DNA from: Candidatus Saccharimonadota bacterium
GTDB taxonomy: Bacteria > Patescibacteriota > Saccharimonadia > Saccharimonadales > SZUA-47
Direction: 5' to 3'
Assembly (NCBI GenBank): GCA_016700315.1
Contig: CP065013.1
Location: forward strand, 321,449 to 385,448
Length of the DNA stretch: 64,000 bases
The translations under genes and the position numbers were made by a program. The number at the start of each line of letters is the position of its first letter. The first letter of the stretch is position 1. The notes under the pieces are model-generated. The model saw only the letters and a program-made list of their open reading frames with translations. It ran no database searches and was not told the DNA's origin. This document shows, piece by piece, positions 1-64,000 of the stretch.

Positions 1-964
1 ATTTCTGAGTCATACTAGCAATAAGGTCACGCGCTGAATCGTCAACGTCGTGATCGACAACCACAGACCTAAACCACTCAGCTTCCGCCTCACTAACGTT
101 CGGTTTTCCTAAGACACTCAAAAAGTCCTGCTTTTGCTCGGGCGTAAGACGGCTAAGCGTCTCAGCTACTAAATAAGTCATCTTCCCTTCTTTAATATCG
201 CTGGCATCCGAATCGCTAAACAGATCGATTAAATCGTCTTCAACCTGATAAGCTGTACCGGCAAATAGCGAAAACTCTCGAAGCATATGAAGTTTTTCTT
301 CTTCTACAACTCCTGCCATAATTGCACCTAGCCGAAGTGGCATCAAAAAGGAGTAGTAAGCAGTTTTTCGCTCGTTCATTGCCAGCACATTATCTACACT
401 TACTTCGCCACTTAAGGCCTCGAAAAATACATCTTCGATTTGACCGTTTATAGCAACAAGTAAGGACTGCTGCAAATCTCTTGATAAACTATTAATCGTC
501 CGGGTGTCGGTTTCCAGATTATTAAGCTCTAGCTGCGCCAAATGAGCTCCAGCTAGTCCTGCATGAAGCGCTTGAGAATTTCCAAAATGCTTTTTTTCGC
601 CTTTTAGATTTTTTGTCTCAAATACAGACTGCATTACGCGGTGTGCTGTTGGGCCATCACGCCGGGTCAAAGACTCATCAACTATATCGTCCATGATAAG
701 AACATAAGTGTGAATCATTTCGACAACCAACGCCAGCTTATTGGCTAATTGCTTATCGCGTCCACCACACATATCGTAGGCAACCAGCGTCAAAAGCCCG
801 CGTAACCGCTTACCTCCCCGGCGCAACATGTCGCAGTAGACTCCGATTACTTCCTCTGAATAAGTACCATGCTGCTTCGAAAAATCATTAACTAGCTTGT
901 CGCAAAAATCATCTATCTCTTTGTTGATACGATCTTGATAGAGCTTTAGCTGAGTCTCGATCAT
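1..964 (-). CDS. polyprenyl diphosphate synthase family protein; the C-terminus runs off the left window edge
   Basis: Own translation of the minus strand from ATG at 964 gives MIETQLKLYQDRINKEIDDF...GGKRLRGLLTLVAYDMCGG...VVEMIHTYVLIMDDIVDESLTRRDGPTAH. It contains the GKRLR and first Asp-rich (DDIVDE) motifs. It is absent from the ORF track because no stop lies in the window. Confidence 0.8.
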   Translation of the reverse strand, partial: MIETQLKLYQDRINKEIDDFCDKLVNDFSKQHGTYSEEVIGVYCDMLRRGGKRLRGLLTLVAYDMCGGRDKQLANKLALVVEMIHTYVLIMDDIVDESLTRRDGPTAHRVMQSVFETKNLKGEKKHFGNSQALHAGLAGAHLAQLELNNLETDTRTINSLSRDLQQSLLVAINGQIEDVFFEALSGEVSVDNVLAMNERKTAYYSFLMPLRLGAIMAGVVEEEKLHMLREFSLFAGTAYQVEDDLIDLFSDSDASDIKEGKMTYLVAETLSRLTPEQKQDFLSVLGKPNVSEAEAEWFRSVVVDHDVDDSARDLIASMTQK

Positions 965-968
965 TTGC

Positions 969-1538
969 TCATAAACCTAGTTGCTTTACTATTTCGGCGT
1001 AAAAAGTTTCTATATCATCAGTGTAATTATTTACAAAGATATCGCACTTTTCTTTAACAGCCGCCATGTTCAAAGTAGCGCTATCGCCTGAGCTGGACAT
1101 CTCGGCCTTTTCTTCCTCCAAAAACTGCTCATAAGTTTTGTTATCTTCGCTAGTTCTTTGTCGATCAAAAATCCTCTTATATCGTATGGCTGGGTCAGCA
1201 TCTGTCCAAATCATAAATCCGTTTAGTCCATGCACCCTGTCGGCCTCTCCTGGGTTACGCATACTAGCCATAACGAGACCATTGTACTTGCTAGATCCTC
1301 CTTGGGACTCAAAGAAATCGAGAGATTTGTCTACGAGAACTCCTAGGCCTTGCTCCCGCCGCCATTCTGCGCTAATTGTACGTAAAACTTCACGTTCAAT
1401 CGGCAAACCGCGCTTGGCTGCTTCATTTCTGAGCATATCGGTAACCGACACAAACAAAAACTCATTACGTTCGGCCAGTAGCTGGCACAAAGTGTCTTTG
1501 CCGCTGCCGTTAGTCCCCGCTACTCCATATAAAATCAT
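969..1538 (-). CDS. P-loop nucleotide/nucleoside kinase-like protein
   Basis: N-terminal Walker A GVAGTNGSGKDT; 189 aa; size and layout match small NMP/dNMP-kinase-like proteins. Confidence 0.55.
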   Translation of the reverse strand: MILYGVAGTNGSGKDTLCQLLAERNEFLFVSVTDMLRNEAAKRGLPIEREVLRTISAEWRREQGLGVLVDKSLDFFESQGGSSKYNGLVMASMRNPGEADRVHGLNGFMIWTDADPAIRYKRIFDRQRTSEDNKTYEQFLEEEKAEMSSSGDSATLNMAAVKEKCDIFVNNYTDDIETFYAEIVKQLGL

Positions 1539-1561
1539 ATATTTAGATTATAGATAATGAA

Positions 1562-2536
1562 CTAGGTTTTTACGAAGTATTTTATCGCTTTACTGAGCAG
1601 TGCAGTCTGTTTTATGGCAGAATTTATTTCTTGTGCATAAATAGATGCTGGCTTATCTACGCCACCAAAACCTATAGTTTCAACCACCGCACCAGACGGT
1701 AAACCAAGAAGTCGAAGCGCATCGGGATGTTGAAAAGGCACGTACAAATCAGTTGTTACATTGAGTACGTGGCTTCCATTTAAATATTCGGGGCCAATTA
1801 CTTCGTTCATGAAGTGGTAGGTATCTGCAGTGTTAACTCTTTTTGCTCCTTCAATTTGCGGAGCGCTGACAGATAAGACTTGGGTGTCATCACTAAGAGA
1901 ATAAACCCTTACCTTCCATAAATTTTTTGGATCATTGGTATTTCTATTTGAGAAGTCCATCCATCTTTCTGCATGGCCTACTACACCAAATATAGTTTCC
2001 ATAGCTCCATTGAGTAAATCAAACTCCGTTTTTGCTCCAGGTGCATAGTTAGTAGTGTTTGCTTTTTCTGCATCAGACAAGTCTCTTGCTGAGCCCAAAA
2101 GAACTACATGGGGAATATCGAGTTCATGTTTTTCAATCTGTTCCTTCAAATACTGAACTCTCAGTAGATTTGACTGGTCCGCACCGCCAAGTACTGTTGC
2201 AAACTCGTAGGAGTTTCGCGTAGGTTCTGTAGCACGATCCATGCCTAGTTCGTGGGCTAAAGTCATAATTGCCTCAGTTTGCTGTTCAGTCAACTTTACT
2301 GGTGCAACTTCTTGGCGTTCCCTGCCTTTACGAAAGTCCAAAAAATCACTGGTGAATTTTTGTAGGTCTTCTAGACATTCACCTCTATCAGTCAACTGAA
2401 CTCCAAAAGCAGTAGCAACACTGTCAAATCCCTGTGCTTTTTTTATCCTATTAACATATTCAACGGCAGCTGAAGTAGCTGTTTCGTATGTATGAACGCT
2501 TGGTTTATCTATTTGCTGCATTATCATTTTATTCAT
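1562..2536 (-). CDS. hypothetical protein (324 aa)
   Basis: Long ORF in a tight gene array. No motif I can assign with confidence; a DUF218/YdcF-like pattern is only a weak impression. Confidence 0.5.
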   Translation of the reverse strand: MNKMIMQQIDKPSVHTYETATSAAVEYVNRIKKAQGFDSVATAFGVQLTDRGECLEDLQKFTSDFLDFRKGRERQEVAPVKLTEQQTEAIMTLAHELGMDRATEPTRNSYEFATVLGGADQSNLLRVQYLKEQIEKHELDIPHVVLLGSARDLSDAEKANTTNYAPGAKTEFDLLNGAMETIFGVVGHAERWMDFSNRNTNDPKNLWKVRVYSLSDDTQVLSVSAPQIEGAKRVNTADTYHFMNEVIGPEYLNGSHVLNVTTDLYVPFQHPDALRLLGLPSGAVVETIGFGGVDKPASIYAQEINSAIKQTALLSKAIKYFVKT

Positions 2537-2629
2537 TTGTTTAGATGCTTAACTCTACGGCTTATCTAAACTTCGTAAACTATTGTAATAGCCTATTGCT
2601 TTTTTGTAAATTAATAGTATTATTTAGGT

Positions 2630-3025
2630 ATGAGTGACTTACTCCAAGGCAACAAAGCAGAAGTTTACAATGTTTTCAATAGCTTGTACGAGACTGTTGA
2701 CCGGTACGTAATGCATGACTATCCTACGATTCTAGGCAAGGCCCGTGTAACAGTTGGTAGAACGGGGCTGAGATCAATAATTATCGCTTTTCCTGATTCT
2801 GTAGCAGAGATGTCTGAAGACCCAATTACAGGAGAAGGTGAGGTAATTAATGGCACAACGCTTAAACAAGTAGAGAACGGCACCCGACAGGTTACGATCA
2901 ACGGTACAATAACCAAAAAGGTCGATGGCAAACCTACGACTAGGTTCTTCCCTGAGACAAATGAAGACCTCCTCAGAACTCAAGGCTTACTCGAGGCATT
3001 AATAAAATCTGTCCCGTACATATAA
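2630..3025 (+). CDS. hypothetical protein (131 aa)
   Basis: The ORF fills the gap between flanking genes. No recognisable motif. Confidence 0.45.
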   Translation: MSDLLQGNKAEVYNVFNSLYETVDRYVMHDYPTILGKARVTVGRTGLRSIIIAFPDSVAEMSEDPITGEGEVINGTTLKQVENGTRQVTINGTITKKVDGKPTTRFFPETNEDLLRTQGLLEALIKSVPYI

Positions 3026-3029
3026 GTAA

Positions 3030-4139
3030 CTACTTCAAGTAGTCCAGCAGCTTGCGGGCGTCACGGTGTTTGCGTAGTTTGGCTAGGGCTTTTGCTTCAA
3101 TCTGACGGATGCGCTCGCGGGTAACGGCGAACTCTTGCCCTACTTCTTCGAGCGTGTGGCTTTTGCCATCGTCAAGACCGAAGCGTAGGCGAATAATTTT
3201 TTGTTCACGATCAGTTAGACCGCTCAGCAGATCCTTGACGTGTTCTTTGAGTAGCTGATTAGTAGCAGATTCTTCAGGAGTAATGGTGTCTTCGTCTTCG
3301 ATAAAGTCGCCTAGCACTGAATCCTCTTCGTCGTCACGCACACTGGCATCGAGGCTAGAAATATCTTGCTTAATCTTCATGATGTGTTCAACTTTGTCGA
3401 CGTCTAGCTCCATTTCGCGGGCTATTTCTTCGTTGGTAGGCTCGCGGTTAAGCTCCTGCGTCAATCTACGTTGAGTTCTGAGCAACTTATTTATTGTTTC
3501 TACCATGTGTACTGGGATACGAATTGTCCTTGCCTGATCGGCGATTGCGCGTGTAATGGCCTGGCGGATCCACCATGTAGCATAAGTAGAGAATTTAAAA
3601 CCTTTATCTGGATCGAATTTTTCAACAGCACGCAGCAGACCCGTATTGCCTTCTTGGATTAAATCAAGCAGATCAAGTCCTCGTCCGACATAACGCTTAG
3701 CGATCGAAACAACTAGACGCATGTTTGCCTCGGCCATCTTGTCTTTGGCGCGTTTGTCGCCAGCTACGACTTTGCGCGCCAACTCAAGCTCCTGCTCACC
3801 ATTGAGCAGTGGGATCTTACCAATCTCCCTGAGGTAAAGTCGAACCGAATCATCGGCAATGTCATCGAGGTAGGTAGCTTCGTCGATTAAGATTTCTTCA
3901 CCATCCTCGGCAACCCACTCCGTGCTCATAGTTTCAGGGGTTGGCTCTTCAGCACCGGTAACGACTATGTTAGCCTCACTTAGTTCACCGTACAACGCGT
4001 CTAGCAGATCAATATTTTCTGGATCGTCGGGGATAGCGGCAAAGATGTCTTTTTGGTCAATCTTACCGTCTTTTTTGGCCTTGGCTACAAGTTCATCTTT
4101 TTTGGCATTTAGCTTGGCAGCATTGTCTTCTTCAGGCAT
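3030..4139 (-). CDS. rpoD: RNA polymerase sigma factor RpoD (sigma-70)
   Basis: [11 protein letters not shown], region 2 [37 protein letters not shown], and region 4 [28 protein letters not shown]. Confidence 0.95.
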
Positions 4140-4174
4140 TTATACTCCTTTGGTGGGGTGGGTTAATTGGCGAT

Positions 4175-6130
4175 TTATGAGAATCTTTTGACTAGTTCAT
4201 CTAGCGCTTTTGCTTGGTGCAACAGTTCTTCAGTAGGATTTTGATTGAGGCGCTCAACCAAAATTTGTTTTTGAGTTCTGACGTAATCGGCTACGAGTCT
4301 GGACTGAAGCATTTTTGCCTGGGCTTGCAGTTCGCTTTTTTCGGCTCGGCCGTAGGTTTCTTCACCTAGTAATGCTAACATTTTAACATAATCCTGAAGA
4401 GCATGCCAGATAGCCTGCCTACTAGCAGAGCTAGCAGCACCGCTATCTTCTTCGGTGATAGCACGATTTTCAGCTGTGGTACTCGCTTCGCTGTACACTT
4501 GTACAGCTCGTTCCGTTCCTCGCTTAAGAATCGTACTCTCATCCGAACCATGCCCTTCAGGAACCTGACTCGCATGCCAGATAGCCTGCCTACTAGCAGA
4601 GCTAGCAGCACCGCTATCTTCTTCGATAGCACGATTTTCAGCTGTGGTAAGGTTTGAATCCTCCACTGGTTCGTCTGTTTGCAAATAGTTAAATAGTTTT
4701 GCTGCTTGATCATCTTGAAACAAGTCATTGGGTAAATCATAGATCAGCTCACGCATACTCGGATAAAGCAGCATAATGCTCAAAAAATGTTGCACACGCT
4801 TTTCATTCTCCGGCAGGCTGCCTTTGTTGACAGGCCGGTGGTTAGATTTACGAGCTCTTGCACCAGCTTTGTCGTTTTGGAGCTTGCCTTTTAGTGCTTC
4901 GGCGCTGGCACCAATTATGCTAGCAAGCATGCTAACATAGTGCTCTTGTTCAACCTGGTCGTTGAGCTTGCGCACCGTGGCAAGCACTATGTCTGTTAAT
5001 CTTCGTTTACCAACTGCGGATGTAATGTCGAGGCTTGCGCGGTAATGATCAATCAACCAGTCGATGGCATAGCTTTTTTCGTCAATGGCTTTTTGCCACA
5101 GCTTAACATCTTTTCGCACTAACTCATCAGGGTCTTTGCCCTCAGCAATTGTAATAATACTAAGAGTTACGTCGGCCGCCTGAGCTAGCGGTATCGCCCT
5201 TTCGGTAGCTGCTAGGCCAGCTTTGTCGGCATCGAAAGCTAGGCGCACATCTCCTGTAAAGCGTTTTAGTTGCAAAAAATGCTGACTAGTCATAGCAGTT
5301 CCTGCGGTTGCTACTACCTGTTTTACGCCTGCCTGATGGCTGCTGATTACATCTAAATTACCTTCTGCTACCACGACATAGCCACAGTTTCGAATTGCCT
5401 GTTTGGCCTGACTCAAACCGTAAACATGGCGACTTTTATCATAAAGCGGTGTCGCTGGGGTGTTAAGATACTTTGGCCCCATATTATCACCGCCAAACTG
5501 CCTTGCCGTAAAACCAATTACCTGCCCCTGCCCATCCATCAGTGGAACCATAATGCGGCCGCGGAACATGTCTGTTAGTCCAGCACTTCGGCGCGTTGAC
5601 AATCCGCCGCGGCTAAGCTCACTTTCGCTAAAGCCCTTTTTAAGTAAGTACCTTGTAAGACTGTCATCTGTCGGGCTATAACCCAGTTTAAACTCTAGGA
5701 TTGTTTCCTTGCTGAATCCACGTTCAACGCGAACATAATTAAGTGCTGCGTCGTTTTTGGTTAGCTCACGGGTATAAAAATTAGCCGCCAAAGCATGAGC
5801 ATCTAGCAGGCGTTTCTTTAGCCCGGACTCGCCAGCCTTACGCTTATTATCCTCCAACTCAACCCCTGCCTTTCGGGCCAAAAGCTCCAACGCACCTTTA
5901 AAATCTAAGCCCTCAAGCTCCATCACAAAGTCAAACATGCTGCCGCCGCGCCCCGAGCTAAAATCGTGCCAAATTTGCTTTTCGGGACTAACTATAAAAC
6001 TTGGTGTTTTTTCATTAGTGAAGGGACTGAGACCTTTGTAGTTCCTCCCGGACCGCTTGAGCTGAACATACTCACCGACAATATCCTCAATGTTTAGCCG
6101 CGCCTTCACTTCTTCCAGTGCATCTGCCAT
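4175..6130 (-). CDS. dnaG: DNA primase DnaG
   Basis: N-terminal zinc-ribbon region (GLSPFTNEKTPSFIVSPEKQIWHDFSSGRGG) and TOPRIM (VVVAEGNLDVIS...AFDADKAG). The C-terminal region carries an internal duplication. Confidence 0.95.
   Translation of the reverse strand: MADALEEVKARLNIEDIVGEYVQLKRSGRNYKGLSPFTNEKTPSFIVSPEKQIWHDFSSGRGGSMFDFVMELEGLDFKGALELLARKAGVELEDNKRKAGESGLKKRLLDAHALAANFYTRELTKNDAALNYVRVERGFSKETILEFKLGYSPTDDSLTRYLLKKGFSESELSRGGLSTRRSAGLTDMFRGRIMVPLMDGQGQVIGFTARQFGGDNMGPKYLNTPATPLYDKSRHVYGLSQAKQAIRNCGYVVVAEGNLDVISSHQAGVKQVVATAGTAMTSQHFLQLKRFTGDVRLAFDADKAGLAATERAIPLAQAADVTLSIITIAEGKDPDELVRKDVKLWQKAIDEKSYAIDWLIDHYRASLDITSAVGKRRLTDIVLATVRKLNDQVEQEHYVSMLASIIGASAEALKGKLQNDKAGARARKSNHRPVNKGSLPENEKRVQHFLSIMLLYPSMRELIYDLPNDLFQDDQAAKLFNYLQTDEPVEDSNLTTAENRAIEEDSGAASSASRQAIWHASQVPEGHGSDESTILKRGTERAVQVYSEASTTAENRAITEEDSGAASSASRQAIWHALQDYVKMLALLGEETYGRAEKSELQAQAKMLQSRLVADYVRTQKQILVERLNQNPTEELLHQAKALDELVKRFS
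4401..4649. repeat. intragenic direct duplication inside dnaG: two ~80-bp copies 171 bp apart
   Basis: gcatgccagatagcctgcctactagcagagctagcagcaccgctatcttcttcg(gt)gatagcacgattttcagctgtggta occurs at 4401-4481 and 4572-4649. The copies differ only by a 3-bp indel. They encode TTAENRAI(T)EEDSGAASSASRQAIWHA twice. Confidence 0.8.
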
Positions 6131-6217
6131 ATTTATAGCTTACAGTAATTGCAGCCCCTTCGACAGCACAAGCATTTTGCAGTTGATAGATGAGTAACGA
6201 TAGTTAATACTATTAGT

Positions 6218-6802
6218 ATGCAGGAAAATCAGCCCAACAATAATCAGTACGACTTCATCCTCAATTCGGAAAATAAAAAGAAAAAAACTTTTGGCGGCGA
6301 TTCGACCAAAAAAAGAATAATTTTGAGTGTATTGATCGGCGGAGTTTTTTTGGTGCTGGCGATGATAGCGCTGACAATTTTGCGAAACGCTGGTAAAGAA
6401 AAGTTTAACCACGACGCTAAAATTGTACAGCTACAGAATAAGATTATTCAGGCAAGCGAAACAGCTTCACGTACTAGTGACTCGTTAGACACTCGTACCT
6501 TAGCGGCAACTCTTTCAGCTTCTGTGATCAACGATAATGCAGCGTTAATAAGTTACTTAAAAAAGAACGCCCCCAATGATTTCCTAAAAAATGTTCCTAC
6601 TACCGACAAAGATATTGATTCCAAACTCAAAAAAGCCATTAGCGACAACAATTTCGACAATGGATATCTGGAGCTAGTAAATAGCTTCGTAACGGACTAT
6701 ATGAAAGAGCTTAGGTTGTCCAGGGGTGATTCGCCCAGCACTACCAAACTCAAGCTAATTAACAACTCTTTAAACCACATCGAGGTCATAGAGGGACGAT
6801 AA
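6218..6802 (+). CDS. hypothetical membrane-anchored protein (194 aa)
   Basis: One N-terminal TM segment (IILSVLIGGVFLVLAMIALTIL) followed by a soluble domain. Confidence 0.5.
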   Translation: MQENQPNNNQYDFILNSENKKKKTFGGDSTKKRIILSVLIGGVFLVLAMIALTILRNAGKEKFNHDAKIVQLQNKIIQASETASRTSDSLDTRTLAATLSASVINDNAALISYLKKNAPNDFLKNVPTTDKDIDSKLKKAISDNNFDNGYLELVNSFVTDYMKELRLSRGDSPSTTKLKLINNSLNHIEVIEGR

Positions 6803-6880
6803 TTGGTGATTACACTTTAGCCAAATACGAGAAGCGGCGAAAGATGGGGATAAAATTCTAAGCCAGTTCCCAGTCGCTGG

Positions 6881-7146
6881 CCCTTAGCCCCTAGACCCTG
6901 GTCCGTAGGAGGTACGCGGTACGAAGTACGGGGTACTAAGTAGTAAACATGAAATTCTAAATTCTAAATAGTATCAAGTATTACGTATCTTGTATCAAGT
7001 ATGAACTCGCACCTAGAGCCTAACCACTCTAACCTCTAACCTCTAACCTAATCCTAGCTCTTGTCTCTTGTATTTTAACCATAAACTATCAACTATCAAC
7101 TCGTCCCTAGTCCCTAACCGCTCTAACCTCTAACCTAATCCGGTAC
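6881..7146. repeat. compound heptanucleotide tandem-repeat island (about 38 consecutive 7-nt units in one phase)
   Basis: Parsed in 7-nt steps from 6881: cccttag cccctag accctgg tccgtag gaggtac gcggtac gaagtac ggggtac taagtag ... taaattc taaattc ... tatcaag ... tctaacc x3 ... gtctctt ... aactatc x2 ... ccctagt ccctaac ... acctcta x2. No ORF. Lies between convergent genes. Confidence 0.8.
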
Positions 7147-7148
7147 AG

Positions 7149-7487
7149 CTACTTAGCGATAACCAACTGGTAACTATGCAAAATCAAATCTTTGACTTCA
7201 TCCCAGCTGAGCTGCCCCGACAAGACAATCGTATTCCAGTGTTTTTTGTTGAGGTGGTAGCCCGGCATGACAGATTCATATTTTTCACGCAGAACTTCGG
7301 CTAACTTGGGGTCGCACTTCAGGCTAATAGAAATCGGCGATTTACCTTCAGGGATTAATGCAAACATTTTTTCTTCACTACTACCGCGAGCAGGCACCTT
7401 GTAAACTGCCACCTCTTCGCCAAAGGGGTAGTCACGCCGAGCGCCAGCAAAGCTCAACAGATATTCATCGACAGTTTTGTAATCCAT
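7149..7487 (-). CDS. MmcQ/YjbR family DNA-binding protein
   Basis: 112 aa with the family-typical pattern YPFGEEVAVYKV...KMFALI...ISLKCDP...PGYHLNKKHWNTIVL. Confidence 0.7.
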   Translation of the reverse strand: MDYKTVDEYLLSFAGARRDYPFGEEVAVYKVPARGSSEEKMFALIPEGKSPISISLKCDPKLAEVLREKYESVMPGYHLNKKHWNTIVLSGQLSWDEVKDLILHSYQLVIAK

Positions 7488-7535
7488 TGTATTAAGAATA
7501 CATATTTAGTCTGTAGTTATCCAGATAAAAACAGC

Positions 7536-8294
7536 TTAAATTTTTGACCATAATTGATCAAATAATTGCCGCTGCATGTTTGCAGTACCTTCGTCCTCAA
7601 TTACAACACCGTAAGGCGTAAAGTCTTTGGCGATAGAGATTTGAGCAATTTTATTATCGTAGACTATAGTGTAGCTGGAGATAGAAGTACCTTCTTCTGG
7701 CAACCACTTTCTTTCACTGGCTGGTGCTTTATCGCCACCTTCGCCAATGGCGATGACTTTAACAACAATCCCCTCTTCTACTCGTCGGTCGGTGAAATTT
7801 GGGAACTTGCGGTAGATGTAGCTGCGCATGTTTTTTGATGAGTAAACTCTGTAAAGTGGTGTCTTCATTTTTGAGCAGGTGCTAAGCACGTCTTTGAGAA
7901 TTGCCACAACGCCTTCATCATCCTCGAAGTATCGTACTAGAGGTCGGCCTGTTGGCCTGGCTTTTTCGGCCAAAAGTTCAGGAATTAATTCACTAGCTAA
8001 CTGTTGCGTACGCAGCAGTTCCTTACGACGGTCGCGCAAGATATCCAATATTTTTTCTGGCGTCTCGGCGCTAAAATACTCACGCTCACCAGATCTACGA
8101 ACATGCACCAAACCGATGCTTTGCAGTGACTTTATCGCCTCATAAGTTGTGCCGCGGTTAATGCCAGTTTTGTCTGCAACTTTGCGAATTGAAACCGACT
8201 CCATATCAAGCAGGGCCTCATATATAGTGGCTTCGCGTTCGCTCAAACCAACTTGGATAAGTAAATCTAGTGTTTTCATTTTGTCATGATACAT
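7536..8294 (-). CDS. TrmB-family transcriptional regulator
   Basis: N-terminal winged HTH (LSEREATIYEALLDMESVSIRKVADKTGINRGTTYEAIKSLQSIGLV) plus a C-terminal TrmB-like domain. Confidence 0.7.
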   Translation of the reverse strand: MYHDKMKTLDLLIQVGLSEREATIYEALLDMESVSIRKVADKTGINRGTTYEAIKSLQSIGLVHVRRSGEREYFSAETPEKILDILRDRRKELLRTQQLASELIPELLAEKARPTGRPLVRYFEDDEGVVAILKDVLSTCSKMKTPLYRVYSSKNMRSYIYRKFPNFTDRRVEEGIVVKVIAIGEGGDKAPASERKWLPEEGTSISSYTIVYDNKIAQISIAKDFTPYGVVIEDEGTANMQRQLFDQLWSKI

Positions 8295-8397
8295 GATAAA
8301 TAGCCTACTCTTTAGCTATAATTTTGTCAATCATTTGTTGCCATAGAGCATTGTTTAGTAAATATTATTCTGATTTAATGCTACTCGCAAAACTTAA

Positions 8398-8577
8398 ATG
8401 AAAGTAACGTTGATGGAAAAGGACCCGATCCAGGAATACGAAAGGATGCTAGAAGAAAGATACGACGATTTAACAAATGGCCGGGATATGTACGAAAACA
8501 CAAGCCGACTACGATTACAGTTCGATAGTGGCATTTTGCCAAAAGTAGCTTTAGACAAAAACATGACATCTGAATAG
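8398..8577 (+). CDS. possible small charged protein (59 aa), not in the ORF track
   Basis: Own translation: MKVTLMEKDPIQEYERMLEERYDDLTNGRDMYENTSRLRLQFDSGILPKVALDKNMTSE*. It lies in an otherwise empty 380-bp gap. No clear SD. Confidence 0.25.
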   Translation: MKVTLMEKDPIQEYERMLEERYDDLTNGRDMYENTSRLRLQFDSGILPKVALDKNMTSE

Positions 8578-8680
8578 TTTCATAATACAAAAGTGTCAAA
8601 AAATTGTTGCCAAAAAAGTTGAATGTTGGTTTACCCTGCTGTTACGATAGAACCTATTCCACTCTAAATAAATAGGAACC

Positions 8681-9115
8681 ATGACAACAACACTAGAACC
8701 ATCTGCAGAGACAGGCATCAACTACAATAGGCTGAATGGACAGGGTTTAGCAGCCTTTCTAGCAAGATATACACTAGAGTATTTGGGATTCGAGGTTAAT
8801 CCAAGCGATCCAGAAAACCCAACTACCCATCAAGGTAAAGATGATATTGCAACGGGCTTCGTTATAGACATGGCAAGTTCTTTAACTGATAAAGCAGACG
8901 TCATTGCTACTAAAGCCGTCAAACATTCTGGTCAGGTAACGACTTCTGGGCTACCGATACGTCTTGCGGCAGCCAAACAAATTAACGAAGTTGAAGGAAT
9001 AATAAAGGTGCTTGCTAAACAAGTACCTCCTCCTCCCGCAAACGTGCTAGCTGACGCTGTCATACTACACTTCTTGCCCCAAGAAAATGGCGAACCTGCG
9101 GCCATTGCCGCTTAG
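8681..9115 (+). CDS. hypothetical protein (144 aa)
   Basis: ORF only. The 3' end overlaps the convergent orn gene by 4 nt. Confidence 0.45.
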   Translation: MTTTLEPSAETGINYNRLNGQGLAAFLARYTLEYLGFEVNPSDPENPTTHQGKDDIATGFVIDMASSLTDKADVIATKAVKHSGQVTTSGLPIRLAAAKQINEVEGIIKVLAKQVPPPPANVLADAVILHFLPQENGEPAAIAA

Positions 9116-9669
9116 GCGTTCTTGCGGTCGATAATGTCCATATAGTGCTGCAGCTCAGCGATTGAAGCCTGAACATCTTCAAAAGCGCGGTGTACTTCTG
9201 GTTTCTCAAAGTACACGCGGTAGCGGCTCTGCATCATAATCTTGAAGCTGCTCACATCAACCATACGGTAATGTAGTTTAAGCTCCAAGTTTGGCATGCC
9301 AACTTTAATGAAGTTTCGATCATTATGGATAGAGTTGCCAGCCAGAACTGCCGGCTCTTTGCCAAAATGGTGTTCGATCAGCTCAATCAACTCATGCTCG
9401 GCCATCTCAAGAGGCTTGCCTTTGGCTAGATTCTTGATAAAATCGTCTCTGTTATCGGGGTAGTCCTGCCACCAAGTGTTTTTGTTCATCCGATCCAGCA
9501 CCTTAGCTTTTGGTTGTCTGATAATCGCTTCGTAACTAGCTAGGGTTTGTAGCTTCATGTCAGTTACTTCAGCCGCTATTTCCAAAATCACGTCTTGCTC
9601 GGTATCAAGACCCGTCATTTCCAAATCCAACCACAGCAGCTTAGTCGGTTCAAAAGATTTTTTGCTCAT
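9112..9669 (-). CDS. orn: oligoribonuclease (DEDDh 3'-5' exonuclease)
   Basis: LLWLDLEMTGLD (Exo I), ILEIAAEVTD, and GNSIHNDRNFI (Exo III H-x4-D). Confidence 0.85.
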   Translation of the reverse strand: MSKKSFEPTKLLWLDLEMTGLDTEQDVILEIAAEVTDMKLQTLASYEAIIRQPKAKVLDRMNKNTWWQDYPDNRDDFIKNLAKGKPLEMAEHELIELIEHHFGKEPAVLAGNSIHNDRNFIKVGMPNLELKLHYRMVDVSSFKIMMQSRYRVYFEKPEVHRAFEDVQASIAELQHYMDIIDRKNA

Positions 9670-9903
9670 TAGTACGAATTATACATTACTTCTGTTCTCA
9701 ACTGCGCCCCCAACATGTAAGCAACTTCCCAAATTACCATTTACGCCTTAAGACCCCACCGTTTTCACTCCTATAAAATCACAAAAAGACGACATGTTTA
9801 CCACGATCGTGGTTTTTATGTCGTCATTTTTCAAGTCGGCGCGCTAGTCTACGATAGTTCAAGCACGAGTTAAAAAAAGAAACTCAACGTTCACGATTAA
9901 TGC

Positions 9904-9985
9904 TCAGGGTCTGGACCCAACGAATTTTTTTGATTGATATTCAGTCAGATATTCAGGGTCAGACCCTGACATCTGTTATTTTTTG
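9904..9985 (+). repeat. REP-like palindromic element doublet (one degenerate and one canonical copy)
   Basis: The canonical copy is cagggtcagaccctgacatctgttattttttg at 9954-9985. The degenerate copy is cagggtctggacccaacgaattttttt at 9904-9930. Same family as 27414, 45867 and 46609. Confidence 0.7.
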
Positions 9986-10004
9986 CAATATAGAATTTGA
10001 GGCA

Positions 10005-10376
10005 TTAATTACTTTTCCAGTCGATGATTGCTTGAGCTTGTTTCTTGCTTATACCGACTATCAGACGGTTGTACTTAGTAAGGCTAGTTTCAATAACCAA
10101 GACTTTCTCTAGGCGCGGCTTAATAAAACCATGCGGCTTCTTAGCATAGATAAAATCCCAACCTTGTTCTGTCCAATATGAGCCAGCCATCAACAGCCTA
10201 GGCGCATAAGTACCAGGCATACGCACTTCCCATTTACGCCAATCCGAAAATTCCTCAACAAATTCGACAGTTTTGATGGATTTTTTCGGAACAACTACCT
10301 TGGCCTTTAACGCAGCGATTTGCTCACGCCCTTCAAGCACCAATGTTAGTACTTGATTTGTTGTATTAAAATACAT
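10005..10376 (-). CDS. hypothetical protein (123 aa)
   Basis: ORF immediately downstream of msrB on the same strand. No motif assigned. Confidence 0.5.
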   Translation of the reverse strand: MYFNTTNQVLTLVLEGREQIAALKAKVVVPKKSIKTVEFVEEFSDWRKWEVRMPGTYAPRLLMAGSYWTEQGWDFIYAKKPHGFIKPRLEKVLVIETSLTKYNRLIVGISKKQAQAIIDWKSN

Positions 10377-10377
10377 C

Positions 10378-10767
10378 TTAGCCCGCCCTCCCCTTTTTTA
10401 CAAAATCGATACCGGCCGAATTAATACAAAACCTTAGGCCGGTCGGCTGATCTGGTGCATCATTAAAAACATGGCCTTGATGCGCACCACAGCGACCACA
10501 CTTCACCTCAACTCGCTGCATGCCGTGACTTAAATCTTCCGACAAACCCAGGGCCTTGGGGTCGAGTGGCTGATAAAAACTTGGCCAGCCACAGCCAGAA
10601 TCAAATTTTGCACTCGAATCAAACAGCTTGTTGCCACAATTCGCACATGTGTATTGTCCGGATGATTTGTTGTTTAACCACTCACCGCTGAAGGGTGCCT
10701 CAGTCTCAGCTTCAAACAATACTCTCTTCTGATGATCGCTTAAGTTCGGATTAATTTGATCTGCCAT
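10378..10767 (-). CDS. msrB: peptide-methionine (R)-S-oxide reductase MsrB
   Basis: Two CxxC zinc motifs (CANCGNKLF, CGRCGAHQGHVF), GCGWPSF, and RFCINS. Confidence 0.9.
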   Translation of the reverse strand: MADQINPNLSDHQKRVLFEAETEAPFSGEWLNNKSSGQYTCANCGNKLFDSSAKFDSGCGWPSFYQPLDPKALGLSEDLSHGMQRVEVKCGRCGAHQGHVFNDAPDQPTGLRFCINSAGIDFVKKGRAG

Positions 10768-10851
10768 ACTCTAATTCTAAACTGCTTAACTGGTAAATTA
10801 AAAATCCGCTGACGGGCTCACCGTGCAACGGATTTTAAGAGTAACGGTAAT

Positions 10852-11175
10852 TTACTTATCAGACTTTTTGTCGGCTTTGGTTAGACCAGCTTTGTCGACA
10901 ATAAAGTAGACAACAAAAGCAGTTGCCAAAAGCGTAATAACAGCGTTCAAGATGTTACCCCAGCCAAAAACTAACTCTTTACCGCTCCTAGTAATGGTTG
11001 ATGAGATGCCTGATAGGTCAGTTCCGCCTAGGATTAGACCCACCAGCGGACTAATGAAGTTGTCAACGATTGACTTTACAGCGTCGCCAGCTGAAGCACC
11101 GATTGCCAAACCAACTGCTAAGCCTACTACTCCCTGCTCCCGCACAAAGTGCACAAAATTTTTTACCATACTCAT
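10852..11175 (-). CDS. mscL: large-conductance mechanosensitive channel MscL
   Basis: FVREQGVVGLAVGLAIGASAGDAVKSIVDNFISPLVG with a second TM; 107 aa. Confidence 0.85.
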   Translation of the reverse strand: MSMVKNFVHFVREQGVVGLAVGLAIGASAGDAVKSIVDNFISPLVGLILGGTDLSGISSTITRSGKELVFGWGNILNAVITLLATAFVVYFIVDKAGLTKADKKSDK

Positions 11176-11226
11176 ATACTAACCTCCCTTATGTTTATGC
11201 TCAAAATTATATGGTTAGAAAAATTA

Positions 11227-12426
11227 TTATGCAAGTAGTCTTTTGGCAGCGATCATCAAAGCCGCCTCTTTGAGCGAGGCTTTTTGAGATTGGCTTTCGG
11301 CAAAAATCTCTTGAGTAGCGTTTATCATATAGTCTTTTAGCTGTTTATTGACTTTGGGCTCGGCCCATTTTTGGCTCCTTAGGTTCTGTAGCCATTCAAG
11401 ATAACTCACTGTTACGCCACCAGCGTTAGCTAAAATATCCGGAACAACAACTACACCTTTCTTGGTCAGAAGCTCATAAGCCCCCTCACTCACCGGCGCA
11501 TTAGCAAGTTCTAAAATGTACTTTGCTTTAACCGTTGAATAGTTATGCTCATCGACTGCATCACCCAGTGCTGCCAGTACCAGCACATCGACTTCAGCCG
11601 ATATTACATCTTCTACGTCACTGACTTCTGCCATTGAGTAATCTCTGAAGCTGCCCCGTTCCTGCTTGAAAGCAACTAAATCACTTACTGCTAAGCCATC
11701 GGGATCGCTCAAGGTAGCACTAGAATCACTTGCTGAAACTATTTTCCATTCAGGGTGATCTGTCGCAGCAACAAGGGCAAAAAACGAGCCAACATTGCCA
11801 AAACCCTGCACCGCGAAAGTAAGCGGTTTGCCCGCCTCACCAGCCAACCGAAGTAGTTCCGCCATAACTATTACCCCGCCGCGTCCTGTTGCTGCATCAC
11901 GGCCCTCACTACCGCCTTTGGCTAAACTCTTGCCAGTAAATGTAGCATTTGAGGTGTCGCCAGTTATCGCCGCATACTCGTCGGCCATCCAATCGATGAT
12001 TTTTGGGTTAGTATTGACGTCAGGAGCCGGAACATCGACCTCTGGACCTATGTGTGGTGCGAGTTTACGAGCATAGTCTCGGGCAACATCCTCAAGCTCT
12101 TCGTCGCTCAATTCTCGCGGGTTTACACTAACCCCGCCCTTACCGCCTCCTAGCGGTAGCCCGATGGCTGCTGTCTTAAAACTCATCAAAGTTGCTAATG
12201 CCTGAACTTCTTCTTTGTTTACCTCTGGATGAAAACGTATGCCGCCCTTGAAGGGGCCGCGCTTGTTATTGTGCTGAACCCTATAGGCCTTAAACTTTTT
12301 GCCGCTTTTGGTGCCTACTTCGAACTCATGAACCTTTGAAACTGCCAGTAGCTCATTGACTTTTTCTTCTGCCAGACTAAGTTTGGCTCCAACAGTACGA
12401 ATCATTTTTTGAGTGGAAAGCAGCAT
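11227..12426 (-). CDS. Glu/Leu/Phe/Val dehydrogenase family protein (probable glutamate dehydrogenase)
   Basis: KGGIRFHPEVNKEEVQALATLMSFKTAAIGLPLGGGKGG and the Rossmann motif VQGFGNVG. Confidence 0.9.
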   Translation of the reverse strand: MLLSTQKMIRTVGAKLSLAEEKVNELLAVSKVHEFEVGTKSGKKFKAYRVQHNNKRGPFKGGIRFHPEVNKEEVQALATLMSFKTAAIGLPLGGGKGGVSVNPRELSDEELEDVARDYARKLAPHIGPEVDVPAPDVNTNPKIIDWMADEYAAITGDTSNATFTGKSLAKGGSEGRDAATGRGGVIVMAELLRLAGEAGKPLTFAVQGFGNVGSFFALVAATDHPEWKIVSASDSSATLSDPDGLAVSDLVAFKQERGSFRDYSMAEVSDVEDVISAEVDVLVLAALGDAVDEHNYSTVKAKYILELANAPVSEGAYELLTKKGVVVVPDILANAGGVTVSYLEWLQNLRSQKWAEPKVNKQLKDYMINATQEIFAESQSQKASLKEAALMIAAKRLLA

Positions 12427-12465
12427 GCAAATTTCTCCGTTTAATTCTGCTGTTATTGTACGACT

Positions 12466-13977
12466 TTAGTTGGGCTCAGACTGTTGTGTTTTAGACGCTA
12501 GAAAATCATCGGCACGATAGCCAATTATTCGTTTTTTATCCTGGCTCATGCGCTCATTGGCTCGCACCACTACCCGCATATTGGGGTTTTGCATCAGTTG
12601 CTCTTGGTGTTTGTCGATAAATCTTGAGATCAGGCCATCCCAAATGTCGCACCAATCGCCGGCTTCGAAATGACTGCGCGCCAGAATCTGAGGGCTACTA
12701 ACTAGCGGGATTAGCTTGGCCAGCCGACCACCGTCGACACACTGGCTAAAACCATAGACTGTCGGCACTGTCGTCCAATCGTAGCTGTCAATCAGCATTT
12801 CACTAAACCACTGATAGACACGCCTTGGATCAATTTCGCTTACTAACATCGCTACACCTGCAAGATCGCGACGCTCAGCAGCATGAATGTAAGCTCTGTT
12901 ATAGAGTTTTCTGATTAGATCGTCTATGGGTGCTAAACCGGTTGTAGCCGCATACCAATCATTAGTTAAGTCACGGTTATTTTCGAAAACATTGCTAGTC
13001 CTCAAAGTCGTATGCATCGATTCATACAAACCACGCTGGTACTCGCGCCACCCCAGAATCTCTCGGATAAATAATTCTAAGCTAGCTAGCGGTAGCGTAG
13101 ACTGTTCGTGACGATCGATAGCGGCCTTAATAACCTCATTAGGAGTCAAAAGCCCAACGTTTAACATTGGTGAAAGTGCAGCATGAAACAGCCAAGGAGC
13201 CTCTGGCTCCAAAGCTTCGTCATAGCGGCCATAATCTTCAAGTCTGCCTTCAATAAAACTTTTGAGCCAGCCCCTAGCCTCTTCGTGGTTTGTTGGCCAT
13301 GCAAAGTCTGCGGTAGAACCGTAATGTCGGTCAAAATGATCATTAACATAACTAACCGCCTCCCGCACGTAGTCATTGTCGCCGTAAACCGAAAAAGTTG
13401 GCAAACTAAGATTATCAGGTAGACGCTTGCCGCCTTCGAACTCGTGCATCAATTTGCCGCCAACTGGTTTGTAGGCCTTAGTCATCAGCACATTGAAGCG
13501 CTCGCGTTGCCATTGGTAAAATTCAGCAAACTCCGGGGCTTCACCTGCCTGAAATTTGGCCTGAACCTCACTTAGGCTTAAATAAAACATAGGTGTTTGA
13601 AGCCAATCAACTTTTTTGCGCCTCTCGTTTGCACCCGCATTAATTCGTCGCCTTAGTGCGTCGTCGACCACATCAAAAACCATCAAGGTATCAGCTTCTT
13701 CGGCTCGCTCCAGCGCTCCTTCGCTACGTAATAGCCCACCGCACTCAACATACTCGACCTGATACCCTGCCGGCCACAGAACTTCCTGAGCATAACGGCG
13801 CATGCTCGCACGATGTAAGATCAATTTTTGTTTATGAAAATAGGTTTTGTACTGCTCATCATTGCCAAAAAATAATGGATCTTCGATCAAAAGCACCTTA
13901 TCGACGTCGTTCGGTAAATATTCGGCCGCAAACAACTGATGCGGATAAATCAAAAGCACCTTGCTCATTAATACCAC
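12466..13977 (-). CDS. cryptochrome/photolyase-family protein (deoxyribodipyrimidine photolyase-related, COG3046 type)
   Basis: N-terminal LLIYPHQLF...LLIEDPLFFG...FHKQKLILHRASMRRYA pattern; 503 aa. Confidence 0.7.
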   Translation of the reverse strand: MVLMSKVLLIYPHQLFAAEYLPNDVDKVLLIEDPLFFGNDEQYKTYFHKQKLILHRASMRRYAQEVLWPAGYQVEYVECGGLLRSEGALERAEEADTLMVFDVVDDALRRRINAGANERRKKVDWLQTPMFYLSLSEVQAKFQAGEAPEFAEFYQWQRERFNVLMTKAYKPVGGKLMHEFEGGKRLPDNLSLPTFSVYGDNDYVREAVSYVNDHFDRHYGSTADFAWPTNHEEARGWLKSFIEGRLEDYGRYDEALEPEAPWLFHAALSPMLNVGLLTPNEVIKAAIDRHEQSTLPLASLELFIREILGWREYQRGLYESMHTTLRTSNVFENNRDLTNDWYAATTGLAPIDDLIRKLYNRAYIHAAERRDLAGVAMLVSEIDPRRVYQWFSEMLIDSYDWTTVPTVYGFSQCVDGGRLAKLIPLVSSPQILARSHFEAGDWCDIWDGLISRFIDKHQEQLMQNPNMRVVVRANERMSQDKKRIIGYRADDFLASKTQQSEPN

Positions 13978-13999
13978 CCTTCTTTCTGTAGTAATTGTG

Positions 14000-15670
14000 T
14001 CACATTTTTTCGGGAGCGTGAATACCTAAAAGGTCTAGCCCAGCTTTTAGGGTGTCAGCATATCTGCCGACTAGCCAAAGCCTGAGTTCCTCTCGATCAT
14101 CTGAGCCAATAACTCGGTTTTGCTCGTAAAAACGGTTAAATTCTTGCGCTAATTCGTAAAGGTAAGTACAGATATAATGAGGCATAAGCTCGCGAGTTGA
14201 CAGCTCAACTACCTCAGAAAATTCGCCGATTTTTCTGACTAATAGTCTTTCGCCCGGCTGAAGCTTAGAGTTGATAGTTGATAGTTGATAGTTGATAGTT
14301 GATTTGCTTAGGATGCTGCGCGCCCGAGCGTGAGCATATTGGAGATAAGGGCCAGAGTTACCCTCTGTCGCCACCGACTCTAGCGGGTCATAAACAATAT
14401 CGCCGCCGATTCGGCTCTTTGAAAAAGCATACTTAACGGCCGCCAAGACTGTCGACTCATCTGCTTCGGGGCTCGCTTGTCGAGCCGACTGAAGTATGTC
14501 GATGGCACCGACAATATTGCCTTTTCTTGAACTCATTTTTACACCACCCTGTAGCTTCACAACACCGTGAGTCAGATGCAGGGTTCTGCTGGCCGGTTCT
14601 GGGGCAAACTGCTCTATGCTTTTTATGACAACCTGCATGTACTGTGCTTGTTCATTAGCAGTTATGATGATCGATTTATCGAAGTGGTAATCCTGCCACT
14701 TTGTCAGGCTTAGACCAACGTCTTTGGCCTCATAGGTTGGCAAACCTTCTGAGTTGATGAAAACTCGGTTGTGAAGGCCAAACTTTTCTCCTTCAAATAT
14801 CACCGCACCGCCACTTTGCGCATAAACACCCTTTGCCAGCTGCTCTTTGACCGTAGTTAGCCCGAGCGGAGTTACTTCGCTTTCAGGTATAAATCTATCA
14901 AATGCTGAAACTTCTAGCTGCTTGTAAAGTTCCTTGAAATACTCGTAGCTCCATTCGCGACAAAGCCAATAGACCTTAGCGAAATCGGATTCATGATCAC
15001 CCGTTTCGTGAACTGAGTAGATAGCCTTATTGGCTTCGACGATTGCTACTCGAGCCGATTCATCGTCCTCATAAGCATTGTTGCCTTCAACATAGCGCTC
15101 ACCTAGCCATTTTGGTCTTTCAGACCCATCAACTTCGTCAAGTTTGGCTGGTTGGCCGTCAAGCCACCGCATTATCGCCCACATACTCTTGGCTGCGTGC
15201 AGTCCTACATCACCACCGAAGTTAAGCCGAACTACTTCGGCTCCAGCGTACTCAACCATTCTGGCAATAACGTCGCCAACCAAAGTTGTGTACAGATGCC
15301 CGGCATGCAGCGGTTTAAACGGGTTGGGGTCAGAGTACTCAACCAGAACTTTTTGGCCACTATAGGTTTTTACTGCCGAAGCTTTTGTAAGTTCGATAAG
15401 TGCCGCGTCGGTAAGTTTGATATTGATAAATCCTGGCCCCGCTACTTCGGCGCTTAGAATGTCACCGCCAACAAGCTGCTCGCAAATTGACTCAGCGATG
15501 GCTCTAGGGCCGCCTGCAGGCGGGTTTTCTAATTTGCCAGCTAGCTGCAAAGCAACGTTTGTTGAGAAATCACCAAACTTAGCCTCTGGCCTCGTCAAAA
15601 CCACCTCCAAGTCGAAGCCGAACTGGGCCGACACCAACTCCCCAACTTTACTTCTCAAATTCTCAAACAT
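14000..15670 (-). CDS. argS: arginine--tRNA ligase
   Basis: PNPFKPLHAGHL (HIGH), MSSRKG (KMSK-like), and the C-terminal DALR anticodon-binding region. Contains a heptamer-array-encoded insert STINYQLSTINSK. Confidence 0.95.
   Translation of the reverse strand: MFENLRSKVGELVSAQFGFDLEVVLTRPEAKFGDFSTNVALQLAGKLENPPAGGPRAIAESICEQLVGGDILSAEVAGPGFINIKLTDAALIELTKASAVKTYSGQKVLVEYSDPNPFKPLHAGHLYTTLVGDVIARMVEYAGAEVVRLNFGGDVGLHAAKSMWAIMRWLDGQPAKLDEVDGSERPKWLGERYVEGNNAYEDDESARVAIVEANKAIYSVHETGDHESDFAKVYWLCREWSYEYFKELYKQLEVSAFDRFIPESEVTPLGLTTVKEQLAKGVYAQSGGAVIFEGEKFGLHNRVFINSEGLPTYEAKDVGLSLTKWQDYHFDKSIIITANEQAQYMQVVIKSIEQFAPEPASRTLHLTHGVVKLQGGVKMSSRKGNIVGAIDILQSARQASPEADESTVLAAVKYAFSKSRIGGDIVYDPLESVATEGNSGPYLQYAHARARSILSKSTINYQLSTINSKLQPGERLLVRKIGEFSEVVELSTRELMPHYICTYLYELAQEFNRFYEQNRVIGSDDREELRLWLVGRYADTLKAGLDLLGIHAPEKM
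14270..14304. repeat. heptanucleotide tandem array (GTTGATA)x4 plus GTTGATT inside the argS coding sequence
   Basis: gttgatagttgatagttgatagttgatagttgatt was read directly. The reverse-complement unit TATCAAC also occurs in the 6881-7146 island (aactatcaactatcaac). Confidence 0.85.
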
Positions 15671-15717
15671 ATCTAACAGTATACAGCTTAGTGACTACTG
15701 TTAATAGGCTCTCTTAC

Positions 15718-16152
15718 TTAGGCGCCGAGTGGTTGGAGGTTCTGCGAACTGACAATCAGTTTCATCTGAGCGATTTTCCAACGTCCGGCAACTTTTTTGA
15801 AGGTATAGTGGTAAACCCCCTTCATCTGTAAGACGTAGCGTTTGCCGCCGCGGGCTGTGTAATAGCGCGCACTCATGTCACTTTCGGCAATGACTTCTTT
15901 GCGGCCACTTCTCTCAACGCGTATAGCGCCTAATTGATGTTTGGCGCCATAGTACAAATCACGGATCAGCCTTCGCCAGCCGCTCATCATATTCTCAATA
16001 CTACGCATGCTTGGAGCTTCGTGTGTCAGTGCTTCATCGTCGATAAAAGTTTTCTCAGTGAAGTATTGCTCTAACTTCTGCCACTGACCCTGATCTCGAT
16101 ACTCAGTGACCTGTTCGATAAGGTCTTGAATGTGCCTTGCGATCCTGCTCAT
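15718..16152 (-). CDS. SnoaL-like / NTF2-fold protein
   Basis: 144 aa; the pattern resembles NTF2-like small proteins. Weak assignment. Confidence 0.4.
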   Translation of the reverse strand: MSRIARHIQDLIEQVTEYRDQGQWQKLEQYFTEKTFIDDEALTHEAPSMRSIENMMSGWRRLIRDLYYGAKHQLGAIRVERSGRKEVIAESDMSARYYTARGGKRYVLQMKGVYHYTFKKVAGRWKIAQMKLIVSSQNLQPLGA

Positions 16153-16233
16153 ATACTCCTCCTTGTATTCATATTATACTCTAGCTTACTGACATGATTG
16201 TTAGACTGATCACATTTGCTATGCTGATAACAG

Positions 16234-16674
16234 ATGAAAATATTTTACACTTCAAACAAATTGGACAAATCATATGAAGATTTAATCCTAAATTACACCA
16301 AACGGCTTAAAAACAGCTTGGAGCTAGTTCGACTCAAACCCCAACAACAGTTGCCGGAACCAGAAGCCCGCACTAGGGAGTCCCAAGAAGTTATCAAACG
16401 CCTCCCGCCAGATCAAACTGTGGTTGTGTTAGACGAAAATGGTCTAGGTCTTAGCTCGATCGAGTTTGCAAAACTAATATTTAAACTCCCCAAAACTACA
16501 AACTTCGTTATCGGAGGTAGTTACGGAGTGTCCAAAAATTTGATCGATAATGCAACTTACGTTTTACGCTTAAGTGATTTGGTAATGCCGCACCAACTAG
16601 CCTTACTTGTACTAATTGAGCAGCTCTACCGTGCACAAGCCATCAGCACTGGCCACCCTTATCACCATGCTTAA
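16234..16674 (+). CDS. rlmH: 23S rRNA (pseudouridine1915-N3)-methyltransferase RlmH (SPOUT)
   Basis: VVLDENG...FVIGGSYGVS...LSDLVMPHQLALLVLIEQLYRAQAISTGHPYH, the typical C-terminal knot. Confidence 0.85.
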   Translation: MKIFYTSNKLDKSYEDLILNYTKRLKNSLELVRLKPQQQLPEPEARTRESQEVIKRLPPDQTVVVLDENGLGLSSIEFAKLIFKLPKTTNFVIGGSYGVSKNLIDNATYVLRLSDLVMPHQLALLVLIEQLYRAQAISTGHPYHHA

Positions 16675-16731
16675 AGAGCCATGCCTGATTGATAGGACGC
16701 ATTTTGCCCCTTGTTAGCCTAGCGATGAAAA

Positions 16732-17376
16732 TTACTGCGGTAGAATTTCACGAACTACTGGTAGTAAATCTTTGGCGTCGTCGATCAAAATTGTTGGAGC
16801 AGCCGGCTCTAAGCTCTCCCTACCCCCAACCCCCCAGCTGACGCCGATGGATTTTAATCCGGCTTTGTGTGCAGCCTGTATGTCTCTCGGCTCATCGCCA
16901 ACATAAACTGTCTGCGCCTTATCTAGGTGGTGTCTTTTAACAATCTTGTTCAGGGCCCGATCTTTGCCAAATATTGCTCGTTCGTGGACTATAAAGTCAA
17001 ATTCAGGAAAACCGTGACTCTCCAAAAAAGCAGTAACAAGATTCTGGTCGTTGGAAGTTAGCACTCCCAAGCCGTAGCCTTCAGACTTGAGACTCAGTAA
17101 AGACTCTATGACAGAATCATACGGCTCTACCTCTCCCATACGCTGTTTAAGCAGTTTAGGCATAGCCGGCAGCATCCTAGCTAGGGTAAAAACAGATACG
17201 CCTTTAAATTTCATGACTTTTTTGTAGCCAAGTTTTCTTAGACTAGGGATCTCATTTTTGTCCAACGGTTTGGTTTTGAATCGAGGAGCTAAATCGTTAT
17301 TGTAAATATCAAGCGCGACACCAATCGTGTCAGCAAGCGTGCCATCAAAATCAAAGATCACGTGCTTGTCACTCAT
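16732..17376 (-). CDS. HAD-family hydrolase (phosphatase)
   Basis: Motif I VIFDFDGTLADT, motif II LGVLTSN, and motif IV VYVGDEPRDIQAA. Confidence 0.75.
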   Translation of the reverse strand: MSDKHVIFDFDGTLADTIGVALDIYNNDLAPRFKTKPLDKNEIPSLRKLGYKKVMKFKGVSVFTLARMLPAMPKLLKQRMGEVEPYDSVIESLLSLKSEGYGLGVLTSNDQNLVTAFLESHGFPEFDFIVHERAIFGKDRALNKIVKRHHLDKAQTVYVGDEPRDIQAAHKAGLKSIGVSWGVGGRESLEPAAPTILIDDAKDLLPVVREILPQ

Positions 17377-17427
17377 CTAGTAAACTCTCTACCTTCATTC
17401 TATTATTGTAACGCTTTCTGCATTATA

Positions 17428-17457
17428 TTGACGCATTTAAATATATAAATGTATAAT
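17428..17457 (+). promoter_or_regulatory. near-consensus sigma-70 promoter with an embedded inverted repeat (candidate ArsR operator)
   Basis: TTGACG (17428-17433), an 18-nt spacer catttaaatatataaatg (CATTTA-n6-TAAATG inverted repeat), then TATAAT (17452-17457). ATG at 17464 lies 6 nt after the -10 box. Confidence 0.5.
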
Positions 17458-17463
17458 CTGTTT

Positions 17464-17745
17464 ATGGCCGACCAGGATTTAATCAAGATTTTCAAAGCAC
17501 TCAGCGATGAAACTAGGCTAGACATCGTTCGTAAAATCGCCGAGCAATCCTGCGCTAGCAGTTGTGGCTCGATTAGTAGCTGCTCTTCTCTTAGCCAGCC
17601 AGCGATGAGCCATCACTTCAAAAAGCTCGTTGACGCCGGAATTTTGCTCGAAAAAAAATCGGGTATTGAAAAATTTTACGAGCTAAACCACCAACTTTTG
17701 GATTCTATAGGAATTAACGTGAATAAAATCAAGGAGATAAAATGA
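17464..17745 (+). CDS. ArsR/SmtB-family transcriptional regulator
   Basis: IFKALSDETRLDIVRKI...LSQPAMSHHFKKLVDAGIL. The track start 17449 would place the TATAAT box inside the ORF, so the ATG at 17464 is preferred. Confidence 0.75.
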   Translation: MADQDLIKIFKALSDETRLDIVRKIAEQSCASSCGSISSCSSLSQPAMSHHFKKLVDAGILLEKKSGIEKFYELNHQLLDSIGINVNKIKEIK

Positions 17746-18263
17746 GCAAAATATTAGTCTTAGTAGGCAGCGCACGTCAAATGCGAGCGGCCGATAAAGT
17801 TTTAGAGATTGTGAAAAACGAAGCTGTAAAATTGGGTCACGATATATCGGTAGCCGACCAGAAAGAGCTTCAACTACCAATTTTTGATGAGGGATTCAGC
17901 CCTAGCCAACCAGAGTTCGCACCAACGCACGAAGGAGTAGTTAAGCTAACTAGCGAAGTTGGCAGTGCTGATGCTGTTTTAGTCCTAACTCCCGAGTACA
18001 ACCACGGCACTCCAGCAGCCTTAAAGAACATGATCGACTGGGTTTACAAGCAGTGGGAAGGCAAAAAAGTCGGATTTGTTGGTTACGGTTGGGGCGGCGC
18101 TCCGTTTTCACGCAAGCACCTACACGACGTTTTTGCTCAAATTAAATCTGAGGTTGTTACCCCAGAGGCAGAGTTAATTTTCATGCAAAACCTCAATGTA
18201 GACGGTTCAGCCGCCAGCGATGAAGCAAACTCACAAGTTTCAGCAGTTTTAGCTGCGCTTTAA
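17742..18263 (+). CDS. NAD(P)H-dependent FMN reductase-like oxidoreductase
   Basis: ILVLVGSAR...LVLTPEYNHGTPAALKNMIDW. The start overlaps the arsR stop (ATGA). Confidence 0.7.
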   Translation: MSKILVLVGSARQMRAADKVLEIVKNEAVKLGHDISVADQKELQLPIFDEGFSPSQPEFAPTHEGVVKLTSEVGSADAVLVLTPEYNHGTPAALKNMIDWVYKQWEGKKVGFVGYGWGGAPFSRKHLHDVFAQIKSEVVTPEAELIFMQNLNVDGSAASDEANSQVSAVLAAL

Positions 18264-18895
18264 AACTCTGCTGTTTCGCCTGGTGCTAGTGCCGCCATTT
18301 CGCTGCTGACTTCTTCGCAAGCTACCTTTAACCAGCCATAGGTGAAATCAAGACCCCAATCATTCAAAAGACCGTTGTGCATTGGCACGACGGTTTTTGC
18401 TTTAACAGCCTTAATAAACTCCATAGCCTCGGCAGTTTTGAGCCATGGTGCATGTGTCGGCACACCAAGAACTTCTACACTCGCCTCAGGCGGCACAAGA
18501 GAATCACCTGGATAGTAAAACTTATCATTAACCATCAGACCAGTGTTTGCACACGGTACTTTTTGGTAAATAACAGCGTGATCCTGACCAAAAACTTTTA
18601 TGTTAAAGCCAGCGATGTCATACTTGTCGCCAGCTCTTACTACCTGTTTCTTTGCCCCACTTTCATTAAGCTCACTCAAAACTTCTTCACTACCAAGAAT
18701 TACTAGATCAGGGTTCTGGTTATGAATTCTGGCGATATTTTCGGGACTCAGGTGGTCGACGTGAGTATGAGTAACAAACACTGCAACTACCTTGTCTATA
18801 GCTGGTAGCTTACTGAGTACGCCGGGATCAATAACTAGTCTTTGATCGTCCTCTTCCAAAACCACGCAAGAATGTTCATATTTTGTAAGCTTCAT
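18260..18895 (-). CDS. MBL-fold metallo-hydrolase
   Basis: THTHVDH metal-binding motif; 211 aa. Confidence 0.7.
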   Translation of the reverse strand: MKLTKYEHSCVVLEEDDQRLVIDPGVLSKLPAIDKVVAVFVTHTHVDHLSPENIARIHNQNPDLVILGSEEVLSELNESGAKKQVVRAGDKYDIAGFNIKVFGQDHAVIYQKVPCANTGLMVNDKFYYPGDSLVPPEASVEVLGVPTHAPWLKTAEAMEFIKAVKAKTVVPMHNGLLNDWGLDFTYGWLKVACEEVSSEMAALAPGETAEF

Positions 18896-20652
18896 CGGTA
18901 TCCCTCCGCCTGTGTTTCAAACATCTCCTTATATAGTTTACCGTATTCAAGTAGTTCTTCGTGAGAGCCATACTCTGTAATCCTGCCCTGTTCCATGACC
19001 ATGATTTTATCAGCTTTGCGCACAGTGCTAAACCGGTGACTAACAATTAGTGTTGTTTTGCCAGTGTGCTCGGCATAAATATTATTAAAGATTTTGTATT
19101 CAGCCTTGGCGTCTATGGCACTGGTGGGCTCGTCAAGCACTAGGAGGTCACCATTTCTTAGTAACGATCTAGCAACGGCTAACCTCTGAGTTTGTCCTCC
19201 AGAGAAGTTCTTGCCATCTTTAAATGAAGAATCCATTTTGGTTTCTAGCCCGTGCTTAAGTTTGCTTATGAATTCATCGGCACCTGCTAACTGTAAAGCG
19301 TGATTTAACTGCTCATTTGTGTAATGTTCAATGCCAAGAGCAACATTTTCCTCGACGCTCAGATGGCTAAGGATGATAAAATCTTGACTCAAATTACTGA
19401 TTGCTCGATAGTAGCTCTCAATTTCAATATCAGCGATATTTACTCCATTTATTAATATTTCTCCTTCGGTTGGCAAGTAAAGCCTCAGCAGCAGTTTTAG
19501 TAAGGTTGATTTACCAGCACCGTTTTCTCCTACCAAAGCAAGCTTGCTTCCGGGCACAATAATAAACGAGATGTTCTTCAGGGTATCAACTTCGGTGTTG
19601 GGATAGCGGAATGACACGTTCTTGAATTCGATGCTTAGTGGCCGTGCAACTTCTATATTGCCGTTTACTATTTTCGAATTTGCATCAAGGACTTTTTTGA
19701 AATTTTCTAATTCGATAAACCGTGCATCTAGGCTCTCTATTGAATAAGAGATAGAAAAAGCAGCATTGGTCATTTGTTGCAGTAAACCGCGCACGAACAG
19801 AAACCTGTCTAAGCCTATTCGTCCATCAACAAGCGCTCTAAAAAAGGCGTAAGTCGCGCCAATTTCTGTGGCAGGGTCCAGTATGTCTGCCCCCAAACTG
19901 TAAAGGGCCTTTTTTCTGCTCATAGTAAAGTACGTTTTGTCCATTTTTTGCTTGTGTTGTTTCCAGGTCGCAACCAGCTTAGAAAACCCATTGGCTAGGC
20001 GGATTTCTGGCATAGTTTGCGGGTCTACCAGCACCCAGCGCGTGCGATAAGTAATACGCTCTACTGGTGCAGTGTCTCTATATATCTTTTCGGAGTATTT
20101 GTTCATCTTGAGTCTTATGATTACCCCTGGTAAGCTCATAAGTACTATGCCAACAGCCACTATTGGGGAAACTAGCGCAACGGCAGAAAATGAACTGACA
20201 AGGCGTATAATCGATGACCCGATCCAAGTTAGTTCCGATAAAGTTCGTTGCGCACTCGACAAGCCATCAGTCGCGCGGCTAATTTTAGTCAAAAACTCTT
20301 CATCTTCAAACTGTTCTTGGCTTAGCTCGTACATTTTTCTGATAAGTTTGCTATTAAAGTGTAGCTCCATAAGCGCATTATGTTTTTCTTCTATGAGTTT
20401 TTCGATTAGGCTTATAAATTTAATGAAAATCTCTAACGCAAGCCACACCAGTAGCCAGCGGTAGACACCACTAGGGCTGGCACCCTGTAGGGCAACTTTT
20501 GTAATAGCGTTAATTAACTGCGCCGAAATGTAGACGTAAGCTATCGACGAGAAAGCATCGTAAAATGCGTAAAATACTTTCCAAGTAACAAAGAACCTGG
20601 AAACGGACATTTGCTCTTTGAGCATCCACAGTACTAGCCTAAGCCTCTTCAC
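18892..20652 (-). CDS. ABC exporter, fused permease/ATP-binding protein
   Basis: N-terminal 6-TM region; Walker A GENGAGKST, signature FSGGQTQR, and Walker B LLVLDEPTS. Confidence 0.85.
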   Translation of the reverse strand: MKRLRLVLWMLKEQMSVSRFFVTWKVFYAFYDAFSSIAYVYISAQLINAITKVALQGASPSGVYRWLLVWLALEIFIKFISLIEKLIEEKHNALMELHFNSKLIRKMYELSQEQFEDEEFLTKISRATDGLSSAQRTLSELTWIGSSIIRLVSSFSAVALVSPIVAVGIVLMSLPGVIIRLKMNKYSEKIYRDTAPVERITYRTRWVLVDPQTMPEIRLANGFSKLVATWKQHKQKMDKTYFTMSRKKALYSLGADILDPATEIGATYAFFRALVDGRIGLDRFLFVRGLLQQMTNAAFSISYSIESLDARFIELENFKKVLDANSKIVNGNIEVARPLSIEFKNVSFRYPNTEVDTLKNISFIIVPGSKLALVGENGAGKSTLLKLLLRLYLPTEGEILINGVNIADIEIESYYRAISNLSQDFIILSHLSVEENVALGIEHYTNEQLNHALQLAGADEFISKLKHGLETKMDSSFKDGKNFSGGQTQRLAVARSLLRNGDLLVLDEPTSAIDAKAEYKIFNNIYAEHTGKTTLIVSHRFSTVRKADKIMVMEQGRITEYGSHEELLEYGKLYKEMFETQAEGYR

Positions 20653-20735
20653 AAACTAATTTTAATGTAAACTTTGTAGTTATAGCTAATTTAAACGTCT
20701 GCCCGAAAACTAAACCTAGTATAATATTTTAAGCT

Positions 20736-20825
20736 GGAGGGGTCGCCTAGTGGTCTATGGCGCTCGCTTGGAAAGCGAGTTTCGGAGCAATCCGATCGAG
20801 GGTTCAAATCCCTCTCCCTCCGCCA
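20736..20825 (+). tRNA. tRNA-Ser (anticodon GGA), class II, CCA encoded
   Basis: Hand-folded. Acceptor GGAGGGG/TCCCTCC, anticodon stem ctcgc/gcgag with loop ttGGAaa, long variable arm, T-arm gaggg-ttcaaat-ccctc, and G73-CCA. Confidence 0.9.
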
Positions 20826-20860
20826 AACGTGTCGCTTTCAAACCCGGCACAGACGAATCG

Positions 20861-20896
20861 GCCCAGGACCGCCAAGGTCCTGGGCTTGTTCGTTTG
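20861..20896 (+). terminator. hairpin plus T-rich tail downstream of tRNA-Ser(GGA)
   Basis: gcccaggacc-gccaa-ggtcctgggc followed by ttgttcgttt. Confidence 0.45.
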
Positions 20897-21095
20897 AAGA
20901 GAACTCGACGCAGCCCGTCCGATACCTCACCGCGCTCGTGTCCAAAACGCGCATGGCGACTGCATCGGTGCGTTGGTTGGTGAGATGCCTACGAACGCGT
21001 ACCCGTAGCTGCTCGTTTGGTGGACGAGCCCGCAAGAGGTTCGTCCACCACAGGTCGGTTCAGGTCCTTACCCGCGTCCGGGGGAGGTGAGAAAC

Positions 21096-21257
21096 ATGGC
21101 AAAGAACACAGGCAAGGGCTTCCGGCTCGGCGCAGTGAAGTCGCGGTCGCAGACCAAGGGTTCCAGTGGCTTCGTGAAGCGTGACACCAAGACCGGTCGC
21201 TTCCTGGACGTCAAGTCCGACGGCAAGCCGTTCAAGGGCGTCTCGAAGGAGAAGTAG
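21096..21257 (+). CDS. small Lys-rich protein (53 aa) with high-GC codon usage; not in the ORF track
   Basis: Own translation: MAKNTGKGFRLGAVKSRSQTKGSSGFVKRDTKTGRFLDVKSDGKPFKGVSKEK*. SD gggggaggtga lies 5-6 nt upstream. 45 of 52 codons after the ATG end in G/C, and all 11 Lys codons are AAG. Confidence 0.55.
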   Translation: MAKNTGKGFRLGAVKSRSQTKGSSGFVKRDTKTGRFLDVKSDGKPFKGVSKEK

Positions 21258-21343
21258 GCAGGTCTCCCAGCTTCTTCAGTCGGCCGAAGACGTGCGGTGG
21301 ATTCGAAAGCACCTGCAAGACTTCCGCCAAAAAAGGTTTCACT

Positions 21344-21897
21344 CTAAATATATTTTGAAATTTCGCTCTTAAAGTCATCGAAATCCGTATACACAATACC
21401 GTTTATACCTAAGCTTTTCGCTGCCTCGATATTTTTCTCACTATCATCTACAAAAACAATTTCTTCTGGGCTACTTCTAGACTTTTCTATCGCTAATTCA
21501 AATATTTTTTATCGGGTTTCACTAGCCCTAAATCTGAAGAAATCATAACAATGTTAAATTTATGAATTTGTTCGGGGATAACTCTCTCAACTAAGCTTCT
21601 GGGCGCATTTGTTAGCAGGCCAACCTTAAACTCATTTAAATTTTCGTTAATAAACTCGAGAAGCTCAACATTTATTATCGGCGCTTTTCGTACTTCAATC
21701 CATAGTTCCTCCATCGAACGTCCGCTCCTTTCGGAAAGCATCTTTACCAAGCCCGCTTCTGTTAAGTTGCCCAAATCTAGATCGTCTAGCAATCTATATA
21801 GATTATTCCATTCGTGATCAGCAAAGCTATCTTGGATTACTTTTGCAAACACCGGAGATGATAAGACACCAAAAAAATCAAACAAGATAGTTTTCAA
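21344..21897 (-). pseudogene. HAD-family hydrolase interrupted by a frameshift at a homopolymer
   Basis: The track ORF 21493-21897 ends ...GLVKPDKKYLN*. The next frame continues AIEKSRSSPEEIVFVDDSEKNIEAAKSLGINGIVYTDFDDF...* (HAD motif IV). One extra A in the A6 run (T6 at 21505-21510 on +) would restore GLVKPDKKIFELAIEK. Confidence 0.65.
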
Positions 21898-22053
21898 AAA
21901 ATAATTGTACCAACATATACTTTTGAGCTATGTATAAATGTATAAAAACACAACCAGTTTGATAAATAGCTCATAATGTGGTGAAATTTACTTCGAAAAG
22001 TGCTTGTCAAGTCTTGAAACAGAGGTAGCATACCACGTACACTAGACTTAACA

Positions 22054-22923
22054 ATGCCACTAATCCAGCTAAATGAAGTTTCCAAGCTTTACGGCTTCGG
22101 CGACGCTGCTACTATAGCGCTCGACGAAGTCTCTTTGACTATCGAAAAAGGCGAGTTCATCGCAATCATGGGCCCTTCCGGTTCTGGAAAGACAACACTT
22201 ATGAACGTCATAGGGCTACTCGACCGTCCTTCAAGCGGGACTTTTAAGCTAAGCGGTCGCGATGTGGCTAGGCTCAGGCCACAAAAACAAGCTCGTCATC
22301 GCCGCGACCACGTCGGGTTTATTTTTCAGTCCTTCAACTTGCTGCCGCGCCTAAATATCCTCGAGAATGTGGCTCTGCCGCTTGCTTACAAAGGTATGTT
22401 GCAGCGTAGGCGCCTCAAAGCCGCCAGCCAAATGCTGGAGCAAGTTGGGCTAAACGATCGAGAATATTACCTACCGAGCCAGCTTTCAGGCGGTCAGTTG
22501 CAGCGTGCTTCGATAGCCAGAGCTTTGGTCAACAACCCAAGTATCATCATTGCCGACGAGCCAACTGGCAACCTAGACAGCACCGCAACTAGAGTAGTTA
22601 TGGAGCTACTAAGCGAGGTCCACAAGATGGGCAACACTGTGTTAATGGTAACTCACAACCCTGCACTTACCCGCTACGCTAGCCGAGTAATTTACATGCG
22701 AGACGGCCAAGTGGTTTACGATCAAGAATCGGTCATAGGAGAAATCCCCGAAGCCATGCAACGCGCCATGCAAGGCCGTAAGTTCATGACAAAAGAAGAC
22801 AGCGAGCTAGCTGGCGTTTCGGCTATGCTCCAAGAAATGCCCTCTGTTGAAGCACCATCACGCAAATCTATACGTAAAAAACTCAAAACTCCACGCCTCA
22901 AAAAAAGAGGTAGCAAAAAATGA
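22054..22923 (+). CDS. ABC transporter ATP-binding protein (MacB/LolD type)
   Basis: Walker A GPSGSGKTT, signature LSGGQLQR, and Walker B IIIADEPTGNLD. Confidence 0.9.
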   Translation: MPLIQLNEVSKLYGFGDAATIALDEVSLTIEKGEFIAIMGPSGSGKTTLMNVIGLLDRPSSGTFKLSGRDVARLRPQKQARHRRDHVGFIFQSFNLLPRLNILENVALPLAYKGMLQRRRLKAASQMLEQVGLNDREYYLPSQLSGGQLQRASIARALVNNPSIIIADEPTGNLDSTATRVVMELLSEVHKMGNTVLMVTHNPALTRYASRVIYMRDGQVVYDQESVIGEIPEAMQRAMQGRKFMTKEDSELAGVSAMLQEMPSVEAPSRKSIRKKLKTPRLKKRGSKK

Positions 22924-24137
22924 TGCTAAAAGAACACCTCAAAATGGCTTGGAGCTCGATTCGCGGAGCCAAAGCTCGCTCTTTGCTAACCATGTTTGGC
23001 ATTATTATTGGTGTGTCGTCGGTAGTGACTGTCATAAGTTTAGGCGATGGCCTAAAACGGCAAATCTCTGGCCAGGCCGCCAAAATCGGTGGCGAACTGC
23101 GCATAATTCAACCTGTTCAACGCCAACTCACCACTGGCAACATACTCAACCAAACGGTATTGCCAAGCACCACACTGTCAGATAAAGAAGTTGTTAGTGT
23201 TCGCCAAGCCGAAGGGGTAAAATCAGTTTCCCCAGTCGGAGTTGTCAATGGTGCAGTCAGCTACGGTGACAAAACAGACAAAGATATTACAGTTTACGGT
23301 GTTGGCTCAACTTTTGCCGAACTTTTGCAGCAGAAGGTACAATTCGGCGGTTTCTTTAGCGAACGAGAAGCTAGTAGCAATTTTGCCGTTATCGGCCGAG
23401 CCGTGGCCGACCGCTTGTTCGTCGAGCGTGTCCCGACCGGAAAATCTTTTAAGATTGGCTCTCAGGAATTTTTAGTGATCGGCGTCTTCGAGAACAAGAA
23501 TTTCCAAGCCGTGCCTTATTCGATAGACTTCAACAACGCCGTCGTCATACCGAGCGAAACCGCGCGCAAATTACCTGGCGGCTACACGATCTACGAGATC
23601 CTGGCAGGACTTGACGCTAAGAAAGTTAATGCAAGTCGTGCTACAGACAATATTCGAGCTCGTCTTGCACAAAACAGCCCCAACGCCAGCCTGATCGGAG
23701 TTTACAGCCCCAACGAAGCTATCGGTAGCTCCGATTCTGTCTTTCGGCAAGTTACGTGGTTCGTGACCGGAGTTGCACTAATATCCTTAGTTGTCGGCGG
23801 CATTGGCATTATGAACATCATGTTTGCCACTGTTAGCGAACGAACCCGCGAAATCGGCATTCGAAAAGCACTTGGCGCTACCAATCGTCAGATTATGGGA
23901 CAATTTCTAATTGAAGCCGCCATGCTATCACTTCTGGGCTGCTTGCTCGGCATTGTCTTGTCTCTTCTAGTCAACCTCGTCTTAAGAGTTACCACCGATG
24001 TACAGCCAGCTCTCACACCCAGCATCCTCGGTATAGCCGCTCTGGCAGCTCTTTTTACCGGTATTTTATCTGGGATCCTACCCGCAGCCAAAGCCGCTCG
24101 CAAAAAGCCAATCGATGCACTTCGTTACGACCGATAA
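22920..24137 (+). CDS. ABC transporter permease (MacB/FtsX type)
   Basis: N-terminal TM, large periplasmic-type domain, and a C-terminal FtsX 3-TM block (REIGIRKALGAT). The start overlaps the ATPase stop. Confidence 0.85.
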   Translation: MMLKEHLKMAWSSIRGAKARSLLTMFGIIIGVSSVVTVISLGDGLKRQISGQAAKIGGELRIIQPVQRQLTTGNILNQTVLPSTTLSDKEVVSVRQAEGVKSVSPVGVVNGAVSYGDKTDKDITVYGVGSTFAELLQQKVQFGGFFSEREASSNFAVIGRAVADRLFVERVPTGKSFKIGSQEFLVIGVFENKNFQAVPYSIDFNNAVVIPSETARKLPGGYTIYEILAGLDAKKVNASRATDNIRARLAQNSPNASLIGVYSPNEAIGSSDSVFRQVTWFVTGVALISLVVGGIGIMNIMFATVSERTREIGIRKALGATNRQIMGQFLIEAAMLSLLGCLLGIVLSLLVNLVLRVTTDVQPALTPSILGIAALAALFTGILSGILPAAKAARKKPIDALRYDR

Positions 24138-24209
24138 AACAGTAGTAGGTAGATAGTAATAAGCAGTAGGCAAACTCCTAAACCCAAATATAGACTATAA
24201 TTAGTGTAA

Positions 24210-24809
24210 ATGGTCAGAGTTAAAAGTCTCAGATTCTGGAACAACATTCTTAGCACTGTCGTAATTTTGCTTGGGCTCTACATTGCCGGCGCGCCATTCT
24301 TGCCTTTGGCTAAACTGTGGCTCAAACAACGCACCGACAAAACCAGCGGCGTACCCTACAGTGGTCAACTAGCCCAAATCGATAATGTCAAGCGTGCAGA
24401 TCCGCCGAAAGACAATCGTCTAGTTATACCGAGTATTAGCCTAAACGAGCCAATAAACGAAGGCAACAACATTTGGGTTATTCATAATGGCGGCACTTGG
24501 CGTTTACCGAAAAGCGTTGCGCCAACCGAGCAAGGCAATTCGGTGATTGTTGGGCATCGATTTTATGGTAGCAATGGTTCGACTTTTTACAATTTAGACC
24601 GCGTTAAGCTTGGTGAAAAAATGGCTGTCTACTGGCAAGGTAAGGAGTTAATCTACAAAGTTTCGGATATTAAGGTAGTGCCGCCGAGCGCCATTGAAGT
24701 CGAGGCCCCGACCAACGACCGCAGGTTGACGCTTTACACATGCACACCGCTGTGGACGGCCAAAGATAGACTAGTAATAACCGCCCTACCGGAGGAAACC
24801 CAGCAATGA
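24210..24809 (+). CDS. sortase family transpeptidase
   Basis: N-terminal anchor, catalytic His context VIVGHRF, TLxTC motif LTLYTCTP, and a downstream Arg (KDRLVITA). Confidence 0.8.
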   Translation: MVRVKSLRFWNNILSTVVILLGLYIAGAPFLPLAKLWLKQRTDKTSGVPYSGQLAQIDNVKRADPPKDNRLVIPSISLNEPINEGNNIWVIHNGGTWRLPKSVAPTEQGNSVIVGHRFYGSNGSTFYNLDRVKLGEKMAVYWQGKELIYKVSDIKVVPPSAIEVEAPTNDRRLTLYTCTPLWTAKDRLVITALPEETQQ

Positions 24810-24931
24810 AAAGACCGCAAATCAAAGAATATCATCGAACAATTATCCTGCTACTACTCCTTGCAGCTGGTATAATCTTCCTTTGGTGGAGCAACAAGAG
24901 CTACAATTCTAACTTCACGGACAGTTTTTAG
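24806..24931 (+). CDS. possible 41-aa single-TM peptide translationally coupled to the sortase gene; not in the ORF track
   Basis: ATGA overlap with the sortase stop. Own translation: MKRPQIKEYHRTIILLLLLAAGIIFLWWSNKSYNSNFTDSF*. Confidence 0.3.
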   Translation: MKRPQIKEYHRTIILLLLLAAGIIFLWWSNKSYNSNFTDSF

Positions 24932-25619
24932 CTTTTTTAAGAACCGCCCAAAAATTTGTAGCAGTGCCTTTTCTGCCTAATTTCGTAGCCTCTTTATAAA
25001 TAGATTCCAGTTCAACAACCTCAAATATTTTATAGAACTCTCTTAACTCCTGCTCAGAGTAGTCTTTCTGGAACTTCCCATTCTGTGGCCAAACTGTACT
25101 ATTTGGTTCGGGGCCGGGGTACTTTTCAATAAGCTCCTTTTCCCACTCATCGTTTATCGAACAAACATTTACAAGGGCAAACCCTCCAGGTATAAGCGTC
25201 CTGTACATTTCATCGCGGCACTTTTCCCTGCCCTGCATTGTCTCTATATCTATACTAGAGAAAGAATCAATTGCAATTGAGAAGTAGTTATCGGGGAATC
25301 TCCAGACTTTGTCTACTTCTGTTACAAAATAGTTAACGTTATTGGCGACGGATCTTGCTTTTGCCAGTTCTTTACCTACTATTGCTGCAGCTTTAATATA
25401 CTCCAGAGCACAAACTTCGAAGCCTAATCTAGCAAGATACACTGCATTTCTGCCTTTCCCAGCACCAATATCGACAGCCTTACCTTCTAGCTTCACGCCC
25501 CTTTTCTTTAAAAAATCGACAAATTGCACTACCCCGCTAGTAGGCTCGCTATTAGCCATCGTCGGTAAAGTCGATTTCTCAGTGTGCTCTTTTAGCCAGA
25601 TGGCTTTTTGAGTCCTCAT
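24915..25619 (-). CDS. class I SAM-dependent methyltransferase
   Basis: Motif I VDIGAGKGRNAVYLA and the acidic loop LEYI. Confidence 0.75.
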   Translation of the reverse strand: MRTQKAIWLKEHTEKSTLPTMANSEPTSGVVQFVDFLKKRGVKLEGKAVDIGAGKGRNAVYLARLGFEVCALEYIKAAAIVGKELAKARSVANNVNYFVTEVDKVWRFPDNYFSIAIDSFSSIDIETMQGREKCRDEMYRTLIPGGFALVNVCSINDEWEKELIEKYPGPEPNSTVWPQNGKFQKDYSEQELREFYKIFEVVELESIYKEATKLGRKGTATNFWAVLKKAKNCP

Positions 25620-25627
25620 AGAAATCT

Positions 25628-26665
25628 TTAAGACAACTCTTTCTTAAAACGCTCAATGATATCATCGTCGCCCATGTCTATTGGGCTCGTGCCATTTAGG
25701 AGAGCCGTGTAGACACTGACAAAGTCTCCCAAAGTCACCGCCCAGAGCAGTTGCTCGAGTAGTGTCGTGCCCTGCACCTCGACGTGCTGTGGGCTAGGCC
25801 AACGACCACTCAAGAACTTTTCGGTCAGTTCAAAGCGCTTTTTTATCCGATCGTTATCGAAGCTAGAAAGCAAGTAAATGATCTGATATGGTTTCTCGAC
25901 CGGGTGACTGGTCCAACCAGTAAACTCGTTATGGCTGAACTCTGGGAAAGTGTACTCCCATGCAACATTTTTGGCGTTCTCGTTAAAGCCGATTTTCCAC
26001 TTGTGAGCAGCTGGACTTAAGTCTGGCCCGCTGTAGATCACCATAGACTTGCCAGCACACTCCAGCGCAATTTGTTTGGCAAGGTTCTGGTTGGTGGCTA
26101 CGTCGGGGCGCCAGCTGTCGATAGCAGCTTGGACAAAACTAGCTGCCGATTCTAACTCAGACACGGCATTCGAGTTGTTCGTTAAGCCGTATTTTGAAGC
26201 CAAAACTGTCAACGCCTTTAACCCGTTAAACATACCATAGCGCGGCGGCCTGACCTTTGGTAGTTCCAAGAATGGGTAGCCTTTCTCGCGAGCGATCTCA
26301 GCCAACTTACCGCCAGAAGCAATAACCACCACGTATGCGCCTGCCGCCTCAGCTTTTGCGAGAGAAGACAAGGTTTCCTCGGTGTTACCAGATACGCTTG
26401 CCGCAATAAATAGTGTTTTCTCATTAACATAGGCTGGCAGGTCATAGTCCTTCGTAATTTCAAAAGGTACGTTAAAGCCGGGCCAATACCTTGCCACAAT
26501 TGCCCAAAGTGCTGAACCACCCATACCAGCATGAACAACATTTTCAAATCTTCTGTCACATTCACCTAAGTCGTACTTCTGCAGTAACTGCTCAGATTGT
26601 TTGGAGATTACCCCCAAAGCGTCGTAAGTGTCTTTTTGATGAATATACTTCAGATCGTCTAGCAT
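25628..26665 (-). CDS. SIS-domain bifunctional phosphoglucose/phosphomannose isomerase-like protein
   Basis: 345 aa with two SIS-like halves (GMGGSALWA...ASVSGNTEET). GGAGG SD upstream. Confidence 0.65.
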   Translation of the reverse strand: MLDDLKYIHQKDTYDALGVISKQSEQLLQKYDLGECDRRFENVVHAGMGGSALWAIVARYWPGFNVPFEITKDYDLPAYVNEKTLFIAASVSGNTEETLSSLAKAEAAGAYVVVIASGGKLAEIAREKGYPFLELPKVRPPRYGMFNGLKALTVLASKYGLTNNSNAVSELESAASFVQAAIDSWRPDVATNQNLAKQIALECAGKSMVIYSGPDLSPAAHKWKIGFNENAKNVAWEYTFPEFSHNEFTGWTSHPVEKPYQIIYLLSSFDNDRIKKRFELTEKFLSGRWPSPQHVEVQGTTLLEQLLWAVTLGDFVSVYTALLNGTSPIDMGDDDIIERFKKELS

Positions 26666-26695
26666 AAGCTTTTCAGCCTCCTCTTCTTCTGCTAT

Positions 26696-26723
26696 ATTGT
26701 AAATTGAAAATTGAAAATTGAAA
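26696..26723. repeat. heptanucleotide tandem array ATTGTAA plus (ATTGAAA)x3 in a divergent intergenic region
   Basis: attgtaaattgaaaattgaaaattgaaa was read directly. Confidence 0.8.
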
Positions 26724-26753
26724 AATTAGCTTATTAATTACTCGGGGGTGGGG

Positions 26754-27377
26754 ATGTTTCCAGATAATAATCAAACTAGTGCTAGCTCTACGAACGACGT
26801 CGGCGCGCCGACTTTTAGCGGAGCGCCAGCACCACACATGACGCCGGTTGCGACCAATACCAGCCCTTTCGCTACACCTGATCCTGTCAGTAGTGCTAGT
26901 GACAAAACTGCCCCCAGCTTCAGTAGCCCAGCATCTGATGGAGGCTTTAGTACTCCGCAGCCGAGCTCAACTCCAGCGCCAGCACAAGACGCCCCAGCGC
27001 CAGCCGCTGATCTTTTCAGTGATGTTGATGGCCCATCTTTTCTTGATGACGTTGCGGCACCAACTACTGCGCCATCTGTAGGTGCTCAATCTGACGATCA
27101 TCAAGCCGCAAACATCCCAGATGATCTACTAAAAATGAAGCAGGGTGCACTTGAGCAGCTCGAGCCACTAGTCGACAAACTCGACCAGACCCCCGAAGAA
27201 GCCTTCAAAACAACCATGATGATGATCCAAGCAACCGACAATCAGGAACTCCTCCAAAAAGCCTACGAGCAAGCCCAGAAAATTGATGACGAAAAAGTCC
27301 GCGCCCAGGCCCTGCTCGATGTTATAAACGAGATCAACTACTTCTCAAGCCAGAAGCAACCTGCAGCGGACAAATAA
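26754..27377 (+). CDS. hypothetical protein with a Pro/Ala/Ser-rich disordered N-half
   Basis: ORF. ATG at 26754 is preferred over the GTG at 26748. The sequence is low-complexity, then has a helical C-terminus. Confidence 0.45.
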   Translation: MFPDNNQTSASSTNDVGAPTFSGAPAPHMTPVATNTSPFATPDPVSSASDKTAPSFSSPASDGGFSTPQPSSTPAPAQDAPAPAADLFSDVDGPSFLDDVAAPTTAPSVGAQSDDHQAANIPDDLLKMKQGALEQLEPLVDKLDQTPEEAFKTTMMMIQATDNQELLQKAYEQAQKIDDEKVRAQALLDVINEINYFSSQKQPAADK

Positions 27378-27413
27378 TCCGCTGCCCACAAAACAGCCCA
27401 TTTTTACATATAA

Positions 27414-27449
27414 CAAAAAATAACAGATGTCAGGGTCAGACCCTGTTAT
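27414..27449 (-). repeat. REP-like palindromic element (inverted orientation)
   Basis: caaaaaataacagatgtcagggtcagaccctgttat is the reverse complement of the element at 45867. Confidence 0.75.
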
Positions 27450-27522
27450 GTAATATTTTAATATATTGTAAAAGTACCATATTGCGGGCGCTTTTATTCT
27501 TGTGTGGATTTGTCTTTTAGGG

Positions 27523-28095
27523 CTAATTACTTTGTAGGAGTTTTTTGCGGGAGATTAGGTAGCCAGCAGTGGTCGCACCAATAAAAATCGCCACAACGTC
27601 ACCAGGGCCACTGTTTGGTATCTTACCCTCGGTTGGAACATTGGATTGACCTGTTACGGCTTGTGCGCTACTAGCAGCAGCTTTGGCTACAGCCTCTGCA
27701 TCAGCCTTCTTCTTAGCAGCCTCAGCTTCGCTTGCCACTCTTGCAGCTTCGGCCTCTGCAGCCTTTTTAGCAGCTTCAGCGTCAGCGGCAGCTTTTTTGG
27801 CGGCCTGCTCTTCATCGGTTGTCGAAACTCCGCCTTCACTGGACACAACACCGTCAGCTTGATCGGCTTTTTGCTCAACAATTGTAGCTACTTGTTTGGC
27901 GTTGTCATTACCTTTTAGCTTGCGCCATGCCCAGCGGCCGCCAAAAAAGGCGCCCATAATCACAGCGACCGTAACAATCAGACTCAAAAGAGCTAAAGCC
28001 CAGGCGCTAGCCGAGTTATTTGCCCGCTTAGCAGCATAGTACTCCTGTAGTTCTGGTATGTCGGTGTCAGCTCTCTGACGCTTGAAAAATGCCAT
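27523..28095 (-). CDS. hypothetical surface protein with Ala/Lys/Glu repeats and a C-terminal sorting-signal-like tail
   Basis: N-terminal TM, AAKKAAADAEAAKKAAEAEAARVASEAEAAKKKADAEA repeats, and the C-terminus KIPNSGPGDVVAIFIGATTAGYLISRKKLLQSN (motif, hydrophobic stretch, basic tail). Confidence 0.5.
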   Translation of the reverse strand: MAFFKRQRADTDIPELQEYYAAKRANNSASAWALALLSLIVTVAVIMGAFFGGRWAWRKLKGNDNAKQVATIVEQKADQADGVVSSEGGVSTTDEEQAAKKAAADAEAAKKAAEAEAARVASEAEAAKKKADAEAVAKAAASSAQAVTGQSNVPTEGKIPNSGPGDVVAIFIGATTAGYLISRKKLLQSN

Positions 28096-28182
28096 AAGTA
28101 ATACTCCTAATCGCCCACCATTAACGATTTATGTAGCTATTGTACTACAAATTCTACACTTTTGCAAGCAGATTTTAGGGTT

Positions 28183-29823
28183 CTACATCATATCCATGCC
28201 GGCTTGGCCCATAGGGGCAGCTGGTTTTGGCTCTGGTACGTCAACTACAAGCGCGCCCATCGTCATGCTCGTCCCAGCAATCGAAACAGCGTTTTGGATA
28301 GCTTCTTTAGTAACTCTGGTAGGGTCAACCACACCAGCGGCTTTCATATCTACTAATTTGTCGGGGTTGCTGACATCAACACCTTGCCCCGGCTTGGCCT
28401 TACGGACTTGTGGCAGCCACTCGTCAGGGTTGAGCCCAGCGTTTTCAAGAAGGATTCTAAAGGGTTGTTCTAAAGCGCGGAACAAGATACTACCACCGAA
28501 TGACTCTGCTCCTATGCCACTTCCTACAGATGCTGCGGAGATCAGATTGATCAAAGTAACGCCGCCGCCAGGCACAACTCCCTCGGCCATTGCCGCCTTT
28601 ACAGCTGCTACAGCATCATCAACACGGAATTTCTTCTCTTCTATCTCTGTTTCGGTAGCACCGCCAACCTTGATCACAGCCACTTTGCCCGAAAGCGCGG
28701 CCTTCCGTTTATCTAATTGGTCAGTGTCAAAAGTGCTCTTTGAAGCCTTACTCTGTGCTTGTATCTGGGCAATTCTCTCTTTGACGACGCTGGCCTGGCC
28801 GGCGCCCTCGATGATTGTTGTCTCGTCTTTTGTGACAATCACTTTACGAGCCGATCCAATCATCGATAGGTCGGAGTTTTCAAATGTGGCACCCTGCTCT
28901 TCACTGATCACAGTTGCGCCCGTTAAGACAGCTATGTCATTTAAAATGTCCTTGCGGCGATCGCCAAAGCTAGGTGCTTTAACAGCTACTGTGTTGAAAA
29001 CGCCTTTGAGTCTGTTCAAAATCAAGACGCCAAGCGCCTCAGCCTCAACATCTTCGGCTATCAGAACTAGGTCTTTTTTGCCTGCCTGAGCCAGCTTTTC
29101 TAGCAGTGGCACAAGGTCTTGGACATTGCTAATTTTCTTGTCAGTAACGACGACAGCTGGCTTGTTATAGACAGCTTCCATACGTGTTGTGTCTGTGACC
29201 ATATATGGGCTAACGAAGCCTTTGTCAAACGTAAAGCCTTCGACTACTTCGCTTTCTAACTCTAGGCCCTGGCCCTCTTCTACCGTAACAACCCCATCGC
29301 GGCCGACTTTTTCCATAACATCAGCGATCAGTTTGCCAATCTCGGCATCACCTGCACTAATGGTCGCAACCTCGGCCACACGGCCTTTTTTGCCCTCGAT
29401 AGGCTCACTCATTTTTCCTAAACCAGCCAAAACCTCCTGAGCTGCAGACTCAAGACCTTTTCTGAGCTGCATAGGGTTATGCCCAGCCGCAATCAGCTTA
29501 TTGGCTTCGTTCAAAATATGATAGGTCAGCACAGTGACGGTCGTGGTACCGTCGCCAGCGACATCGTTCATCTTGCTTGCTGCTTGTTTGATCAGTTCTG
29601 CACCTACTTTGTAGCCCAGAGTCTCATCATCAACGTCACCGATTTCTACACCTTTGGCAACAGTTACCCCGTCGTGTGTGACGGTCGGACCACCATACGA
29701 TTTGCTGATTACCACGTTACGGCCTTTAGGCCCCATAGTTGTTTTCACTGCGTCATAAAGCAGCTTAGCGCCGCCCAGCACCCTACGGCGAGCATCGTCA
29801 TCGTAAAACACCTTTTTTGCCAT
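28183..29823 (-). CDS. groL: chaperonin GroEL
   Basis: AKKVFYDDDARRRVLGGAKLLYDAVKTTMGPKGRNVV...DGTTTVTVL...C-terminal GMDMM. Confidence 0.97.
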   Translation of the reverse strand: MAKKVFYDDDARRRVLGGAKLLYDAVKTTMGPKGRNVVISKSYGGPTVTHDGVTVAKGVEIGDVDDETLGYKVGAELIKQAASKMNDVAGDGTTTVTVLTYHILNEANKLIAAGHNPMQLRKGLESAAQEVLAGLGKMSEPIEGKKGRVAEVATISAGDAEIGKLIADVMEKVGRDGVVTVEEGQGLELESEVVEGFTFDKGFVSPYMVTDTTRMEAVYNKPAVVVTDKKISNVQDLVPLLEKLAQAGKKDLVLIAEDVEAEALGVLILNRLKGVFNTVAVKAPSFGDRRKDILNDIAVLTGATVISEEQGATFENSDLSMIGSARKVIVTKDETTIIEGAGQASVVKERIAQIQAQSKASKSTFDTDQLDKRKAALSGKVAVIKVGGATETEIEEKKFRVDDAVAAVKAAMAEGVVPGGGVTLINLISAASVGSGIGAESFGGSILFRALEQPFRILLENAGLNPDEWLPQVRKAKPGQGVDVSNPDKLVDMKAAGVVDPTRVTKEAIQNAVSIAGTSMTMGALVVDVPEPKPAAPMGQAGMDMM

Positions 29824-29862
29824 TGTTTCTTCCTTTCGGTTTCAGATTTTTGAATAAAGTCT

Positions 29863-30129
29863 TTAAGCTAGGATCGCGTAAATGTTCTCGGCTTTGACTA
29901 GCAAATAAGTTTTGCCTGCAACTTTTACCTCTGTATTACTATAGCCGCCATAGATGATTCGATCACCCTTTTTGACGTCTGCTACATTCGGCCCGACAGC
30001 TTCTACTTCAGCAGTTTGAGGCTTTTCTTTGGCGGTTTCGGGCAGGTAAAGACCACTTGCCGTTTTACTAACCGCCTCTTCTTGTACAGCCACGACATAG
30101 TCCGCCAGCGGCTTAATAGGTACACTCAT
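29863..30129 (-). CDS. groES: co-chaperonin GroES
   Basis: IKPLADYVVAVQEE...SGLYLPETAKEKPQ...GDRIIY; immediately upstream of groEL. Confidence 0.9.
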   Translation of the reverse strand: MSVPIKPLADYVVAVQEEAVSKTASGLYLPETAKEKPQTAEVEAVGPNVADVKKGDRIIYGGYSNTEVKVAGKTYLLVKAENIYAILA

Positions 30130-30198
30130 TAGTACTCCTCACTAATTAATACTTAAGATGTGATTAACTGATGTAATCTCGCAAATACACACCAGTTT

Positions 30199-30225
30199 CT
30201 AGCACTCACTATACCAGAGTGCCAA
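30199..30225 (-). promoter_or_regulatory. CIRCE-like inverted repeat (HrcA operator) upstream of groES
   Basis: CTAGCACTC-actatacca-GAGTGCCAA versus the consensus TTAGCACTC-N9-GAGTGCTAA. Each half matches 8/9 with the exact 9-nt spacer. It lies ~70 nt upstream of the groES start. Confidence 0.7.
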
Positions 30226-30244
30226 AATCCATGTCAACACACGA

Positions 30245-31009
30245 TTAAAGTTTGGAGAATCGAGCTTTTAAGCTCGTTTTGGCGACCTTCTCAAAAGCGT
30301 CTGTAATTTTTTCGTAATCGACAAAGTCAGATTCTTGATTTACTGATTCTGTATACTCACCTAATACATGTGCGCTGACGAATCCTGCACGATACAGTGG
30401 CTTCCTACCACTAATAAGCCTGCTTAGTAATAACGATGCCCCCAAAAGATATAGATCGTTGGCTCTACCTTTGTGTCCATTTTCTAGTGAAACATTTGGC
30501 TGGGACTTTTCTAGATCAATTGCCACAAACTCGTTTTCAGGACCAAATGCTGCATTCTTAGCTTGAAAGTCTCCGTGCACAACCCCCTTTAAATGCATGC
30601 CCGCTATTCCGTTAACTGCTGTGGAAATAGCAGGTTTAATCGACCTATAAAGTGATCGATCTGCTATATCAACATCTAGGTTTAACTGTCCAACGGTTTG
30701 TAGTCCCCTGTAACGATCTACTGCTAGATATGTTGCATAATTACCTAAATATACCCCATGCAAATTAGGGGTATTAATCCCCAGTTTTACTACGGAATTA
30801 ATTCTTCCGGCCTCATTATAGGCGCGCCGCGTAACCGTATGAGGCTTAACTATAATCTCATTACCGCCTGTAAGTATTCCAGAAAACACCCCATGCCCAG
30901 AAATTAAAGGATCAGGCGTCCAGTATGGGTTTGGGCGGAAGCCAGGAATAACTGTTTTAGCTTCCAGCATATGATGAGAATATTCAGGTGTTTTTGTAAG
31001 TGTTTTCAT
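30245..31009 (-). CDS. protein-kinase-like fold protein (small-molecule or lipid kinase-like)
   Basis: Catalytic-loop-like HLKGVVHGDFQAKNAAF followed by FVAIDLEKS (DFG-equivalent). Confidence 0.5.
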   Translation of the reverse strand: MKTLTKTPEYSHHMLEAKTVIPGFRPNPYWTPDPLISGHGVFSGILTGGNEIIVKPHTVTRRAYNEAGRINSVVKLGINTPNLHGVYLGNYATYLAVDRYRGLQTVGQLNLDVDIADRSLYRSIKPAISTAVNGIAGMHLKGVVHGDFQAKNAAFGPENEFVAIDLEKSQPNVSLENGHKGRANDLYLLGASLLLSRLISGRKPLYRAGFVSAHVLGEYTESVNQESDFVDYEKITDAFEKVAKTSLKARFSKL

Positions 31010-31070
31010 AAAATTTGTAAATCAGGTTACCTAGATCAATTTAGATTATATCACATATTTTATTAATTTA

Positions 31071-31610
31071 CTAGTATTCATCAACGTAGCTTTCTAGAAT
31101 GCGCGGAATCTGTGCCCAGTCTTTTACAATGGTAATCTTATTCTTGCGAATCCTTTTAGGCTCGCTGTCATGCTTAGCAACTAACAGTATCCCACCAACT
31201 ATATCTTCTATCATGTAATCGAGAACATCTATTCTGTCGTCAATGAAGTGTGTGATACCTGTATCCCTAACTATCCCAGCCTTATCTTTCCGCTCAAGAC
31301 AAAAGTGCATATTTTTTGACTTTAGCCCTGTCCGTTCAAAAAAATTATTATGTTTTAGCCACTCTACGGATCGATTTTGAATTCTCGGACCACATTTGGA
31401 AACTAAATGAATTTCTTCCCATTTCATCGATTTATGAAGAAAGCTAATTGTGTCGACTGCACCTGGTATCTCAGGAGTTTTTAAAAAATCAGGGCCAATA
31501 ATAGATTTATTAGGGTTATCTGTATCGGCTCCAATAATTACTCTCCCTATATCAATTCCTAGTTTCCATTTAGGGGTGCTTGGGGGGAATTCTGGATTAT
31601 TATGTAACAT
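31071..31610 (-). CDS. hypothetical protein (possibly HAD-like)
   Basis: ORF. GIDIGRVI and FIDDRIDV give a weak resemblance to HAD motifs I and IV. Confidence 0.4.
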   Translation of the reverse strand: MLHNNPEFPPSTPKWKLGIDIGRVIIGADTDNPNKSIIGPDFLKTPEIPGAVDTISFLHKSMKWEEIHLVSKCGPRIQNRSVEWLKHNNFFERTGLKSKNMHFCLERKDKAGIVRDTGITHFIDDRIDVLDYMIEDIVGGILLVAKHDSEPKRIRKNKITIVKDWAQIPRILESYVDEY

Positions 31611-31689
31611 ATTGTAAATACTATTATAACATCAATTGTAAATAATTCGAGTTTTTTTCGCAGGATCTATTTTGTACTATTATTCATGG

Positions 31690-32556
31690 ATGACCAAAAT
31701 AAACACTAAAGTTCTAATGAGCGGGGCGGAGTTTTTTGACGATGCTCAAGCCATCAACTCATACATGGACGACCACGTACCTGTCGATGTTGCAAAAGCC
31801 GTAGCTGAGCACAACGAGATCATGCGCTGCTTTGCAGAAGCTGGCATAGAAGTAGTCAAAGTCGATCCTCCTAAGGCCTGCCAAGATGGGGTTTACACAG
31901 CCAATTGGGCGCTGGTTATTGGCGGCAAAGCTGTACTGTCAAATCTACCTAATGCCAGAAAAGCCGAAGAGCCTTACGCCCACGCCGAGCTACACAAACT
32001 GAGCTTAAATACAGTTAAACTCCCGCCCGAATTGCGATTCAGTGGTCAGGGCGATGCCCTACCTTGTGGCGACTACGTTTTTGTCGGCAGCCACTACCGC
32101 ACAAGCCCAGAGGTCCACCCAATTCTAGAGAAAGAATTTGGTAAAAAAGTGATTGGTGTCCAGGCCATTCCACAGCTTGACCAGGCTGGCCAGCCTGTTG
32201 TAAACAGCTTTTCGGGATGGCCCGACAGCTACTTTTACGACCTTGATCTGGCAATTGCAGTAATACGACCAAATCTGATAGCTTGGTGCCCGGAAGCGCT
32301 AGTGTCAGAGTCACAAGCCGCGATTAGGGCTATAGAAGGCATAGACAAAATAGAGGTTAGCTTAGAGGAAGCGCTCGGCGCAAGTGCCTGTAACCTCGTT
32401 TCGACTGGCGAGACAGTAATCATGGGGAGTAGAGCGCCAAAACTGAAAGCAGAGCTAGAATCTCGAGGTCTCAAAGTGCTCGCACCTGACATTAGTGAGT
32501 TAATGAAAGGTGGCGGCTTCATCCGCTGCACTAGTTTGACACTAGACAATTTATAA
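31690..32556 (+). CDS. guanidino-group-modifying enzyme superfamily protein (amidinotransferase/DDAH-like)
   Basis: C-terminal catalytic-Cys motif GGGFIRCTSL; ~290 aa. ATG at 31690 is preferred over the TTG at 31672. Confidence 0.65.
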   Translation: MTKINTKVLMSGAEFFDDAQAINSYMDDHVPVDVAKAVAEHNEIMRCFAEAGIEVVKVDPPKACQDGVYTANWALVIGGKAVLSNLPNARKAEEPYAHAELHKLSLNTVKLPPELRFSGQGDALPCGDYVFVGSHYRTSPEVHPILEKEFGKKVIGVQAIPQLDQAGQPVVNSFSGWPDSYFYDLDLAIAVIRPNLIAWCPEALVSESQAAIRAIEGIDKIEVSLEEALGASACNLVSTGETVIMGSRAPKLKAELESRGLKVLAPDISELMKGGGFIRCTSLTLDNL

Positions 32557-32577
32557 GCTTTGTGCTATAGTATAATT

Positions 32578-32907
32578 ATGCACAATCCAGAAAAACCTCA
32601 AAACATTATCCCTCTAGACAGACTTCGCGTAGCCCTTGAAGAATCGCAGACTGGCTCTTACTCTGATCCTGCAACTAAAGAGCAGTTACCTAATAGCCCC
32701 TACAAAGGTGTAGAATTTGCCGACTTCAGTCACCCTGGAACGACTAGCGGTAGACTAGATATTACGGCCAGAATTGCCGCAAGCTACGATAATTCTCGAC
32801 CGCCATCTTCTCCACCTAAAACCCCTGCCTCAAAACTTGGCAAGATCATACAGTTTCCAAAAAGACCTAGCCATACCGACATTCCAGAACCTCCGCAAGC
32901 ATCCTAA
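32578..32907 (+). CDS. hypothetical protein (about 109 aa)
   Basis: ORF only; Pro/Ser-rich. The start is uncertain (TTG 32560 or ATG 32578). Confidence 0.3.
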   Translation: MHNPEKPQNIIPLDRLRVALEESQTGSYSDPATKEQLPNSPYKGVEFADFSHPGTTSGRLDITARIAASYDNSRPPSSPPKTPASKLGKIIQFPKRPSHTDIPEPPQAS

Positions 32908-32982
32908 AGACTAGAAACCAACTACAACTAAAACACTTCAACCTCTAAAGGCGATGCGTGTGATGCAGCGGTTACTCGCCGG

Positions 32983-34302
32983 CTACTTAGGTTTTTCACG
33001 CAAGATCTGCCGAGTTAGGCCTATCTCGTCCCAAGGATGCTCGCCGTCGGCTCGCTCGATGGTTTTCTCATGGCCTTTGCCGAGCAGGATTACTGTGTCG
33101 CCTTTTTTGGCTTGTGACAGAGCAAACTTGATAGCCTCGGTACGATCCAAAATGGTGTAAAGGTCTTTGCCTTCGACTTTGCCTGCCTCGCGTGCTCCTT
33201 CGGCAATCTGCGCCATAATCTGATAACCGTCGACATCGCGGTCGTCCTCTTCTGTCACCACCACAATATCGCTTACCTCGCCAGCTAAGCGCCCCTGAAT
33301 CGCGCGCTTACTTATGTCGCGCCGGCCGGCTGATCCAAACAGGCTAATTAACCTACCCTTCACTACTGGTCGGAGGTCTTTAAAAAGTTTTTCGAAGCTA
33401 TCGGGCGTATGAGCAAAATCAACAATCACATCAAAATCTTGACCTTCGTCGATCCGTGTCATTCGCCCCTCGACACTTTGCAGAGCAGCAATCCCGCGCT
33501 CAATCTGCGACGGCTTTAAGCCCAGACTGGCGCCGACACACACAGCAGCAAGGCTGTTGGCGGTGTTAAAGCTGCCTGGCAAATTACATTTTATGTCCAG
33601 CTTTTGGCCATTTACCTCTGTGTTATAGCTGCAGCCCTTAGGCGTCAGCTTGAGATTTCTTGGCCAAACAATCTTGGGGTCATCAGATTTTTTGAGCGAG
33701 TAGCCAACGACATTTTTGATATCATCGGCAAAATACTGCGCACTCGGATCATCAGCATTGATAACACCAATTCTGCGGCCACCATGATTGCGATTAGCTT
33801 GTTTGAACAGCTTTCGCTTGGCGTCTCGGTAAGCCTTAAAACTGCCATGATAATCCAAATGTTCATGAGTTAGGTTGGTCAAGACAGCGATATCGAAGGG
33901 CACTCCTAAAACTCGGTATTGCGCTAGAGCATGACTTGTGACTTCAAGTACCAGCACTTCCATGCCTTCCCTTCTCATTTTTTCAATTCGGCTAAGCAGC
34001 AGGCCGATTGGCTGGCTGGTCATATGATGAATCTGGGCCTCTAGCTTGTCGTCAACACCATAAGCAACGGTTGTCATAAGACCAGCCTTAATCCCCGACT
34101 CTACCAGCATACGGTGGATCAAAAAACAGGTGCTGGTTTTGCCATTCGTCCCTGTTACACCTATCACTTTTAACCCCTTAGCTGGCCAGCGATGCTTTAT
34201 GCTTTCAGAAAAAGCCACTGCAAAATGTTTGGGCAAAACAGCCTTGTTATATAGCTGGCCTTTCAGCATTTTTTCTGCCACTTGTTTGGCTCGTAAGTTC
34301 AT
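32983..34302 (-). CDS. Mur ligase family protein (MurE-like)
   Basis: ATP-binding GVTGTNGKTST, the central domain and the C-terminal domain (DFAHTPDS). At 439 aa it is shorter than canonical MurE. Confidence 0.8.
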   Translation of the reverse strand: MNLRAKQVAEKMLKGQLYNKAVLPKHFAVAFSESIKHRWPAKGLKVIGVTGTNGKTSTCFLIHRMLVESGIKAGLMTTVAYGVDDKLEAQIHHMTSQPIGLLLSRIEKMRREGMEVLVLEVTSHALAQYRVLGVPFDIAVLTNLTHEHLDYHGSFKAYRDAKRKLFKQANRNHGGRRIGVINADDPSAQYFADDIKNVVGYSLKKSDDPKIVWPRNLKLTPKGCSYNTEVNGQKLDIKCNLPGSFNTANSLAAVCVGASLGLKPSQIERGIAALQSVEGRMTRIDEGQDFDVIVDFAHTPDSFEKLFKDLRPVVKGRLISLFGSAGRRDISKRAIQGRLAGEVSDIVVVTEEDDRDVDGYQIMAQIAEGAREAGKVEGKDLYTILDRTEAIKFALSQAKKGDTVILLGKGHEKTIERADGEHPWDEIGLTRQILREKPK

Positions 34303-34507
34303 TGACTCAATTATATCCCGCAGGTCAGGTATTTAGGAAAATATTCAATAACGATCAGTTCATAAATTTTACTAAAACCGAAGGGCCAGCCAAGATCTAT
34401 CATCCCGTAAGCTACCTCCATACATTAAACACCCCAATCAATCAACCCGACTTCAGTTCATAATTCACAACATAACTCACACTATTTAACACCTCTAAAA
34501 CTCCAAA

Positions 34508-34564
34508 TTCACATTTCCCTCCTCTGTATAAGGACGGACCTTATACAGAGGAGTTGGGCGTGAA
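34508..34564. repeat. long palindromic element, copy A
   Basis: ttcacatttccctcctctgtataagg-acgga-ccttatacagaggagttgggcgtgaa. The perfect core is ctcctctgtataagg/ccttatacagaggag. The flanks (about 34440-34640) are also similar to copy B in inverted orientation. Confidence 0.8.
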
Positions 34565-34703
34565 TTGGGCGGTTTGCTCAAGATTTAGAGTGTTGTGGAG
34601 GTCTGAGTTATGGTTAGATCGCTATATGGCTTTGCCCAACAGGTCTAAGGAGCACCGGCTAGCCTTGGTTCTTACCTCTTATCTCTGCTACCATGTAACA
34701 GAT

Positions 34704-35810
34704 ATGATCGTTTTAGGGATTGAAACCAGTTGCGATGAAACTTCGGTCGGGATTGTCGAGCTTAACGATACAAGCAAAGGGGCGACACTCTATGCCAACG
34801 CCGTGCTTTCAAGCATGGACTTACACACAAAATACGGTGGAGTTGTACCCGAAATAGCTGCCCGTGAACATATCAAAGCTATGCCTATCGTTATCGAAAA
34901 AGCTTTTGAGCAAGCTGGCATGAGTTGGGAAGATATAGATGCTATAGCCGTAACTAACGGCGCCGGGCTTGGCGGATCGTTGCTTGTCGGTGTAATGACT
35001 GCACGAACCCTAGCCATTACCCAGAACAAACCACTATATGCCTGCAACCACGTCGAAGGTCATGTGTACGCTAACTTTTTAACAAGCCAACAGTCAACAG
35101 AAGACAGTCGACAGAAAACTCAACTTAGCAACTACCAGCTACCATCTACCACACCCCAGTTCCCTATCCTTGCACTGATTGTCAGCGGAAATCATACTCA
35201 ACTAGTCCTCTTTAAAGATCACTTTGATTATAGGTTACTCGGCCAAACTCACGATGATGCTATAGGTGAGGCTTTTGATAAATGCGCCAAAATAACTGGT
35301 CTCCCCTACCCTGGTGGCCCGTCGATTGCCGCCAAAGCCAAAGAGGGCGATACTCAAGCCTTCGATCTGCCAAAAGCGAAAATGCCAGGTAAGTACGACT
35401 TCAGCTTCTCTGGCGTAAAAACCGCTACTCTAAGACAGGCTCAGGCCATGTGTGGTGAGGATTTCACCTTTCCGTCTAAGAACCTGCCAGAACGCCTCTC
35501 AGAGCCTCAGAAGGCCAACATTGCTGCCGTGTTCCAACGTGTCGCGATCGAAACCGTGGTCGACAAGACAGCTTTGGCTTACGAAGAGTTCGGTCCCGCT
35601 TCTGTGATCATCGCAGGTGGTGTCGCCGCCAGCACGGAGCTACGCCGCCAACTATCTGAACGTCTGCCGATGGACATAAACTATGCCGATATCAAGCTAT
35701 GCACGGACAATGGAACTATGATTGCCTGCCTTGGGGCATACAAAGCTCTATTAGGCCAACCCAAAGCCGAGCCATACTCTCTAGAAATCAATCCCAACCT
35801 ATCTATGTAA
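34704..35810 (+). CDS. tsaD: tRNA N6-adenosine threonylcarbamoyltransferase TsaD
   Basis: MIVLGIETSCDETSVGIV..., HVEGHV, and GGVAAS. The start is set at ATG 34704 because the track's 50-aa N-terminal extension reads through the palindromic repeat. The stop TAA (35808-35810) overlaps the MITE terminus. Confidence 0.9.
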   Translation: MIVLGIETSCDETSVGIVELNDTSKGATLYANAVLSSMDLHTKYGGVVPEIAAREHIKAMPIVIEKAFEQAGMSWEDIDAIAVTNGAGLGGSLLVGVMTARTLAITQNKPLYACNHVEGHVYANFLTSQQSTEDSRQKTQLSNYQLPSTTPQFPILALIVSGNHTQLVLFKDHFDYRLLGQTHDDAIGEAFDKCAKITGLPYPGGPSIAAKAKEGDTQAFDLPKAKMPGKYDFSFSGVKTATLRQAQAMCGEDFTFPSKNLPERLSEPQKANIAAVFQRVAIETVVDKTALAYEEFGPASVIIAGGVAASTELRRQLSERLPMDINYADIKLCTDNGTMIACLGAYKALLGQPKAEPYSLEINPNLSM

Positions 35811-36102
35811 CCCCAGCTCGACATAAGGCAACCCAAGTAAACAGGAATTACACGTTTGCACCTTTTTGGCGAAAATCTCCGTTCCGTGCTCACCGTACGT
35901 TAAGTACGGCTCGGCTTGCGGTACTCTATTTTCATCCGAAAATGCACTAAACACGTAATTCCTGGTAAATATACATTTGTATCTGTAAATCTAATCACTA
36001 CGGCGTATTTTACGTAACAACAGCTACGTAAGATACGACAGAAAGCAATCTTTACTAGCTAAAATGTATATTTATAGGTGTCGTTATGTCGAGCTGGGGT
36101 TA
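35808..36102. mobile_element. MITE-like element copy 1 (291-bp core between TA dinucleotides)
   Basis: Terminal inverted repeats ACCCCAGCTCGACATAA (35810-35826) and TTATGTCGAGCTGGGGT (36084-36100), with TA on both sides and no ORF. It is homologous to 44152-44320 in opposite orientation. Confidence 0.65.
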
Positions 36103-36568
36103 CGTAGTAAATATAGCAACGTTATGGTCTCTGTATTTGATAGTATTGACGAACTATGATATGCTTATGCTTGTAAAACAAAAATGGTTGTACTGACTGC
36201 AAGCCAATGCGGTTCGCACTTTTGAGACAAAATACAACTTAGACAGGAGCTAACAGATGACTTTCACGTGAAAGTTTATGTTGGTTTTTGTCTTTTTTTG
36301 GTATTTTTACCGTTTTATGGTCACCTTTCATTACCGTAGCCTTCATGTGGTCGTGTGAATACGCTCCCCTCGACCTTCCTGTTCAATGTTCTATGTCATG
36401 GCTGACAAATATTGCCTGCCGGCCTCTCTTGCAACTAAAGTATGCTGGTTTTATATTCAACTCTAAGAAGCTGGGGTTCTCCTCATGACAGGCGTCTCAT
36501 GACTCTTGTCTCGCTTGCTTCTTGCTTATGCTTTATACTTACCACTTTCTACTTTATACTTATTTCAT

Positions 36569-39112
36569 ATGGAGTTACCGAAGGCTTACACACCTTCTGA
36601 CTACGAGTCAGACATTTATGCGCTCTGGGAGAAGAGTGGTGTTTTTGAGCCCACCGAAAAAGGTGAACCATACTGTATGGTTATGCCGCCACCGAATGCG
36701 AATGCTGGCTTACACATTGGCCACTCGCTATTTTTTGCCATCGAAGATGTAATAATCCGCTACCAAAGAGCTCGAGGCAAGTCAGTTTTGTGGCTGCCAG
36801 GAGCCGATCATGCTGGTTTTGAAACACAGGTTGTCTACGAGAAGCACCTAGCAAAAGAGGGTAAGAGTCGTTTTGATCTTACCAGAGAAGAGCTCTACGA
36901 TCAGATATATCAATTTGTAGACGGTAATAAAGAAAGATTTTTCAATATCTTTCGCTCACTAGGTGCTAGCTGCGATTGGAGTAGGTTCACGTTTACCCTA
37001 GATGATAAGATCATAAAAACTGCCTACCAAACATTCAAAAAAATGTGGGATGACGGTTTGATTTACAGAGGTGAAAGATTAGTTAATTATTGCACCGAAC
37101 ATCGCACCGGCTTCGCCGATATTGAGGTAGAATACAAAACTGTTAAGACTCCACTTTACTACATCAAATATGGCCCTTTCACGTTGGCGACAACAAGACC
37201 AGAAACTAAGTTTGGCGACACTGGCGTAGCCGTCCATCCAAACGACGAACGTTACAAGCAGTGGGTTGGCCAGACGGTGACGGTCGAAGGAGTAAACGGG
37301 CCGTTCGAGGTCAGAGTAGTCGCCGATGATTTCGTCGATCCTAACTTCGGTACGGGGGTCGTCAAGATTACACCTGCGCACAGCTTTGACGACTGGGACG
37401 CTGCCCAGCGCCACAACTTGCCACCAGTTCGCGTAATCAACCACGACGGCAAAATGAACCACCACGCCGGCCCGTACGAGGGCATGACGGTTTTAGAAGC
37501 TCGTCAGGCAGTTGCCAAAAAACTAGATGAGATGGGGCTGATTGAGAAAGTTGAAAAAGATTACGAAACCAGGATTGGCCTCTGTTATAAGTGCGGCACG
37601 GTGATAGAGCCAATGCTACTGGACCAGTGGTTCGTTAACATGCGAAAGCTCGCAGAACCAGCAATCGAGGCACTGCAAAAAAACAAGATCAAGTTTTACC
37701 CAAACGCCAAACAGGATCAAACGATTTTGTACTTACAGAACGTCAAAGACTGGAATATCAGTCGGCAGATTGCTTGGGGGATACCAATTCCGGCTTTTCA
37801 GAATATAGACGACCAGGACGATTGGATATTTGACGACAGAGTAGAGCAACACACAATAGAAATTGATGGTAAGGTTTACCGGCGCGATCCCGACGTTTTC
37901 GACACTTGGTTTTCAAGCAGCCAGTGGCCATTTGCAACTCTTGGCTTCCCCGATTCTGATGACTTCAAGAAGTTCTACCCAAATGCGATTATGGAGACAG
38001 GGCAGGACATTCTCTACCAATGGGTGGCACGAATGATCTGTCTGGGGTTATACATCACAGGTGAGATTCCTTTTAAAGACGTTTACCTCCATGGCATGGT
38101 TAGGGCCGAGGATGGGCGTAAAATGAGTAAAAGCCTAGGAAATGTCGTCGATCCAAATAAGTACTTAGCAGAATACGGCTCCGATGCTCTTCGTATGGGT
38201 ATGCTTGCAGGCAGAAGCGCGGGCTACAGTGCTGCTTTTGCTCCGGCAAAAATCACTGCTGGTCGGAACTTCTGTAACAAGCTGTGGAACATAGCCAGAT
38301 TCATTCAAGTCAAAATAGGCGATAACGAAGTCTCTATATCTGCCAAGCCGGAAACTATAGTAGATCATTGGGTGTTGAGTAAACTACAACAATCATATAT
38401 CGAGGTAGGGAAGTTGCTCGATGACTACCGCTTCAGTGAGGCTTATGACCTTGTCTACCATTTAGCCTGGGACAGTGTTGCTGACTGGTATATTGAGGCC
38501 AGCAAGGGGCAGGGAAGTGCCGACATGATGGCTACCGTGCTTCACCACATTTTGATATTAGTGCACCCGTTTGCGCCTTTCGTTAGTGAAACAATCTGGC
38601 AAACCTTAGCTTGGGAAAAGGGTGTTTTAGCCGGTCAGACCTGGGAGAAGTTAGGTAATGCCAACTCCGATGAGGCTGCTAACTTCAATATGATTATTAA
38701 GCTCGTAACAGAGATAAGAGCAATTTCATCGGATCTGAAAATTAAGTCTTTCACGATGTATTACTCCGACGGGGAACTGATCGAAGAAAACGCACCACTG
38801 ATTAAACGGCTAGCCAACCTCACAGATATAAAGAAGGTAGACGATGGCGCTGGTCTATTCTTGAGCTCAACCGAGTACCGCGTCTGGCTAGATATCGACC
38901 ACGCTACTGCCAAGGTATACACCGACACACTGAGTAGCAAAGCCATTGAGCTCAAAAAGTCTATTGCCAACTTGCAGGGCAGACTGGCCAACAAAGCCTA
39001 TCTCGAGCTAGCGCCACGCGAACTGGTCGAACAGACCGAACAGGAGCTAAAAGCCGCTCAGACGCGTCTAGAAACGCTCACGGCCGACCTTGAACGCTTC
39101 GAGAAACTATAA
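36569..39112 (+). CDS. valS: valine--tRNA ligase
   Basis: PPPNANAGLHIGH (HIGH), KMSKSLGN, and a C-terminal coiled coil. The start is set at MELPKAYTPSDYE (36569). Confidence 0.95.
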   Translation: MELPKAYTPSDYESDIYALWEKSGVFEPTEKGEPYCMVMPPPNANAGLHIGHSLFFAIEDVIIRYQRARGKSVLWLPGADHAGFETQVVYEKHLAKEGKSRFDLTREELYDQIYQFVDGNKERFFNIFRSLGASCDWSRFTFTLDDKIIKTAYQTFKKMWDDGLIYRGERLVNYCTEHRTGFADIEVEYKTVKTPLYYIKYGPFTLATTRPETKFGDTGVAVHPNDERYKQWVGQTVTVEGVNGPFEVRVVADDFVDPNFGTGVVKITPAHSFDDWDAAQRHNLPPVRVINHDGKMNHHAGPYEGMTVLEARQAVAKKLDEMGLIEKVEKDYETRIGLCYKCGTVIEPMLLDQWFVNMRKLAEPAIEALQKNKIKFYPNAKQDQTILYLQNVKDWNISRQIAWGIPIPAFQNIDDQDDWIFDDRVEQHTIEIDGKVYRRDPDVFDTWFSSSQWPFATLGFPDSDDFKKFYPNAIMETGQDILYQWVARMICLGLYITGEIPFKDVYLHGMVRAEDGRKMSKSLGNVVDPNKYLAEYGSDALRMGMLAGRSAGYSAAFAPAKITAGRNFCNKLWNIARFIQVKIGDNEVSISAKPETIVDHWVLSKLQQSYIEVGKLLDDYRFSEAYDLVYHLAWDSVADWYIEASKGQGSADMMATVLHHILILVHPFAPFVSETIWQTLAWEKGVLAGQTWEKLGNANSDEAANFNMIIKLVTEIRAISSDLKIKSFTMYYSDGELIEENAPLIKRLANLTDIKKVDDGAGLFLSSTEYRVWLDIDHATAKVYTDTLSSKAIELKKSIANLQGRLANKAYLELAPRELVEQTEQELKAAQTRLETLTADLERFEKL

Positions 39113-39155
39113 GTAAACCCCCAAATTAATCTAAAACACCCATAGCCAACGCTGC

Positions 39156-39212
39156 TTCACATTTCTCTCCTCTGTATAAGGTCCGTCCTTATACAGAGGA
39201 GAGAAATGTGAA
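39156..39212. repeat. long palindromic element, copy B (perfect 26-bp stem)
   Basis: ttcacatttctctcctctgtataagg-tccgt-ccttatacagaggagagaaatgtgaa. The loop is the reverse complement of the copy A loop, so the two copies are inverted. Confidence 0.85.
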
Positions 39213-39364
39213 TTTGATGATTTACAGGTGTTAGTTTTTTGGATTTAGTTGTGATTTTTTTGCGAATTTTTATGAGTAAGCATCGACTCGCTGTAGCGCC
39301 CCAGTGCTGATGGCGAGAAGCAGCCCACTGAGCTTGCTATATTTTACAGGCTTAACATTAAGCT

Positions 39365-40219
39365 CTAGCCGAGGGCGTTTTTGATTCTTTTGATCGACTC
39401 TTCGGGGTAATAATCATCGAACCACATTACCTTCCAGCCGCATTTCTCGGCGGCCATGAGATTGGCGCGCGAATCATCGATAAATAAGATTTCCTCAGGG
39501 AGTACACCTGTTAATCCTTGCGCGATTTCGTATATTTTTGACTCGGGCTTAATAGCGCCGACTTCGGAACTGTCTACCACTGCAGCATAGTCGAGATGTG
39601 GAATCACACCTTTGTCGATCATAATCTGGATAAAACCGGGCATGATGTTGCTTAGTAGGCCAACCTGATAACGTTCAGCCGTCCATTCCAAAAGTTCTTT
39701 CATACCATCAATTGGCTCGATTGCTCCCAGGTAATAGTCAGTCCAGTCTACGCTGCTAACTCCTAATGTTTTGGCAAGAATATCATTAAAATCACTAAGT
39801 TTCATCTCGCCACGACAAACAGCGTCGTTGTAATGCCAGAATAGTGTCTCAATGCGATCATTGGGCACACCCGTTTCCTCTGCTAATACCGAGAAAGCTT
39901 TGTGAAAAAAGCGAACCAAACAACCATTAATATCAAAATAGATAAATTTTAGCGACGACTTCTGTTGCAACGATTTTGCGGCGTGCGGCAAACCCATTAG
40001 CTCGTCTAATGAAACCTTCGTAACTTGGGCGATTCGCTGGATTGTAAAAACAGATGGAGTTTTGATCGCACCACGTTCAATCTTGGCCAATGTTGAATAA
40101 GACAAGTCTGTTGCCTGCGCTAGCTGCTGCTGTGTTAGCCCGGCCGATTGGCGTGCTTGTTGCAAACGTTTTCCAAGACTAACTTCATCAACGGCTTCTG
40201 TATCGCCACCCATATTCAT
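39365..40219 (-). CDS. XRE-family HTH domain fused to a HAD-like hydrolase domain
   Basis: N-terminus LGKRLQQARQSAGLTQQQLAQATDLSYSTLAKIERG. The C-terminal part has IYFDINGCLV (motif I-like), GLLSNIMPG, and LFIDDSRANLMAAE (motif IV). Confidence 0.7.
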   Translation of the reverse strand: MNMGGDTEAVDEVSLGKRLQQARQSAGLTQQQLAQATDLSYSTLAKIERGAIKTPSVFTIQRIAQVTKVSLDELMGLPHAAKSLQQKSSLKFIYFDINGCLVRFFHKAFSVLAEETGVPNDRIETLFWHYNDAVCRGEMKLSDFNDILAKTLGVSSVDWTDYYLGAIEPIDGMKELLEWTAERYQVGLLSNIMPGFIQIMIDKGVIPHLDYAAVVDSSEVGAIKPESKIYEIAQGLTGVLPEEILFIDDSRANLMAAEKCGWKVMWFDDYYPEESIKRIKNALG

Positions 40220-40285
40220 AAGCTTATAGTACCAGTAAATCTGCCTTAAGACTAGTATTAAACGGCTAGCTGCTAACTCTAGGCC

Positions 40286-40456
40286 TTATACAATAAAGCT
40301 CAATACCGTTAACGCCACTACAAAAACCAAAACACCGACAGCACCCCCTGCAGTCAGTGCTGTCTGTTGATTGCCGCCAGTTCTACGAAGTGCTTTAGTG
40401 TAGACCCAAGTACCACTACCGAGTGCTGTTAGAAGGGCTACTAAAGTGTTAGACAT
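40286..40456 (-). CDS. small two-TM membrane protein (56 aa); not in the ORF track
   Basis: Own codon-by-codon translation: MSNTLVALLTALGSGTWVYTKALRRTGGNQQTALTAGGAVGVLVFVVALTVLSFIV*. A strong SD (AAGGAG) lies 9 nt upstream. It lies directly downstream of the HIT gene. Confidence 0.45.
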   Translation of the reverse strand: MSNTLVALLTALGSGTWVYTKALRRTGGNQQTALTAGGAVGVLVFVVALTVLSFIV

Positions 40457-40476
40457 AATAAAATTCTCCTTGCTGT

Positions 40477-40872
40477 TTAAGCGTTCTTAAGTTTTTCGGC
40501 TATTCTGGCTAGTTCATCGTGGTTTGGTTCAGCCTGATCATTGGGCGACTGATATTGCTCATGAGTGTCAAAAGGGAAGAGGTTGGCATGGGCGTGCTCG
40601 ACCTGTAGACCCTCGATCTGTACGGCTATTTTGCGCTTGTCGGGGAAAACTGTACGGAGTTTTTTGGCCACATCCTGAACTGCTTTTGTAAACTGTTGAT
40701 ACTCAAGCGGCGACAGGTCTTCGAAATGAGGAACTTGTTTTTTGGTAATCACTACAACATGCCCAGGCTGAATTGGGTGGATGTCCATGATAGCGATGGC
40801 TCCATCATTTTCGTAAACCTTGTGAGCCGGCAACTCACCCATAATAATCTTGGTAAAAACTGAATCCTGCAT
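40477..40872 (-). CDS. HIT-family (histidine triad) protein
   Basis: Histidine triad VEHAHANLFP and GHVVVITKK. Confidence 0.85.
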   Translation of the reverse strand: MQDSVFTKIIMGELPAHKVYENDGAIAIMDIHPIQPGHVVVITKKQVPHFEDLSPLEYQQFTKAVQDVAKKLRTVFPDKRKIAVQIEGLQVEHAHANLFPFDTHEQYQSPNDQAEPNHDELARIAEKLKNA

Positions 40873-40973
40873 ACCCTTATTATACCTTTAAACACCATCT
40901 ACACTAAATTGGCTCGCATAATTTTAACAGATACGGTAACATATTATAGTAGTTTAGGGCGCGCGACATAACC

Positions 40974-41218
40974 GCGGAGGAGTACCCAAGTGGCTGCTGC
41001 GTGAAACGTAAATTTGTAGACGGTTTGCCGTCCCCTTCAGTTTACGGACACACAGGAGCTACGTGAATAACGTAAGCTTTCAATGCGGAGGAGTACCCAA
41101 GTGGCTGCTGCGTGAAACGTAAATTTGTAGACGGTTTGCCGTCCCCTTCAGTTTACGGACACACAGGAGCTACGTGAATAACGTAAGCTTTCAATGCGGA
41201 GGAGTACCCAAGTGGCTG
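40974..41218 (+). repeat. 111-bp tandem repeat (2.2 copies) whose unit begins with the 5' part of tRNA-Ser(GCT)
   Basis: Units start at 40974, 41085 and 41196, each with gcggaggagtacccaagtggctg. Units 1 and 2 continue with an 88-nt non-tRNA segment, and unit 3 continues into the complete tRNA. Confidence 0.9.
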
Positions 41219-41290
41219 AAGGGGACGGTTTGCTAAATCGTTAGGGGGGCGCAAGTTCCCGCGAGAGTTCGAATCTCTCCTCCTCCGCCA
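41198..41290 (+). tRNA. tRNA-Ser (anticodon GCT), class II, CCA encoded
   Basis: Hand-folded. Acceptor GGAGGAG/CTCCTCC, anticodon stem acggt/atcgt with loop ttGCTaa, long variable arm, T-arm gagag-ttcgaat-ctctc, and G73-CCA. Confidence 0.85.
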
Positions 41291-41504
41291 GAATAAAACT
41301 CTGCTAAAGTGCAATTTAGAATATGTTTATAATCTAAATTAGCACCTGGTGCGGAGTTTTATTCTTTTCCCCAAACAATCGGAATTGTTTGGGGAACTAG
41401 CAATGGCGTGCTGTTTTTCGAGCATTCTAAGTCTATTTTACCTACCGCAGAAGCTTGACCCAATGATAAACGAACCCTTGTGACATTGGTGGTACAATAA
41501 GCTT

Positions 41505-42044
41505 ATGGATAATGATGATAAGACGGGGAACTGGCAGTACCAAACAGACGAAGCGCTACCCGAGCAAGGTACTGATGCAGGGGTAGTACAGCCAATTCAA
41601 TGGTCAGCTTCAGAATATGTCGGGCACGAAAAGTCGTTGGGCTGGTACATAATTTTTGGCAGCGCTTCGTTGATAATCGGAGTTTTGGTTTACGCGCTTA
41701 CCCGTAGCCCGTTTTCGGCTGTGGCGGTTCTGCTAGCCTGCATCTGTTTGGCGGTGTTCGGTGCTAGACAACCTAGTCAAATACCGTACGAGATTGATGC
41801 CAAAGGGGTAAGGGTAGGAAGACGCTTCTTCTCCTACAGTCAATTTAAGTCCTTCTCTCTAGTCCCAGAGGGTGCGATCTACACAATCTGGTTAAGATCA
41901 TTAAAAAAGTACACGCCGACGGTCGCACTGTACTTCGCGCCAGAAGATGCCGACAAGATTATCGACGCACTCGGCCAGTATCTGCCGCACGAGGAACGTG
42001 CCCCCGACGCCATCGACCGAGTCAGCCAACGATTTAGATTTTAG
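41505..42044 (+). CDS. hypothetical membrane protein (179 aa, two TM segments plus a small soluble domain)
   Basis: ORF with the hydrophobic pair YIIFGSASLIIGVLVYAL / AVAVLLACICLAVFG. Confidence 0.5.
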   Translation: MDNDDKTGNWQYQTDEALPEQGTDAGVVQPIQWSASEYVGHEKSLGWYIIFGSASLIIGVLVYALTRSPFSAVAVLLACICLAVFGARQPSQIPYEIDAKGVRVGRRFFSYSQFKSFSLVPEGAIYTIWLRSLKKYTPTVALYFAPEDADKIIDALGQYLPHEERAPDAIDRVSQRFRF

Positions 42045-42118
42045 AGCTTTATTTTTTGATGAATTTGTAATATAATTACCTCTGTTATTGACAGCCTTCA
42101 GCAAGGCATGCAAGATAA

Positions 42119-42195
42119 GCACCCGTAGCTCAGATGGATAGAGCGTCAGTTTGCGGTACTGAAGGTCGTAGGTTCGACTCCTGCCGGGTGTACCA
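42119..42195 (+). tRNA. tRNA-Arg (anticodon GCG), CCA encoded
   Basis: Hand-folded cloverleaf. Acceptor GCACCCG/CGGGTGT (G1-U72), D-arm gctc...gagc, anticodon stem tcagt/actga with loop ttGCGgt, and T-arm gtagg-ttcgact-cctgc. Confidence 0.8.
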
Positions 42196-42349
42196 AATTA
42201 ATAATTCGTACATTGTAAGCACAAGCTACCTGCTAAAAACCTTCAGTTGAAGGGAATAGGTGAGAATTGCCTGTGGCAATTCGCAAGGAAATAAACTCTT
42301 GAAAACTTGTTTTCAAAGAAGTTTTTTCGGGGTCGCCGAAGGTGACCGG

Positions 42350-42367
42350 CTCCTGCCGGGTGTACCA
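42350..42367 (+). repeat. 18-nt direct duplicate of the tRNA-Arg 3' end
   Basis: ctcctgccgggtgtacca occurs at 42178-42195 (tRNA 3' end) and again at 42350-42367, a 172-bp spacing. Confidence 0.85.
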
Positions 42368-42387
42368 GTTTATTAAAGCCCCCTTAT

Positions 42388-42478
42388 GGAAGGGTCGCAT
42401 AGTTGGTCTAGTGCGCTGCACTCGAAATGCAGTATGTCGGAAACGGCATCGAGAGTTCGAATCTCTCCCCTTCCGCCA
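42388..42478 (+). tRNA. tRNA-Ser (anticodon CGA), class II, CCA encoded
   Basis: Acceptor GGAAGGG/CCCTTCC, anticodon stem ctgca/tgcag with loop ctCGAaa, long variable arm, and T-arm gagag-ttcgaat-ctctc. Confidence 0.85.
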
Positions 42479-42491
42479 TATATTTGCCCAT

Positions 42492-42581
42492 GGAGAGGTG
42501 TCCGAGTGGTTTAAGGAAACGGTCTTGAAAACCGTCGTGCCGGCAACGGTACCGAGAGTTCGAATCTCTCCCTCTCCGCCA
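42492..42581 (+). tRNA. tRNA-Ser (anticodon TGA), class II, CCA encoded
   Basis: ggagaggtgtccgagtggtttaaggaaacggtcttgaaaaccgt... gives anticodon loop ctTGAaa, a long variable arm, and T-arm gagag-ttcgaat-ctctc. Confidence 0.9.
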
Positions 42582-42589
42582 AGGAGGGA

Positions 42590-42625
42590 AGCTCACATCT
42601 TCAGATGTGGGCTTTTCTTCTTTAT
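42590..42625 (+). terminator. rho-independent terminator after the tRNA cluster
   Basis: agctcacatc-ttca-gatgtgggct followed by tttcttctttat. Confidence 0.6.
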
Positions 42626-42712
42626 AAAGAAGAGAAATTTGAACATAAAGAGTTCGCTAATTAGTCTTATTACCGAGATATATCTCGGCTAATAGATTAA
42701 TTAGGTAGATTC

Positions 42713-42730
42713 ATCTCTCCCTCTCCGCCA
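42713..42730 (+). repeat. 18-nt direct duplicate of the tRNA-Ser(TGA) 3' end
   Basis: atctctccctctccgcca occurs at 42564-42581 (tRNA 3' end) and again at 42713-42730, a 149-bp spacing. Confidence 0.85.
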
Positions 42731-42922
42731 GCCCTGACTTTTGCATTTTTTGGATTTCTACCCGCGCCCAATTTCTTTCTGAATTAGAAAAAAGTCAGGT
42801 CTATCGGGTCGGCTGCCCAAAAGGACAGAAACGACGTTGTGTGCCTTAAGTATAAGCGCTTTGCGTTTGATTTTTATAGCATTTTATGCTAGTATTATAT
42901 ATGCAAAGTTCAAAACAAAAAT

Positions 42923-44095
42923 ATGCCAGAAAAAGCCCCGTTTAACCCCCACCAATCGTCTCATGACAGCTCTGACCTGGGTGGTGCTGTAGACCCATCA
43001 ATTTTGAGCGGTAACGCCCCTTTGCAGATACGCTTCAACACTTTCGCAGAAGCTAGAACGACCCCAAGACCTTTCTCTGACGAGTTTATTGACACTTTTA
43101 CCGATACTCCTACAGCGATTAACGGTATCAAGAGTTATCTTGACGACGTAAAGCCAACCTACAGAGATAAAGAGGTCATAGGCGACTCAGACCGCATCGC
43201 CGAGCTGTATATTAAAACAACGGAAATGATAGCCCGTAATTTGCGCGTAAAGGTAGACCAGGGTAAAGCTGGTGTAACCGCAGAGCAAATCCAAAGAGAT
43301 GGCGAGGCGACACTCCAAAGACTATGGGGATACAGAGTTAATGTACCAGAGGGGCTGAAACGCCATCATATTAGCGCAACAAACCCGCAGGCAACAAATA
43401 AAGACAAGTTTTTAGATGACGAAACAATATCAGGATTAGAGTATAGGGGTTTCGATTTTAATCGCCCGGGCGTACGCGCCAACTTCCATATTCAGCGTCA
43501 AAACTTTACAACATTTATTATGGCCTATTCCGACGGTCGCGTGCAGGAAAAAATGGCCGGCACGAGCACGATTTTAGACAAAAGAATATACCTAAATCCC
43601 GATATGGAAGCTACGCCAAGACTGTTTGAGCAATTGCTTCAGGCAGCCAACCAAGCAGGTATACCTATACAACTAAAGATGGTTCAACGAGCAACGGAGG
43701 CACTAAACGCACACCTTAAAGCCGCTAAAGGCGATGAAGTAGGGTTGCGCGGCGATGGAATTGTGGTATATACAGACGGCGAACACGCTGATGATACTTT
43801 AGCTATGGTGCTTGCTTTGGCACAGGACAACTCAGACGCTTTTAGGGGCCGTCCTCATAGTCGCACGCCTCAGAATGTTGCCGAAGGTATTGGTATAGCT
43901 GACGAACCAATTCAAGAGCCTGGTATTTCACTAACTTCTCATAGAACAGAGGTGTTGAAGAGTGTTGCCGGACAAGTTGCAGCGTCAGGGAAAAAGGGCG
44001 ACGAAGCGCATGCTATGTTCCGCCATTTATGGCAAAACACGGCGGTAGCCAACGGTATTGACCCCAACAATCTTGCCTTTAACATAGCTACATAA
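42923..44095 (+). CDS. hypothetical protein (390 aa), orphan on a repeat-bounded islet
   Basis: Long ORF. The pattern KRIYLNPDMEATPRLFEQLL...IQLKMV...GDGIVVYTD only weakly reminds me of HopA1/lyase-like families and is not verifiable here. Confidence 0.55.
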   Translation: MPEKAPFNPHQSSHDSSDLGGAVDPSILSGNAPLQIRFNTFAEARTTPRPFSDEFIDTFTDTPTAINGIKSYLDDVKPTYRDKEVIGDSDRIAELYIKTTEMIARNLRVKVDQGKAGVTAEQIQRDGEATLQRLWGYRVNVPEGLKRHHISATNPQATNKDKFLDDETISGLEYRGFDFNRPGVRANFHIQRQNFTTFIMAYSDGRVQEKMAGTSTILDKRIYLNPDMEATPRLFEQLLQAANQAGIPIQLKMVQRATEALNAHLKAAKGDEVGLRGDGIVVYTDGEHADDTLAMVLALAQDNSDAFRGRPHSRTPQNVAEGIGIADEPIQEPGISLTSHRTEVLKSVAGQVAASGKKGDEAHAMFRHLWQNTAVANGIDPNNLAFNIAT

Positions 44096-44151
44096 TAATA
44101 ACCGACAGTTCTTTATATAGAAGGGTGTTTTGCACAATTGAGTTCGCTGAC

Positions 44152-44320
44152 TAACCCCAGCTCGACATAAGCAACACCTGTTAATGGTTGTTTTAAGTAG
44201 TAAAGATTGCTTTATCTTATGTTTTTCGTAGCTGTCTGTTACCAAAAATATTAGACAAAGATAATATTCACAGTAATAAACAGGCATCAATCTGGGTTGT
44301 CTTATGTCGAGCCGGGGTTA
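44152..44320. mobile_element. MITE-like element copy 2 (165-bp core between TA dinucleotides)
   Basis: TA-ACCCCAGCTCGACATAAG...CTTATGTCGAGCCGGGGT-TA. Internal blocks (tagtaaagattgcttt, cgtagctgt.tgttac) match the reverse complement of copy 1. It interrupts a ~70-bp sequence that has an uninterrupted paralogue at 42617-42688. Confidence 0.65.
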
Positions 44321-44380
44321 ACTAGTCTTATTACCAAGATTTATCTCTCTGTCTCAAGGCAAGATGCTAATTTTATGGAT

Positions 44381-45058
44381 TTACCTGGTTTTTTGAGAAA
44401 AGACTGCGGCGTTAACGTGGCGGACGCCAGAGGCGCGCAGGGCTCGAGCTGCTTCTCTGATTGTCGAGCCGGTGGTATAAACATCATCAACTATTAATAC
44501 ATCTTGGCCGACGACGTATCGCGGCTTAGTAACATAGATTTTACCAATCAGTTGTTTGCGGCGCTCATCGGCTTTTGTGCCTACCTGAGCCTTTTGATCC
44601 AGACGAGCCAAAACAGGCTCATAAACCGCACCAAGTAAGCAGGCAAGTTCCTTGGCTATCATCTGGCTGTGGTCAAAGCCACGGCTACGGACGTGTTTGG
44701 TAATCGTCGGACAGGGGATAATAAGCGTCTGAGGTTTCATATAAGGCAGGGTCTCTGCAAGACTTTTGGCCATCTGGCGAGCCGCCTGGCGTTTGCCGCC
44801 AAACTTGAGAGCTTTTACAAGCTTTTTGGAGACCGAACTGTAGTCTGAAGCAACCCATATGTGCGCAACAGGAAATTCCTTTTTTGCAGCGTCACACAGG
44901 CTATAGCTGGTGCTTAGCTTTAGACAGTGTGCGCAACGACTCGGTGGTGGCACTACAAACTCCAAACGGCATGCCTCACAGACAATATCGCCTTCGTCAC
45001 CACACCCAACACAGTCATTCGGAGCTACGAACGATAATAATTTATCTAAAACCCTCAT
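44381..45058 (-). CDS. comFC: ComF-family protein (double zinc ribbon plus phosphoribosyltransferase domain)
   Basis: CVGCGDEGDIVCEACRLEF...CAHC and the PRTase motif VLIVDDVYTTGSTI. Confidence 0.8.
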   Translation of the reverse strand: MRVLDKLLSFVAPNDCVGCGDEGDIVCEACRLEFVVPPPSRCAHCLKLSTSYSLCDAAKKEFPVAHIWVASDYSSVSKKLVKALKFGGKRQAARQMAKSLAETLPYMKPQTLIIPCPTITKHVRSRGFDHSQMIAKELACLLGAVYEPVLARLDQKAQVGTKADERRKQLIGKIYVTKPRYVVGQDVLIVDDVYTTGSTIREAARALRASGVRHVNAAVFSQKTR

Positions 45059-45273
45059 GGTATTAACTCCCTTAAAAGCTAGTGTTGTGATTTTTGCGTT
45101 GTAAATTTAGTATGTCGGTTGCGCTCGGTTTAAGCCTTAAGCTATACTGGGATTAACACAAAAAGGCAAACATCAGCGCTTATCTAACACCCGACAAGGT
45201 GGATACTTGGGATTATACAGATTGACAGCGCTTTAACCATGAGCAAGAACTAATTTAGCCATAAGGAGGGAAA

Positions 45274-45765
45274 ATGGCCCGCAAAAATCGTGATGACGAC
45301 TTATTAATGGAAGATGAGCTAACGGCTGCGTTTTTGGGTGATGACCCAATGATGGACGATCAGTCAGCCAGTAATGACCCAACAAGTAGCCCGCAAGTTA
45401 GCGACAGCCCGGCAGATGACTGGGATGAAGAAGAGACGGTACCTGGCCAGCTAGCTGTTGATGTTTTTGAAACACGTGAGAAACTAGTCGTCAAAGCTCG
45501 CACAGCAGGTGTTAATAAGAACGATCTAGATGTTTCTATCGCCGACAATACTTTGAGCATTCGTGGCACACTTAGTGACGGTACAGAAGAAAGCGTTGAG
45601 AACTATTTTGTTCAAGAATGTTACTGGGGAGAATTCAGCCGCAGCATAGCACTTCCAGTACCCGTCAAAGAAGATGAGATTGAAGCCGTGCTCAAAGACG
45701 GCGTGTTGACCATTAGCTTTACTAAAGTGAAGCAAGATACCGTGAAGAAGATCCAGGTTTTGTAA
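45274..45765 (+). CDS. Hsp20/alpha-crystallin family small heat-shock protein
   Basis: GQLAVDVFETREKLVVKARTAGVNKNDLDVSIADNTLSIRG...FSRSIALPVPV...LKDGVLTISF. AAGGAGGG SD upstream. Confidence 0.85.
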   Translation: MARKNRDDDLLMEDELTAAFLGDDPMMDDQSASNDPTSSPQVSDSPADDWDEEETVPGQLAVDVFETREKLVVKARTAGVNKNDLDVSIADNTLSIRGTLSDGTEESVENYFVQECYWGEFSRSIALPVPVKEDEIEAVLKDGVLTISFTKVKQDTVKKIQVL

Positions 45766-45788
45766 AACAAACACACGGAACAAAAAAA

Positions 45789-45816
45789 TCGCTCCTCGAA
45801 AGAGGGGCGATTTTTT
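45789..45816 (+). terminator. rho-independent terminator after hsp20
   Basis: tcgctcctc-gaaa-gaggggcga followed by tttttt, with an A-run upstream (potentially bidirectional). Confidence 0.65.
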
Positions 45817-45866
45817 GACACATCATTACCTACATACCGTTTTTTACAATATTACTATAATACTTA

Positions 45867-45902
45867 ATAACAGGGTCAGACCCTGACATCTGTTATTTTT
45901 TG
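45867..45902 (+). repeat. REP-like palindromic element flanking the Y1 transposase gene (left)
   Basis: ataacagggtcagaccctgacatctgttattttttg, with inverted repeats CAGGGTC/GACCCTG and ATAACAG/CTGTTAT. Confidence 0.8.
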
Positions 45903-45934
45903 TTATATACAAAGTATAGTATATTTAAGTAGGA

Positions 45935-46558
45935 ATGCCTGGTAAAAATTCTCGTAAAATTTATTCGTCCGAACACTACTATCATGTCTATAACCGTGGT
46001 GTTGGTAAGCAAATTATTTTTCATGACAGCTTTGATAAATCCCATTTCTTACACATAATTAAGCGCCACCTAGACCCAACGGATAAGTCCACTAGGTCTG
46101 ATAAGCTTCCTTACCGCAAGTTTAACGACGACATTGAATTACTCAGTTACTGTCTGATGGGTAACCATTTTCATCTTTTGCTTTACGTCAAAGGCAGGGC
46201 AGAGAATCTACCGATATTCATACAGTCGGTTATGACAGCCTACACAATGCACTATAACAAGCGCTACAAGAGAGTAGGGAGCTTATTTCAGGGAGTATAT
46301 AAGGCGAGTATGATACTTGATGAATCGTACTTGTTACATATAACAAGATACATACACCTTAACCCTAGAAATTATCAAAACTACTTTTATTCGAGTTTGA
46401 GATATTACCTAGATGGCTCTATCTGCCCTAAATGGCTGAACCCAAAACGCATACTAGAGATGTTCGAGAAGGAAGAATATAAAATATTCGTCGAGGATAG
46501 ATTATCTTACGAAGAATCATTGCCGATACTTAAGAAGTTTGAACTTGCCCATCCTTAG
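45935..46558 (+). CDS. IS200/IS605-type Y1 (HUH) transposase-like protein, RAYT-like
   Basis: YHVYNRG, the HUH motif GNHFHLLL, YNKRYKRVGSLFQGVYK, and the catalytic-Tyr helix ITRYIHLNP. It is a single gene flanked by inverted REP-like elements. Confidence 0.8.
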   Translation: MPGKNSRKIYSSEHYYHVYNRGVGKQIIFHDSFDKSHFLHIIKRHLDPTDKSTRSDKLPYRKFNDDIELLSYCLMGNHFHLLLYVKGRAENLPIFIQSVMTAYTMHYNKRYKRVGSLFQGVYKASMILDESYLLHITRYIHLNPRNYQNYFYSSLRYYLDGSICPKWLNPKRILEMFEKEEYKIFVEDRLSYEESLPILKKFELAHP

Positions 46559-46608
46559 CCCTTAGACTAACCATAAATTTCTCGCGCAATGCCACAAAAC
46601 CTATATTG

Positions 46609-46644
46609 CAAAAAATAACAGATGTCAGGGTCTGACCCTGTTAT
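46609..46644 (-). repeat. REP-like palindromic element flanking the Y1 transposase gene (right, inverted)
   Basis: caaaaaataacagatgtcagggtctgaccctgttat is the reverse complement of the left copy with one central change. Confidence 0.8.
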
Positions 46645-46676
46645 TAAAGAACTTACTGGATTGTCAAATTTGGAGG

Positions 46677-47087
46677 CTAGCTAATGGTGGTGGTAATACG
46701 GCCGAGGACGAATTTGACTATAAACTGCGACAGCGCGACTACTACTAGGCCAATTATGGCGTAGAGAATGGTGTTCTTGGCGCTGGTGACGTTGCCTGAA
46801 TCGCCCCCGCTGGTGATATATTTGAAGCCAGCAATTATGATCATGATTACTGCTACAACACCAACAACTAGTGAAAACATATTGATCACAAAAGTAATTG
46901 TTTCGTTAATTTTGACATTAGCCTCTCCGCTCGTGGCATCACAAGTTGTGCCTGCGCCAACTTCCAAGTTCGCACCTTCGCATAGCTTATTTTGGATGTC
47001 TGGTGCCGCTATAACTGGTGCAGCAATCAATCCTGTAATTAGTACCGTTGATAAAGCTAGTGACATTCGCTTAAATATATTTTTCAT
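46677..47087 (-). CDS. T4SS pilin-like protein (TrbC/VirB2-type two-TM hairpin), paralogue 1
   Basis: MKNIFKRMSLALSTVLITGLIAAPVIAAP signal, Cys pair LCEGANLEVGAGTTCD, and core VVAVIMIIIAGFKYITSGGDSGNVTSAKNTILYAIIGLVVVAL. The start is set at the internal ATG 47087. Confidence 0.6.
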   Translation of the reverse strand: MKNIFKRMSLALSTVLITGLIAAPVIAAPDIQNKLCEGANLEVGAGTTCDATSGEANVKINETITFVINMFSLVVGVVAVIMIIIAGFKYITSGGDSGNVTSAKNTILYAIIGLVVVALSQFIVKFVLGRITTTIS

Positions 47088-47175
47088 CCTTACCGTCCTT
47101 TGTCGAAAGTTAATGAGTTTGTTTATACAGATAGTATAGCGCCTTGGTCTAAATCCATAAAGCAAGAATCGCTCT

Positions 47176-47207
47176 TACAAAAACCCTCGGACTCAGCCCG
47201 AGGGTTT
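47176..47207 (-). terminator. hairpin plus T-run (minus strand) between pilin paralogues 2 and 1
   Basis: On the minus strand, aaaccctcgg-gctgagt-ccgagggttt is followed by ttgtaag; on the + strand an A-run precedes the stem. Confidence 0.55.
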
Positions 47208-47228
47208 AATTAAAGTAGTTGCGTGGCT

Positions 47229-47678
47229 TTAATTGTTGCTTGTAGTGCTGCTGGCTTTGCCGAGTACGAACTTAACAATAAACTGGGCCAATGCTACAAC
47301 TACTAAACCAATAGCAGCGTAGACTATGGTGTTCTTGGCGCTAGTAACTTTGCCAGAGTCGCCGCCACTGGTAATGTATTTGAAACCAGCAAAAATTATC
47401 ATGATAACTGCTACGACACCAACTACTACAGAGAACAGGTTAATTACAAAAGTAATTGTCTTGTTGACTGCAGTATTGCTCTCAGACTCTAGAGCGGCTT
47501 CGTCTGCACAGTTAGTGTTATCACCGATTTGGAGGTTGGCCCCCTCACAAAGTTTTTGCTTTATGGCTGGCGTTTCTTGAGCGTGAACCGCAACTGGGCT
47601 AAGCACTGGTGCTGCAAAAGACGCTAACAGTAACGCCGAGCTGAAAAATGTTGATATTTTGCTGATTAGTTTTTTCAT
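47229..47678 (-). CDS. T4SS pilin-like protein, paralogue 2
   Basis: Signal peptide ...AVHAQE, LCEGANLQIGDNTNCAD, and core AGFKYITSGGDSGKVTSAKNTIVYAAIGLVVVALAQFIVKFVLG. Confidence 0.6.
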   Translation of the reverse strand: MKKLISKISTFFSSALLLASFAAPVLSPVAVHAQETPAIKQKLCEGANLQIGDNTNCADEAALESESNTAVNKTITFVINLFSVVVGVVAVIMIIFAGFKYITSGGDSGKVTSAKNTIVYAAIGLVVVALAQFIVKFVLGKASSTTSNN

Positions 47679-47736
47679 AATTTTTCCTTATTTATTAATC
47701 TTATTTATAGCAGTTCAAATATTATTAGGCAATAGG

Positions 47737-48204
47737 CTAGCGTATTGTAGCCCCCCCGCCACCACCACCGCCCGATGCTGCATCTCCAGTAGCAGTTGCT
47801 TTCGCTAATACAAATCGCACAATTACCTGAGCAAGTGCTGCTATTACTAGGCCAATTAATGCATAGACGATGGTGTTCTTGGCGCTGGTTACCTTGCCTG
47901 AATCACCACCACTAGTGATATACTTGAAACCGCCAAAAAGCACCATAATGACGGCTACTACTCCAACCAAAATAGATAAGATATTTATTACTGAGCTAAT
48001 CGTACTGGAGACACCTTTATTGTTTGAGTCAGCATCGCCACAGGCACTCCCGCCCGTCGGGTCGAGCTCGATACCTGAGCATAATCCTTCCTGAATGCCT
48101 TGAGCCTGCGCTTGCCCGACTACGTTAAATGGTATGGTCGCAAAAGCTAATAGAGCTACCCCTAGGTACGTTTTTTTGATAATTCTTGCCAGCATTTTGA
48201 TCAT
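47737..48204 (-). CDS. T4SS pilin-like protein, paralogue 3
   Basis: The start is set at ATG 48204, preceded by AAGGAG. LCSGIELDPTGGSACGD, core GGFKYITSGGDSGKVTSAKNTIVYALIGLVIAALAQ, and a Gly-rich tail GGGGGGGATIR. Confidence 0.6.
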   Translation of the reverse strand: MIKMLARIIKKTYLGVALLAFATIPFNVVGQAQAQGIQEGLCSGIELDPTGGSACGDADSNNKGVSSTISSVINILSILVGVVAVIMVLFGGFKYITSGGDSGKVTSAKNTIVYALIGLVIAALAQVIVRFVLAKATATGDAASGGGGGGGATIR

Positions 48205-48214
48205 TTTCTCCTTC

Positions 48215-48694
48215 TTATCTACAAAGCTCAGCTGTACTTGCACCACCAGCTGCGCTGTTAACGCTTACTTTTCTACCATCGGGGCAGGTAATTGTCTGAA
48301 CCGATGACCCGCCGCCAGTTGCACCACTTTTATTTAGTACGAAGCGGACGATTGACTGAGCAAGAGCTACTACTATCAGCCCAACCAGTGCGTACAGGAT
48401 AGTATTTTTGGCAGATTTTACAGCGTTGCCATCTCCTTGAGAGGTAACATATTTTAGACCACCTATGATTATCATGACTACCGAAATAATACCCACAATA
48501 ATCGAGAGCAGATTGATGACCCTTTTGATGGTCGTGCTGATGCCCGGGTCTTCTGCGGTTTCACTGCAGCCACCGAGTCCTTCACAAACTGCGTCACTAG
48601 CTGCGCTAGCTTGAACAGCCACTGGAGCCAAAGTTACACCAATGGCAAACAGGCTGCTAAAGCCCAAGATGAGCATTTTTAGTCTTTGTTTCAT
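48215..48694 (-). CDS. T4SS pilin-like protein, paralogue 4
   Basis: Signal ...AVQASA, VCEGLGGCSE, core GGLKYVTSQGDGNAVKSAKNTILYALVGLIVVALAQ, and a C-terminal tail with a second Cys pair (TCPDG...ELCR). Confidence 0.6.
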   Translation of the reverse strand: MKQRLKMLILGFSSLFAIGVTLAPVAVQASAASDAVCEGLGGCSETAEDPGISTTIKRVINLLSIIVGIISVVMIIIGGLKYVTSQGDGNAVKSAKNTILYALVGLIVVALAQSIVRFVLNKSGATGGGSSVQTITCPDGRKVSVNSAAGGASTAELCR

Positions 48695-49083
48695 TATTTA
48701 ATTGTCCTTTCTACAAAGAATTGTACTATAGCTTTGGCCAAAATCGCGATCAATACGCCAACTAGGGCAGCGATAATAGTGTCGCGACCGCCAGAAAAAC
48801 CCTTGGGGTCTCCTTGAGAAGTAATCATCTTTATTCCGCCATAAATTATCATTACTACTGCGGCGACACCTACAACATAGAGTACGAGGTTAGCGGCTTT
48901 AACAATGATACCCTCAGGCCCCGAGACGGGATTACTTGTACTTTGCCTATCGTTGCATACCGTACTGTCTGAAACACCATTACAGGCGCTATCTAAAGGA
49001 TCAAAAGCAGCAACCTTTACACTCAGGCTCGTTGCTGCCAAAATTCCGATCATGATGTACATAAGCAGTGCGAGCTTTCTCAT
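48694..49083 (-). CDS. T4SS pilin-like protein, paralogue 5
   Basis: Signal, ACNGVSDSTVCND, and core GGIKMITSQGDPKGFSGGRDTIIAALVGVLIAILAKA. The stop overlaps the paralogue 4 start (TAATG). Confidence 0.55.
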   Translation of the reverse strand: MRKLALLMYIMIGILAATSLSVKVAAFDPLDSACNGVSDSTVCNDRQSTSNPVSGPEGIIVKAANLVLYVVGVAAVVMIIYGGIKMITSQGDPKGFSGGRDTIIAALVGVLIAILAKAIVQFFVERTIK

Positions 49084-49085
49084 AT

Positions 49086-49394
49086 CTAGCTAATCCTTCC
49101 TACTACGAACCTGACTATGGAGAATGCTAGAGCTATGATCAGCAAGCCGATTGAGGCATATATAATGGTATTCTTGGCCTTGCTGGTAGATTGTGGATTG
49201 CCCTCGCTTAAAGTATAGCGTAGTCCAGCAATGACAATTATCAAAAACGCTATGGCTCCAGCAATCGCAAGTACCAGCTGTAGAGCATCTGTCAAGGTAC
49301 TGCCAGACCCAACTCTAGTATCTAGGCTAGCCTTCGGTATTTCCAGCTCATCTGGATTGATAGCTTGTGCCAAAAGTTTAATAGCCACTAGCAT
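49086..49394 (-). CDS. T4SS pilin-like protein, paralogue 6
   Basis: Core AGLRYTLSEGNPQSTSKAKNTIIYASIGLLIIALAFSIVRFVVG. ATG 49394 is preferred over the TTG at 49421 given in the track. The N-terminal leader is short. Confidence 0.5.
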   Translation of the reverse strand: MLVAIKLLAQAINPDELEIPKASLDTRVGSGSTLTDALQLVLAIAGAIAFLIIVIAGLRYTLSEGNPQSTSKAKNTIIYASIGLLIIALAFSIVRFVVGRIS

Positions 49395-49395
49395 A

Positions 49396-50031
49396 TTAGC
49401 CCCCAAACCTATTACCCACAAAACTTACGATACCTACAGATATTAAGACCAAGACCAGTCCAATTAGAGAGTTGATAATCGTCGACTTGGCGTTTTTGGC
49501 AGATTCTGGCTCACCTTGGCTAGTAATATACTTAACGCCACCAATGACGATGAACACTACTGCCACAAGACCGGCGAGCCTAATCATAATGTCCAAAACG
49601 GCAATGCCTATTGGCAAGAAGTCCTTACTCGCTTTTAGATTAAAGCTACATTTGCCGTCTTCATCAAGTGTGCCTCTGAGGTATTTGTACCAGGTTGGGA
49701 TGCCCAAAACCGTTTGACGGCCCGCATTACAACTACTATCTGTAACGGACGTTGGAGCCGAAGGTTGTTGGATTGAACTACAACTGACCTTGTTGAACGG
49801 CGTATCACCGTTAGCGACCCTTTGGAGAAAACAGGAGCCATTGTCTACTTCGGCAATAAACTCGTTAGGACATTCAACTTTTGTTATCTTGCCGTTATCG
49901 TTCTGGTAACAGCCAGCCGTAGCGGCCTGAGCTGGTGCAGCAGCCAACATTATTAGCCAAAAAGCCTGCAAACTAACCACACTTGCAGCAACTAATCTGG
50001 CTAAAAGAAACTTTTTTGTGTTTTGCTTCAT
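49396..50031 (-). CDS. T4SS pilin-like protein with an enlarged Cys-rich ectodomain, paralogue 7
   Basis: Signal ...AAPAQAA, a ~110-aa region with 7 Cys, then GGVKYITSQGEPESAKNAKSTIINSLIGLVLVLISV. Confidence 0.55.
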   Translation of the reverse strand: MKQNTKKFLLARLVAASVVSLQAFWLIMLAAAPAQAATAGCYQNDNGKITKVECPNEFIAEVDNGSCFLQRVANGDTPFNKVSCSSIQQPSAPTSVTDSSCNAGRQTVLGIPTWYKYLRGTLDEDGKCSFNLKASKDFLPIGIAVLDIMIRLAGLVAVVFIVIGGVKYITSQGEPESAKNAKSTIINSLIGLVLVLISVGIVSFVGNRFGG

Positions 50032-50086
50032 TATGGTTTTATTTTGTCATTAATGTTTATTTTTAACAAGTTACTTGTGCTTTTGA

Positions 50087-50608
50087 TTAGGGGAACAGGC
50101 CTCCTGGAATTAGCCAGTTCAAAATGGCGTACATAAAGATGTATAGCAAAAGCGCCACCAAGGTCATGATTATCCTGTTTTTGGCAGCCGTCACAATCCC
50201 GGCGTTAGCACGAGCCGTCATATACTGGTAGCCAGCCCAGATGAGCGAGAAAGTTATCGCAATACCTGCAACTGCACTCAGAAAGTTAATCCCATTCTTT
50301 AGATACACTAGCATCTGACAGGGCTTAGAGGGGTCGTTGATATTATCACACTCGGTATCAATTTTTGTCGCAGCTGTTTTGTCGGTATAGCCTTTTGTGC
50401 CACAAGCTTTTGCATAATCAGCAGTCGTAAATATAGCCCCCGTTCTCTTAGCCGTAACTTTGGAGCCATCATTGCATACTATCTCTATTTCGAAAGGGTC
50501 CACTGCTGCATTAACAACGTTTTTCTTAAGTGCTATACCAAACAACCCCAGTAGTGCTATCAAAGCAGACGAAAAATATATTTTAGACTTTTTTGTCATT
50601 AAGTACAT
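50087..50608 (-). CDS. T4SS pilin-like protein, most divergent paralogue 8
   Basis: Signal/anchor, a Cys-containing ~85-aa region, then AGYQYMTARANAGIVTAAKNRIIMTLVALLLYIF. Same two-TM layout. Confidence 0.5.
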   Translation of the reverse strand: MYLMTKKSKIYFSSALIALLGLFGIALKKNVVNAAVDPFEIEIVCNDGSKVTAKRTGAIFTTADYAKACGTKGYTDKTAATKIDTECDNINDPSKPCQMLVYLKNGINFLSAVAGIAITFSLIWAGYQYMTARANAGIVTAAKNRIIMTLVALLLYIFMYAILNWLIPGGLFP

Positions 50609-50718
50609 TTTGTCACACGATACAAACTAAGACAAACGACCGCAGTAATTTACCGCATTATAGAACCTTTATAAGGTGTCCTTTTAACTAGAACTCTGGT
50701 ATATTTGTTGTATAAGTT

Positions 50719-53700
50719 ATGGTTAGAAATAAGTTATCGAGTATCTACCCACTGGTCGTATTTATAATACTTCTTTTGGCTAGTTCGATGCAGAGTATAT
50801 TGCTAGGCAATAGCCAAGCATTTGCTGCAACAAACCCAAAGGTACCTTGTACGACCTTCAGTAACGACAAGATTGTAGGAGATACTAAACTTGATTGGGT
50901 TGACAGGGCACATATCAGAGCCGTGATCGGTGGTGATGTAACGAATACCTTATTTTTCGAGGATGTAAACATCGATGACCAGGTAGACCAGTTCGAGGTT
51001 ATGAACTACGATGGCTGTTTTGGTCGGGTTAATCTTCCTGACCGTACCGGGCTTGTTTCTAACAAAGACAGCACTGCTATTCTTGATCTCGATTTTAAGG
51101 ATAACAACGACTCATCCTCGCAAAACACAGATCCTGGAAAAGTGAGCATTATCGTTGGATCAAGACAGAATTCTAAAATCCTTTACAGGTATACTGACAG
51201 CTCGCATATAACGTACGTTGCGAACGGGAAAGCAGATGGTGATCAGGTTGGGTGGGACGGTACGTTCACGCAAAGTACGTCAAACCCAAATTTGTTTTTG
51301 CAAGACAGAGATACAGCGGAAACCTGTCGTGATAGAATTTCTGTCCAGCCAGATGGTAGAGTAATATTTTACGCACTTTCTAAAGATGGGAGCGTCCCGT
51401 CGCCTCCTGATGCGCATGACCCGTCTTGTAAGGTTGGATATGTCAATAACAACATTACCCCTCCGGTAAGGTCCGATGGCTCTTTGGACACGACTGCATC
51501 GAGCATACCAATTGCTCCAGTGGATAATGGTAGTTCGTATGCTGGACTAGCCCCTTTACCAGGAGGAGTAGGTGATGCCTCTGCAACTGAGCCCTCTTGC
51601 GAAAGCGAGGGGGGGTCTTTTAGTTGGCTGATGTGTCCAGCGCTTGAGCTAGTTAGCGGCATTTTGAATTTTATCGACAGTCAACTAAATAGCCTGCTTA
51701 ACCTCCCAGATAGTTACTACAAGTGCCAACCTGATGGTTCTGGCTGTACCGTAAAAAATGCTTGGAGCCGCATGAGGAATCTAGCTTACATAATCTTGAT
51801 TCCGGTAATGCTAGTGATGGTAATAAGTACGGCACTAGGGTTTAAATTTGTAGATGCTTACACGGTCAAGCGAGCTATGCCTAGACTTCTGGCAGCAGTT
51901 ATATTTATTAGTCTTTCTTTGCCGATAGTCACAATTATGGCTGATATTGCAAATGGTGTCGGCAAAGGCATCATGGGGCTTATCTTGGGAGCCGTTACTG
52001 GCGATAACGCTAACAATATCACACTGGCCTCTCTTTTTGACCCAGGCTTAGGCGGTGACGGTTTATTGGCTGTAGGTATTGGAGGGGGAGGTTTACTTGT
52101 TGCCGGTCTAGCAGCAAGCACTATGGCAATAGGGTTGATAGGAGTTGTTTTGTTATTTGGTCTTTCGGCAGTTGCCTCAATAATCGTGCTGTTCTTTGTG
52201 ATGGCACTAAGACAAATGATTTTAGTTACTTTAATGATTCTTTCGCCTCTAGCAATATTAAGCTGGATATTCCCAGGCAACGACAAGTTGTGGAAAATTT
52301 GGAAAGAATCTTTTACTAAACTTCTGATGCTATACCCTATAGTGATGTTGCTAATCGCCTCCGGCAAGGCTTTTGCGTTCATTGTTGATGGTGTTTCTGA
52401 AAGCTCTTTCTTGAACCGCATTTTAGTATTAGTTGCATATATCGCTCCGTATTTCTTAATTAAAGGGACTTTTAAGTTGGCGGGCAGTACATTTGGCAAT
52501 CTAGCTGGGATGGTCAACGATCGCAGTAAAGGCTTTTTTGATAGGAATCGTAAAATGCGCTCTAAGCTTCTCGGCAACACAGCCTCTAAAGGCTGGAAGT
52601 CAATGAGAAACAATAAATTCCTCCCCGGCGGAGAAGGACATAATTTTTCTGAAAGACTCAATCACAGACTGGGCAGGCTAGCAAACATGGACGCCGCATT
52701 TGATGGAGGTATTAGAAAAGCACTCAATAAAGACTACAGGGCCAGCCAGATCGATGCAAGAGAGACCGAAAACAAGGCACACGAAATGGCCGAAATACTA
52801 AAAAAAGCAGGCCCACATATGAAACTTGACGACTTTTCGGGTCTCGCCTCAGCAGTTTCTGGCGAACTTTCCACCGAGGACCTCCGTGACCGCTTCCTCA
52901 AGATTTGGGGTGAAGGCAAGGTGAAAGGTTGGGAAAATCTAGTTGAATTCGAGATGCAAGACGGCAAATTCGTACTCGATGACAAAGGCAATAAAGTAGT
53001 AGCGAGAGACAAGCGAGGTATAGCAATAGCCAGTGCCCAAGGTAACCAGAGACTTACGAGCACTCTCGATAAAATATCTAGCATTCACCACGAAAAAGGA
53101 TCTACGGAAGCGATTCGGGAGGCTCTCGTTCAGGCTGAAACATTTGGAACAGATACTAAAGCACTTGACGAGTATGTTGCTTACTTCGATGCTCAGAAGC
53201 GTAAATACGACGAACAATCCCTTGAGATGGCCTATGTTCAAGCAGCTAACGAGGGTGGCACATACTATTCCAACGAAGAACACCTGCTAAGGGCTGCGGA
53301 AAAATCTACAAGGGGCAACTCCTCCTTACGGGCGCATATGGCAGCGACCCAGAGAGGTGTAGCAGTAAATGCTGGTAGAGCGGACTTGGGTGGAGGTGCC
53401 TTCGGAAGAACCTTTGCCCGTATGGCCGAGATTAGCGAACTTGATAGAGAAATACGCGAGACAGAGATAGAAGGTAACAGGAAGCTAAAAGCCGCCGTTG
53501 AGAGCGGAAACGAAGAGCAAATCAAGACAGTCAGAAACGAGAATGATAGAAAGATCAGGGAGCTACGAACAAGAAAGGACGAGAGAGCATTTAATTACGC
53601 AGATCATATGTATGAAAATTCTCCAGCATCAATCGCGCTCCATCATCAGATGAAAACCGGTTCAATGGGACTAAACTATATATCAACACTCATGAGAAGA

Positions 53701-54171
53701 CTTGACCAATCAAGGCAGGCAACAGTAGGCAAACGCGAAGATTCAATAGAATGGCAAAACTATGCTACCGAACTGGCCTTTGTGAAATCACTGCATGAAA
53801 CTGCTAGGAGCACTAAGCCAGAGCTAGCAAAACTATTAGGAAGAGCTCTTCAGACAAAGCTAACTCCGATAGATTACACTGCTACTGTCTATGACGAAAA
53901 AGTAGGTTTACCACCCCTAGACGGCACGCCAGCCAAAACAATTAGGGTGCCCAGGACGGAGCAGCGTCAAGCCTCTACTGTGCTTGAGCAGATGGCCTAC
54001 GTTGGCAGCGTGCCCGTTTTAGCTAAAACTATGGAAGCGATGCATATGGAGTATAACAGTACGATTCAGGCAGAGCTAAGAGGGCAGGCAGCAGCAGAAG
54101 AAATGGCCAGAAGAGGACAGCCCCCTGGTGGCACCCTAAACCAACAGCCTGGTGGCCCCAAACCTTTTTAG
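50719..54171 (+). CDS. VirB6/TrbL-like polytopic membrane protein with large N- and C-terminal extensions (1150 aa)
   Basis: Signal peptide and a ~320-aa extracytoplasmic region, then a ~250-aa block of 6 or more TM helices (aa ~350-600). A ~550-aa charged C-terminal region follows. It is divergent from the pilin operon. Confidence 0.6.
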   Translation: MVRNKLSSIYPLVVFIILLLASSMQSILLGNSQAFAATNPKVPCTTFSNDKIVGDTKLDWVDRAHIRAVIGGDVTNTLFFEDVNIDDQVDQFEVMNYDGCFGRVNLPDRTGLVSNKDSTAILDLDFKDNNDSSSQNTDPGKVSIIVGSRQNSKILYRYTDSSHITYVANGKADGDQVGWDGTFTQSTSNPNLFLQDRDTAETCRDRISVQPDGRVIFYALSKDGSVPSPPDAHDPSCKVGYVNNNITPPVRSDGSLDTTASSIPIAPVDNGSSYAGLAPLPGGVGDASATEPSCESEGGSFSWLMCPALELVSGILNFIDSQLNSLLNLPDSYYKCQPDGSGCTVKNAWSRMRNLAYIILIPVMLVMVISTALGFKFVDAYTVKRAMPRLLAAVIFISLSLPIVTIMADIANGVGKGIMGLILGAVTGDNANNITLASLFDPGLGGDGLLAVGIGGGGLLVAGLAASTMAIGLIGVVLLFGLSAVASIIVLFFVMALRQMILVTLMILSPLAILSWIFPGNDKLWKIWKESFTKLLMLYPIVMLLIASGKAFAFIVDGVSESSFLNRILVLVAYIAPYFLIKGTFKLAGSTFGNLAGMVNDRSKGFFDRNRKMRSKLLGNTASKGWKSMRNNKFLPGGEGHNFSERLNHRLGRLANMDAAFDGGIRKALNKDYRASQIDARETENKAHEMAEILKKAGPHMKLDDFSGLASAVSGELSTEDLRDRFLKIWGEGKVKGWENLVEFEMQDGKFVLDDKGNKVVARDKRGIAIASAQGNQRLTSTLDKISSIHHEKGSTEAIREALVQAETFGTDTKALDEYVAYFDAQKRKYDEQSLEMAYVQAANEGGTYYSNEEHLLRAAEKSTRGNSSLRAHMAATQRGVAVNAGRADLGGGAFGRTFARMAEISELDREIRETEIEGNRKLKAAVESGNEEQIKTVRNENDRKIRELRTRKDERAFNYADHMYENSPASIALHHQMKTGSMGLNYISTLMRRLDQSRQATVGKREDSIEWQNYATELAFVKSLHETARSTKPELAKLLGRALQTKLTPIDYTATVYDEKVGLPPLDGTPAKTIRVPRTEQRQASTVLEQMAYVGSVPVLAKTMEAMHMEYNSTIQAELRGQAAAEEMARRGQPPGGTLNQQPGGPKPF

Positions 54172-54191
54172 GAAATCGACTTTTGTAGTAA

Positions 54192-54974
54192 TTATATGAG
54201 AGATCTTATGTAATGGTCTTGAGACGGGTGCCCTGTATGGGTACTAACCTGAACCTTACCTTCATGATTTATAAGAGCTCTCAAAGCATACTTTTTGTCA
54301 GGGTAAAGTCTCGTGCCATACTGCAAAAAGACAGTAGATTGACTATCTCCACCATCTGACTGGTCAATAAAGCGATGTTTCTTATATGCGCGCAAGGCCT
54401 GCAATAATATATAGTCTGAAAAACTGAGCATGTTTTCTCCCTCAACTGCCCCATACATGTCTTCAAAATTAAACTTCATTTTTTGGGCGTTAGGCACAAT
54501 CTTATTTTCACCTGAATTCTTTGTTAGTTTGTGGCCAACAACTGTGCCGTTATCGATATTCTGACCTCCTGTACTACGCTTATTCAACAATTCGTTAGGG
54601 AAATAATCAAGAATATCTATACCCTCTAATGAAATTATCCCACCTATGTGTCTAAAAGCATTGTTGACTCGTTTAACTAAATCAATTGGCCCAAAACCAT
54701 CAACGAAGTTTATGGCTACTACTGGCTCAATACGCGTATACTTGTCTGCCTTGCTCGAAAATAGATCGTGAATCTGAGTTAGAATCTTCATGTAGTTTCG
54801 CTCTCGTTCTGCGGGGGGCATAAGTCCCGCTATAGTATAAACATTAACTATATTTCTTGCTTCGTCTGCAGGTTCTAATATGCCCGGGAAGGATTTCGGG
54901 TATCCAGCTTTATGCTGTGGTGGTAGCTTAGTTTCAGGGGTCAGAACTTTGCTTAGAACTATAGGGTTAGACAT
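54192..54974 (-). CDS. hypothetical protein (260 aa), opposite strand inside the T4SS locus
   Basis: ORF only. No TM, signal peptide or motif recognised. Confidence 0.5.
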   Translation of the reverse strand: MSNPIVLSKVLTPETKLPPQHKAGYPKSFPGILEPADEARNIVNVYTIAGLMPPAERERNYMKILTQIHDLFSSKADKYTRIEPVVAINFVDGFGPIDLVKRVNNAFRHIGGIISLEGIDILDYFPNELLNKRSTGGQNIDNGTVVGHKLTKNSGENKIVPNAQKMKFNFEDMYGAVEGENMLSFSDYILLQALRAYKKHRFIDQSDGGDSQSTVFLQYGTRLYPDKKYALRALINHEGKVQVSTHTGHPSQDHYIRSLI

Positions 54975-55097
54975 GATGATATTTTAGCATGAATGGTAAT
55001 ATTGTCAATATTAGTGTACGAGTTGATTCTTGCGTGCACTCGTCTACACCTCACTAGAACCTTGTGTCTCTTGCCATACGCCTTGTACAATTAGCTT

Positions 55098-56378
55098 ATG
55101 GCTACTTATAAGGTGATCCAGGATATTGAGGCTGAGGATAAGTTAGTTGGCCCGCTGAGTTTGAAGCAATTTATCTTTGCCTTGATAGCAATTTTCCTTG
55201 GATTTTTGATATTTAAGTTGGCAATCGCGGAAGTCTTGGGCCTACTGCGTTGGCTATTTATAACTCTGCTGTTGCCGCCAACCTTACTTTTTGCGGTGCT
55301 GGCAGCTCCAATTGGTGGCGACCAATCGACCGAATTATGGCTATTAGCTAGGATAAGATTTATGCTAAAACCTCGAAAGCGGATATGGAACCAGGCTGGG
55401 CCAAAACAGCTGGTCACTATAACCGCACCAAAAAAGCTTGAAAGACGGCTTACAAAAAACTTTAGCCAAGACGAAGCCAGAAGCCGGCTAGGAGCTTTGG
55501 CTAATGTTATGGACAGCCGCGGCTGGGCAGTTAAGAACGTAAATGTTAATCTAAATGTAATGCAGAATGACGGTTATACCAGTGAAGATGACGACAGGCT
55601 GACTCCCGCCCTAGCAGTACCACAACAGGTGGAAATGGCCGACATATCTGCTGCCGACGACATCCTTGATGAATCAAACAACTCTACTGCGCAACATTTT
55701 GACGAACTGATCGATGAGAGTGAGCGGGAGCACCGCGATTTGCTACAAGAACAAATTGACCGCGCTCGATATGAAAAGCAGACAACCTCGTTGCCAGAGC
55801 CAAACGTACCAGAATCTGTCAACATGTGGTTCGAGGGTAAGGGCAGACAGCCAAACGTCGATCAAGGAACTAGCGAAAGGGTGGCAGTACCAAATGCACA
55901 CCCTAAAGAAGAAGAGACCTTAGAGTATGCGGATTTGCCCGACGTAAATTATGTGCATGGTGGTGGTGGCCAAACTATCACCCCAGGTACGGCAAGCGTT
56001 AGCTCTATAGCCGCAGCCGGTTCGACCTCTACAACAAACGATGCCGCTGACCCCTCTAGTCTCGACGAAAAGGAACTGCTAGAGAAGGTCCGGCAGAAGC
56101 AAACGCAATCGTCGCAAGCTAACACCTTCGGACATTTGAAACGACTTAAGCCATTACAGGGGAGCGGGGGTGACAGGGAGCAGAAAGAAGGGAACGAGGA
56201 ACGAGAAGTAGGTGACGGTGAGGAGCAAGATAAGCAAAAGCAGGATAGCCCCAAAAGCCCCAACCCTGTTATAATTAACATGTCCAAAGACAACGACAAA
56301 ACAGTGTCCACACTGGCACGCCAGGCCCGTGAAAATAAAACAGGCGACGGCGAAGTTGTTTTCCATATTGATCATTAG
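55098..56378 (+). CDS. PrgI/VirB3-like membrane protein with a long acidic, disordered C-terminal extension
   Basis: N-terminus YKVIQDIEAEDKLVGPLSLKQFIFALIAIFLGFLIF plus a second TM pair matches the PrgI-family opening pattern. The C-terminal ~300 aa are low-complexity. Confidence 0.5.
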   Translation: MATYKVIQDIEAEDKLVGPLSLKQFIFALIAIFLGFLIFKLAIAEVLGLLRWLFITLLLPPTLLFAVLAAPIGGDQSTELWLLARIRFMLKPRKRIWNQAGPKQLVTITAPKKLERRLTKNFSQDEARSRLGALANVMDSRGWAVKNVNVNLNVMQNDGYTSEDDDRLTPALAVPQQVEMADISAADDILDESNNSTAQHFDELIDESEREHRDLLQEQIDRARYEKQTTSLPEPNVPESVNMWFEGKGRQPNVDQGTSERVAVPNAHPKEEETLEYADLPDVNYVHGGGGQTITPGTASVSSIAAAGSTSTTNDAADPSSLDEKELLEKVRQKQTQSSQANTFGHLKRLKPLQGSGGDREQKEGNEEREVGDGEEQDKQKQDSPKSPNPVIINMSKDNDKTVSTLARQARENKTGDGEVVFHIDH

Positions 56379-56401
56379 TAAAGGGGTGCGAGCGTTTTTG
56401 A

Positions 56402-57211
56402 ATGAATCCTAATAATTTTCGAACTGGTTCAGGAGCTAGCAACCAAGCCAATGTGATTGGCCCACAACAGTCAACAGCAAAAAATAACTCGAATAGCACC
56501 CAGAACACACTTCAAATTGCCGAAATTCGCGATGGAATTGTGATTATGAACGATGGCACTTACCGAGCGGTCTTAATGTGTAAGAGCATTAACTTCGATC
56601 TAATGAGTACCCAGGAACGCGAAGGCGTAGAGTACGCCTATCAAGGCTTTCTGAACTCGCTTTACTACCCGATTCAGATTTTCATCCGTAGCCAAAAAGT
56701 TGACTTAAGACCGTATCTAGAGAAGATGCAAAAAATACGCAGCGAGCATGACAACATGCTTTTGGCGCTCATGATGGAGGACTACATTTCCTACATGGCA
56801 TCTCTGGCCGACCAAGTTAATATCATGGATAAAAAGTTCTACGTGGTAGTACCCTTTATACCAACCGTTGACGCTCAGGCCATTGTCCAAGGTAGCAAGA
56901 ACTTTTTGAGTGGGCTATCTAGTACTTTCAACAAAAAAGAAAGCCATGTCACCATCAACGAAGCAGAGTTGCAAAAAGCCAAGGATGAGCTGAAAAACCG
57001 CGTCCAATCCGTCATGCAAGGTCTGATGCAATGTTCTGTGCAGAGTCTCCCGCTCGATACTCAAGAGCTAATAGAGCTTTTCTACGACTTTTATAACCCA
57101 GACACCGCTACAAGACAGCAGATAAAAAACTTTGATGATCTGAGCGTGCCTGTGATCACTAAAGGCCAGGGTCAAGCACCGCAACCGCAGTTGAATAGGA
57201 CTTTGCAGTAA
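56402..57211 (+). CDS. protein resembling the N-terminal domain of Gram-positive VirB4-type ATPases (269 aa)
   Basis: LQIAEIRDGIVIMNDGTYRAVLMCKSINFDLMSTQEREGVEYAYQGFLNSLYYPIQIFIRSQKVDL matches the opening domain pattern of Tn916 Orf16 / PrgJ-type VirB4 as I recall it. Its stop overlaps the start of the four-helix-bundle gene (TAATG). Confidence 0.45.
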   Translation: MNPNNFRTGSGASNQANVIGPQQSTAKNNSNSTQNTLQIAEIRDGIVIMNDGTYRAVLMCKSINFDLMSTQEREGVEYAYQGFLNSLYYPIQIFIRSQKVDLRPYLEKMQKIRSEHDNMLLALMMEDYISYMASLADQVNIMDKKFYVVVPFIPTVDAQAIVQGSKNFLSGLSSTFNKKESHVTINEAELQKAKDELKNRVQSVMQGLMQCSVQSLPLDTQELIELFYDFYNPDTATRQQIKNFDDLSVPVITKGQGQAPQPQLNRTLQ

Positions 57212-57669
57212 TGAACGAGGAACGAGGAACGAGGAACGAGGAGAATAACATAATTTCTTCCGTTTCGATTATCGGGAACGAGGAACGAGGAACGAGGAAC
57301 GACAGCAAGATTAAAACTTTCTTTGATTTGGATGCCTGGCAGGAGTCTCATAATCTGTGCCTGCTTTCCTACAAATTAACAAAAAGTTTTCCAAATGAGG
57401 AATTGTACGGCCTAACAAGCCAACTTAGACGAGCAGCGGTGTCCGTTACATCAAATATTGCTGAAGGATTTTCAAGAGAAAGCTACTCTTATAAATGTCA
57501 TTTTTATACTATGGCTCACACGTCTATATCTGAACTAATTTCGCAAGCATACTTAGCAAAAGATCTGACGTATATTAAGCCAGATGAGTTTGATTCATAT
57601 TATGAGCTAGCCCAAAAAGCTTATAAAATTCTTGGCGGCCTGATAAAAGCAACTAAGGAGCGAAAATGA
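57211..57669 (+). CDS. four-helix-bundle protein (23S rRNA intervening-sequence protein / Avd family)
   Basis: Hallmark LDAWQESHNLCLLSYKLTKSFPNEELYGLTSQLRRAAVSVTSNIAEGFSR...ELISQAYLAKDLTYI. The first ~30 codons are encoded by the heptamer arrays (NEERGTRNEE...NEERGTRND). Confidence 0.8.
   Translation: MNEERGTRNEENNIISSVSIIGNEERGTRNDSKIKTFFDLDAWQESHNLCLLSYKLTKSFPNEELYGLTSQLRRAAVSVTSNIAEGFSRESYSYKCHFYTMAHTSISELISQAYLAKDLTYIKPDEFDSYYELAQKAYKILGGLIKATKERK
57213..57303 (+). repeat. two in-phase heptamer arrays, (GAACGAG)x4 and (GAACGAG)x3 plus GAACGAC, at the left end of the four-helix-bundle cassette
   Basis: The arrays are at 57213-57240 and 57276-57303. Their offset is 63 nt, which is 9 x 7. 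Confidence 0.85.
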
Positions 57670-57710
57670 GCCTACGCAAACAAGAAATTATTTTTCCTAG
57701 CATTTTATCG

Positions 57711-57738
57711 TCGTTCATCGTTCATCGTTCATCGTTCT
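57711..57738 (-). repeat. heptamer array (TCGTTCA)x3 plus TCGTTCT at the right end of the cassette
   Basis: tcgttcatcgttcatcgttcatcgttct. The reverse complement is (TGAACGA)n, so the GAACGA core is inverted relative to the left arrays. Confidence 0.85.
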
Positions 57739-57766
57739 GCATTACAAAACCCAAGGGGGTTTTGTA

Positions 57767-59698
57767 ATGTTTGGACGAAAGAAACAACAGCAGCTTGACC
57801 CAATTGCTCTAGCACAAGCCCAACGCGACAGAGAACAAGCCGAGGTCGCGGCGGCTTTCCAAAAAGGTATCACCGAGCTTCGAGACTTTATTGCTCCTGC
57901 CAGCCTAGAGTTCAAGTCTAGCAGTGTCCAAATTGGGACTAGATTAGCAAGAACATACTACGTTTACGGCTACCCCCGTAGTCTATACACTGGCTGGATG
58001 AGTGGCATGGTCAACATTGACGAGGTAATAGATTTATCCATCTATGTTTACCCTGTTGAGAGCCAGGTAGTGATGGAGAACTTGCGCAAAAAGGTCACCC
58101 AGCTTGAAGCCGGCCTAATGATCGATGCCGACAAGGGACGCGTGCGCGACCCTGCAAAACAGGCAGCAATCCAAGACGCTGAAGAAATGCGCGATAAGCT
58201 TCAGGTTGGCGAAGAGAAGTTCTTCCGACTAGGCTTCTACTTCACAATCTATGCTCGAGATGACGAGGAGCTAGAATTTGTCGCACATAAAGTTGAAAGC
58301 CTGCTTGGCCAGCAGCTTGTCTACAGCAAACCTTCTAGTGCACAGCAAGAGCAGGGGCTAAATTCCGTTGCTCCACAGTTTGTAGACCAGCTGCAAATAC
58401 GACGAAACATGAGCACCGGCGCCATAAGCACTTCCTTCCCTTTTACTAGCGCCGATTTGACCCAAGATAACGGTATACTTTACGGCATCAATATGCACAA
58501 CTCCGGCCTAGTGATATTTGATCGATTCTCGCTCGAAAACAGCAACTCGGTTGTCTTTGCAAAGTCTGGAGCTGGCAAAAGCTTCACCGTAAAGCTTGAG
58601 GCGCTGCGTAGTATGATGTTTGGTACTGAGATATTTATAATTGACCCAGAGAATGAATACCAGCGGATGTGTGAAGCCGTCGGCGGCGCCTATGTTCGCT
58701 TAAGCTTGAGCTCTTCAACCCGTATCAATCCGTTTGACCTACCGAGAGTCATAGACGCCGAAGACGGTGACAACCCCCTGCGTTCAAACCTCATTACGCT
58801 ACACGGTCTGCTGCGTTTGATGATGGGTGGCGCCCAAGCTCAGATGGCTGCCAGCCAAGGAGCGCAAGGCTCTGTCATGATGCCGGCTCTAGCACCAAGT
58901 GAAGAGGCCGACCTCGATGCTGCACTTATTGAAACCTACGCCAAGGCGGGCATCACCAACGACCCGCTAACGCACGGCTCTATGCCTCCTACAATCTCAG
59001 ATCTATATGAAACACTGCTTCACATGGGTGGCAACGGCCCGCAGCTAGCCCAACGCTTGCGTAAATACACCAGCGGAACCTTTGCTGGTATTTTTAGCCA
59101 GCAAAGCAACATCGATATCAACAATGCTATGGTCGTTTTTAACATTCGTGATCTTGAGGATGAGCTCCGCCCAGTCGCCATGTATATAGTTCTAAACTTC
59201 ATTTGGAACAAAACAAAAACCGACAAAAAACGGCGCATCTTGATCGTTGACGAAGCTTGGCAGCTGATGAAATATGAGGATTCAGCCAGTTTCTTGTTTA
59301 GCCTGGCCAAACGAGCTCGTAAATACAACCTTGGTATCACCACCATTACTCAGGACGTGGAAGATTTTATGGGCTCTCGTATGGGGCGGGCAATCGTTGC
59401 TAACGCCAGCATGCAGATTTTGCTCAAGCAATCGCCGTCAGCCGTTGATGTTTTGAGTGACGTTTTTAAGCTTACCAGCGAGGAAAAGAAACGTCTCAGC
59501 CAGTTCCCGGTAGGACAAGGCCTCTTCTTTGCTGGCCAAAATCACGTTCATATACAAATCGCCGCAAGCCCAACCGAACAAAGTCTCATCACCACCAATC
59601 CTGGCGACAACAGAACACAGCAGATCCAATTTTATGGCCAGGCTCAGGGTGATGTGAGCTTGGAAACGGCCAGCTCAGGGAGTGTGGAGCTAAGGTAA
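57767..59698 (+). CDS. virB4: VirB4-family type IV secretion ATPase (central and ATPase domains)
   Basis: FIAPASLEFKSSSVQIGTRLARTYYVYGYPRSLYTGWMSGMV, Walker A FAKSGAGKSF, Walker B RILIVDEAW, and GITTITQDVEDF. Confidence 0.85.
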   Translation: MFGRKKQQQLDPIALAQAQRDREQAEVAAAFQKGITELRDFIAPASLEFKSSSVQIGTRLARTYYVYGYPRSLYTGWMSGMVNIDEVIDLSIYVYPVESQVVMENLRKKVTQLEAGLMIDADKGRVRDPAKQAAIQDAEEMRDKLQVGEEKFFRLGFYFTIYARDDEELEFVAHKVESLLGQQLVYSKPSSAQQEQGLNSVAPQFVDQLQIRRNMSTGAISTSFPFTSADLTQDNGILYGINMHNSGLVIFDRFSLENSNSVVFAKSGAGKSFTVKLEALRSMMFGTEIFIIDPENEYQRMCEAVGGAYVRLSLSSSTRINPFDLPRVIDAEDGDNPLRSNLITLHGLLRLMMGGAQAQMAASQGAQGSVMMPALAPSEEADLDAALIETYAKAGITNDPLTHGSMPPTISDLYETLLHMGGNGPQLAQRLRKYTSGTFAGIFSQQSNIDINNAMVVFNIRDLEDELRPVAMYIVLNFIWNKTKTDKKRRILIVDEAWQLMKYEDSASFLFSLAKRARKYNLGITTITQDVEDFMGSRMGRAIVANASMQILLKQSPSAVDVLSDVFKLTSEEKKRLSQFPVGQGLFFAGQNHVHIQIAASPTEQSLITTNPGDNRTQQIQFYGQAQGDVSLETASSGSVELR

Positions 59699-59701
59699 AT
59701 C

Positions 59702-62700
59702 ATGTCACCCCAACGATTGATCGACCCAGAAATAGACCCAAGCTGGTACAACGAAAGTGATGAGGCTGAGGCAACTCGCTTGGCCGAGCTTGACGCGCTG
59801 CAGGCTAGCTGGGATGCGGATAATGCCGAATACGACGAGGGCAATCCTCGTAACAAAGCCGAGCCAAGCGAAGATGAAGAAGATGACGACATTGAATCGT
59901 CAGAGCAAAACGCTGATACTGACGACGGCCAAACAACTGCCGACACAGCAGCCACAGACAACGAAGCTAGTAATAACCCAGAAATCCCGTACTCGGACAG
60001 CCCTAAGAAAAAAAGTATCATGTCAAAGCAACGAGCTGCGGTTGCCGCAGGTATTACTGCTGGCATAGCAAGCATCGTTATTGGGATTGTCATGCTATTG
60101 CCGCAGTTAATAGTTAATAACCTGCGTGAGTGGATTTTCCAAAAAACTGGGAAAATTCAAAGTAGCCAAGCTTTAAAGTATTCAAGACCACTACGTTTGA
60201 AAATGAGCGACGTATTCAATCGTGACGGTAGACGCGGTAAAAAAATAATAACGGAAATGAGCAAAAGAGGCTTCATTTTTAAATATGACTCCAAAGGAAA
60301 TATTGCGGAAATAATCGATCAAAGCGGTAATTCCGTAAAGGGAACGGCAATCGCTGGTACCATTGAGAAACACCTTGACGATGCACACCCGATAAAAAAT
60401 ATTGTATCAAAAAACTGGAAAACTAAAGGAATGAACGCCTTCTATACGAGGTTTGGCGTTAGTAGGGCATCCCCGGTTGAAGTTAAGGACGCGGCCGACT
60501 TACAAAATGTCGAGAAGACTATTAATAAGAATATCTCTAGAGGCGTCTTGCAAGGTGAGGCATCTGAGAATGTCATAAACAGCGCGCCCGTCGATGAAAA
60601 CGGAAATCCTGTGCAAGAATCGCCAGAGCAAATTAAGGCAAGGCAAGCGGCTCAGGCCGACGCAGCACAATTCGCTAAAGACAGTGGGCTAACAGGTCCC
60701 ATAAAAAGCGCTGCTCTAGATGGTGAGAATCTAGATAATTCAGCTATACCTTTGGCTAAAGCAATAGACGGCATAGAGTCTGCACCAACTAAAGAGGCGC
60801 TAGACGCAGTTAAAAACACTGTTGAATCTGGAAGTGTTTTAGGATTTTTGAAAAGCCTAACTTTGACTGGTACGGTGGATAAGTTTTGCACGGCACGCAA
60901 CCGACTAAATGGGGCCTCAATCGCTGGCAGAATAGTTAGGTCACTATCCTTAATCAGATATTCCTCCCTGTTCGTAGGAGCGGCAGACGGCGTAAGGACT
61001 GGGAAGTCCAACGCTAAGCTAGTAAAAGAGATGATGAAGCGGGTCATGGGGCGCGACAAAAACAATCGGCCATTTGGCGATTCTGAAGGTCTAAAAAGAG
61101 CTTTACTAAATAAATTTAGCAGAAGCCGCAACGACTCAACTAAGTCAAAAGTTAGTACAGATGGTGATCTGGGTGGAGTATTTGGTGTTCTCCAAAGCAA
61201 ATTCAACAATATTCCTGGATGCTCTATAGCCCAAAACCCTTTCGCTCAGATACTGGAGCCAGTCGCGCAGGTTGCCATTGCGGCCTTTACTGGTGGCGCC
61301 GGGGAAGCAGGAGTTCAAGCAGGGATCCAGGCGTCTAAAGAAGCGGTGGTTCTATACTTTAGGAATTTTTTACAGAATGTTATGACAAAACAGTTCGCAG
61401 TAAAGTTCTTAGCTTCAACCATAGCCAGTATTGGCATAAGCGAGATTATGTCACTAGTGCAGCTTTACGCAGAGAAAACAATGTATTTTAATTTTACTGG
61501 CCAGGAGCGAGGCGGGTCATTGGCAGACATAAATTTTGCTGGTGGAGGGGCCGCAAATAAAATGCGTTGGTTACAGGCTGGTTATGTGCCCGCAACTCCC
61601 GAACAGTATTCCCAGATCGAGACTGCATATCTAAACGAAAACGCACAAGATTTTAAAAAACTAGGATTCTTCCAAAGAATCTTCGATAGCGGCAATGAGA
61701 AATCCTTAGCCTACCAACTAGCTGCTAGAACTGTAATTAATACACCTGGTGGGACCGAGGGCCTGGCTATTTTACCAAGTAATCTTTTCAGAATGGCTAC
61801 GACTACGCTTAGAGCAGAACCTCTCGCCAACCTGGCATCAAATCTGGTCGGCGGTAAAGCCTACGCTGCTGCTGAGAATAGTGACAGTATTAGTTTTCTG
61901 GATTACAAAATAAGCAATCGAGATATACACCTGGCAACTGATCAAGCCGGTAACAATCTAGTCGTGATGAGAGATGACATTCGCTCGATACTAGAAGACC
62001 CTATTGCTAATCAGGACTTCTTGCTTAGTAATCAAAATGGGGGGCCCTACATCGATTCTGTTGGCTTTAAGCCAATTGGCGACTTCGCGGAACATGTAAA
62101 AAACTGCGTTACTAACCCAAATATAATTAGTGCGCTTGAGGCTCACGACCCGAGTGATCCTTCCCCAAAAACCGACTGTCTAGCCAACAGCCCACTAACC
62201 CAGAGGTTTAAGGCACACTTGGCCTGGCTGGACGCCCAAGACAGTTTCGACGCGGAGATCATACCCGAAGACATTGATACCGGTGCAGGCCCCTCTTTAG
62301 GCGGCAACTCGACTATTGTCGATTGTTCTGCGGCACGAGGTAACGGCAAAATAGTCTGTGCAGCGCAAGCATACAGTGGCATCCCTTACGCCCATGCCCG
62401 ACCAGGCTACGAAAACGCTTTAAGGGGTGGGGGCAATGCCGAGGCGTGGCTAGCGAAAAATAATAATGACCTAAACTTTATCCGCACAAATGCTTTCGTC
62501 GAATGTAGCGGCTTCGCCAACCTATCACTATGGATAGCCTACCAGTACAAGACTAAGAATGGTTGCTCTAAAGACTACGCTATGGGTACCGACCCAAATG
62601 TAACACCAGTTCTCTCGCCAGCAGCAGTAAGGGGCGGGCAAAAACTCTCAACCAGCATGCTTCAAGCTGGGGACTTCTTAACCATAAGTGAGAGCTGTAA

Positions 62701-62911
62701 CACTTCGGGCTCTCCAGGACATGTTGGCATATTCGTGAAAGACAACGGGAATGGCACATTTACTACTCTGGAGTCGTCTGGTGCAACAAATAGTGCTGGC
62801 AAAAAAGAGTCTGGGTTCTACATTCATCCTCTAAGTAAGTTGGGGGGTACTGGTGCTCACGACTATAAGTACGCCGGTCGATACATTGGGCCTGGTTCGG
62901 GGCCGCCATGA
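59702..62911 (+). CDS. T4SS-associated membrane-anchored cell-wall hydrolase (C-terminal NlpC/P60 domain), 1069 aa
   Basis: Acidic N-terminus, one TM (AAGITAGIASIVIGIVMLL), and a large ectodomain. The C-terminus carries the Cys motif FVECSGFANLSLW and His motif PGHVGIFV. Confidence 0.7.
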   Translation: MSPQRLIDPEIDPSWYNESDEAEATRLAELDALQASWDADNAEYDEGNPRNKAEPSEDEEDDDIESSEQNADTDDGQTTADTAATDNEASNNPEIPYSDSPKKKSIMSKQRAAVAAGITAGIASIVIGIVMLLPQLIVNNLREWIFQKTGKIQSSQALKYSRPLRLKMSDVFNRDGRRGKKIITEMSKRGFIFKYDSKGNIAEIIDQSGNSVKGTAIAGTIEKHLDDAHPIKNIVSKNWKTKGMNAFYTRFGVSRASPVEVKDAADLQNVEKTINKNISRGVLQGEASENVINSAPVDENGNPVQESPEQIKARQAAQADAAQFAKDSGLTGPIKSAALDGENLDNSAIPLAKAIDGIESAPTKEALDAVKNTVESGSVLGFLKSLTLTGTVDKFCTARNRLNGASIAGRIVRSLSLIRYSSLFVGAADGVRTGKSNAKLVKEMMKRVMGRDKNNRPFGDSEGLKRALLNKFSRSRNDSTKSKVSTDGDLGGVFGVLQSKFNNIPGCSIAQNPFAQILEPVAQVAIAAFTGGAGEAGVQAGIQASKEAVVLYFRNFLQNVMTKQFAVKFLASTIASIGISEIMSLVQLYAEKTMYFNFTGQERGGSLADINFAGGGAANKMRWLQAGYVPATPEQYSQIETAYLNENAQDFKKLGFFQRIFDSGNEKSLAYQLAARTVINTPGGTEGLAILPSNLFRMATTTLRAEPLANLASNLVGGKAYAAAENSDSISFLDYKISNRDIHLATDQAGNNLVVMRDDIRSILEDPIANQDFLLSNQNGGPYIDSVGFKPIGDFAEHVKNCVTNPNIISALEAHDPSDPSPKTDCLANSPLTQRFKAHLAWLDAQDSFDAEIIPEDIDTGAGPSLGGNSTIVDCSAARGNGKIVCAAQAYSGIPYAHARPGYENALRGGGNAEAWLAKNNNDLNFIRTNAFVECSGFANLSLWIAYQYKTKNGCSKDYAMGTDPNVTPVLSPAAVRGGQKLSTSMLQAGDFLTISESCNTSGSPGHVGIFVKDNGNGTFTTLESSGATNSAGKKESGFYIHPLSKLGGTGAHDYKYAGRYIGPGSGPP

Positions 62912-63468
62912 TGAGCAGAAAAAAAATACTTTCCCTACTAATATTGGTTCCTGCGGTTGCTTGTTTGGGAGTGTTTATTGTCAAGAAGTCAAGCACCGGT
63001 GAGGTTGTTTTTCAAGTTGACGATAATGTTTCAGGTTTTGTTCTTGATAATCACCTATATGATAAAAACAACAAAAATTTTAAGCTAGAAAAGGGTCTTC
63101 ATACCGTTAAAGCAGTTGGCCCCTTGGTCTCGGCTACACAGCAAACTTTTGAGGTTAGGCCCTTCAAAAAACAGACTGTTGAGTTAAGGTCAAAGTCGCT
63201 TGAAGCGTCAGAACTAGCCAAAGAGCTTTTCGGGGCATCGGACATATTTACTATCGGTTCAGTAAAGATGACCAGTGACAAAAGTTGGCTAATTATAAGT
63301 GTTGTCATAAAAGACGGAGAGGGTGACGGAGATACCTTTATATACAACTTTAATGGACAAGGTTGGGAAGAGTATGCAAGTGGAACTAATTTCGATTTAG
63401 ATGGAGTAAGCGACGAGTCTTTACCTAGAGAGGTTTCAGACATTATCCAAGGGAGACAAAACCAATGA
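62908..63468 (+). CDS. hypothetical membrane-anchored protein (186 aa)
   Basis: N-terminal TM ILSLLILVPAVACLGVFIV. The start overlaps the upstream stop (ATGA). Confidence 0.45.
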   Translation: MMSRKKILSLLILVPAVACLGVFIVKKSSTGEVVFQVDDNVSGFVLDNHLYDKNNKNFKLEKGLHTVKAVGPLVSATQQTFEVRPFKKQTVELRSKSLEASELAKELFGASDIFTIGSVKMTSDKSWLIISVVIKDGEGDGDTFIYNFNGQGWEEYASGTNFDLDGVSDESLPREVSDIIQGRQNQ

Positions 63469-64000
63469 GAATTTTAGCAAGGAGACTCTTGGCGCTGGCG
63501 ATTGGCATAGCAGTAGTAATATCTTATGCTGCACCGGAGACAGCGCTGGCAATCCAAAGCGAAAACGACCCGCCTTGTACCGAAAAAAGACTGAGGGATC
63601 TGGGGGTATTAATCGTGAATTGTAATGGTAATATTACTTGCTCAAGTAGCACCGGGGCAATTGTGCCTACTGGCGGTGGTACGGGAGGTGCACTATATAT
63701 GATTGGCGACTCGATAACCGAGGGTTCTGTAAATGAGCTAAGGGTCGCTTTTAATGGTCGGGGCTTTACCCCAATAATAAACGGTAAAGCCAGTCGCCGT
63801 CTCAGCACAGGCAGTAGCGAGCTAGACGGTCAATCAGTGCTTGAGAAGGACCTGCAAGATCCCCAAATCCAAAATGCAAGCGTAGTTGTCGTGGAGTTAG
63901 GTACGAACAGTGGGCTAACAACAGGATCAGTTGAAAAAGCTATCGCGTCGATCAAAGCTAGTGCTACGAAGGCTAAAATCTTTTGGGTAAACCTAGGTGT
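63465..64000 (+). CDS. secreted SGNH/GDSL-family hydrolase; the C-terminus runs off the right window edge
   Basis: Own translation from ATG 63465 gives MRILARRLLALAIGIAVVISYAAPETALA... with block I YMIGDSITEG. The start overlaps the upstream stop. It is absent from the ORF track because it has no stop in the window. Confidence 0.65.
   Translation, partial: MRILARRLLALAIGIAVVISYAAPETALAIQSENDPPCTEKRLRDLGVLIVNCNGNITCSSSTGAIVPTGGGTGGALYMIGDSITEGSVNELRVAFNGRGFTPIINGKASRRLSTGSSELDGQSVLEKDLQDPQIQNASVVVVELGTNSGLTTGSVEKAIASIKASATKAKIFWVNLG

Follow-up and report, generated by a model that had tools for sequence, protein, structure and literature searches.

The heptanucleotide island between two convergent genes of this genome is probably a neutral, rapidly evolving, compound and degenerate repeat of the STRR kind, grown in place by 7-nt duplication and mutation. 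Most likely, it has no sequence-specific function of its own and represents a known repeat class in a new phylum (CPR). It is the top 7-periodic spot in the window, that is, in the whole 64,000-nt stretch of DNA that was analysed. The window also contains a cassette built around a four-helix-bundle (4HB) gene of the S23p family, and the association of such cassettes with heptamer arrays is the more interesting result and worth following up.

The island: register, setting and strain variation

Self-identity at lag 7 is 0.614 over positions 6881-7146 (z=13.3 against shuffles). Lags out of step with 7 give 0.20-0.31, around a baseline of ~0.26, and lags 14, 21 and 28 give 0.47, 0.44 and 0.43. TRF places six period-7 tracts within the island, and 17 of its 33 rows for the window are of period 7 or 14. 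When the sequence is read in sevens, the register is discernible from ~6860, which extends the island to ~290 nt and ~41 units (Table 1). A preliminary interpretation made from the DNA alone (the sequence-only reading) had described this region as a heptanucleotide island without an ORF, and the lag-7 signal and the six closed frames agree with it. Each frame contains 6-12 stops, the longest open stretch is 29 codons, and the stops that close the frames are part of the repeated units themselves.

The unit family drifts along positions 6860-7146 from CCCTAG through GGTACNN, AAATTCT, GTATNNN, TCTAACC, GTCTCTT, AACTATC and CCCTAGT to TCTAACC again, with cores switching every 2-5 units. All families named for the island in the sequence-only reading are present in the register listing. 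In-phase identity falls with unit distance (0.60, 0.47, 0.45, 0.43, 0.39, 0.31) and reaches the 0.26 baseline by ~8 units, a smooth decay of the kind that local duplication and mutation predict. Within blocks, variation tends to fall on 2-3 neighbouring positions (GNNGTAC, TATNNNG), a pattern that, in these small numbers, recalls the constant cores and variable positions of the arrays beside 4HB genes.

The proposal that about 38 consecutive units keep a single phase held only in part. In 36 of the 38 sliding 21-nt windows of the island, lag 7 scores best, and the count of units is slightly higher, at ~41. At four junctions (7021/7028, 7042/7049, 7070/7077 and 7133/7140), however, neighbouring units are no more alike than expected by chance, so that the phase is undefined there. 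A repeat search also revealed an internal 61-nt segmental duplication. Its offset of 87 nt does not divide by 7, which puts the two TCTAACC blocks in different phases, and the description as a single phase is therefore only partly meaningful.

Table 1. Coordinates of the island, its neighbours and the other heptamer arrays of the window
Feature	Position	Strand	Basis or remark
194-aa protein gene, left flank	6218-6802	+	No Pfam match; stop codon 57 nt before the array
Non-periodic left portion of the spacer	6803-6859	.	Without lag-7 signal
Heptamer island, compound array of ~41 units	6860-7146	.	Lag-7 identity and register listing
AAATTCT tract, polymorphic	6951-6971	.	2 copies here; in five other assemblies 3 copies and one AAATACT unit (+14 nt)
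Internal 61-nt duplication, copy 1	6994-7054	.	Repeat search; 72% identity, spacing 87 nt
TCTAACC tract, polymorphic	7027-7049	.	3 copies here; 4 in L091, L092 and L096 (+7 nt)
Internal 61-nt duplication, copy 2	7081-7141	.	Later re-homogenised into AACTATC and CCCTAGT tracts
AACTATC tract, polymorphic	7084-7101	.	2 full copies here (run length 2.6)
YjbR family gene (PF04237), right flank	7149-7487	-	Convergent; E=5.6e-28; stop codon abuts the array
argS array, ATCAACT x5	about 14269-14304	-	Variable linker of the anticodon-binding domain
ATTGAAA x4 array	26696-about 26724	.	Spacer between divergent genes
tsaD heptamer arrays	35090-35160	+	Coincide with a loop ~20 aa longer than in solved TsaD structures
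Degenerate heptamer array	36498-36567	.	Just upstream of the likely valS start codon
4HB gene, PF05635 (S23p/23S-IVS protein family)	57211-57669	+	Inserted, with TraC-like and VirB4-like genes on either side; absent in some strains
Two upstream (GGAACGA)4 arrays	57213-57242 and 57275-about 57303	+	TRF
Downstream (TCGTTCA)4 array	57711-about 57738	+	Reverse-complementary to the upstream units (6 of 7 positions)

The host was placed through the YjbR protein, whose 80 best relatives in one-genome-per-species collections are almost all from Saccharibacteria/Saccharimonadales MAGs (62-73% identity). This identifies it as a CPR bacterium (Saccharimonadales, Patescibacteria) and not a cyanobacterium. 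The window also carries a T4SS-like cluster. The island occupies most of a 346-nt 3'-3' spacer, whose non-periodic left portion has a single variable site across the nine alleles and is absent from the sister species. The 194-aa protein is almost confined to the species: a search of 5.8 billion sequences yielded only three clusters of it, and a metagenome scan with it gave no useful match. One distant relative (60% identity) was found in a sister species, on a contig that conserves the order rpoD-dnaG-gene-YjbR-TrmB. There, the stop codons of the 194-aa homologue and YjbR are 5 nt apart, and both proteins align with their sister homologues to their C-termini. With the same gene order and a 5-nt spacer in the sister species, the whole spacer is best understood as a lineage-specific gain rather than a decayed gene; the comparison with relatives for which the sequence-only reading had called shows no resident gene in the sister species. 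An APH gene found nearby in other strains is a strain-variable insertion.

Loci of other strains were retrieved by exact protein sequence from independent ENA, JGI and Logan assemblies. The nine usable assemblies of the same species yielded five alleles (266, 346, 346, 353 and 360 nt), and all length differences among these are repeat-mediated. In addition to the gains listed in Table 1, the AACTATC tract has one copy fewer in L091, L095, L096 and L097 (-7 nt), and allele L092 carries an 80-nt deletion that corresponds exactly to the interval between the two copies of the 61-nt duplication. The events occur in differing combinations among alleles, which indicates that they are recurrent or have been recombined. 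The length polymorphism that the sequence-only reading had suggested looking for is thus present in whole-unit steps, and these steps fit duplication by 7 nt, in line with its idea of a slippage or templating process in a 7-nt register. With five alleles, repeat-mediated indels and an empty site in the sister species, the island is an unusually clean natural record of array growth.

Substitution density is 2-4% in the island and 1.7-8% in the flanks, where changes are mostly at third codon positions of dnaG. This similarity indicates neither constraint nor hypermutation, and hypermutation of the island was ruled out on this basis. A patch at 6933-6947 holds five clustered differences among alleles. 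Both flanking ORFs are intact in all alleles except L095, in which the YjbR break lies outside the array. A phase-variable contingency locus was rejected, since the array lies downstream of both stop codons and the ORFs are not switched between alleles. A 501-nt 'allele' of L081/L093 was dropped as a scaffolding artefact, namely an N-gap with duplicated flanks. Many Logan contigs terminate at heptamer arrays; in practical terms, such arrays break short-read assemblies.

Searches for a function in the island and spacer were negative. No Rfam family matches the island, and its RNA shows no folding advantage over shuffles (+ strand z=-0.15, - strand z=+2.42); a structured RNA was rejected on both counts. 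The spacer contains no terminator for either gene, and promoter-like sites occur only at chance level, which led to rejection of an intrinsic terminator or promoter. No inverted repeat pairs were found in 6780-7180. Neither the rest of the window nor ~200 retrieved loci contain the spacer again; just short array-to-array matches were seen. An inverted-repeat element and a dispersed mobile repeat (MITE, REP) were accordingly rejected.

Heptamer arrays in the window and beside S23p genes

Period-7 arrays are strongly enriched in these 64 kb, in line with the genome-wide enrichment that the sequence-only reading had proposed checking. Perfect heptamer arrays of at least 2.5 copies number 8, against 0.08 expected under a Markov-2 model (maximum 1 in 200 simulations). 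At a threshold of at least 3 copies, six arrays have period 7 and none has a period of 4-6 or 8-12. At least 8 heptamer unit families occur in the 64 kb. The other arrays that had been pointed out, at 57213-57303 and 57711-57738, 14270-14304 and 26696-26723, are all real according to TRF and the array scan. Array density is 0.08-0.125/kb here and averages 0.011/kb in other Saccharibacteria loci, of which a few (L008, L036 and L061) contain similar drifting islands.

Several of these arrays lie in coding sequence. The extra loop of tsaD amounts to ~63 nt, or nine units, in frame. In L008, another Saccharibacterium, nine drifting heptamers lie inside YjbR, and the match is 63 nt longer than in other relatives. 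Arrays thus insert low-complexity loops into essential genes (tsaD, YjbR), which is of practical interest. The argS array has a constant length of 35 nt in all strains, and in the divergent strain L109 all of its units are altered in concert to ATCAGCC/ATCAGCT. That it is an insertion was rejected, as there is no net insertion relative to E. coli ArgRS. Its unit is the reverse complement of the AACTATC unit of the island. Cores also recur at unlinked loci: AACTATC is shared by the island and argS, and GGTAC by the island and a cassette-free spacer of the T4SS cluster in strains L115 and L119.

The 4HB protein has its closest solved relative in XCC0516 of Xanthomonas (2GSC, E=3.5e-20). Its ORF begins within the upstream (GGAACGA)4 arrays, which cover the start codon and extend over the first 30 codons. 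The RNA of the cassette folds with z=-2.74, and the predicted stem between the arrays encloses the 4HB ORF. In strains L115 and L119, the 4HB gene is missing and a 116-nt spacer takes its place, in which the heptamers are of other types, (ACCCTGT)3 and a run of the GTACG type.

A set of 80 metagenome loci with 4HB homologues gave the same picture. Near the gene (<=250 nt), 43 perfect heptamer arrays were found, against 10 in the remaining 134 kb, and periods 5, 6 and 8 showed no such excess near the gene. Upstream of the gene, 213 of ~300 adjacent pairs of GAAY are exactly 7 nt apart; downstream, RTTC motifs occur 130 times at 7-nt spacing and the control motif not at all. Complementarity between upstream and downstream flanks is greater within than between loci (p=1.7e-13), which indicates that the two arms co-vary. 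At one locus (L181), the two arms are separated by just 4 nt.

The association extends to other groups. Among cyanobacterial plasmid 4HB loci, 7 of 8 have adjacent arrays, and in 4 of these 7 (Calothrix, Nostoc, Picosynechococcus and Anabaena) the arrays are clearly inverted and complementary. These plasmid 4HB genes often lie within cas operons. In the first 50 kb of plasmid pANA02 of Anabaena sp. 90, eight of nine heptamer arrays flank a 4HB gene, and the remaining one separates avd from the RT gene of a DGR. A Calothrix plasmid differs in that none of the five arrays in 50 kb has a 4HB gene close by. In Xanthomonas, repeat #15 (GGGAATC-type) of the published repeat table runs across the start codon of XCC0516. 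In Coxiella, the 23S IVS has 2-3 strain-variable GACAGAT repeats before the S23p ORF, at the RNase III site (PMC4990558). A scan of viral contigs with the 4HB protein returned nothing.

Heptamer arrays therefore stand beside 4HB (S23p) genes in every gene set examined (CPR, cyanobacteria, Coxiella and Xanthomonas), and the link between the two that the sequence-only reading had raised is much more general than supposed there. Many 4HB loci of CPR metagenomes and cyanobacterial plasmids are bracketed by inverted complements; in Coxiella and Xanthomonas, the arrays lie where the gene begins. Whether causal or not, the association is very strong, and it spans three phyla. In the literature, no general link between S23p/four-helix-bundle genes and heptamer repeats was found, with the Coxiella IVS paper (PMC4990558) as the sole exception. 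The association connects two old puzzles, the over-representation of heptamers and the role of 23S-IVS proteins, and makes both testable.

Origin of the island

Growth in place is supported by the decay of identity with distance and by the strain data together. Under this scenario, a heptamer would initially be duplicated through strand slippage or unequal exchange, and the resulting perfect tracts would rapidly expand and contract. Point mutations would then break a tract and create variant units that seed the next one, so that the unit family may drift while the 7-nt register is kept. Now and then, a larger duplication or deletion would occur between similar blocks. Length changes are presumably cost-free in a 3'-3' spacer, which would have allowed the array to reach ~40 units; in coding loops (tsaD, YjbR of L008, argS), the arrays occupy only sites that preserve the reading frame. 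In many bacteria, no long simple repeats are more over-represented than heptamers, which vary in length between close relatives, and polymerase slippage has been proposed as the cause of this excess (PMC4679880, PMC4692102). Slippage in the island is deduced from allele differences; for the preference for 7 nt, the footprint of the replicative polymerase has been proposed as the reason, as related in the same two papers. Three observations weigh against the growth-in-place model. The GGTAC and AACTATC cores recur at unlinked loci of the species, which purely local slippage does not predict; the variation within blocks resembles, in small numbers, a core-plus-variable design; and the C-rich, G-poor right half could reflect selection at the RNA level.

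A link to the S23p/four-helix-bundle (IVS-type) cassette system, of which the island would be a by-product, relic or target, is an unlikely alternative. In its variants, the elements or their pentameric protein would create or extend arrays, or solo arrays would be leftovers or landing sites. The near-constant presence of heptamers beside 4HB genes (80 metagenome loci, cyanobacterial plasmids, the Coxiella IVS and XCC0516) is consistent with it, as is pANA02, where all nine arrays adjoin a 4HB or Avd gene. The density of arrays away from the gene in 4HB contigs (0.075/kb) is similar to that of the window (0.079/kb) and ~7x that of other Saccharibacteria, in a comparison unmatched for taxonomy. 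Units with exactly the sequence of the AAATTCT block flank 4HB genes in L133, L172 and L177, and the cassette-free T4SS spacer allele has GGTAC-core heptamers like those of the island, although that similarity is marginal, being reached by 3.7% of shuffles. The island, however, has no inverted symmetry and no periodic GAAY/RTTC core, with RTTC confined to the 2-3 units of the AAATTCT block. Nothing in it recalls a 4HB ORF, the sole 4HB match of phmmer being the gene at 57211-57669, and no allele has a cassette there. Its continuous register and smooth similarity decay favour growth in place over a pile-up of inserted pieces, and arrays without a nearby 4HB gene are common, as on the Calothrix plasmid (5 of 5 in 50 kb). 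The absence of an inverted arm, of a constant core and of a gene in any allele, together with the continuous register and the common 4HB-free arrays, makes a landing site or relic the minority reading. The specific proposal of a decayed or empty landing site for the cassette is likewise unsupported here, the spacer of the sister species being 5 nt long. On a broader scale, the bacterial heptamer excess (STRR, Xanthomonas GGGAATC, CPR) might be tied to S23p/4HB (Avd-like, PF05635) elements rather than to a generic polymerase quirk, with solo islands as off-site products or relics; we regard this as doubtful. In such a case, small genes would travel as IVS-like cassettes closed by a stem of inverted heptamer arrays, and the pentameric protein or the propagation of the element would seed and extend the 7-nt arrays.

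The other explanations concern the island as such. It is quite unlikely that it is a selected functional spacer, acting either as a zone of Rho-type/factor-dependent termination or insulation or as a binding array with one heptamer per protein subunit. For termination, the relevant part would be the C-rich, G-poor and unstructured RNA of 7007-7146 (C 36%, G 8% on the + strand), as the 3' UTR of the 194-aa gene. Such a role would agree with the poor folding, worse on the - strand and no better than shuffles on either, and with the lack of an intrinsic terminator for either flanking gene; for the binding array, a reported precedent is that each cold-shock protein binds a single heptamer (PMC4679880). 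A 5-nt spacer suffices in the sister species, though, and the sequence and unit number vary freely between strains, up to the loss of 80 nt. In addition, substitution density is as high as at neutral sites and no core is conserved throughout the island. That a protein-coding gene or mobile element once lay between the two genes and decayed is very improbable: the ORF-less island could accommodate a small gene, and strain-variable insertions such as the APH gene occur nearby, but the sister species has no gene there, and a 7-periodicity across 40 units is not expected of a decayed gene. The lack of another spacer copy and of terminal inverted repeats, and the stops that belong to the repeated units, point in the same direction. 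Several Logan contigs break off within the argS array or at the island's right edge, ~35-60 nt beyond the stop codon of YjbR, and in one scaffold a portion of the island is repeated on either side of an N-gap, as an assembly artefact might produce. Independent assemblies from ENA, JGI and Logan, made from different samples, nonetheless agree on the sequence of the island, which is almost certainly no artefact.

Comparison with known repeat systems

The STRR unit sequences of Calothrix are CCCCAGT, TTGGTCA and CAACAGT. STRR of heterocystous cyanobacteria (Calothrix, Nostoc/Anabaena) share with the repeats described here the tandem 7-nt units, the presence of several families, the mostly intergenic position and the occurrence of the same units at unlinked loci. 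In contrast, the host of the island belongs to the Saccharimonadales, canonical units are missing, and the island is a long, drifting compound of several families, whereas STRR have one family per site. The resemblance to STRR noted in the sequence-only reading therefore stands for the style of the array and not for its host or units. No tandem unit of CCCCAGT, TTGGTCA, CAACAGT (STRR), TAACTGA, GGGAATC or GACAGAT occurs anywhere in the window, and membership in the canonical STRR, TAACTGA, GGGAATC and GACAGAT families was rejected on these grounds. PMC4692102 mentions the three heptanucleotides of Calothrix PCC 7601. For Saccharibacteria, the literature search brought up no account of heptamer repeats.

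Among bacterial long simple-sequence repeats (LSSRs; tandem units of 5-11 nt), the over-represented heptamers include GGGAATC (Xanthomonas) and GGGGA(C/T)T (Nostoc PCC 7120), according to PMC4692102 and the 2007 survey cited there. The arrays here are in excess beyond chance, differ by whole units and are either non-coding or frame-keeping, and these are the criteria for LSSRs. The Xanthomonas and Nostoc repeats likewise show a period-7 excess, an intergenic bias, and variation in length and sequence between close relatives. By the same accounts, they consist of one G-rich family, are thought to form quadruplexes and often occur as inverted pairs, whereas the island is G-poor, multi-family and without an inverted partner.

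TAACTGA direct repeats are found in marine Beggiatoaceae, Microcystis and some Bacteroidetes (PMC4679880). Like the island, these spacers are intergenic heptamers that are missing from close relatives with the same neighbouring genes, and in Microcystis and Gramella a single spacer can combine TAACTGA with other heptamers (PMC4679880). Most of them lie just upstream of start codons, with a proposed translational role, whereas the island is downstream of two stop codons. In the 23S IVS of Coxiella burnetii, the (GACAGAT)2-3 repeats upstream of the S23p ORF differ between strains by whole units, as in the island, and constitute the published precedent for heptamers beside an S23p gene, as at 57211-57737 (PMC4990558). 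The Coxiella repeats, however, form part of an RNase III-processed stem that encloses the ORF, while the island has neither an ORF nor a complementary arm.

Eukaryotic compound or interrupted microsatellites and minisatellites acquire variant units by mutation, expand locally, are polymorphic by whole units and evolve neutrally. The island behaves in the same way, with variants born by mutation that would expand locally, length polymorphism in whole units and probably neutral evolution. It differs from these eukaryotic repeats in its bacterial setting and in the strict 7-nt step common to all arrays of the region.

Arrays bordering four-helix-bundle genes

Heptamer arrays border four-helix-bundle (4HB; PF05635/S23p) genes in the window, at CPR metagenome loci (L125-L204) and on cyanobacterial plasmids (L205-L213), and these arrays are often inverted and mutually complementary. 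In the CPR metagenome loci, the core GAAY lies upstream of the 4HB gene and RTTC downstream, with exact 7-nt spacing. Arrays at the gene start are also found at the Coxiella IVS and at Xanthomonas XCC0516. In the window species, the 4HB gene is subject to presence/absence polymorphism.

At one metagenome locus (L181), (GAACNNN)n stands opposite (NNNGTTC)n with a gap of 4 nt between the two arrays; this is a hairpin form of the 4HB cassette arms without the ORF. These facing arrays recall Xanthomonas, where 70 inverted GGGAATC pairs have been reported.

Coordinates of heptamer arrays and related features
Feature	Locus	Positions
4HB gene with bordering arrays	window	57205-57745
Facing arrays without ORF	L181	940-1006
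Array within argS	window	14269-14303
tsaD	window	34704-35810
Arrays within tsaD	window	35090-35160
Drifting heptamers within YjbR gene	L008	4090-4160
Intergenic drifting heptamer island	L036	1042-1149
Intergenic drifting heptamer island	L061	3340-3446
Right half of island	window	7007-7146
Substitution cluster in island	window	6933-6947
111-nt tandem repeat	window	40974-41218
tRNA-Ser(GCT)	window	41198-41290
TrmB-like/144-aa gene site	window	8295-8680
TrmB-like/144-aa gene site	L091	5078-6276
Array between avd and reverse transcriptase genes	L213	10109-10127

Arrays inside genes

One loop of the tsaD product exceeds its counterpart in solved TsaD structures by about 20 aa, and the additional segment falls where the heptamer arrays (∼63 nt) lie. 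In another Saccharibacterium (L008), the YjbR gene contains nine drifting heptamers, and its match exceeds that in other relatives by 63 nt. The argS array has five units in every strain, a fixed number, and in the divergent strain L109 all units are altered alike, from ATCAACT to ATCAGCC/ATCAGCT. The argS array is a case of concerted evolution at constant length.

Composition, variation and assembly of the island

In the right half of the island, the + strand is very rich in C (36%) and very poor in G (8%), which would provide the 194-aa gene with an unstructured, rut-like 3' UTR. Five substitutions clustered in 15 nt separate the window allele from all eight other assemblies, and the cluster looks like a conversion-like patch within the island array.

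Short-read assemblies break near or within heptamer arrays (L082-L090, L110-L112, L081/L093). Contigs end 35-60 nt beyond the YjbR stop or within the argS array, and in one scaffold a portion of the island occurs twice, once on each side of an N-gap.

Elsewhere in the window, a 111-nt unit is perfectly repeated in tandem (100% identity over 2.2 copies), and the final, incomplete copy extends into the 5' end of tRNA-Ser(GCT). The copies may be duplicated 5' halves of the tRNA or else attachment sites. Separately, an APH-family (phosphotransferase) gene encoding 330 aa separates the TrmB-like gene from the 144-aa gene in other strains; it is absent from the window and from L081/L093.

Cyanobacterial plasmids and classical STRR

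At three plasmid loci (L209, L210, L212), 4HB genes are interlopers within CRISPR-cas operons, in the cas6/cas4 and cas10/cmr3 gaps, each with heptamer arrays around it. The Pseudanabaena 4HB flanks are direct, not inverted, arrays, (AAAAGCT)14 and (AAAAGCC)9. In Anabaena sp. 90 pANA02 (L213), (TTGGTAA)2.7 separates the avd and reverse transcriptase genes of a diversity-generating retroelement; this unit differs by one base from TTGGTCA, the classical STRR2 unit.

What the first reader, a model, noticed from the sequence alone, without database searches (positions are those of the whole stretch)
35808..36102. MITE family with TA-flanked terminal inverted repeats; copy 1 supplies the tsaD stop codon
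Two non-coding elements, at 35808-36102 and 44152-44320, share these features:
- 17-19-bp terminal inverted repeats (ACCCCAGCTCGACATAA / TTATGTCGAGCTGGGGT);
- homologous internal blocks in opposite orientation;
- a TA dinucleotide on each side, as expected for a TA target-site duplication of IS630/Tc1-mariner-type elements.

Copy 2 interrupts a sequence that has an uninterrupted paralogue at 42617-42688. That paralogue acts as an approximate empty site.

In copy 1 the left TA plus the first element base forms the TAA stop of tsaD. Removing the element and one TA would extend the reading frame by about 35 codons, so the insertion appears to have redefined the C-terminus of an essential gene. 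A solo fragment agctggggtt occurs at about 36471-36480.
Basis: partly seen in the sequence, partly recalled or inferred. Interest (0 to 1): 0.55.

Follow-up and report, generated by a model that had tools for sequence, protein, structure and literature searches.

The report
IS982-derived MITEs, one at tsaD stop
Two small non-coding "hitch-hiker" transposons in a Saccharibacteria-like genome are real, but they belong to the IS982 family rather than IS630/mariner, and the copy sitting on the tsaD stop codon swapped TAG for TAA without changing the protein.

Summary
Two non-coding elements, 35810-36100 and 44154-44318, carry the terminal inverted repeat (TIR) ACCCCAGCTCGACATAA and are flanked by TA.

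- **Family.** The same TIR bounds 1010-1024-bp elements in Saccharibacteria MAGs that encode an IS982-family transposase. They are not IS630/Tc1-mariner elements.
- **Target-site duplication (TSD).** The flanking TA is the inner end of a 6-8-bp TSD of the form TA-N(2-4)-TA. Copy 1 has TATGTA/TACGTA and copy 2 has TGACTA/TAACTA.
- **Empty site.** An orthologous empty site (L133) reads ...TATGTA|GTAAAT..., which fixes the TSD at 6 bp.
- **tsaD stop.** The ancestral tsaD ended ...ATG TAG. The insertion made it ...ATG TA|A. In 59 of the 60 closest TsaD homologues the protein ends at the same Met (...PNLSM). The C-terminus was therefore not redefined.

Extra findings:
- One related lineage lost the stop (TAA>AAA) and reads 10 codons into the MITE.
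- The extra 123 nt in copy 1 is a nested copy of a second MITE family (TIR CAGGAATTAC, 5-bp TSD), also found at unrelated metagenomic sites.

Verdict: a new member of a known kind, of modest interest.

The parts
34554..35810 (+). tsaD, given as the longest ORF. The true start is probably about 50 codons downstream. The stop TAA is at 35808-35810.
   Evidence: TIGR03723 359.8 bits and PF00814. The profile match starts at residue 53. Most homologues are 353-358 aa.
35804..35809 (.). Left copy of the 6-bp target-site duplication of copy 1 (TATGTA). Its last two bases are the first two bases of the tsaD stop codon.
   Evidence: The empty site in L133 reads TATGTA once, followed by GTAAAT.
35810..36100 (+). 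MITE copy 1 (291 nt): a 163-nt IS982-type MITE plus a 123-nt nested element plus that element's 5-bp duplication. TIRs at 35810-35826 and 36084-36100.
   Evidence: Present in L065 and L064, absent in L066, L133 and L132.
35842..35964 (+). Nested copy of a second MITE family (123 nt). TIR CAGGAATTAC/GTAATTCCTG. 5-bp TSD GTAAA at 35837-35841 and 35965-35969.
   Evidence: Full-length copies of 92-93% identity lie at unrelated sites: L096, L100 and L124, with TSDs TATTA, GCAGA/GCGGA and CTTAA. It folds as a hairpin with z = -5.65.
36101..36106 (.). Right copy of the TSD of copy 1 (TACGTA). It differs from the left copy by one transition.
44148..44153 (.). Left TSD copy of MITE copy 2 (TGACTA).
44154..44318 (-). 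MITE copy 2 (165 nt). It lies between a HopA1-like ORF and a phosphoribosyltransferase gene. TIRs at 44154-44170 and 44302-44318.
   Evidence: Present in all nine near-identical strain contigs L067-L075.
44319..44324 (.). Right TSD copy of MITE copy 2 (TAACTA).
42617..42688 (+). Uninterrupted paralogue of the copy-2 target region. The target hexamer here is TAATTA, at 42658-42663.
   Evidence: The alignment is gap-free at the junction only if 6 bp are removed with the element. The TA model needs a 4-nt gap.

Best explanation
Both elements are non-autonomous derivatives (MITEs) of an IS982-family insertion sequence that circulates in Saccharibacteria/Saccharimonadales.

Mechanism. An IS982-type DDE transposase supplied in trans recognises the 17-18-bp terminal inverted repeats (5'-ACCCCAGCTCGACATAAG). 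It inserts the element at TA-N(2-4)-TA targets with a staggered cut. Repair of that cut gives a 6-8-bp target-site duplication that starts and ends with TA. The recognition and staggered-cut steps are inferred from family knowledge.

Copy 1. It landed on TATGTA, which overlaps the last codon and stop of tsaD (...ATG TAG). The retained left duplicate ends in TA and the element always begins with A, so a stop (TAA) was regenerated at the same codon. TsaD was left unchanged.

Nested element. A second, unrelated 123-nt MITE (5-bp TSD) later inserted inside copy 1.

Age. Both window copies look old and probably immobile. Each TSD carries one mismatch, the two copies are 73% identical to each other, and both are fixed in related strains.

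Shown: TIRs, TSDs, the empty site, the IS982 partner, the unchanged C-terminus and the nested family.
For: - Distribution: the TIR scan of 185,579 species genomes gave 63 loci. 27 of them come from 11 Saccharibacteria/Saccharimonadales MAGs, and many lie at contig ends.
- Autonomous partner: L011:2925-3948 and L039:4169-5178 are about 1.0-kb elements bounded by the same TIR. Each has one ORF that hits NF033520 (IS982 transposase) at 227/242 bits and PF13612. Further full-length copies are 1010-1012 bp, and NCBI names the protein 'IS982 family transposase [Candidatus Saccharimonadales bacterium]'.
- TSDs: 7 of 13 complete elements have perfect 6-8-bp direct repeats. Four more have 5-6 bp with one mismatch, and these include both window copies. 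Autonomous copies show TATATA and ACTATA.
- Target motif: 41 of 43 ends abut TA. 36 of those 41 have a second TA 6-8 nt further out, against an 18.8% background (p = 2e-21).
- Empty sites: L133 reads ...TATC TATGTA GTAAATAAAGC..., against the window's ...TATC TATGTA[MITE]TACGTA GTAAATATAGC.... L066 reads ...ATGTAG.
- C-terminus: 59 of the 60 closest TsaD homologues end at the same Met.
- Published IS982 features match: about 1 kb, 5'-AC ends, direct repeats of 2-10 bp (PMC7335449).
Against: - No transposase gene lies in the 64-kb window (tblastn). Whether this genome still has an autonomous partner is unknown.
- MITE and IS share only the roughly 18-bp ends, with no internal homology. Derivation from the IS, as opposed to chance acquisition of its ends, is inferred.
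- The TIR matches the published IS982 IR consensus AC(N)6T(N)5TT at AC and T9, but has TA rather than TT at positions 15-16.
- Sequence alone cannot tell whether the TA next to the ends comes from the target (6-8-bp TSD) or belongs to the element (2-4-bp TSD with TA-flanked targets). Both models predict the same empty site, and both exclude a TA-only duplication.
Confidence: 0.9

Rival explanations
1. One reading: an IS630/Tc1-mariner-type MITE with a TA target-site duplication, whose insertion truncated or redefined the TsaD C-terminus.
For: TA abuts all four ends in the window and 41 of 43 ends overall.
Against: - The duplications extend 4-6 nt beyond the TA: 7 perfect 6-8-bp TSDs.
- The true empty site L133 contains TATGTA once.
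- The TA model needs a 4-nt gap against the paralogue.
- The TIR-matched autonomous elements encode IS982-type transposases, not IS630-type.
- TsaD orthologues end at the same Met without the element.
Confidence: 0.02
2. The segments are conserved structured RNAs or palindromic regulatory elements (REP- or terminator-like), not transposons.
For: Both fold as near full-length hairpins: RNA z = -8.6 for copy 2 and -10.1 for copy 1. Copy 1 sits directly after a stop codon.
Against: - Absent from the orthologous tsaD-valS spacer in L066, L133 and L132.
- Flanked by TSDs.
- Found in many unrelated contexts, with differing interiors and only the TIR conserved.
- The same ends bound a transposase gene.
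- No Rfam match.
Confidence: 0.02
3. Add-on reading, not exclusive of the best explanation: after insertion, copy 1 was co-opted. For example, it may act as a transcript-end hairpin or insulator between tsaD and the conserved valS leader, or as a source of a new C-terminal tail.
For: - A very stable hairpin (-111 kcal/mol) lies immediately 3' of tsaD.
- The element is retained in strains with 93-100% TsaD identity.
- In the P0004 lineage the stop became AAA, and 10 MITE-encoded codons (KPQLNISQPK) are added.
Against: - The right TIR and the interior are decaying in L065: 2 TIR mismatches and 86% interior identity. That argues against selection on the sequence.
- There is no U-tract after the hairpin, and no terminator was called there.
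- No expression data are available.
Confidence: 0.12

Closest known systems
IS982-family insertion sequences (review PMC7335449)
   Same: The autonomous partners are 1010-1024 bp. They have one roughly 296-aa transposase ORF (NF033520, PF13612), ends beginning 5'-AC, a 17-18-bp IR and direct repeats within the published 2-10-bp range.
   Different: - The window elements have lost the transposase.
- The host phylum (Saccharibacteria) is not among the groups listed in that review's Table 1.
- That review does not mention a TA-N(2-4)-TA target pattern. I searched it for 'preference', 'specificity', 'rich' and 'consensus'.
IS982(ISCca4)-derived MITE of the Cardinium endosymbiont cOegib (PMC9769881)
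   Same: A short (about 240 bp) transposase-less repeat. It is flanked by inverted repeats matching an IS982-family element and is presumed to be mobilised in trans.
   Different: The host and sequence are different. The Cardinium MITE keeps short internal homology to its parent, whereas the window MITEs share only the roughly 18-bp ends with the IS.
QMITE2 at the 3' end of enhC in Coxiella burnetii (PMC5896051)
   Same: A MITE lies at the 3' end of a gene. One strain reads into the MITE and gains a C-terminal extension. Another strain stops just before it. Direct repeats are variable and 7-11 nt long. Other elements insert into the MITE.
   Different: The family is different. Here the insertion lies exactly on the stop codon and regenerates it. 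The extension in the sister lineage is only 10 aa.
IS630/Tc1-mariner-derived bacterial MITEs (own knowledge: TA-specific insertion with a 2-bp TA duplication)
   Same: TA is found next to both ends.
   Different: The duplication here is 6-8 bp and the matching transposase is IS982-type. The defining features were tested and not met.

Membership tests
MITE (generic) | Short and without coding capacity | tested here: met
   The elements are 165 nt and 291 nt. Only chance ORFs overlap them. tblastn with the transposase finds nothing in the window.
MITE (generic) | Terminal inverted repeats | tested here: met
   A 17-nt TIR, perfect in copy 1 and with 1 mismatch in copy 2. 4 hits against 0.13 expected.
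MITE (generic) | Target-site duplication, with an empty site available | tested here: met
   TATGTA/TACGTA and TGACTA/TAACTA. Orthologous empty site in L133. Paralogous site.
MITE (generic) | Multiple copies at unrelated loci | tested here: met
   Two copies in the window. Nine further complete small elements (164-330 bp) lie in Saccharibacteria MAG loci. The copy number in the source genome is unknown.
MITE (generic) | Autonomous element with the same ends | tested here: met
   L011, L039, L135 and L142-L154 are 1010-1024 bp with the same TIR and a transposase ORF. None was found in the window itself.
IS630/Tc1-mariner-derived MITE | Duplication of the TA dinucleotide only | tested here: not met
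   TSDs are 6-8 bp. The empty site L133 holds one TATGTA. The TA model needs a 4-nt gap.
IS630/Tc1-mariner-derived MITE | Ends match an IS630-family transposase-bearing element | tested here: not met
   Every TIR-bounded 1-kb element encodes an IS982-type protein. No IS630 model hit was seen.
IS982 family (derivative) | Parent about 1 kb with a single IS982-type DDE transposase | tested here: met
   NF033520 at 227.5 and 242 bits (cutoff 130). PF13612 at 223 and 241 bits. Element lengths are 1010-1024 bp.
IS982 family (derivative) | IRs of 11-32 bp beginning 5'-AC, with consensus AC(N)6T(N)5TT (PMC7335449) | tested here: inconclusive
   ACCCCAGCTCGACATAA has AC at positions 1-2 and T at position 9, but TA rather than TT at 15-16. 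Length and the AC start are met. The full consensus is only partly met.
IS982 family (derivative) | Direct repeats of variable length, 2-10 bp (PMC7335449) | tested here: met
   TSDs of 5-8 bp were observed, mostly 6-8.
Any described structured RNA (Rfam 15) | Covariance-model match | tested here: not met
   Only tRNAs reach gathering score in the window. Nothing credible at E<=1 in 35700-36650.

The most novel reading that the evidence does not exclude
The Saccharimonadales IS982-type transposase may obey a specific target rule. It would cut at two TA dinucleotides separated by a flexible 2-4-nt spacer, giving 6-, 7- or 8-bp duplications that always start and end with TA. The element starts with A and ends with T, so every insertion would write TAA at both junctions, reading inward on each strand. 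Insertions onto the TA of a TAA or TAG stop codon would then be protein-neutral by construction. Such a 'stop-codon-safe' mode might help these elements persist in tiny, gene-dense CPR genomes. The IS982 review I read does not describe a flexible-stagger, TA-anchored rule.
Probability: 0.45. Interest if true: 0.4.

Novelty: new member of a known kind. Interest (0 to 1): 0.3.

Why it matters
- It corrects a plausible mis-annotation. A TA next to inverted repeats does not by itself mean mariner or IS630.
- It documents IS982-derived MITEs, plus a second nested MITE family, in the reduced genomes of Saccharibacteria, where little has been described about mobile elements.
- It gives a clean worked example of a transposon landing exactly on the stop codon of an essential gene without altering the protein.
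- A sister lineage subsequently recruited 10 element-encoded codons.
- The TA-N(2-4)-TA target pattern is a testable property of a poorly studied transposase family.
- None of this changes how MITEs or IS982 elements are thought to work.

Tried and rejected
- Rfam, at gathering score on the whole window and at E<=1 on 35700-36650, gave no relevant family.
- The promoter/terminator consensus scan around copy 1 gave nothing above shuffled expectation.
- The 'solo fragment' AGCTGGGGTT at 36469-36478 is a single extra 10-mer. It is not conserved in strain L065, so I rejected it as evidence of a third copy.
- Sensitive blastn for degenerate extra copies in the window found none.
- I looked for presence/absence polymorphism of copy 2 in near-identical strains. 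All nine contigs carry it, so no true empty site for copy 2 was obtained. Only the paralogue is available.
- blastn of the nested block against the window and the genome loci found nothing. The metagenome scan then found copies.
- The listing of cluster members was run to get organism names for the TsaD homologues. The names came back truncated and gave no taxonomy. The Saccharibacteria assignment of the window is therefore an inference from where the TIR and the IS occur.
- L011 and L039 lack TSDs. For L039 the reason is that its two flanks belong to two different insertion sites, through assembly chimera or IS-mediated recombination. L011 is unexplained.

Full report
**Observation**

The 17-mer ACCCCAGCTCGACATAA occurs four times in the window. 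It forms two inverted pairs: 35810-35826/36084-36100 and 44154-44170/44302-44318 (the last with one mismatch). The expectation is 0.13, and none of 100 shuffles reached four hits. TA abuts all four ends.

The two elements are homologous in opposite orientation. After removing a 123-nt insert from copy 1 (see below), copy 1 is 163 nt. It is 73% identical to the reverse complement of copy 2 (165 nt) and 65% identical to its forward strand. Each element is about 73% self-complementary and folds as one long hairpin (RNA z = -8.6 and -10.1).

The tsaD ORF (TIGR03723, 359.8 bits) ends at TAA 35808-35810. That codon is the flanking TA plus the first base of the element. The claimed solo fragment is one extra 10-mer at 36469-36478. 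It is not conserved in a 98%-identical strain, and I regard it as chance.

**Which transposon family**

A scan of one genome per species (185,579 species) for ACCCCRGCTCGACATAA returned 63 loci. Of these, 27 come from 11 Saccharibacteria/Saccharimonadales MAGs. Many sit at contig ends, as expected for a repeat that breaks assemblies. Most of the remainder are single scattered hits of the kind chance would give.

In L011 (2925-3948) and L039 (4169-5178) the same TIR pair encloses about 1.0 kb with a single ORF. These ORFs hit NCBIfam NF033520 'IS982 family transposase' at 227.5 and 242 bits (cutoff 130), and Pfam PF13612 at 223 and 241 bits.

A protein search found thousands of relatives. Many lie on roughly 1-kb contigs, and NCBI names the protein 'IS982 family transposase [Candidatus Saccharimonadales bacterium]'. 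Further full-length copies are 1010-1012 bp with the same ends.

These values match the published description of IS982: mean length 996 bp, IRs of 11-32 bp beginning 5'-AC, and direct repeats of 2-10 bp (PMC7335449). The window itself holds no such transposase. The elements are therefore IS982-derived MITEs, not IS630/Tc1-mariner derivatives. IS982-derived MITEs have been reported before, in Cardinium (PMC9769881).

The small elements in other Saccharibacteria share only the TIR with the window copies. Their interiors fall into several unrelated subfamilies.

**Target-site duplication**

- Among 13 complete elements, 7 have perfect direct repeats of 6-8 bp abutting ACCCC...GGGGT: TAACTA, TACATA, TATTCTA, TACTGTA, TAGATTA, TAGAGTTA and TAAGTATA.
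- Four more have 5-6 bp with one mismatch. These include both window copies: TATGTA/TACGTA and TGACTA/TAACTA.
- Autonomous copies show TATATA and ACTATA. The apparent lack of a TSD in L039 arises because its two flanks belong to different insertion sites.
- Across 43 ends, 41 abut TA. Of those 41, 36 have a second TA starting 6-8 nt further out, against an 18.8% background (p = 2e-21).
- The paralogue at 42617-42688 aligns with the joined copy-2 flanks without a junction gap only when 6 bp are removed with the element. The TA model needs a 4-nt gap.

The decisive evidence is a true orthologous empty site in L133. It reads ...TTATC TATGTA GTAAATAAAGCTACGATAT.... The window reads ...CTATC TATGTA [MITE] TACGTA GTAAATATAGCAACGTTAT....

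Formally, one could instead count the TA as part of the element and call the TSD 2-4 bp with TA-flanked targets. Both descriptions give the same empty site, and both exclude a TA-only duplication.

**Effect on tsaD**

- With the 6-bp TSD, the pre-insertion sequence is ...CTA TCT ATG TAG TAA. This is what the empty sites show: L133 reads ATG TAG TAA and L066 reads ATG TAG.
- Of the 60 closest TsaD homologues, 59 end at the same Met, typically ...PNLSM.
- The insertion therefore changed only the stop codon (TAG to TAA), not the protein.
- There is a mechanistic reason why the insertion was harmless. The target ends in TA and the element always starts with A. Any insertion on the TA of a stop codon therefore regenerates TAA.
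- The one exception among the homologues is P0004 (93% identical; a cluster of 9 member sequences). Its DNA (L064) carries the same MITE, but the stop has mutated from TAA to AAA. The ORF then reads 10 codons into the TIR (KPQLNISQPK) and ends at the next TAA.
- A comparable strain-specific MITE-encoded tail is known for Coxiella enhC (PMC5896051).

**Age and distribution of the window copies**

Copy 1, with its nested insert, is present in strains with 93-100% TsaD identity (L064, L065). In L065 the right TIR has two mismatches. It is absent in lineages at 68-75% TsaD identity (L066, L132, L133).

Copy 2 is present in all nine near-identical strain contigs examined. Two of them have perfect TIRs.

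Both copies therefore look like old, vertically inherited insertions that are drifting.

**Nested element**

Copy 1 is 126 nt longer than copy 2. The extra part is 35842-35964 (123 nt), with TIR CAGGAATTAC/GTAATTCCTG. It is flanked by GTAAA on both sides, and removing it plus one GTAAA leaves 163 nt.

A metagenome scan for its ends and blastn found full-length copies of 92-93% identity at unrelated sites, with their own 5-bp duplications: L096 TATTA/TATTA, L124 CTTAA/CTTAA and L100 GCAGA/GCGGA. Two more diverged copies lie in L115 and L108. Homology stops exactly at the element's ends.

It is therefore a second MITE family that inserted into the first. Its autonomous parent was not identified.

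**Rivals**

- A structured RNA or regulatory palindrome is excluded as the primary explanation. The evidence against it is absence at orthologous empty sites, the TSDs, the variable interiors and the transposase-bearing relatives. There is also no Rfam match.
- Secondary co-option cannot be tested here. Possible roles are a hairpin at the tsaD 3' end or an insulator before the conserved valS leader. The drift seen in L065 argues against strong constraint.

**Verdict**

This is a real MITE family, correctly spotted but misassigned. It is IS982-derived, with 6-8-bp TA-anchored duplications. The insertion at the tsaD stop codon is protein-neutral. I class it as a new member of a known kind, of modest interest. 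The flexible TA-N(2-4)-TA target rule and the nested second family are the most useful by-products.

Noticed in passing
window 35842-35964 (TSDs 35837-35841 and 35965-35969); L096:640-762, L100:404-526, L124:734-855: A second MITE family: 123 nt, TIR CAGGAATTAC, 5-bp TSD, folding as a full-length hairpin. It is nested inside MITE copy 1 and also occurs at unrelated metagenomic sites. The autonomous parent is unknown.
   Followed up: yes
L064:4114-4149 (protein P0004): In a lineage with 93% TsaD identity the stop at the MITE junction has mutated from TAA to AAA. tsaD then reads 10 codons into the MITE TIR (KPQLNISQPK*).
   Followed up: yes
window 36137-36305; L133:1630-1770, L066:4190-4340, L132:2272-2470: A conserved non-coding block lies between tsaD and valS (GATATGCTTATGCTTG.AAAACAAAAA...). 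It has two hairpins that keep pairing across four lineages, and the second is followed by a T-run. It may be a valS leader or attenuator. There is no Rfam match at E<=1 and no T-box motif.
   Followed up: partly
window 34487-34575 and 39156-39233: Two copies of a roughly 60-70-nt palindrome (TTCACATTTC.CTCCTCTGTATAAGG / CCTTATACAGAGGAG...GTGAA) bracket the tsaD-valS pair. The stem at 39156-39212 is 26 nt and perfect. They could be a REP-like element, a terminator or a third small repeat family.
   Followed up: no
window 9954-10006, 27403-27473, 45853-45913, 46588-46668: Four copies of a roughly 50-65-nt repeat. It has the palindromic core CAGGGTC(A/T)GACCCTG followed by ACATCTGTTATTTTTTG, and occurs in both orientations in intergenic DNA.
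   Followed up: no
window 40974-41290: The first 23 nt of tRNA-Ser(gct) are repeated three times at 111-nt spacing. The first two units are 100% identical 111-nt tandem copies in which 88 nt of non-tRNA sequence follow that tRNA 5' segment. Only the third unit is a complete tRNA.
   Followed up: no
window 42581-42731 and 42617-42688 vs 44110-44352: About 20 nt of the 3' end of tRNA-Ser(tga) are repeated at about 42710-42731, which looks like an att-site remnant. A roughly 70-nt block after that tRNA is duplicated downstream of the HopA1-like ORF (42923-44095). This suggests the ORF lies on a small inserted or duplicated segment.
   Followed up: no
L039/L142, L143-L149: Full-length IS982 copies with identical transposases appear with shuffled combinations of a few left and right flanks. 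The cause is either assembly chimeras across IS copies or IS-mediated recombination. Only some flank pairs carry a matching TSD.
   Followed up: partly
L022, L023, L057 (MAG labelled Alphaproteobacteria, JBOFRK01): The same 17-nt TIR occurs at three loci, two of them near contig ends. In L057 it lies next to an ORF only 38% identical to the Saccharimonadales IS982 transposase. The TIR is therefore shared by a wider IS982 clade, or the MAG is contaminated.
   Followed up: no

Follow-up and report, generated by a model that had tools for sequence, protein, structure and literature searches.

Among the described systems closest to the one discussed here are two spacers of stable-RNA precursors. 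In E. coli the 3' external transcribed spacer (3'ETS) of the glyW-cysT-leuZ pre-tRNA is a sponge for small RNAs, and the 5' leader of 16S rRNA pairs transiently with the mature 5' domain and guides its folding. In the case of structured and conserved 5' leaders that imitate and pair with their own bacterial tRNA we found no earlier description, and the element that we discuss is apparently undescribed. Our reading of the locus as a whole, which we consider probable, is that it holds two tandem copies of a conserved RNA leader element of ~100-130 nt that exerts control by pairing, and that the doubling is recent and arose by recombination.

The window, by which we mean the whole 64-kb stretch of DNA analysed, has a perfect tandem repeat at 40974-41218 (Tandem Repeats Finder: period 111, 2.2 copies, 100% matches, 0 indels). 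The 23-mer GCGGAGGAGTACCCAAGTGGCTG is present at 40974, 41085 and 41196, and the 88-nt segment that we call X at 40997-41084 and again, with 0 mismatches, at 41108-41195. The 111-bp repeat unit consists of a 23-nt copy of the 5' end of tRNA-Ser(GCU), referred to as A', and the 88-nt X, and the intact tRNA follows the array (Table 1). The first A' covers the acceptor 5' strand, the D-stem 5' strand and most of the D loop. Both units (40976-41086 and 41087-41197) score 99.8 bits against our family model R1. Beyond the tRNA at the 3' end of the array there is a gene for a DUF5673 membrane protein, and the window also has an IS200/RAYT-like ORF at 45935-46558.

An earlier note on this DNA had described a 111-bp tandem repeat with the 23-mer at these three positions, and this is borne out by Tandem Repeats Finder, by exact matching and by 100 shuffles, none of which gave the repeat match. 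It had also proposed that only the third 23-mer continues into a complete tRNA, and indeed ARAGORN and Rfam call a complete tRNA-Ser(GCT) at 41198-41290 alone. X itself has tRNA sequence in both orientations: GACGGTTTGC at 41019 and 41130 is identical to tRNA 41224-41233, and the 13 nt of CCGTCCCCTTCAG (41028-41040 and 41139-41151) are the exact reverse complement of tRNA 41216-41228. Both the sense piece from the anticodon stem and the reverse-complement piece had been pointed out in that note, and its description of the unit as a mosaic of sense and antisense tRNA pieces and other sequence, duplicated in tandem, was right. When X was compared with the whole window for exact matches of at least 10 nt, the 13-mer was the only opposite-strand match to the adjacent tRNA, and tRNA matches aside there were only chance-level 10-14-mers and no further copies of X or of pieces of it. 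A degenerate third X upstream of the first A was considered and rejected, the alignment being no better than those of shuffled sequences (at least the window score in 428 of 500 shuffles, and in 232 of 500 in the case of L011).

Table 1. Features of the tandem array and of the adjacent tRNA gene
Feature	Position	Strand	Basis or comment
Candidate -10 region (TATTAT / TATAGT) of the tRNA promoter	40942..40950	+	~25 nt 5' of first repeat; weak, read from the sequence and supported by analogy with other loci
A' copy 1: 2 leader nt and exact tRNA-Ser(GCU) positions 1-21	40974..40996	+	Sequence comparison
X copy 1: 88-nt structured segment of the promoter-distal unit	40997..41084	+	RNA MFE -29.5 kcal/mol, z -3.6
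A' copy 2	41085..41107	+	Repeat and exact-match comparison
X copy 2: tRNA-proximal unit, 100% identical to copy 1	41108..41195	+	Repeat comparison
P2 tip hairpin, proximal unit: GACGG, loop UUUG, CCGUC	41130..41143	+	92% of cells paired; unit 1 counterpart 41019-41032
Antisense segment CCGUCCCCUUCAG, perfect complement of tRNA 41216-41228	41139..41151	+	Unit 1 counterpart 41028-41040
P4 3' hairpin, proximal unit (GAGCUACGU / ACGU-A-AGCUU)	41167..41191	+	Fold; unit 1 counterpart 41056-41080
23-mer copy 3: true start of the tRNA gene (2 leader nt and tRNA 1-21)	41196..41218	+	Exact match
Intact class II tRNA-Ser(GCU), the only one in the window	41198..41290	+	ARAGORN; Rfam RF00005, 53.7 bits
tRNA segment CUGAAGGGGACGG, target of the leader antisense segment	41216..41228	+	End of D loop, D-stem 3' strand, position 26, anticodon-stem 5' strand

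With regard to known classes, Rfam 15 gave only tRNAs for the window at the gathering threshold, nothing credible over X in 40700-41500 at E <= 10, and again only tRNAs for six other loci that have the element. The two upstream units do not match the tRNA model even at E <= 10; they share with the tRNA only positions 1-21 and the short sense and antisense pieces. No description of the element was found in the literature, including a search by motif sequence, or in the Weinberg 2017 catalogue, and the statement that no standard feature class fits stands, in that there is no Rfam family and no description in the literature searched. We considered and rejected three classes. MITEs or REP sequences mobilised by RAYT would be dispersed, and, although the window has the IS200/RAYT-like ORF, there are no dispersed copies in the 64-kb window or in ~1.3 Mb of related loci. 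In a CRISPR array the "spacers" would here be identical 88-mers and the repeat the 5' end of a tRNA. In the case of type III toxin-antitoxin (TA) antitoxin repeats, the unit here is 111 nt and what lies downstream is the tRNA and then the DUF5673 membrane protein.

The earlier note had treated the unit as unique to this locus, but A'-X is present elsewhere and only the doubling is local. Among 120 Saccharibacteria species-representative loci with the same tRNA 5' end, A'-X is directly upstream of tRNA-Ser(GCU) in nine; these had been seen by eye, and covariance model R1 added no carriers among the 120 and found the element nowhere else in ~1.3 Mb of loci or in the 64-kb window. A 19-mer from X matches 72 metagenome contigs, of which 64 have the element and 8 are chance matches in GC-rich coding sequence. 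tRNA-Ser(GCU) is the next downstream tRNA in 55 of the 64, the remaining contigs ending before it, and the distance from the 19-mer to the start of this tRNA is 85-120 nt in the 55, except for L201 (204 nt). Most family members were gathered by exact matching of the 19-mer, so this block looks invariant by construction; L105 is among the nine carriers though it lacks the 19-mer. Across 73 loci the spacing between copies of A is ~100-130 nt; the exceptions, at 218 nt, are L172 and L201, which have an extra conserved block of ~105 nt between the repeats. Most genomes with the element have a single unit.

A comparison with relatives had been put forward earlier as a check on whether the 88-nt segment belongs to some element unrelated to the tRNA, and in the 1.3 Mb of loci and the window X always adjoins tRNA-Ser(GCU). 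Its position in front of tRNA-Ser(GCU) is exclusive. About 90% of the sampled species with the same tRNA 5' end do not have the element, and it is thus dispensable; the oral Nanosynbacter representative L079 is one that lacks it. In a comparison directed at vertical as against horizontal inheritance, identity in X and identity in the neighbouring protein give r = 0.125, with an identity measure that saturates.

The predicted fold of X has two hairpins, the first long and bent (P1'/P1b/P2) and the second, P4, on its 3' side. For 62 unique copies of X, and independently of any alignment, the mean folding z is -3.6 on the tRNA strand, with 79% of copies below -2, and -2.7 on the opposite strand (Wilcoxon p 1e-4 for the strand difference), and the abundant G-U pairs point to an RNA from the sense strand. 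With an alignment that was fitted by the model, and that holds related sequences and the 19-mer used as search key, 74.7% of helix cells are paired as against 69.9% after shuffling, and the observed covariation is beyond all 500 shuffles on four of the five measures. If the helix partners are shifted, pairing falls to 30-45%. P4 has double-sided compensatory changes at 9 of its 9 pairs across the family. In P1b position 34 pairs as C-G 29 times and as U-A 15 times; column-based analysis of covariation failed for this helix owing to register shifts in the variable region, and per-sequence analysis was used instead, the helix being present in 53 of the 62 MFE folds. X is a conserved structured RNA on the tRNA strand, strand-specific and with covariation, and in context, strand-specific stability and compensatory changes it has what is looked for in a conserved cis-acting structured RNA.

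Several other features of the unit were tried and rejected. RNAalifold on a MAFFT alignment predicted a long-range helix between the D-loop part of A' (GUGGCU) and AGCUAC, which we rejected as the main fold, since changes in AGCUAC are compensated in the 3' strand of P4 and not in A'; the helix may form as an alternative. Inspection by eye of the unique units gave no consistent pairing between positions 1-7 of A' and the tail that follows P4. A small ORF from AGGAG...GTG within X is not conserved between species. P4 as an intrinsic terminator was dropped because the U-run is present in some lineages only and a terminator scan found none here.

A tie to the tRNA is in P2, where one strand of the tRNA, comprising the 3' side of the D stem and the 5' side of the anticodon stem, is copied both in sense (GGACGG) and in antisense (CCGUCCCC, extended in the window to CCGUCCCCUUCAG). 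Where the tRNA is of class ACGG the hairpin is GACGG/CCGUC (45 units), where it is of class AUGG the hairpin is GAUGG/CCAUC (5 of 8), and where it is of class CGGC the hairpin is GGCGGC/GUCGCC or GCCGCC (5 of 6). Both arms of P2 track the sequence of each genome's own tRNA. The three classes may represent only two independent evolutionary events, and the match could be due in part to gene conversion of the sense arm followed by compensatory change. The complementarity to the genome's own tRNA is 13 nt in the window, with a median of 11 nt across the family and up to 18-20 nt elsewhere (shuffled control: 95th percentile 10, maximum 14), and exceeds what the hairpin itself needs.

Nearest-neighbour energies, which ignore tRNA tertiary structure, give an MFE of -84.3 kcal/mol for the precursor in the window as against ~-74.3 kcal/mol for separate folding, with the antisense segment on the tRNA (P = 0.999) and A' on the acceptor 3' strand. 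Over the family the mean gain of joint over separate folding is only -3.5 kcal/mol, with pairing of at least 8 bp between antisense segment and tRNA in 12 of 54 precursor folds and pairing of A' with the acceptor strand in 13 of 54, and we rejected the trapped fold as a universal MFE, since it is dominant in a subset of the family only. In about half of the units decay has affected the first 10 nt of A', with a gradient from 5' to 3', so a spare acceptor strand cannot be essential, and the perfect copies of A' could come from gene conversion and not from selection.

Of 75 loci with the element, 53 have an extended -10 no more than 100 nt (mostly 6-49 nt) 5' of the first A', and only 2 have one inside a unit. 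The distance from -10 to A' is that from -10 to the tRNA start in genes that lack X. The candidate -10 of the window was not flagged by a consensus promoter scan. The location of the -10 boxes upstream of A' indicates that the A'-X unit is probably a transcribed 5' leader of the tRNA precursor. Its function would probably be for pairing between leader and tRNA to modulate folding or processing of the precursor.

We suggest that it may work as follows. The element, which on this reading would sit between promoter and tRNA-Ser(GCU) gene in a minority of Candidatus Saccharibacteria, would form the 5' leader of a precursor whose transcription begins at the upstream promoter, and RNase P, cutting at the true 5' end of the tRNA, would then take it off. 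While the leader is attached the antisense segment could leave P2 and pair with the 5' half of the tRNA, and an intact A' could replace the real 5' end in the acceptor helix. The precursor would then alternate between a processable cloverleaf and a trapped form, and this alternation would modulate folding, processing or decay of tRNA-Ser(GCU). A more specific version is tentative and in our view rather doubtful: that tRNA precursors of Saccharibacteria have an undescribed form of RNA control, in which a spare 5' end and an antisense "clamp", held off by the arms that copy the sense strand, make a strand-exchange switch between a form that RNase P can mature and a trapped and possibly RNase III-sensitive form, giving a conditional supply of the tRNA that could be tuned by the number of units.

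In the same genomes there are trailers of mirror-image design after genes for tRNA-Ser(UGA), tRNA-Arg(GCG) and tRNA-Ser(GCU), in which the 3' end of the tRNA is copied exactly and accompanied by an anti-T-arm hairpin; those of the window are at 42196-42367 and 42582-42730. In a single case (L125) a tRNA-Arg leader has the same design as the tRNA-Ser(GCU) element. There are 14 pattern matches to this tRNA-Arg leader, most of which we take to be opposite-strand D-arms belonging to other tRNA genes. On the same tentative reading, the trailers and the tRNA-Arg leader would point to a general principle and not a single motif.

Among other explanations there is that of a relic at the DNA level with no RNA function, due to an old partial duplication, a template switch or an integration in the 5' part of the tRNA. 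It would have persisted neutrally, with gene conversion homogenising it with the tRNA and recombination between the A repeats expanding and contracting it. Occasional conversion would account for the decay of A' from its 5' end in many lineages and its perfection in others, and the 0-12 nt variation between lineages in the left edge of the repeated block and the lack of the element in most species are also in keeping with a relic. In the same genomes 33 of 430 tRNAs have a short insert with an exact copy of the tRNA 3' end on either side, and it is clear that duplications of tRNA ends arise readily there. However four helices have been kept with compensatory changes and sense-strand G-U pairs while the neighbouring protein is 25-40% identical, and two conserved unpaired C residues extend the complementarity to the tRNA. 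With 22 unrelated nt between A' and the 6-nt patch, conversion of the patch is unlikely, and co-change is also found where A' is highly degenerate (L147, L145). We think a relic unlikely.

The element lies strictly 5' of the tRNA in every case, which suggests a role in cis, and it is improbable that the active product works in trans as a stable small RNA, with A'-X released by RNase P and extra units raising the dose. Such an RNA could act as a partial mimic of the tRNA and titrate a tRNA-binding factor, such as a modification enzyme or a tRNA-cleaving toxin of PIN/VapC type, or it could be an anti-tRNA that binds unfolded tRNA-Ser(GCU). A' and the sense arm of P2 do imitate the 5' end, D loop and anticodon stem of the tRNA, X folds stably alone, arrays of 2-4 units fit selection for dosage, and with the leuZ 3'ETS as a sponge there is precedent for functional tRNA spacers. 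However P2 has a variable loop of 3-4 nt and no anticodon loop, and is thus a poor mimic of the anticodon arm for anything that binds there; the acceptor part of A' is unconserved in half of the members, and the loci examined have no co-occurring partner gene. Of the three origins offered in the earlier note, a pseudo-tRNA leader or processed small RNA is closest to the evidence, whereas scars of repeated site-specific recombination find no support, X being a conserved, covarying and strand-specific structure at 73 other loci, with a variable left edge to the repeated block and no mobile element between the repeats in the 73.

Those data bear equally on the related explanation that X with one A is the remnant or non-autonomous derivative of a miniature integrative element (CIME-like, or an att scar), which would target the D-loop region of tRNA-Ser(GCU), supply a replacement 5' end, use an integrase in trans and accrete in tandem. 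Direct 23-nt repeats of tRNA sequence bound each X, and the A-X-A-rest layout is the outcome to be expected of integration with an identity block of 21-23 nt. The spacing of A' from the promoter is normal, as though X and A had been inserted into the gene, tandem arrays and a patchy distribution fit mobility, and these genomes also have 3'-end inserts whose repeats run from T loop to CCA, the classical integrase sublocation. However neither a large intact element between the copies of A nor a fixed crossover boundary was found in the 73 loci. The identity block reaches 0, 2, 4, 8 or 12 nt upstream of tRNA +1 according to lineage, which does not fit a fixed crossover site, and two X motifs had 0 matches in the 2.9 million viral contigs of IMG/VR. 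X matches the local tRNA variant, which indicates long residence and co-evolution and argues against transfer, and the structure is strand-specific with G-U pairs. To our knowledge integrases that target tRNA genes use the anticodon loop, the T loop or the 3' end and not the 5' part, and this also counts against an integrative origin, which we regard as quite unlikely.

We return to the leader element and to its doubling in the window. A single unit is present in four related assemblies, L001, L002, L003 and L011, of which L001 is 96-99.6% identical to the window, and there are at least two units in the window and in several Logan read sets. Independent Logan k=31 contigs from several runs end exactly at A plus 7 nt of X, which means at least two units, since a branch of the graph at that point needs such an array, and the L010 contig reads through A-X-A to the start of a second X. 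L148, L155, L172, L179 and L206 have arrays of 2-4 units. Copy number is polymorphic (1, 2 and up to 4 units), and the doubling is a polymorphism within the species. A check of copy number against reads had been proposed, and the Logan contigs back at least two units, so the doubling is not peculiar to this assembly. That it is an assembly artefact in a strain with one unit, as the four single-unit assemblies and the ease with which perfect tandem repeats below read-pair length are miscounted might suggest, is very improbable given where the Logan contigs stop, the run of L010 into a second X, and the arrays of diverged units in other species, which mark the locus as prone to expansion.

Unequal recombination between the 23-nt repeats is the most likely source of the doubling. 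It would be a recent event of unequal homologous recombination or of replication slippage between A repeats, and the reciprocal product of that recombination would be clean loss of the element, which would explain the patchy distribution. The repeats offer a simple route to both gain of units and clean loss, and through them copy number at the locus varies naturally within a species. Should the pairing prove functional, bacteria that are ultra-small, dependent on a host and poor in protein regulators would have in this element a cis-acting RNA device that controls how one essential tRNA matures. Partial tRNA copies and tandem repeats beside tRNA genes in candidate phyla are easily dismissed as assembly errors or integration scars, but here such copies mark a conserved element, at a locus that also breaks short-read assemblies.

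With regard to known systems, ToxI-like arrays of type III TA loci are also tandem structured RNA units of variable copy number, but their units are ~36 nt and precede the gene for the toxin endoribonuclease that processes them, whereas those of the element are ~111 nt, tRNA-derived and precede a tRNA. The split tRNA genes of Nanoarchaeum equitans, whose halves are joined by means of complementary flanks, likewise have a lone tRNA 5' portion followed by sequence complementary to another part of the precursor, but this element is bacterial, an intact contiguous tRNA gene follows, and A' ends in the D loop and not at position 37/38.

The operator of thrS, a mimic of the anticodon arm, and T-box riboswitches are also leaders that are constrained by a particular tRNA and in part imitate it. 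However they precede protein-coding genes and act on translation or termination, while the element precedes a tRNA and has no specifier, T-box, anticodon loop or Rfam match. With attL/attR sites and with CIMEs, the cis-mobilisable elements of which only the att sites are left, it shares a short insert between exact repeats of a tRNA segment, a functional tRNA at one end and possible accretion, but it is the 5' and not the 3' part of the tRNA that is repeated, the boundaries vary, and the insert is a covarying, strand-specific RNA matched to the local tRNA.

Functional external transcribed spacers resemble it in conserved sequence and structure, here upstream of a tRNA and downstream of a promoter, with transcription and removal inferred in our case. 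It differs from them in forming tandem arrays and in holding a copy of the mature 5' end together with a hairpin whose sense and antisense arms co-evolve with the tRNA. Like the 5' leader of 16S rRNA, it is complementary in cis to part of the mature RNA that it precedes.

The DNA immediately 5' of the tRNA-Ser(GCU) gene is a single tandem array in which a 23-mer, A, made up of 2 leader nucleotides and tRNA positions 1-21, occurs three times. The first two copies (A') are each followed by a segment, X, of which the window holds no further copy with up to 3 mismatches permitted. The earlier note had described a 111-bp tandem repeat seeded by the tRNA 5' end, with only the third copy running into a full tRNA, and this matches the sequence exactly, as that copy alone leads into a tRNA call. 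The upstream A'-X units have no Rfam family match at E <= 10 and are not tRNAs. The two tRNA-derived pieces that the note saw in X, one sense and one antisense, are both confirmed by exact match, and the remaining exact matches of X of at least 10 nt within the window are at chance level.

Features of the window, with the helices of X RNA
Feature	Position	Details
Tandem array	40974-41218	Period 111, 2.2 copies, 100% identity, 0 indels (Tandem Repeats Finder)
A (starts)	40974, 41085, 41196	GCGGAGGAGTACCCAAGTGGCTG
X	40997-41084, 41108-41195	88 nt
tRNA-Ser(GCU)	41198-41290	Complete, class II; sole call (ARAGORN and Rfam tRNA model)
tRNA stretch copied in X	41224-41233	Identical to GACGGTTTGC in X
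tRNA stretch opposed in X	41216-41228	Perfect 13-nt reverse complement of CCGTCCCCTTCAG in X
P1'		CUGCGUG / CACACAG in window; one-sided changes only
P1b		ACGYAAA / UUURCGU; misaligned by column, assessed per sequence
P2 (tip hairpin)		GACGG / CCGUC in window; 92% of cells paired
P4 (3' hairpin)		GAGCUACGU...ACGUAAGCUU in window; double-sided compensatory changes at 9/9 pairs
-10 candidate	~40942-40950	TATTAT/TATAGT
HIT gene	40477-40872	Minus strand
22-nt inverted repeat	40213-40234, 41490-41511	91%; TGGTACAATAAGCTTATG
tRNA-Arg(GCG); 3' insert	42119-42195; 42196-42367
tRNA-Ser(TGA); 3' insert	42492-42581; 42582-42730
Left block compared with L001	34478-41107	ValRS, HAD and HIT genes
Right block compared with L001	41085-45885
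IS200/RAYT-like stretch; ORF	45886-46625; 45935-46558	~740 bp; Y1 transposase

The product of the upstream HIT gene has exact matches on 23 public contigs. A single X (A-X-A-tRNA) is present in the related loci L001 (GCA_029781765.1), L002 and L003, all of which span the locus, and also in L011, with one mismatch in X and a downstream protein 96% identical. On the right of the locus L001 and the window share 99.6% identity, on the left 96.0%, and the presence of one or two units is thus a difference within the species. In independent sequencing runs, several Logan contigs (k=31) break off precisely at nucleotide 7 of X. For the k-mer that would follow, A plus 8 nt of X, two predecessors are possible only where X-A runs into a further X, and the L010 contig covers A-X-A with the first 7 nt of the next X. 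Several samples thus contain alleles of two or more units, and the array did not arise in assembly, the point on which the note had wanted read support. The duplication is recent, as both units are identical. Tandem arrays elsewhere comprise four diverged units in L155, two each in L148 and L179, at least two in L206, and two with a 218-nt period in L172.

The shift in identity to L001 across the tRNA locus is paralleled in L011 (93.9% on the left, 98.8% on the right). Recombination with a breakpoint in or close to the repeat may account for it, or simply different gene-specific rates. Further downstream the IS200/RAYT-like stretch is absent from L001 (otherwise 99% identical) and from L011, and is a within-species insertion polymorphism.

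A scan of one genome per species with the 21-nt tRNA 5' end gave at least 120 loci, nearly all from Candidatus Saccharibacteria MAGs. Among the matches listed, an X-like sequence lies directly 5' of tRNA-Ser(GCU) in 9 of 120 species loci, three of which (L025, L029 and L133) resemble the window in having a second exact 21-mer 112-115 nt upstream. Carriers and non-carriers alike have the DUF5673 gene in synteny downstream, and their loci are thus orthologous. The most conserved 19-mer of X, GTGGCTGCTGCGTGAAACG, matched 72 metagenome contigs, 64 of them with the element and 8 by chance in GC-rich coding DNA. In 55 of the 64 the first tRNA call after the motif is tRNA-Ser(GCU), at a distance of 85-120 nt except in L201 (204 nt), the other contigs being cut by a contig or locus end. 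R1, a covariance model of the unit family, gives the window units 99.8 bits (22 bits on the opposite strand) and L105, which lacks the 19-mer, 50.6 bits. It added no carrier among the other 111 species loci (among the matches listed), and found no copy in the searched loci away from the position immediately 5' of tRNA-Ser(GCU). The comparison with relatives proposed in the note thus finds the unit at the orthologous locus in a minority of listed species and not confined to the window.

Four loci have a further conserved block of ~105 nt (…AACCAAGCCAGAGGCTGTTTG…GAGAGGAG…GCTTTCGAACTTGTT…) with no Rfam match, which is 5' of A' in L029 and L074 and between X and the tRNA in L172 and L201. In L013 the 15 nt before the tRNA, ACGTAAGCTTTCAAT, match the 3' end of the window X exactly, in the tail that is the least conserved part of X in the family; L013-L016, from a species with a DUF5673 protein 62% identical, are all on contigs interrupted at the tRNA 5' end or within it.

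The folding and covariation models indicate that X is a strand-specific RNA structure. The window X alone folds at -29.5 kcal/mol (z -3.6), and for 62 unique X sequences folded without alignment the mean z is -3.6 on the tRNA strand (79% below -2) and -2.7 on the other (paired Wilcoxon p = 1e-4). With 74 instances aligned to the model, 74.7% of cells are paired as against 69.9% when shuffled, and for four of five covariation measures the observed value was reached by 0 of 500 shuffles. These figures are subject to the model fit of the alignment, the relatedness of the sequences and a 19-mer block that is invariant by construction. Sliding the partners by 1-3 columns reduces pairing to 30-45%. 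P1' has one-sided changes only because its 5' strand is the search key. For P1b, present in 53 of 62 MFE folds, position Y34 forms C-G in 29 sequences, U-A in 15 and U-G in 3, with 15 non-pairs. The abundant G-U pairs fit a sense-strand RNA and not a protein site on double-stranded DNA.

Judged from the sequences, the P2 hairpin tracks the tRNA of each locus. Its arms copy the tRNA strand GG-ACGG (the 3' side of the D stem, position 26 and the 5' side of the anticodon stem), one in sense and one in antisense. Where the anticodon stem has ACGG the hairpin is GACGG/CCGUC (45 units); with AUGG it is GAUGG/CCAUC in 5 of 8 units, one more pairing via G-U and two being degenerate short units; and with CGGC it is GGCGGC with GUCGCC or GCCGCC in 5 of 6. 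Two C residues 3' of P2, more than 90% conserved and with no partner inside X, lengthen the match to tRNA GGGG. Between X and the tRNA of its locus, the longest contiguous complementarity is 11 nt in the median and reaches 18-20 nt in long variants, such as AAACCAUCCCCUUCAGCCAU against tRNA positions 15-34 (shuffled 95th percentile 10, maximum 14), and 40 of 55 duplexes include wobble pairs. In long variants the extra antisense CUUCAG(CC) pairs with a downstream sense copy, CUGAAG(G), as hairpin P3, so that the antisense strand is flanked by two sense covers. The window X has a long antisense (13 nt) without the P3 cover, leaving CCUUCAG free.

Non-carriers have an extended -10 (TGnTAnAAT-like) within 100 nt 5' of the tRNA in 84 of 107 loci, at 10-63 nt (most at 40 nt or less), and carriers have one within 100 nt 5' of the first A' in 53 of 75, mostly at 6-49 nt. 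With these matching distances, A' sits at the usual place of the tRNA 5' end. Only two carrier loci have an extended -10 inside a unit, and the window candidate is weak and gave no call in the promoter scan. From this placement the unit is probably a transcribed 5' leader of the tRNA precursor, which RNase P would release. Nearby, TGGTACAATAAGCTTATG is at the starts of two divergent genes, HTH-HAD (minus strand) and DUF5673 (plus strand), with a TACAAT -10 box 6 nt before each ATG, a layout that suggests leaderless mRNAs with a common promoter/start module.

It is plausible that such a leader pairs with the tRNA in the precursor. The predicted MFE for one window unit plus tRNA is -84.3 kcal/mol, against about -74.3 for leader and cloverleaf folded separately. 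In this fold A' pairs with the tRNA 3' acceptor strand, X ACGGUUU with the anticodon-stem 3' strand, and the antisense segment with the authentic tRNA 5' half (P = 0.999), the T and variable arms being native; with two units the proximal one takes the trapped pairing (P = 0.93) and the distal one self-folds. Over 54 loci the trapped fold is the MFE in a subset only (mean gain -3.5 kcal/mol); the antisense segment pairs with the tRNA over at least 8 bp in 12 loci and A' with the acceptor strand in 13, and 27 have a native acceptor helix. In about half of the units A' is decayed over its first 10 nt, and with the trapped fold limited to a subset we take the conserved core to be CCCAAGUGGCUG plus X, the spare acceptor strand being an optional extra that recombination with the tRNA could keep perfect in some lineages. 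Released from its usual cover in P2 (and P3), the antisense segment could pair with the tRNA 5' half and would then influence precursor folding, RNase P processing or decay. A released leader may also act in trans, as mimic or decoy, which is compatible with a role in cis; of the explanations in the note, the pseudo-tRNA leader or processed small RNA comes nearest to the evidence. Covariation, strand asymmetry and conserved unpaired C residues would hardly be expected of a neutral relic. A miniature integrative element is not supported, as 73 loci have no large element between the repeats, two X motifs had no match in a viral collection, the boundaries vary and X fits the local tRNA variant.

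For the array itself, unequal crossing-over or slippage between A' and A would convert A'-X-A to A'-X-A-X-A, the reciprocal product being a single A, a clean loss that leaves an ordinary tRNA gene at normal promoter distance. This inferred recombination fits the 1/2/4-unit polymorphism and the presence of the element in ~9 of 120 listed species despite conserved synteny. The left edge of the repeated block is lineage-specific (0, 2, 4, 8 or 12 nt upstream of +1), which also fits, and argues against a site-specific crossover and hence the recombination scars suggested in the note. In L195 a partial copy of tRNA-Ser(CGA) lies 168 nt 5' of that gene, with positions 1-21, an insert of ~85 nt and positions 23-41, followed by promoter-like TTATTATAAT and the intact gene; the insert interrupts the D loop at the point that forms the end of A' in the main element, which suggests that position 21/22 is a recurrent breakpoint.

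Designs of a similar kind are seen at other tRNAs. In the window, tRNA-Arg(GCG) and tRNA-Ser(TGA) are followed by inserts of 131-154 nt ending in an exact 18-nt copy of the tRNA 3' end (T loop through CCA), and such inserts are present at 33 of 430 tRNAs across the fetched loci (Ser-GCU, Ser-UGA, Arg-GCG and Ser-GGA). Most of 13 examples inspected start with a terminator-like hairpin, the window tRNA-Arg insert excepted, and several then have an antisense and a sense copy of the T-arm region, mirroring the 5' element. These inserts may represent integrase scars, or else structured trailers of a second class. In L125, the sole case found, ~89 nt 5' of tRNA-Arg(GCG) there is an exact copy of tRNA-Arg 1-16 and then an unrelated 73-nt leader, whose GCGCUCUAUCCAGCUG is complementary to the tRNA-Arg D loop and D stem (16 nt, one G-U).

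The note knew of no standard feature class for the repeat, and we likewise found no Rfam family and no description in the literature searched. The nearest concepts are the functional spacers of stable-RNA precursors, namely the 3'ETS of leuZ and the 16S leader with its pairing to the mature 5' domain; duplicated tRNA segments at att sites; and leaders that mimic tRNA, such as the thrS operator and the T-box. However none of these unites the three traits of the element, a duplicate of the 5' end of the mature RNA itself, a hairpin of sense and antisense arms co-evolving with that RNA, and tandem amplification, and we therefore rank it as a new form of structured leader/spacer RNA.
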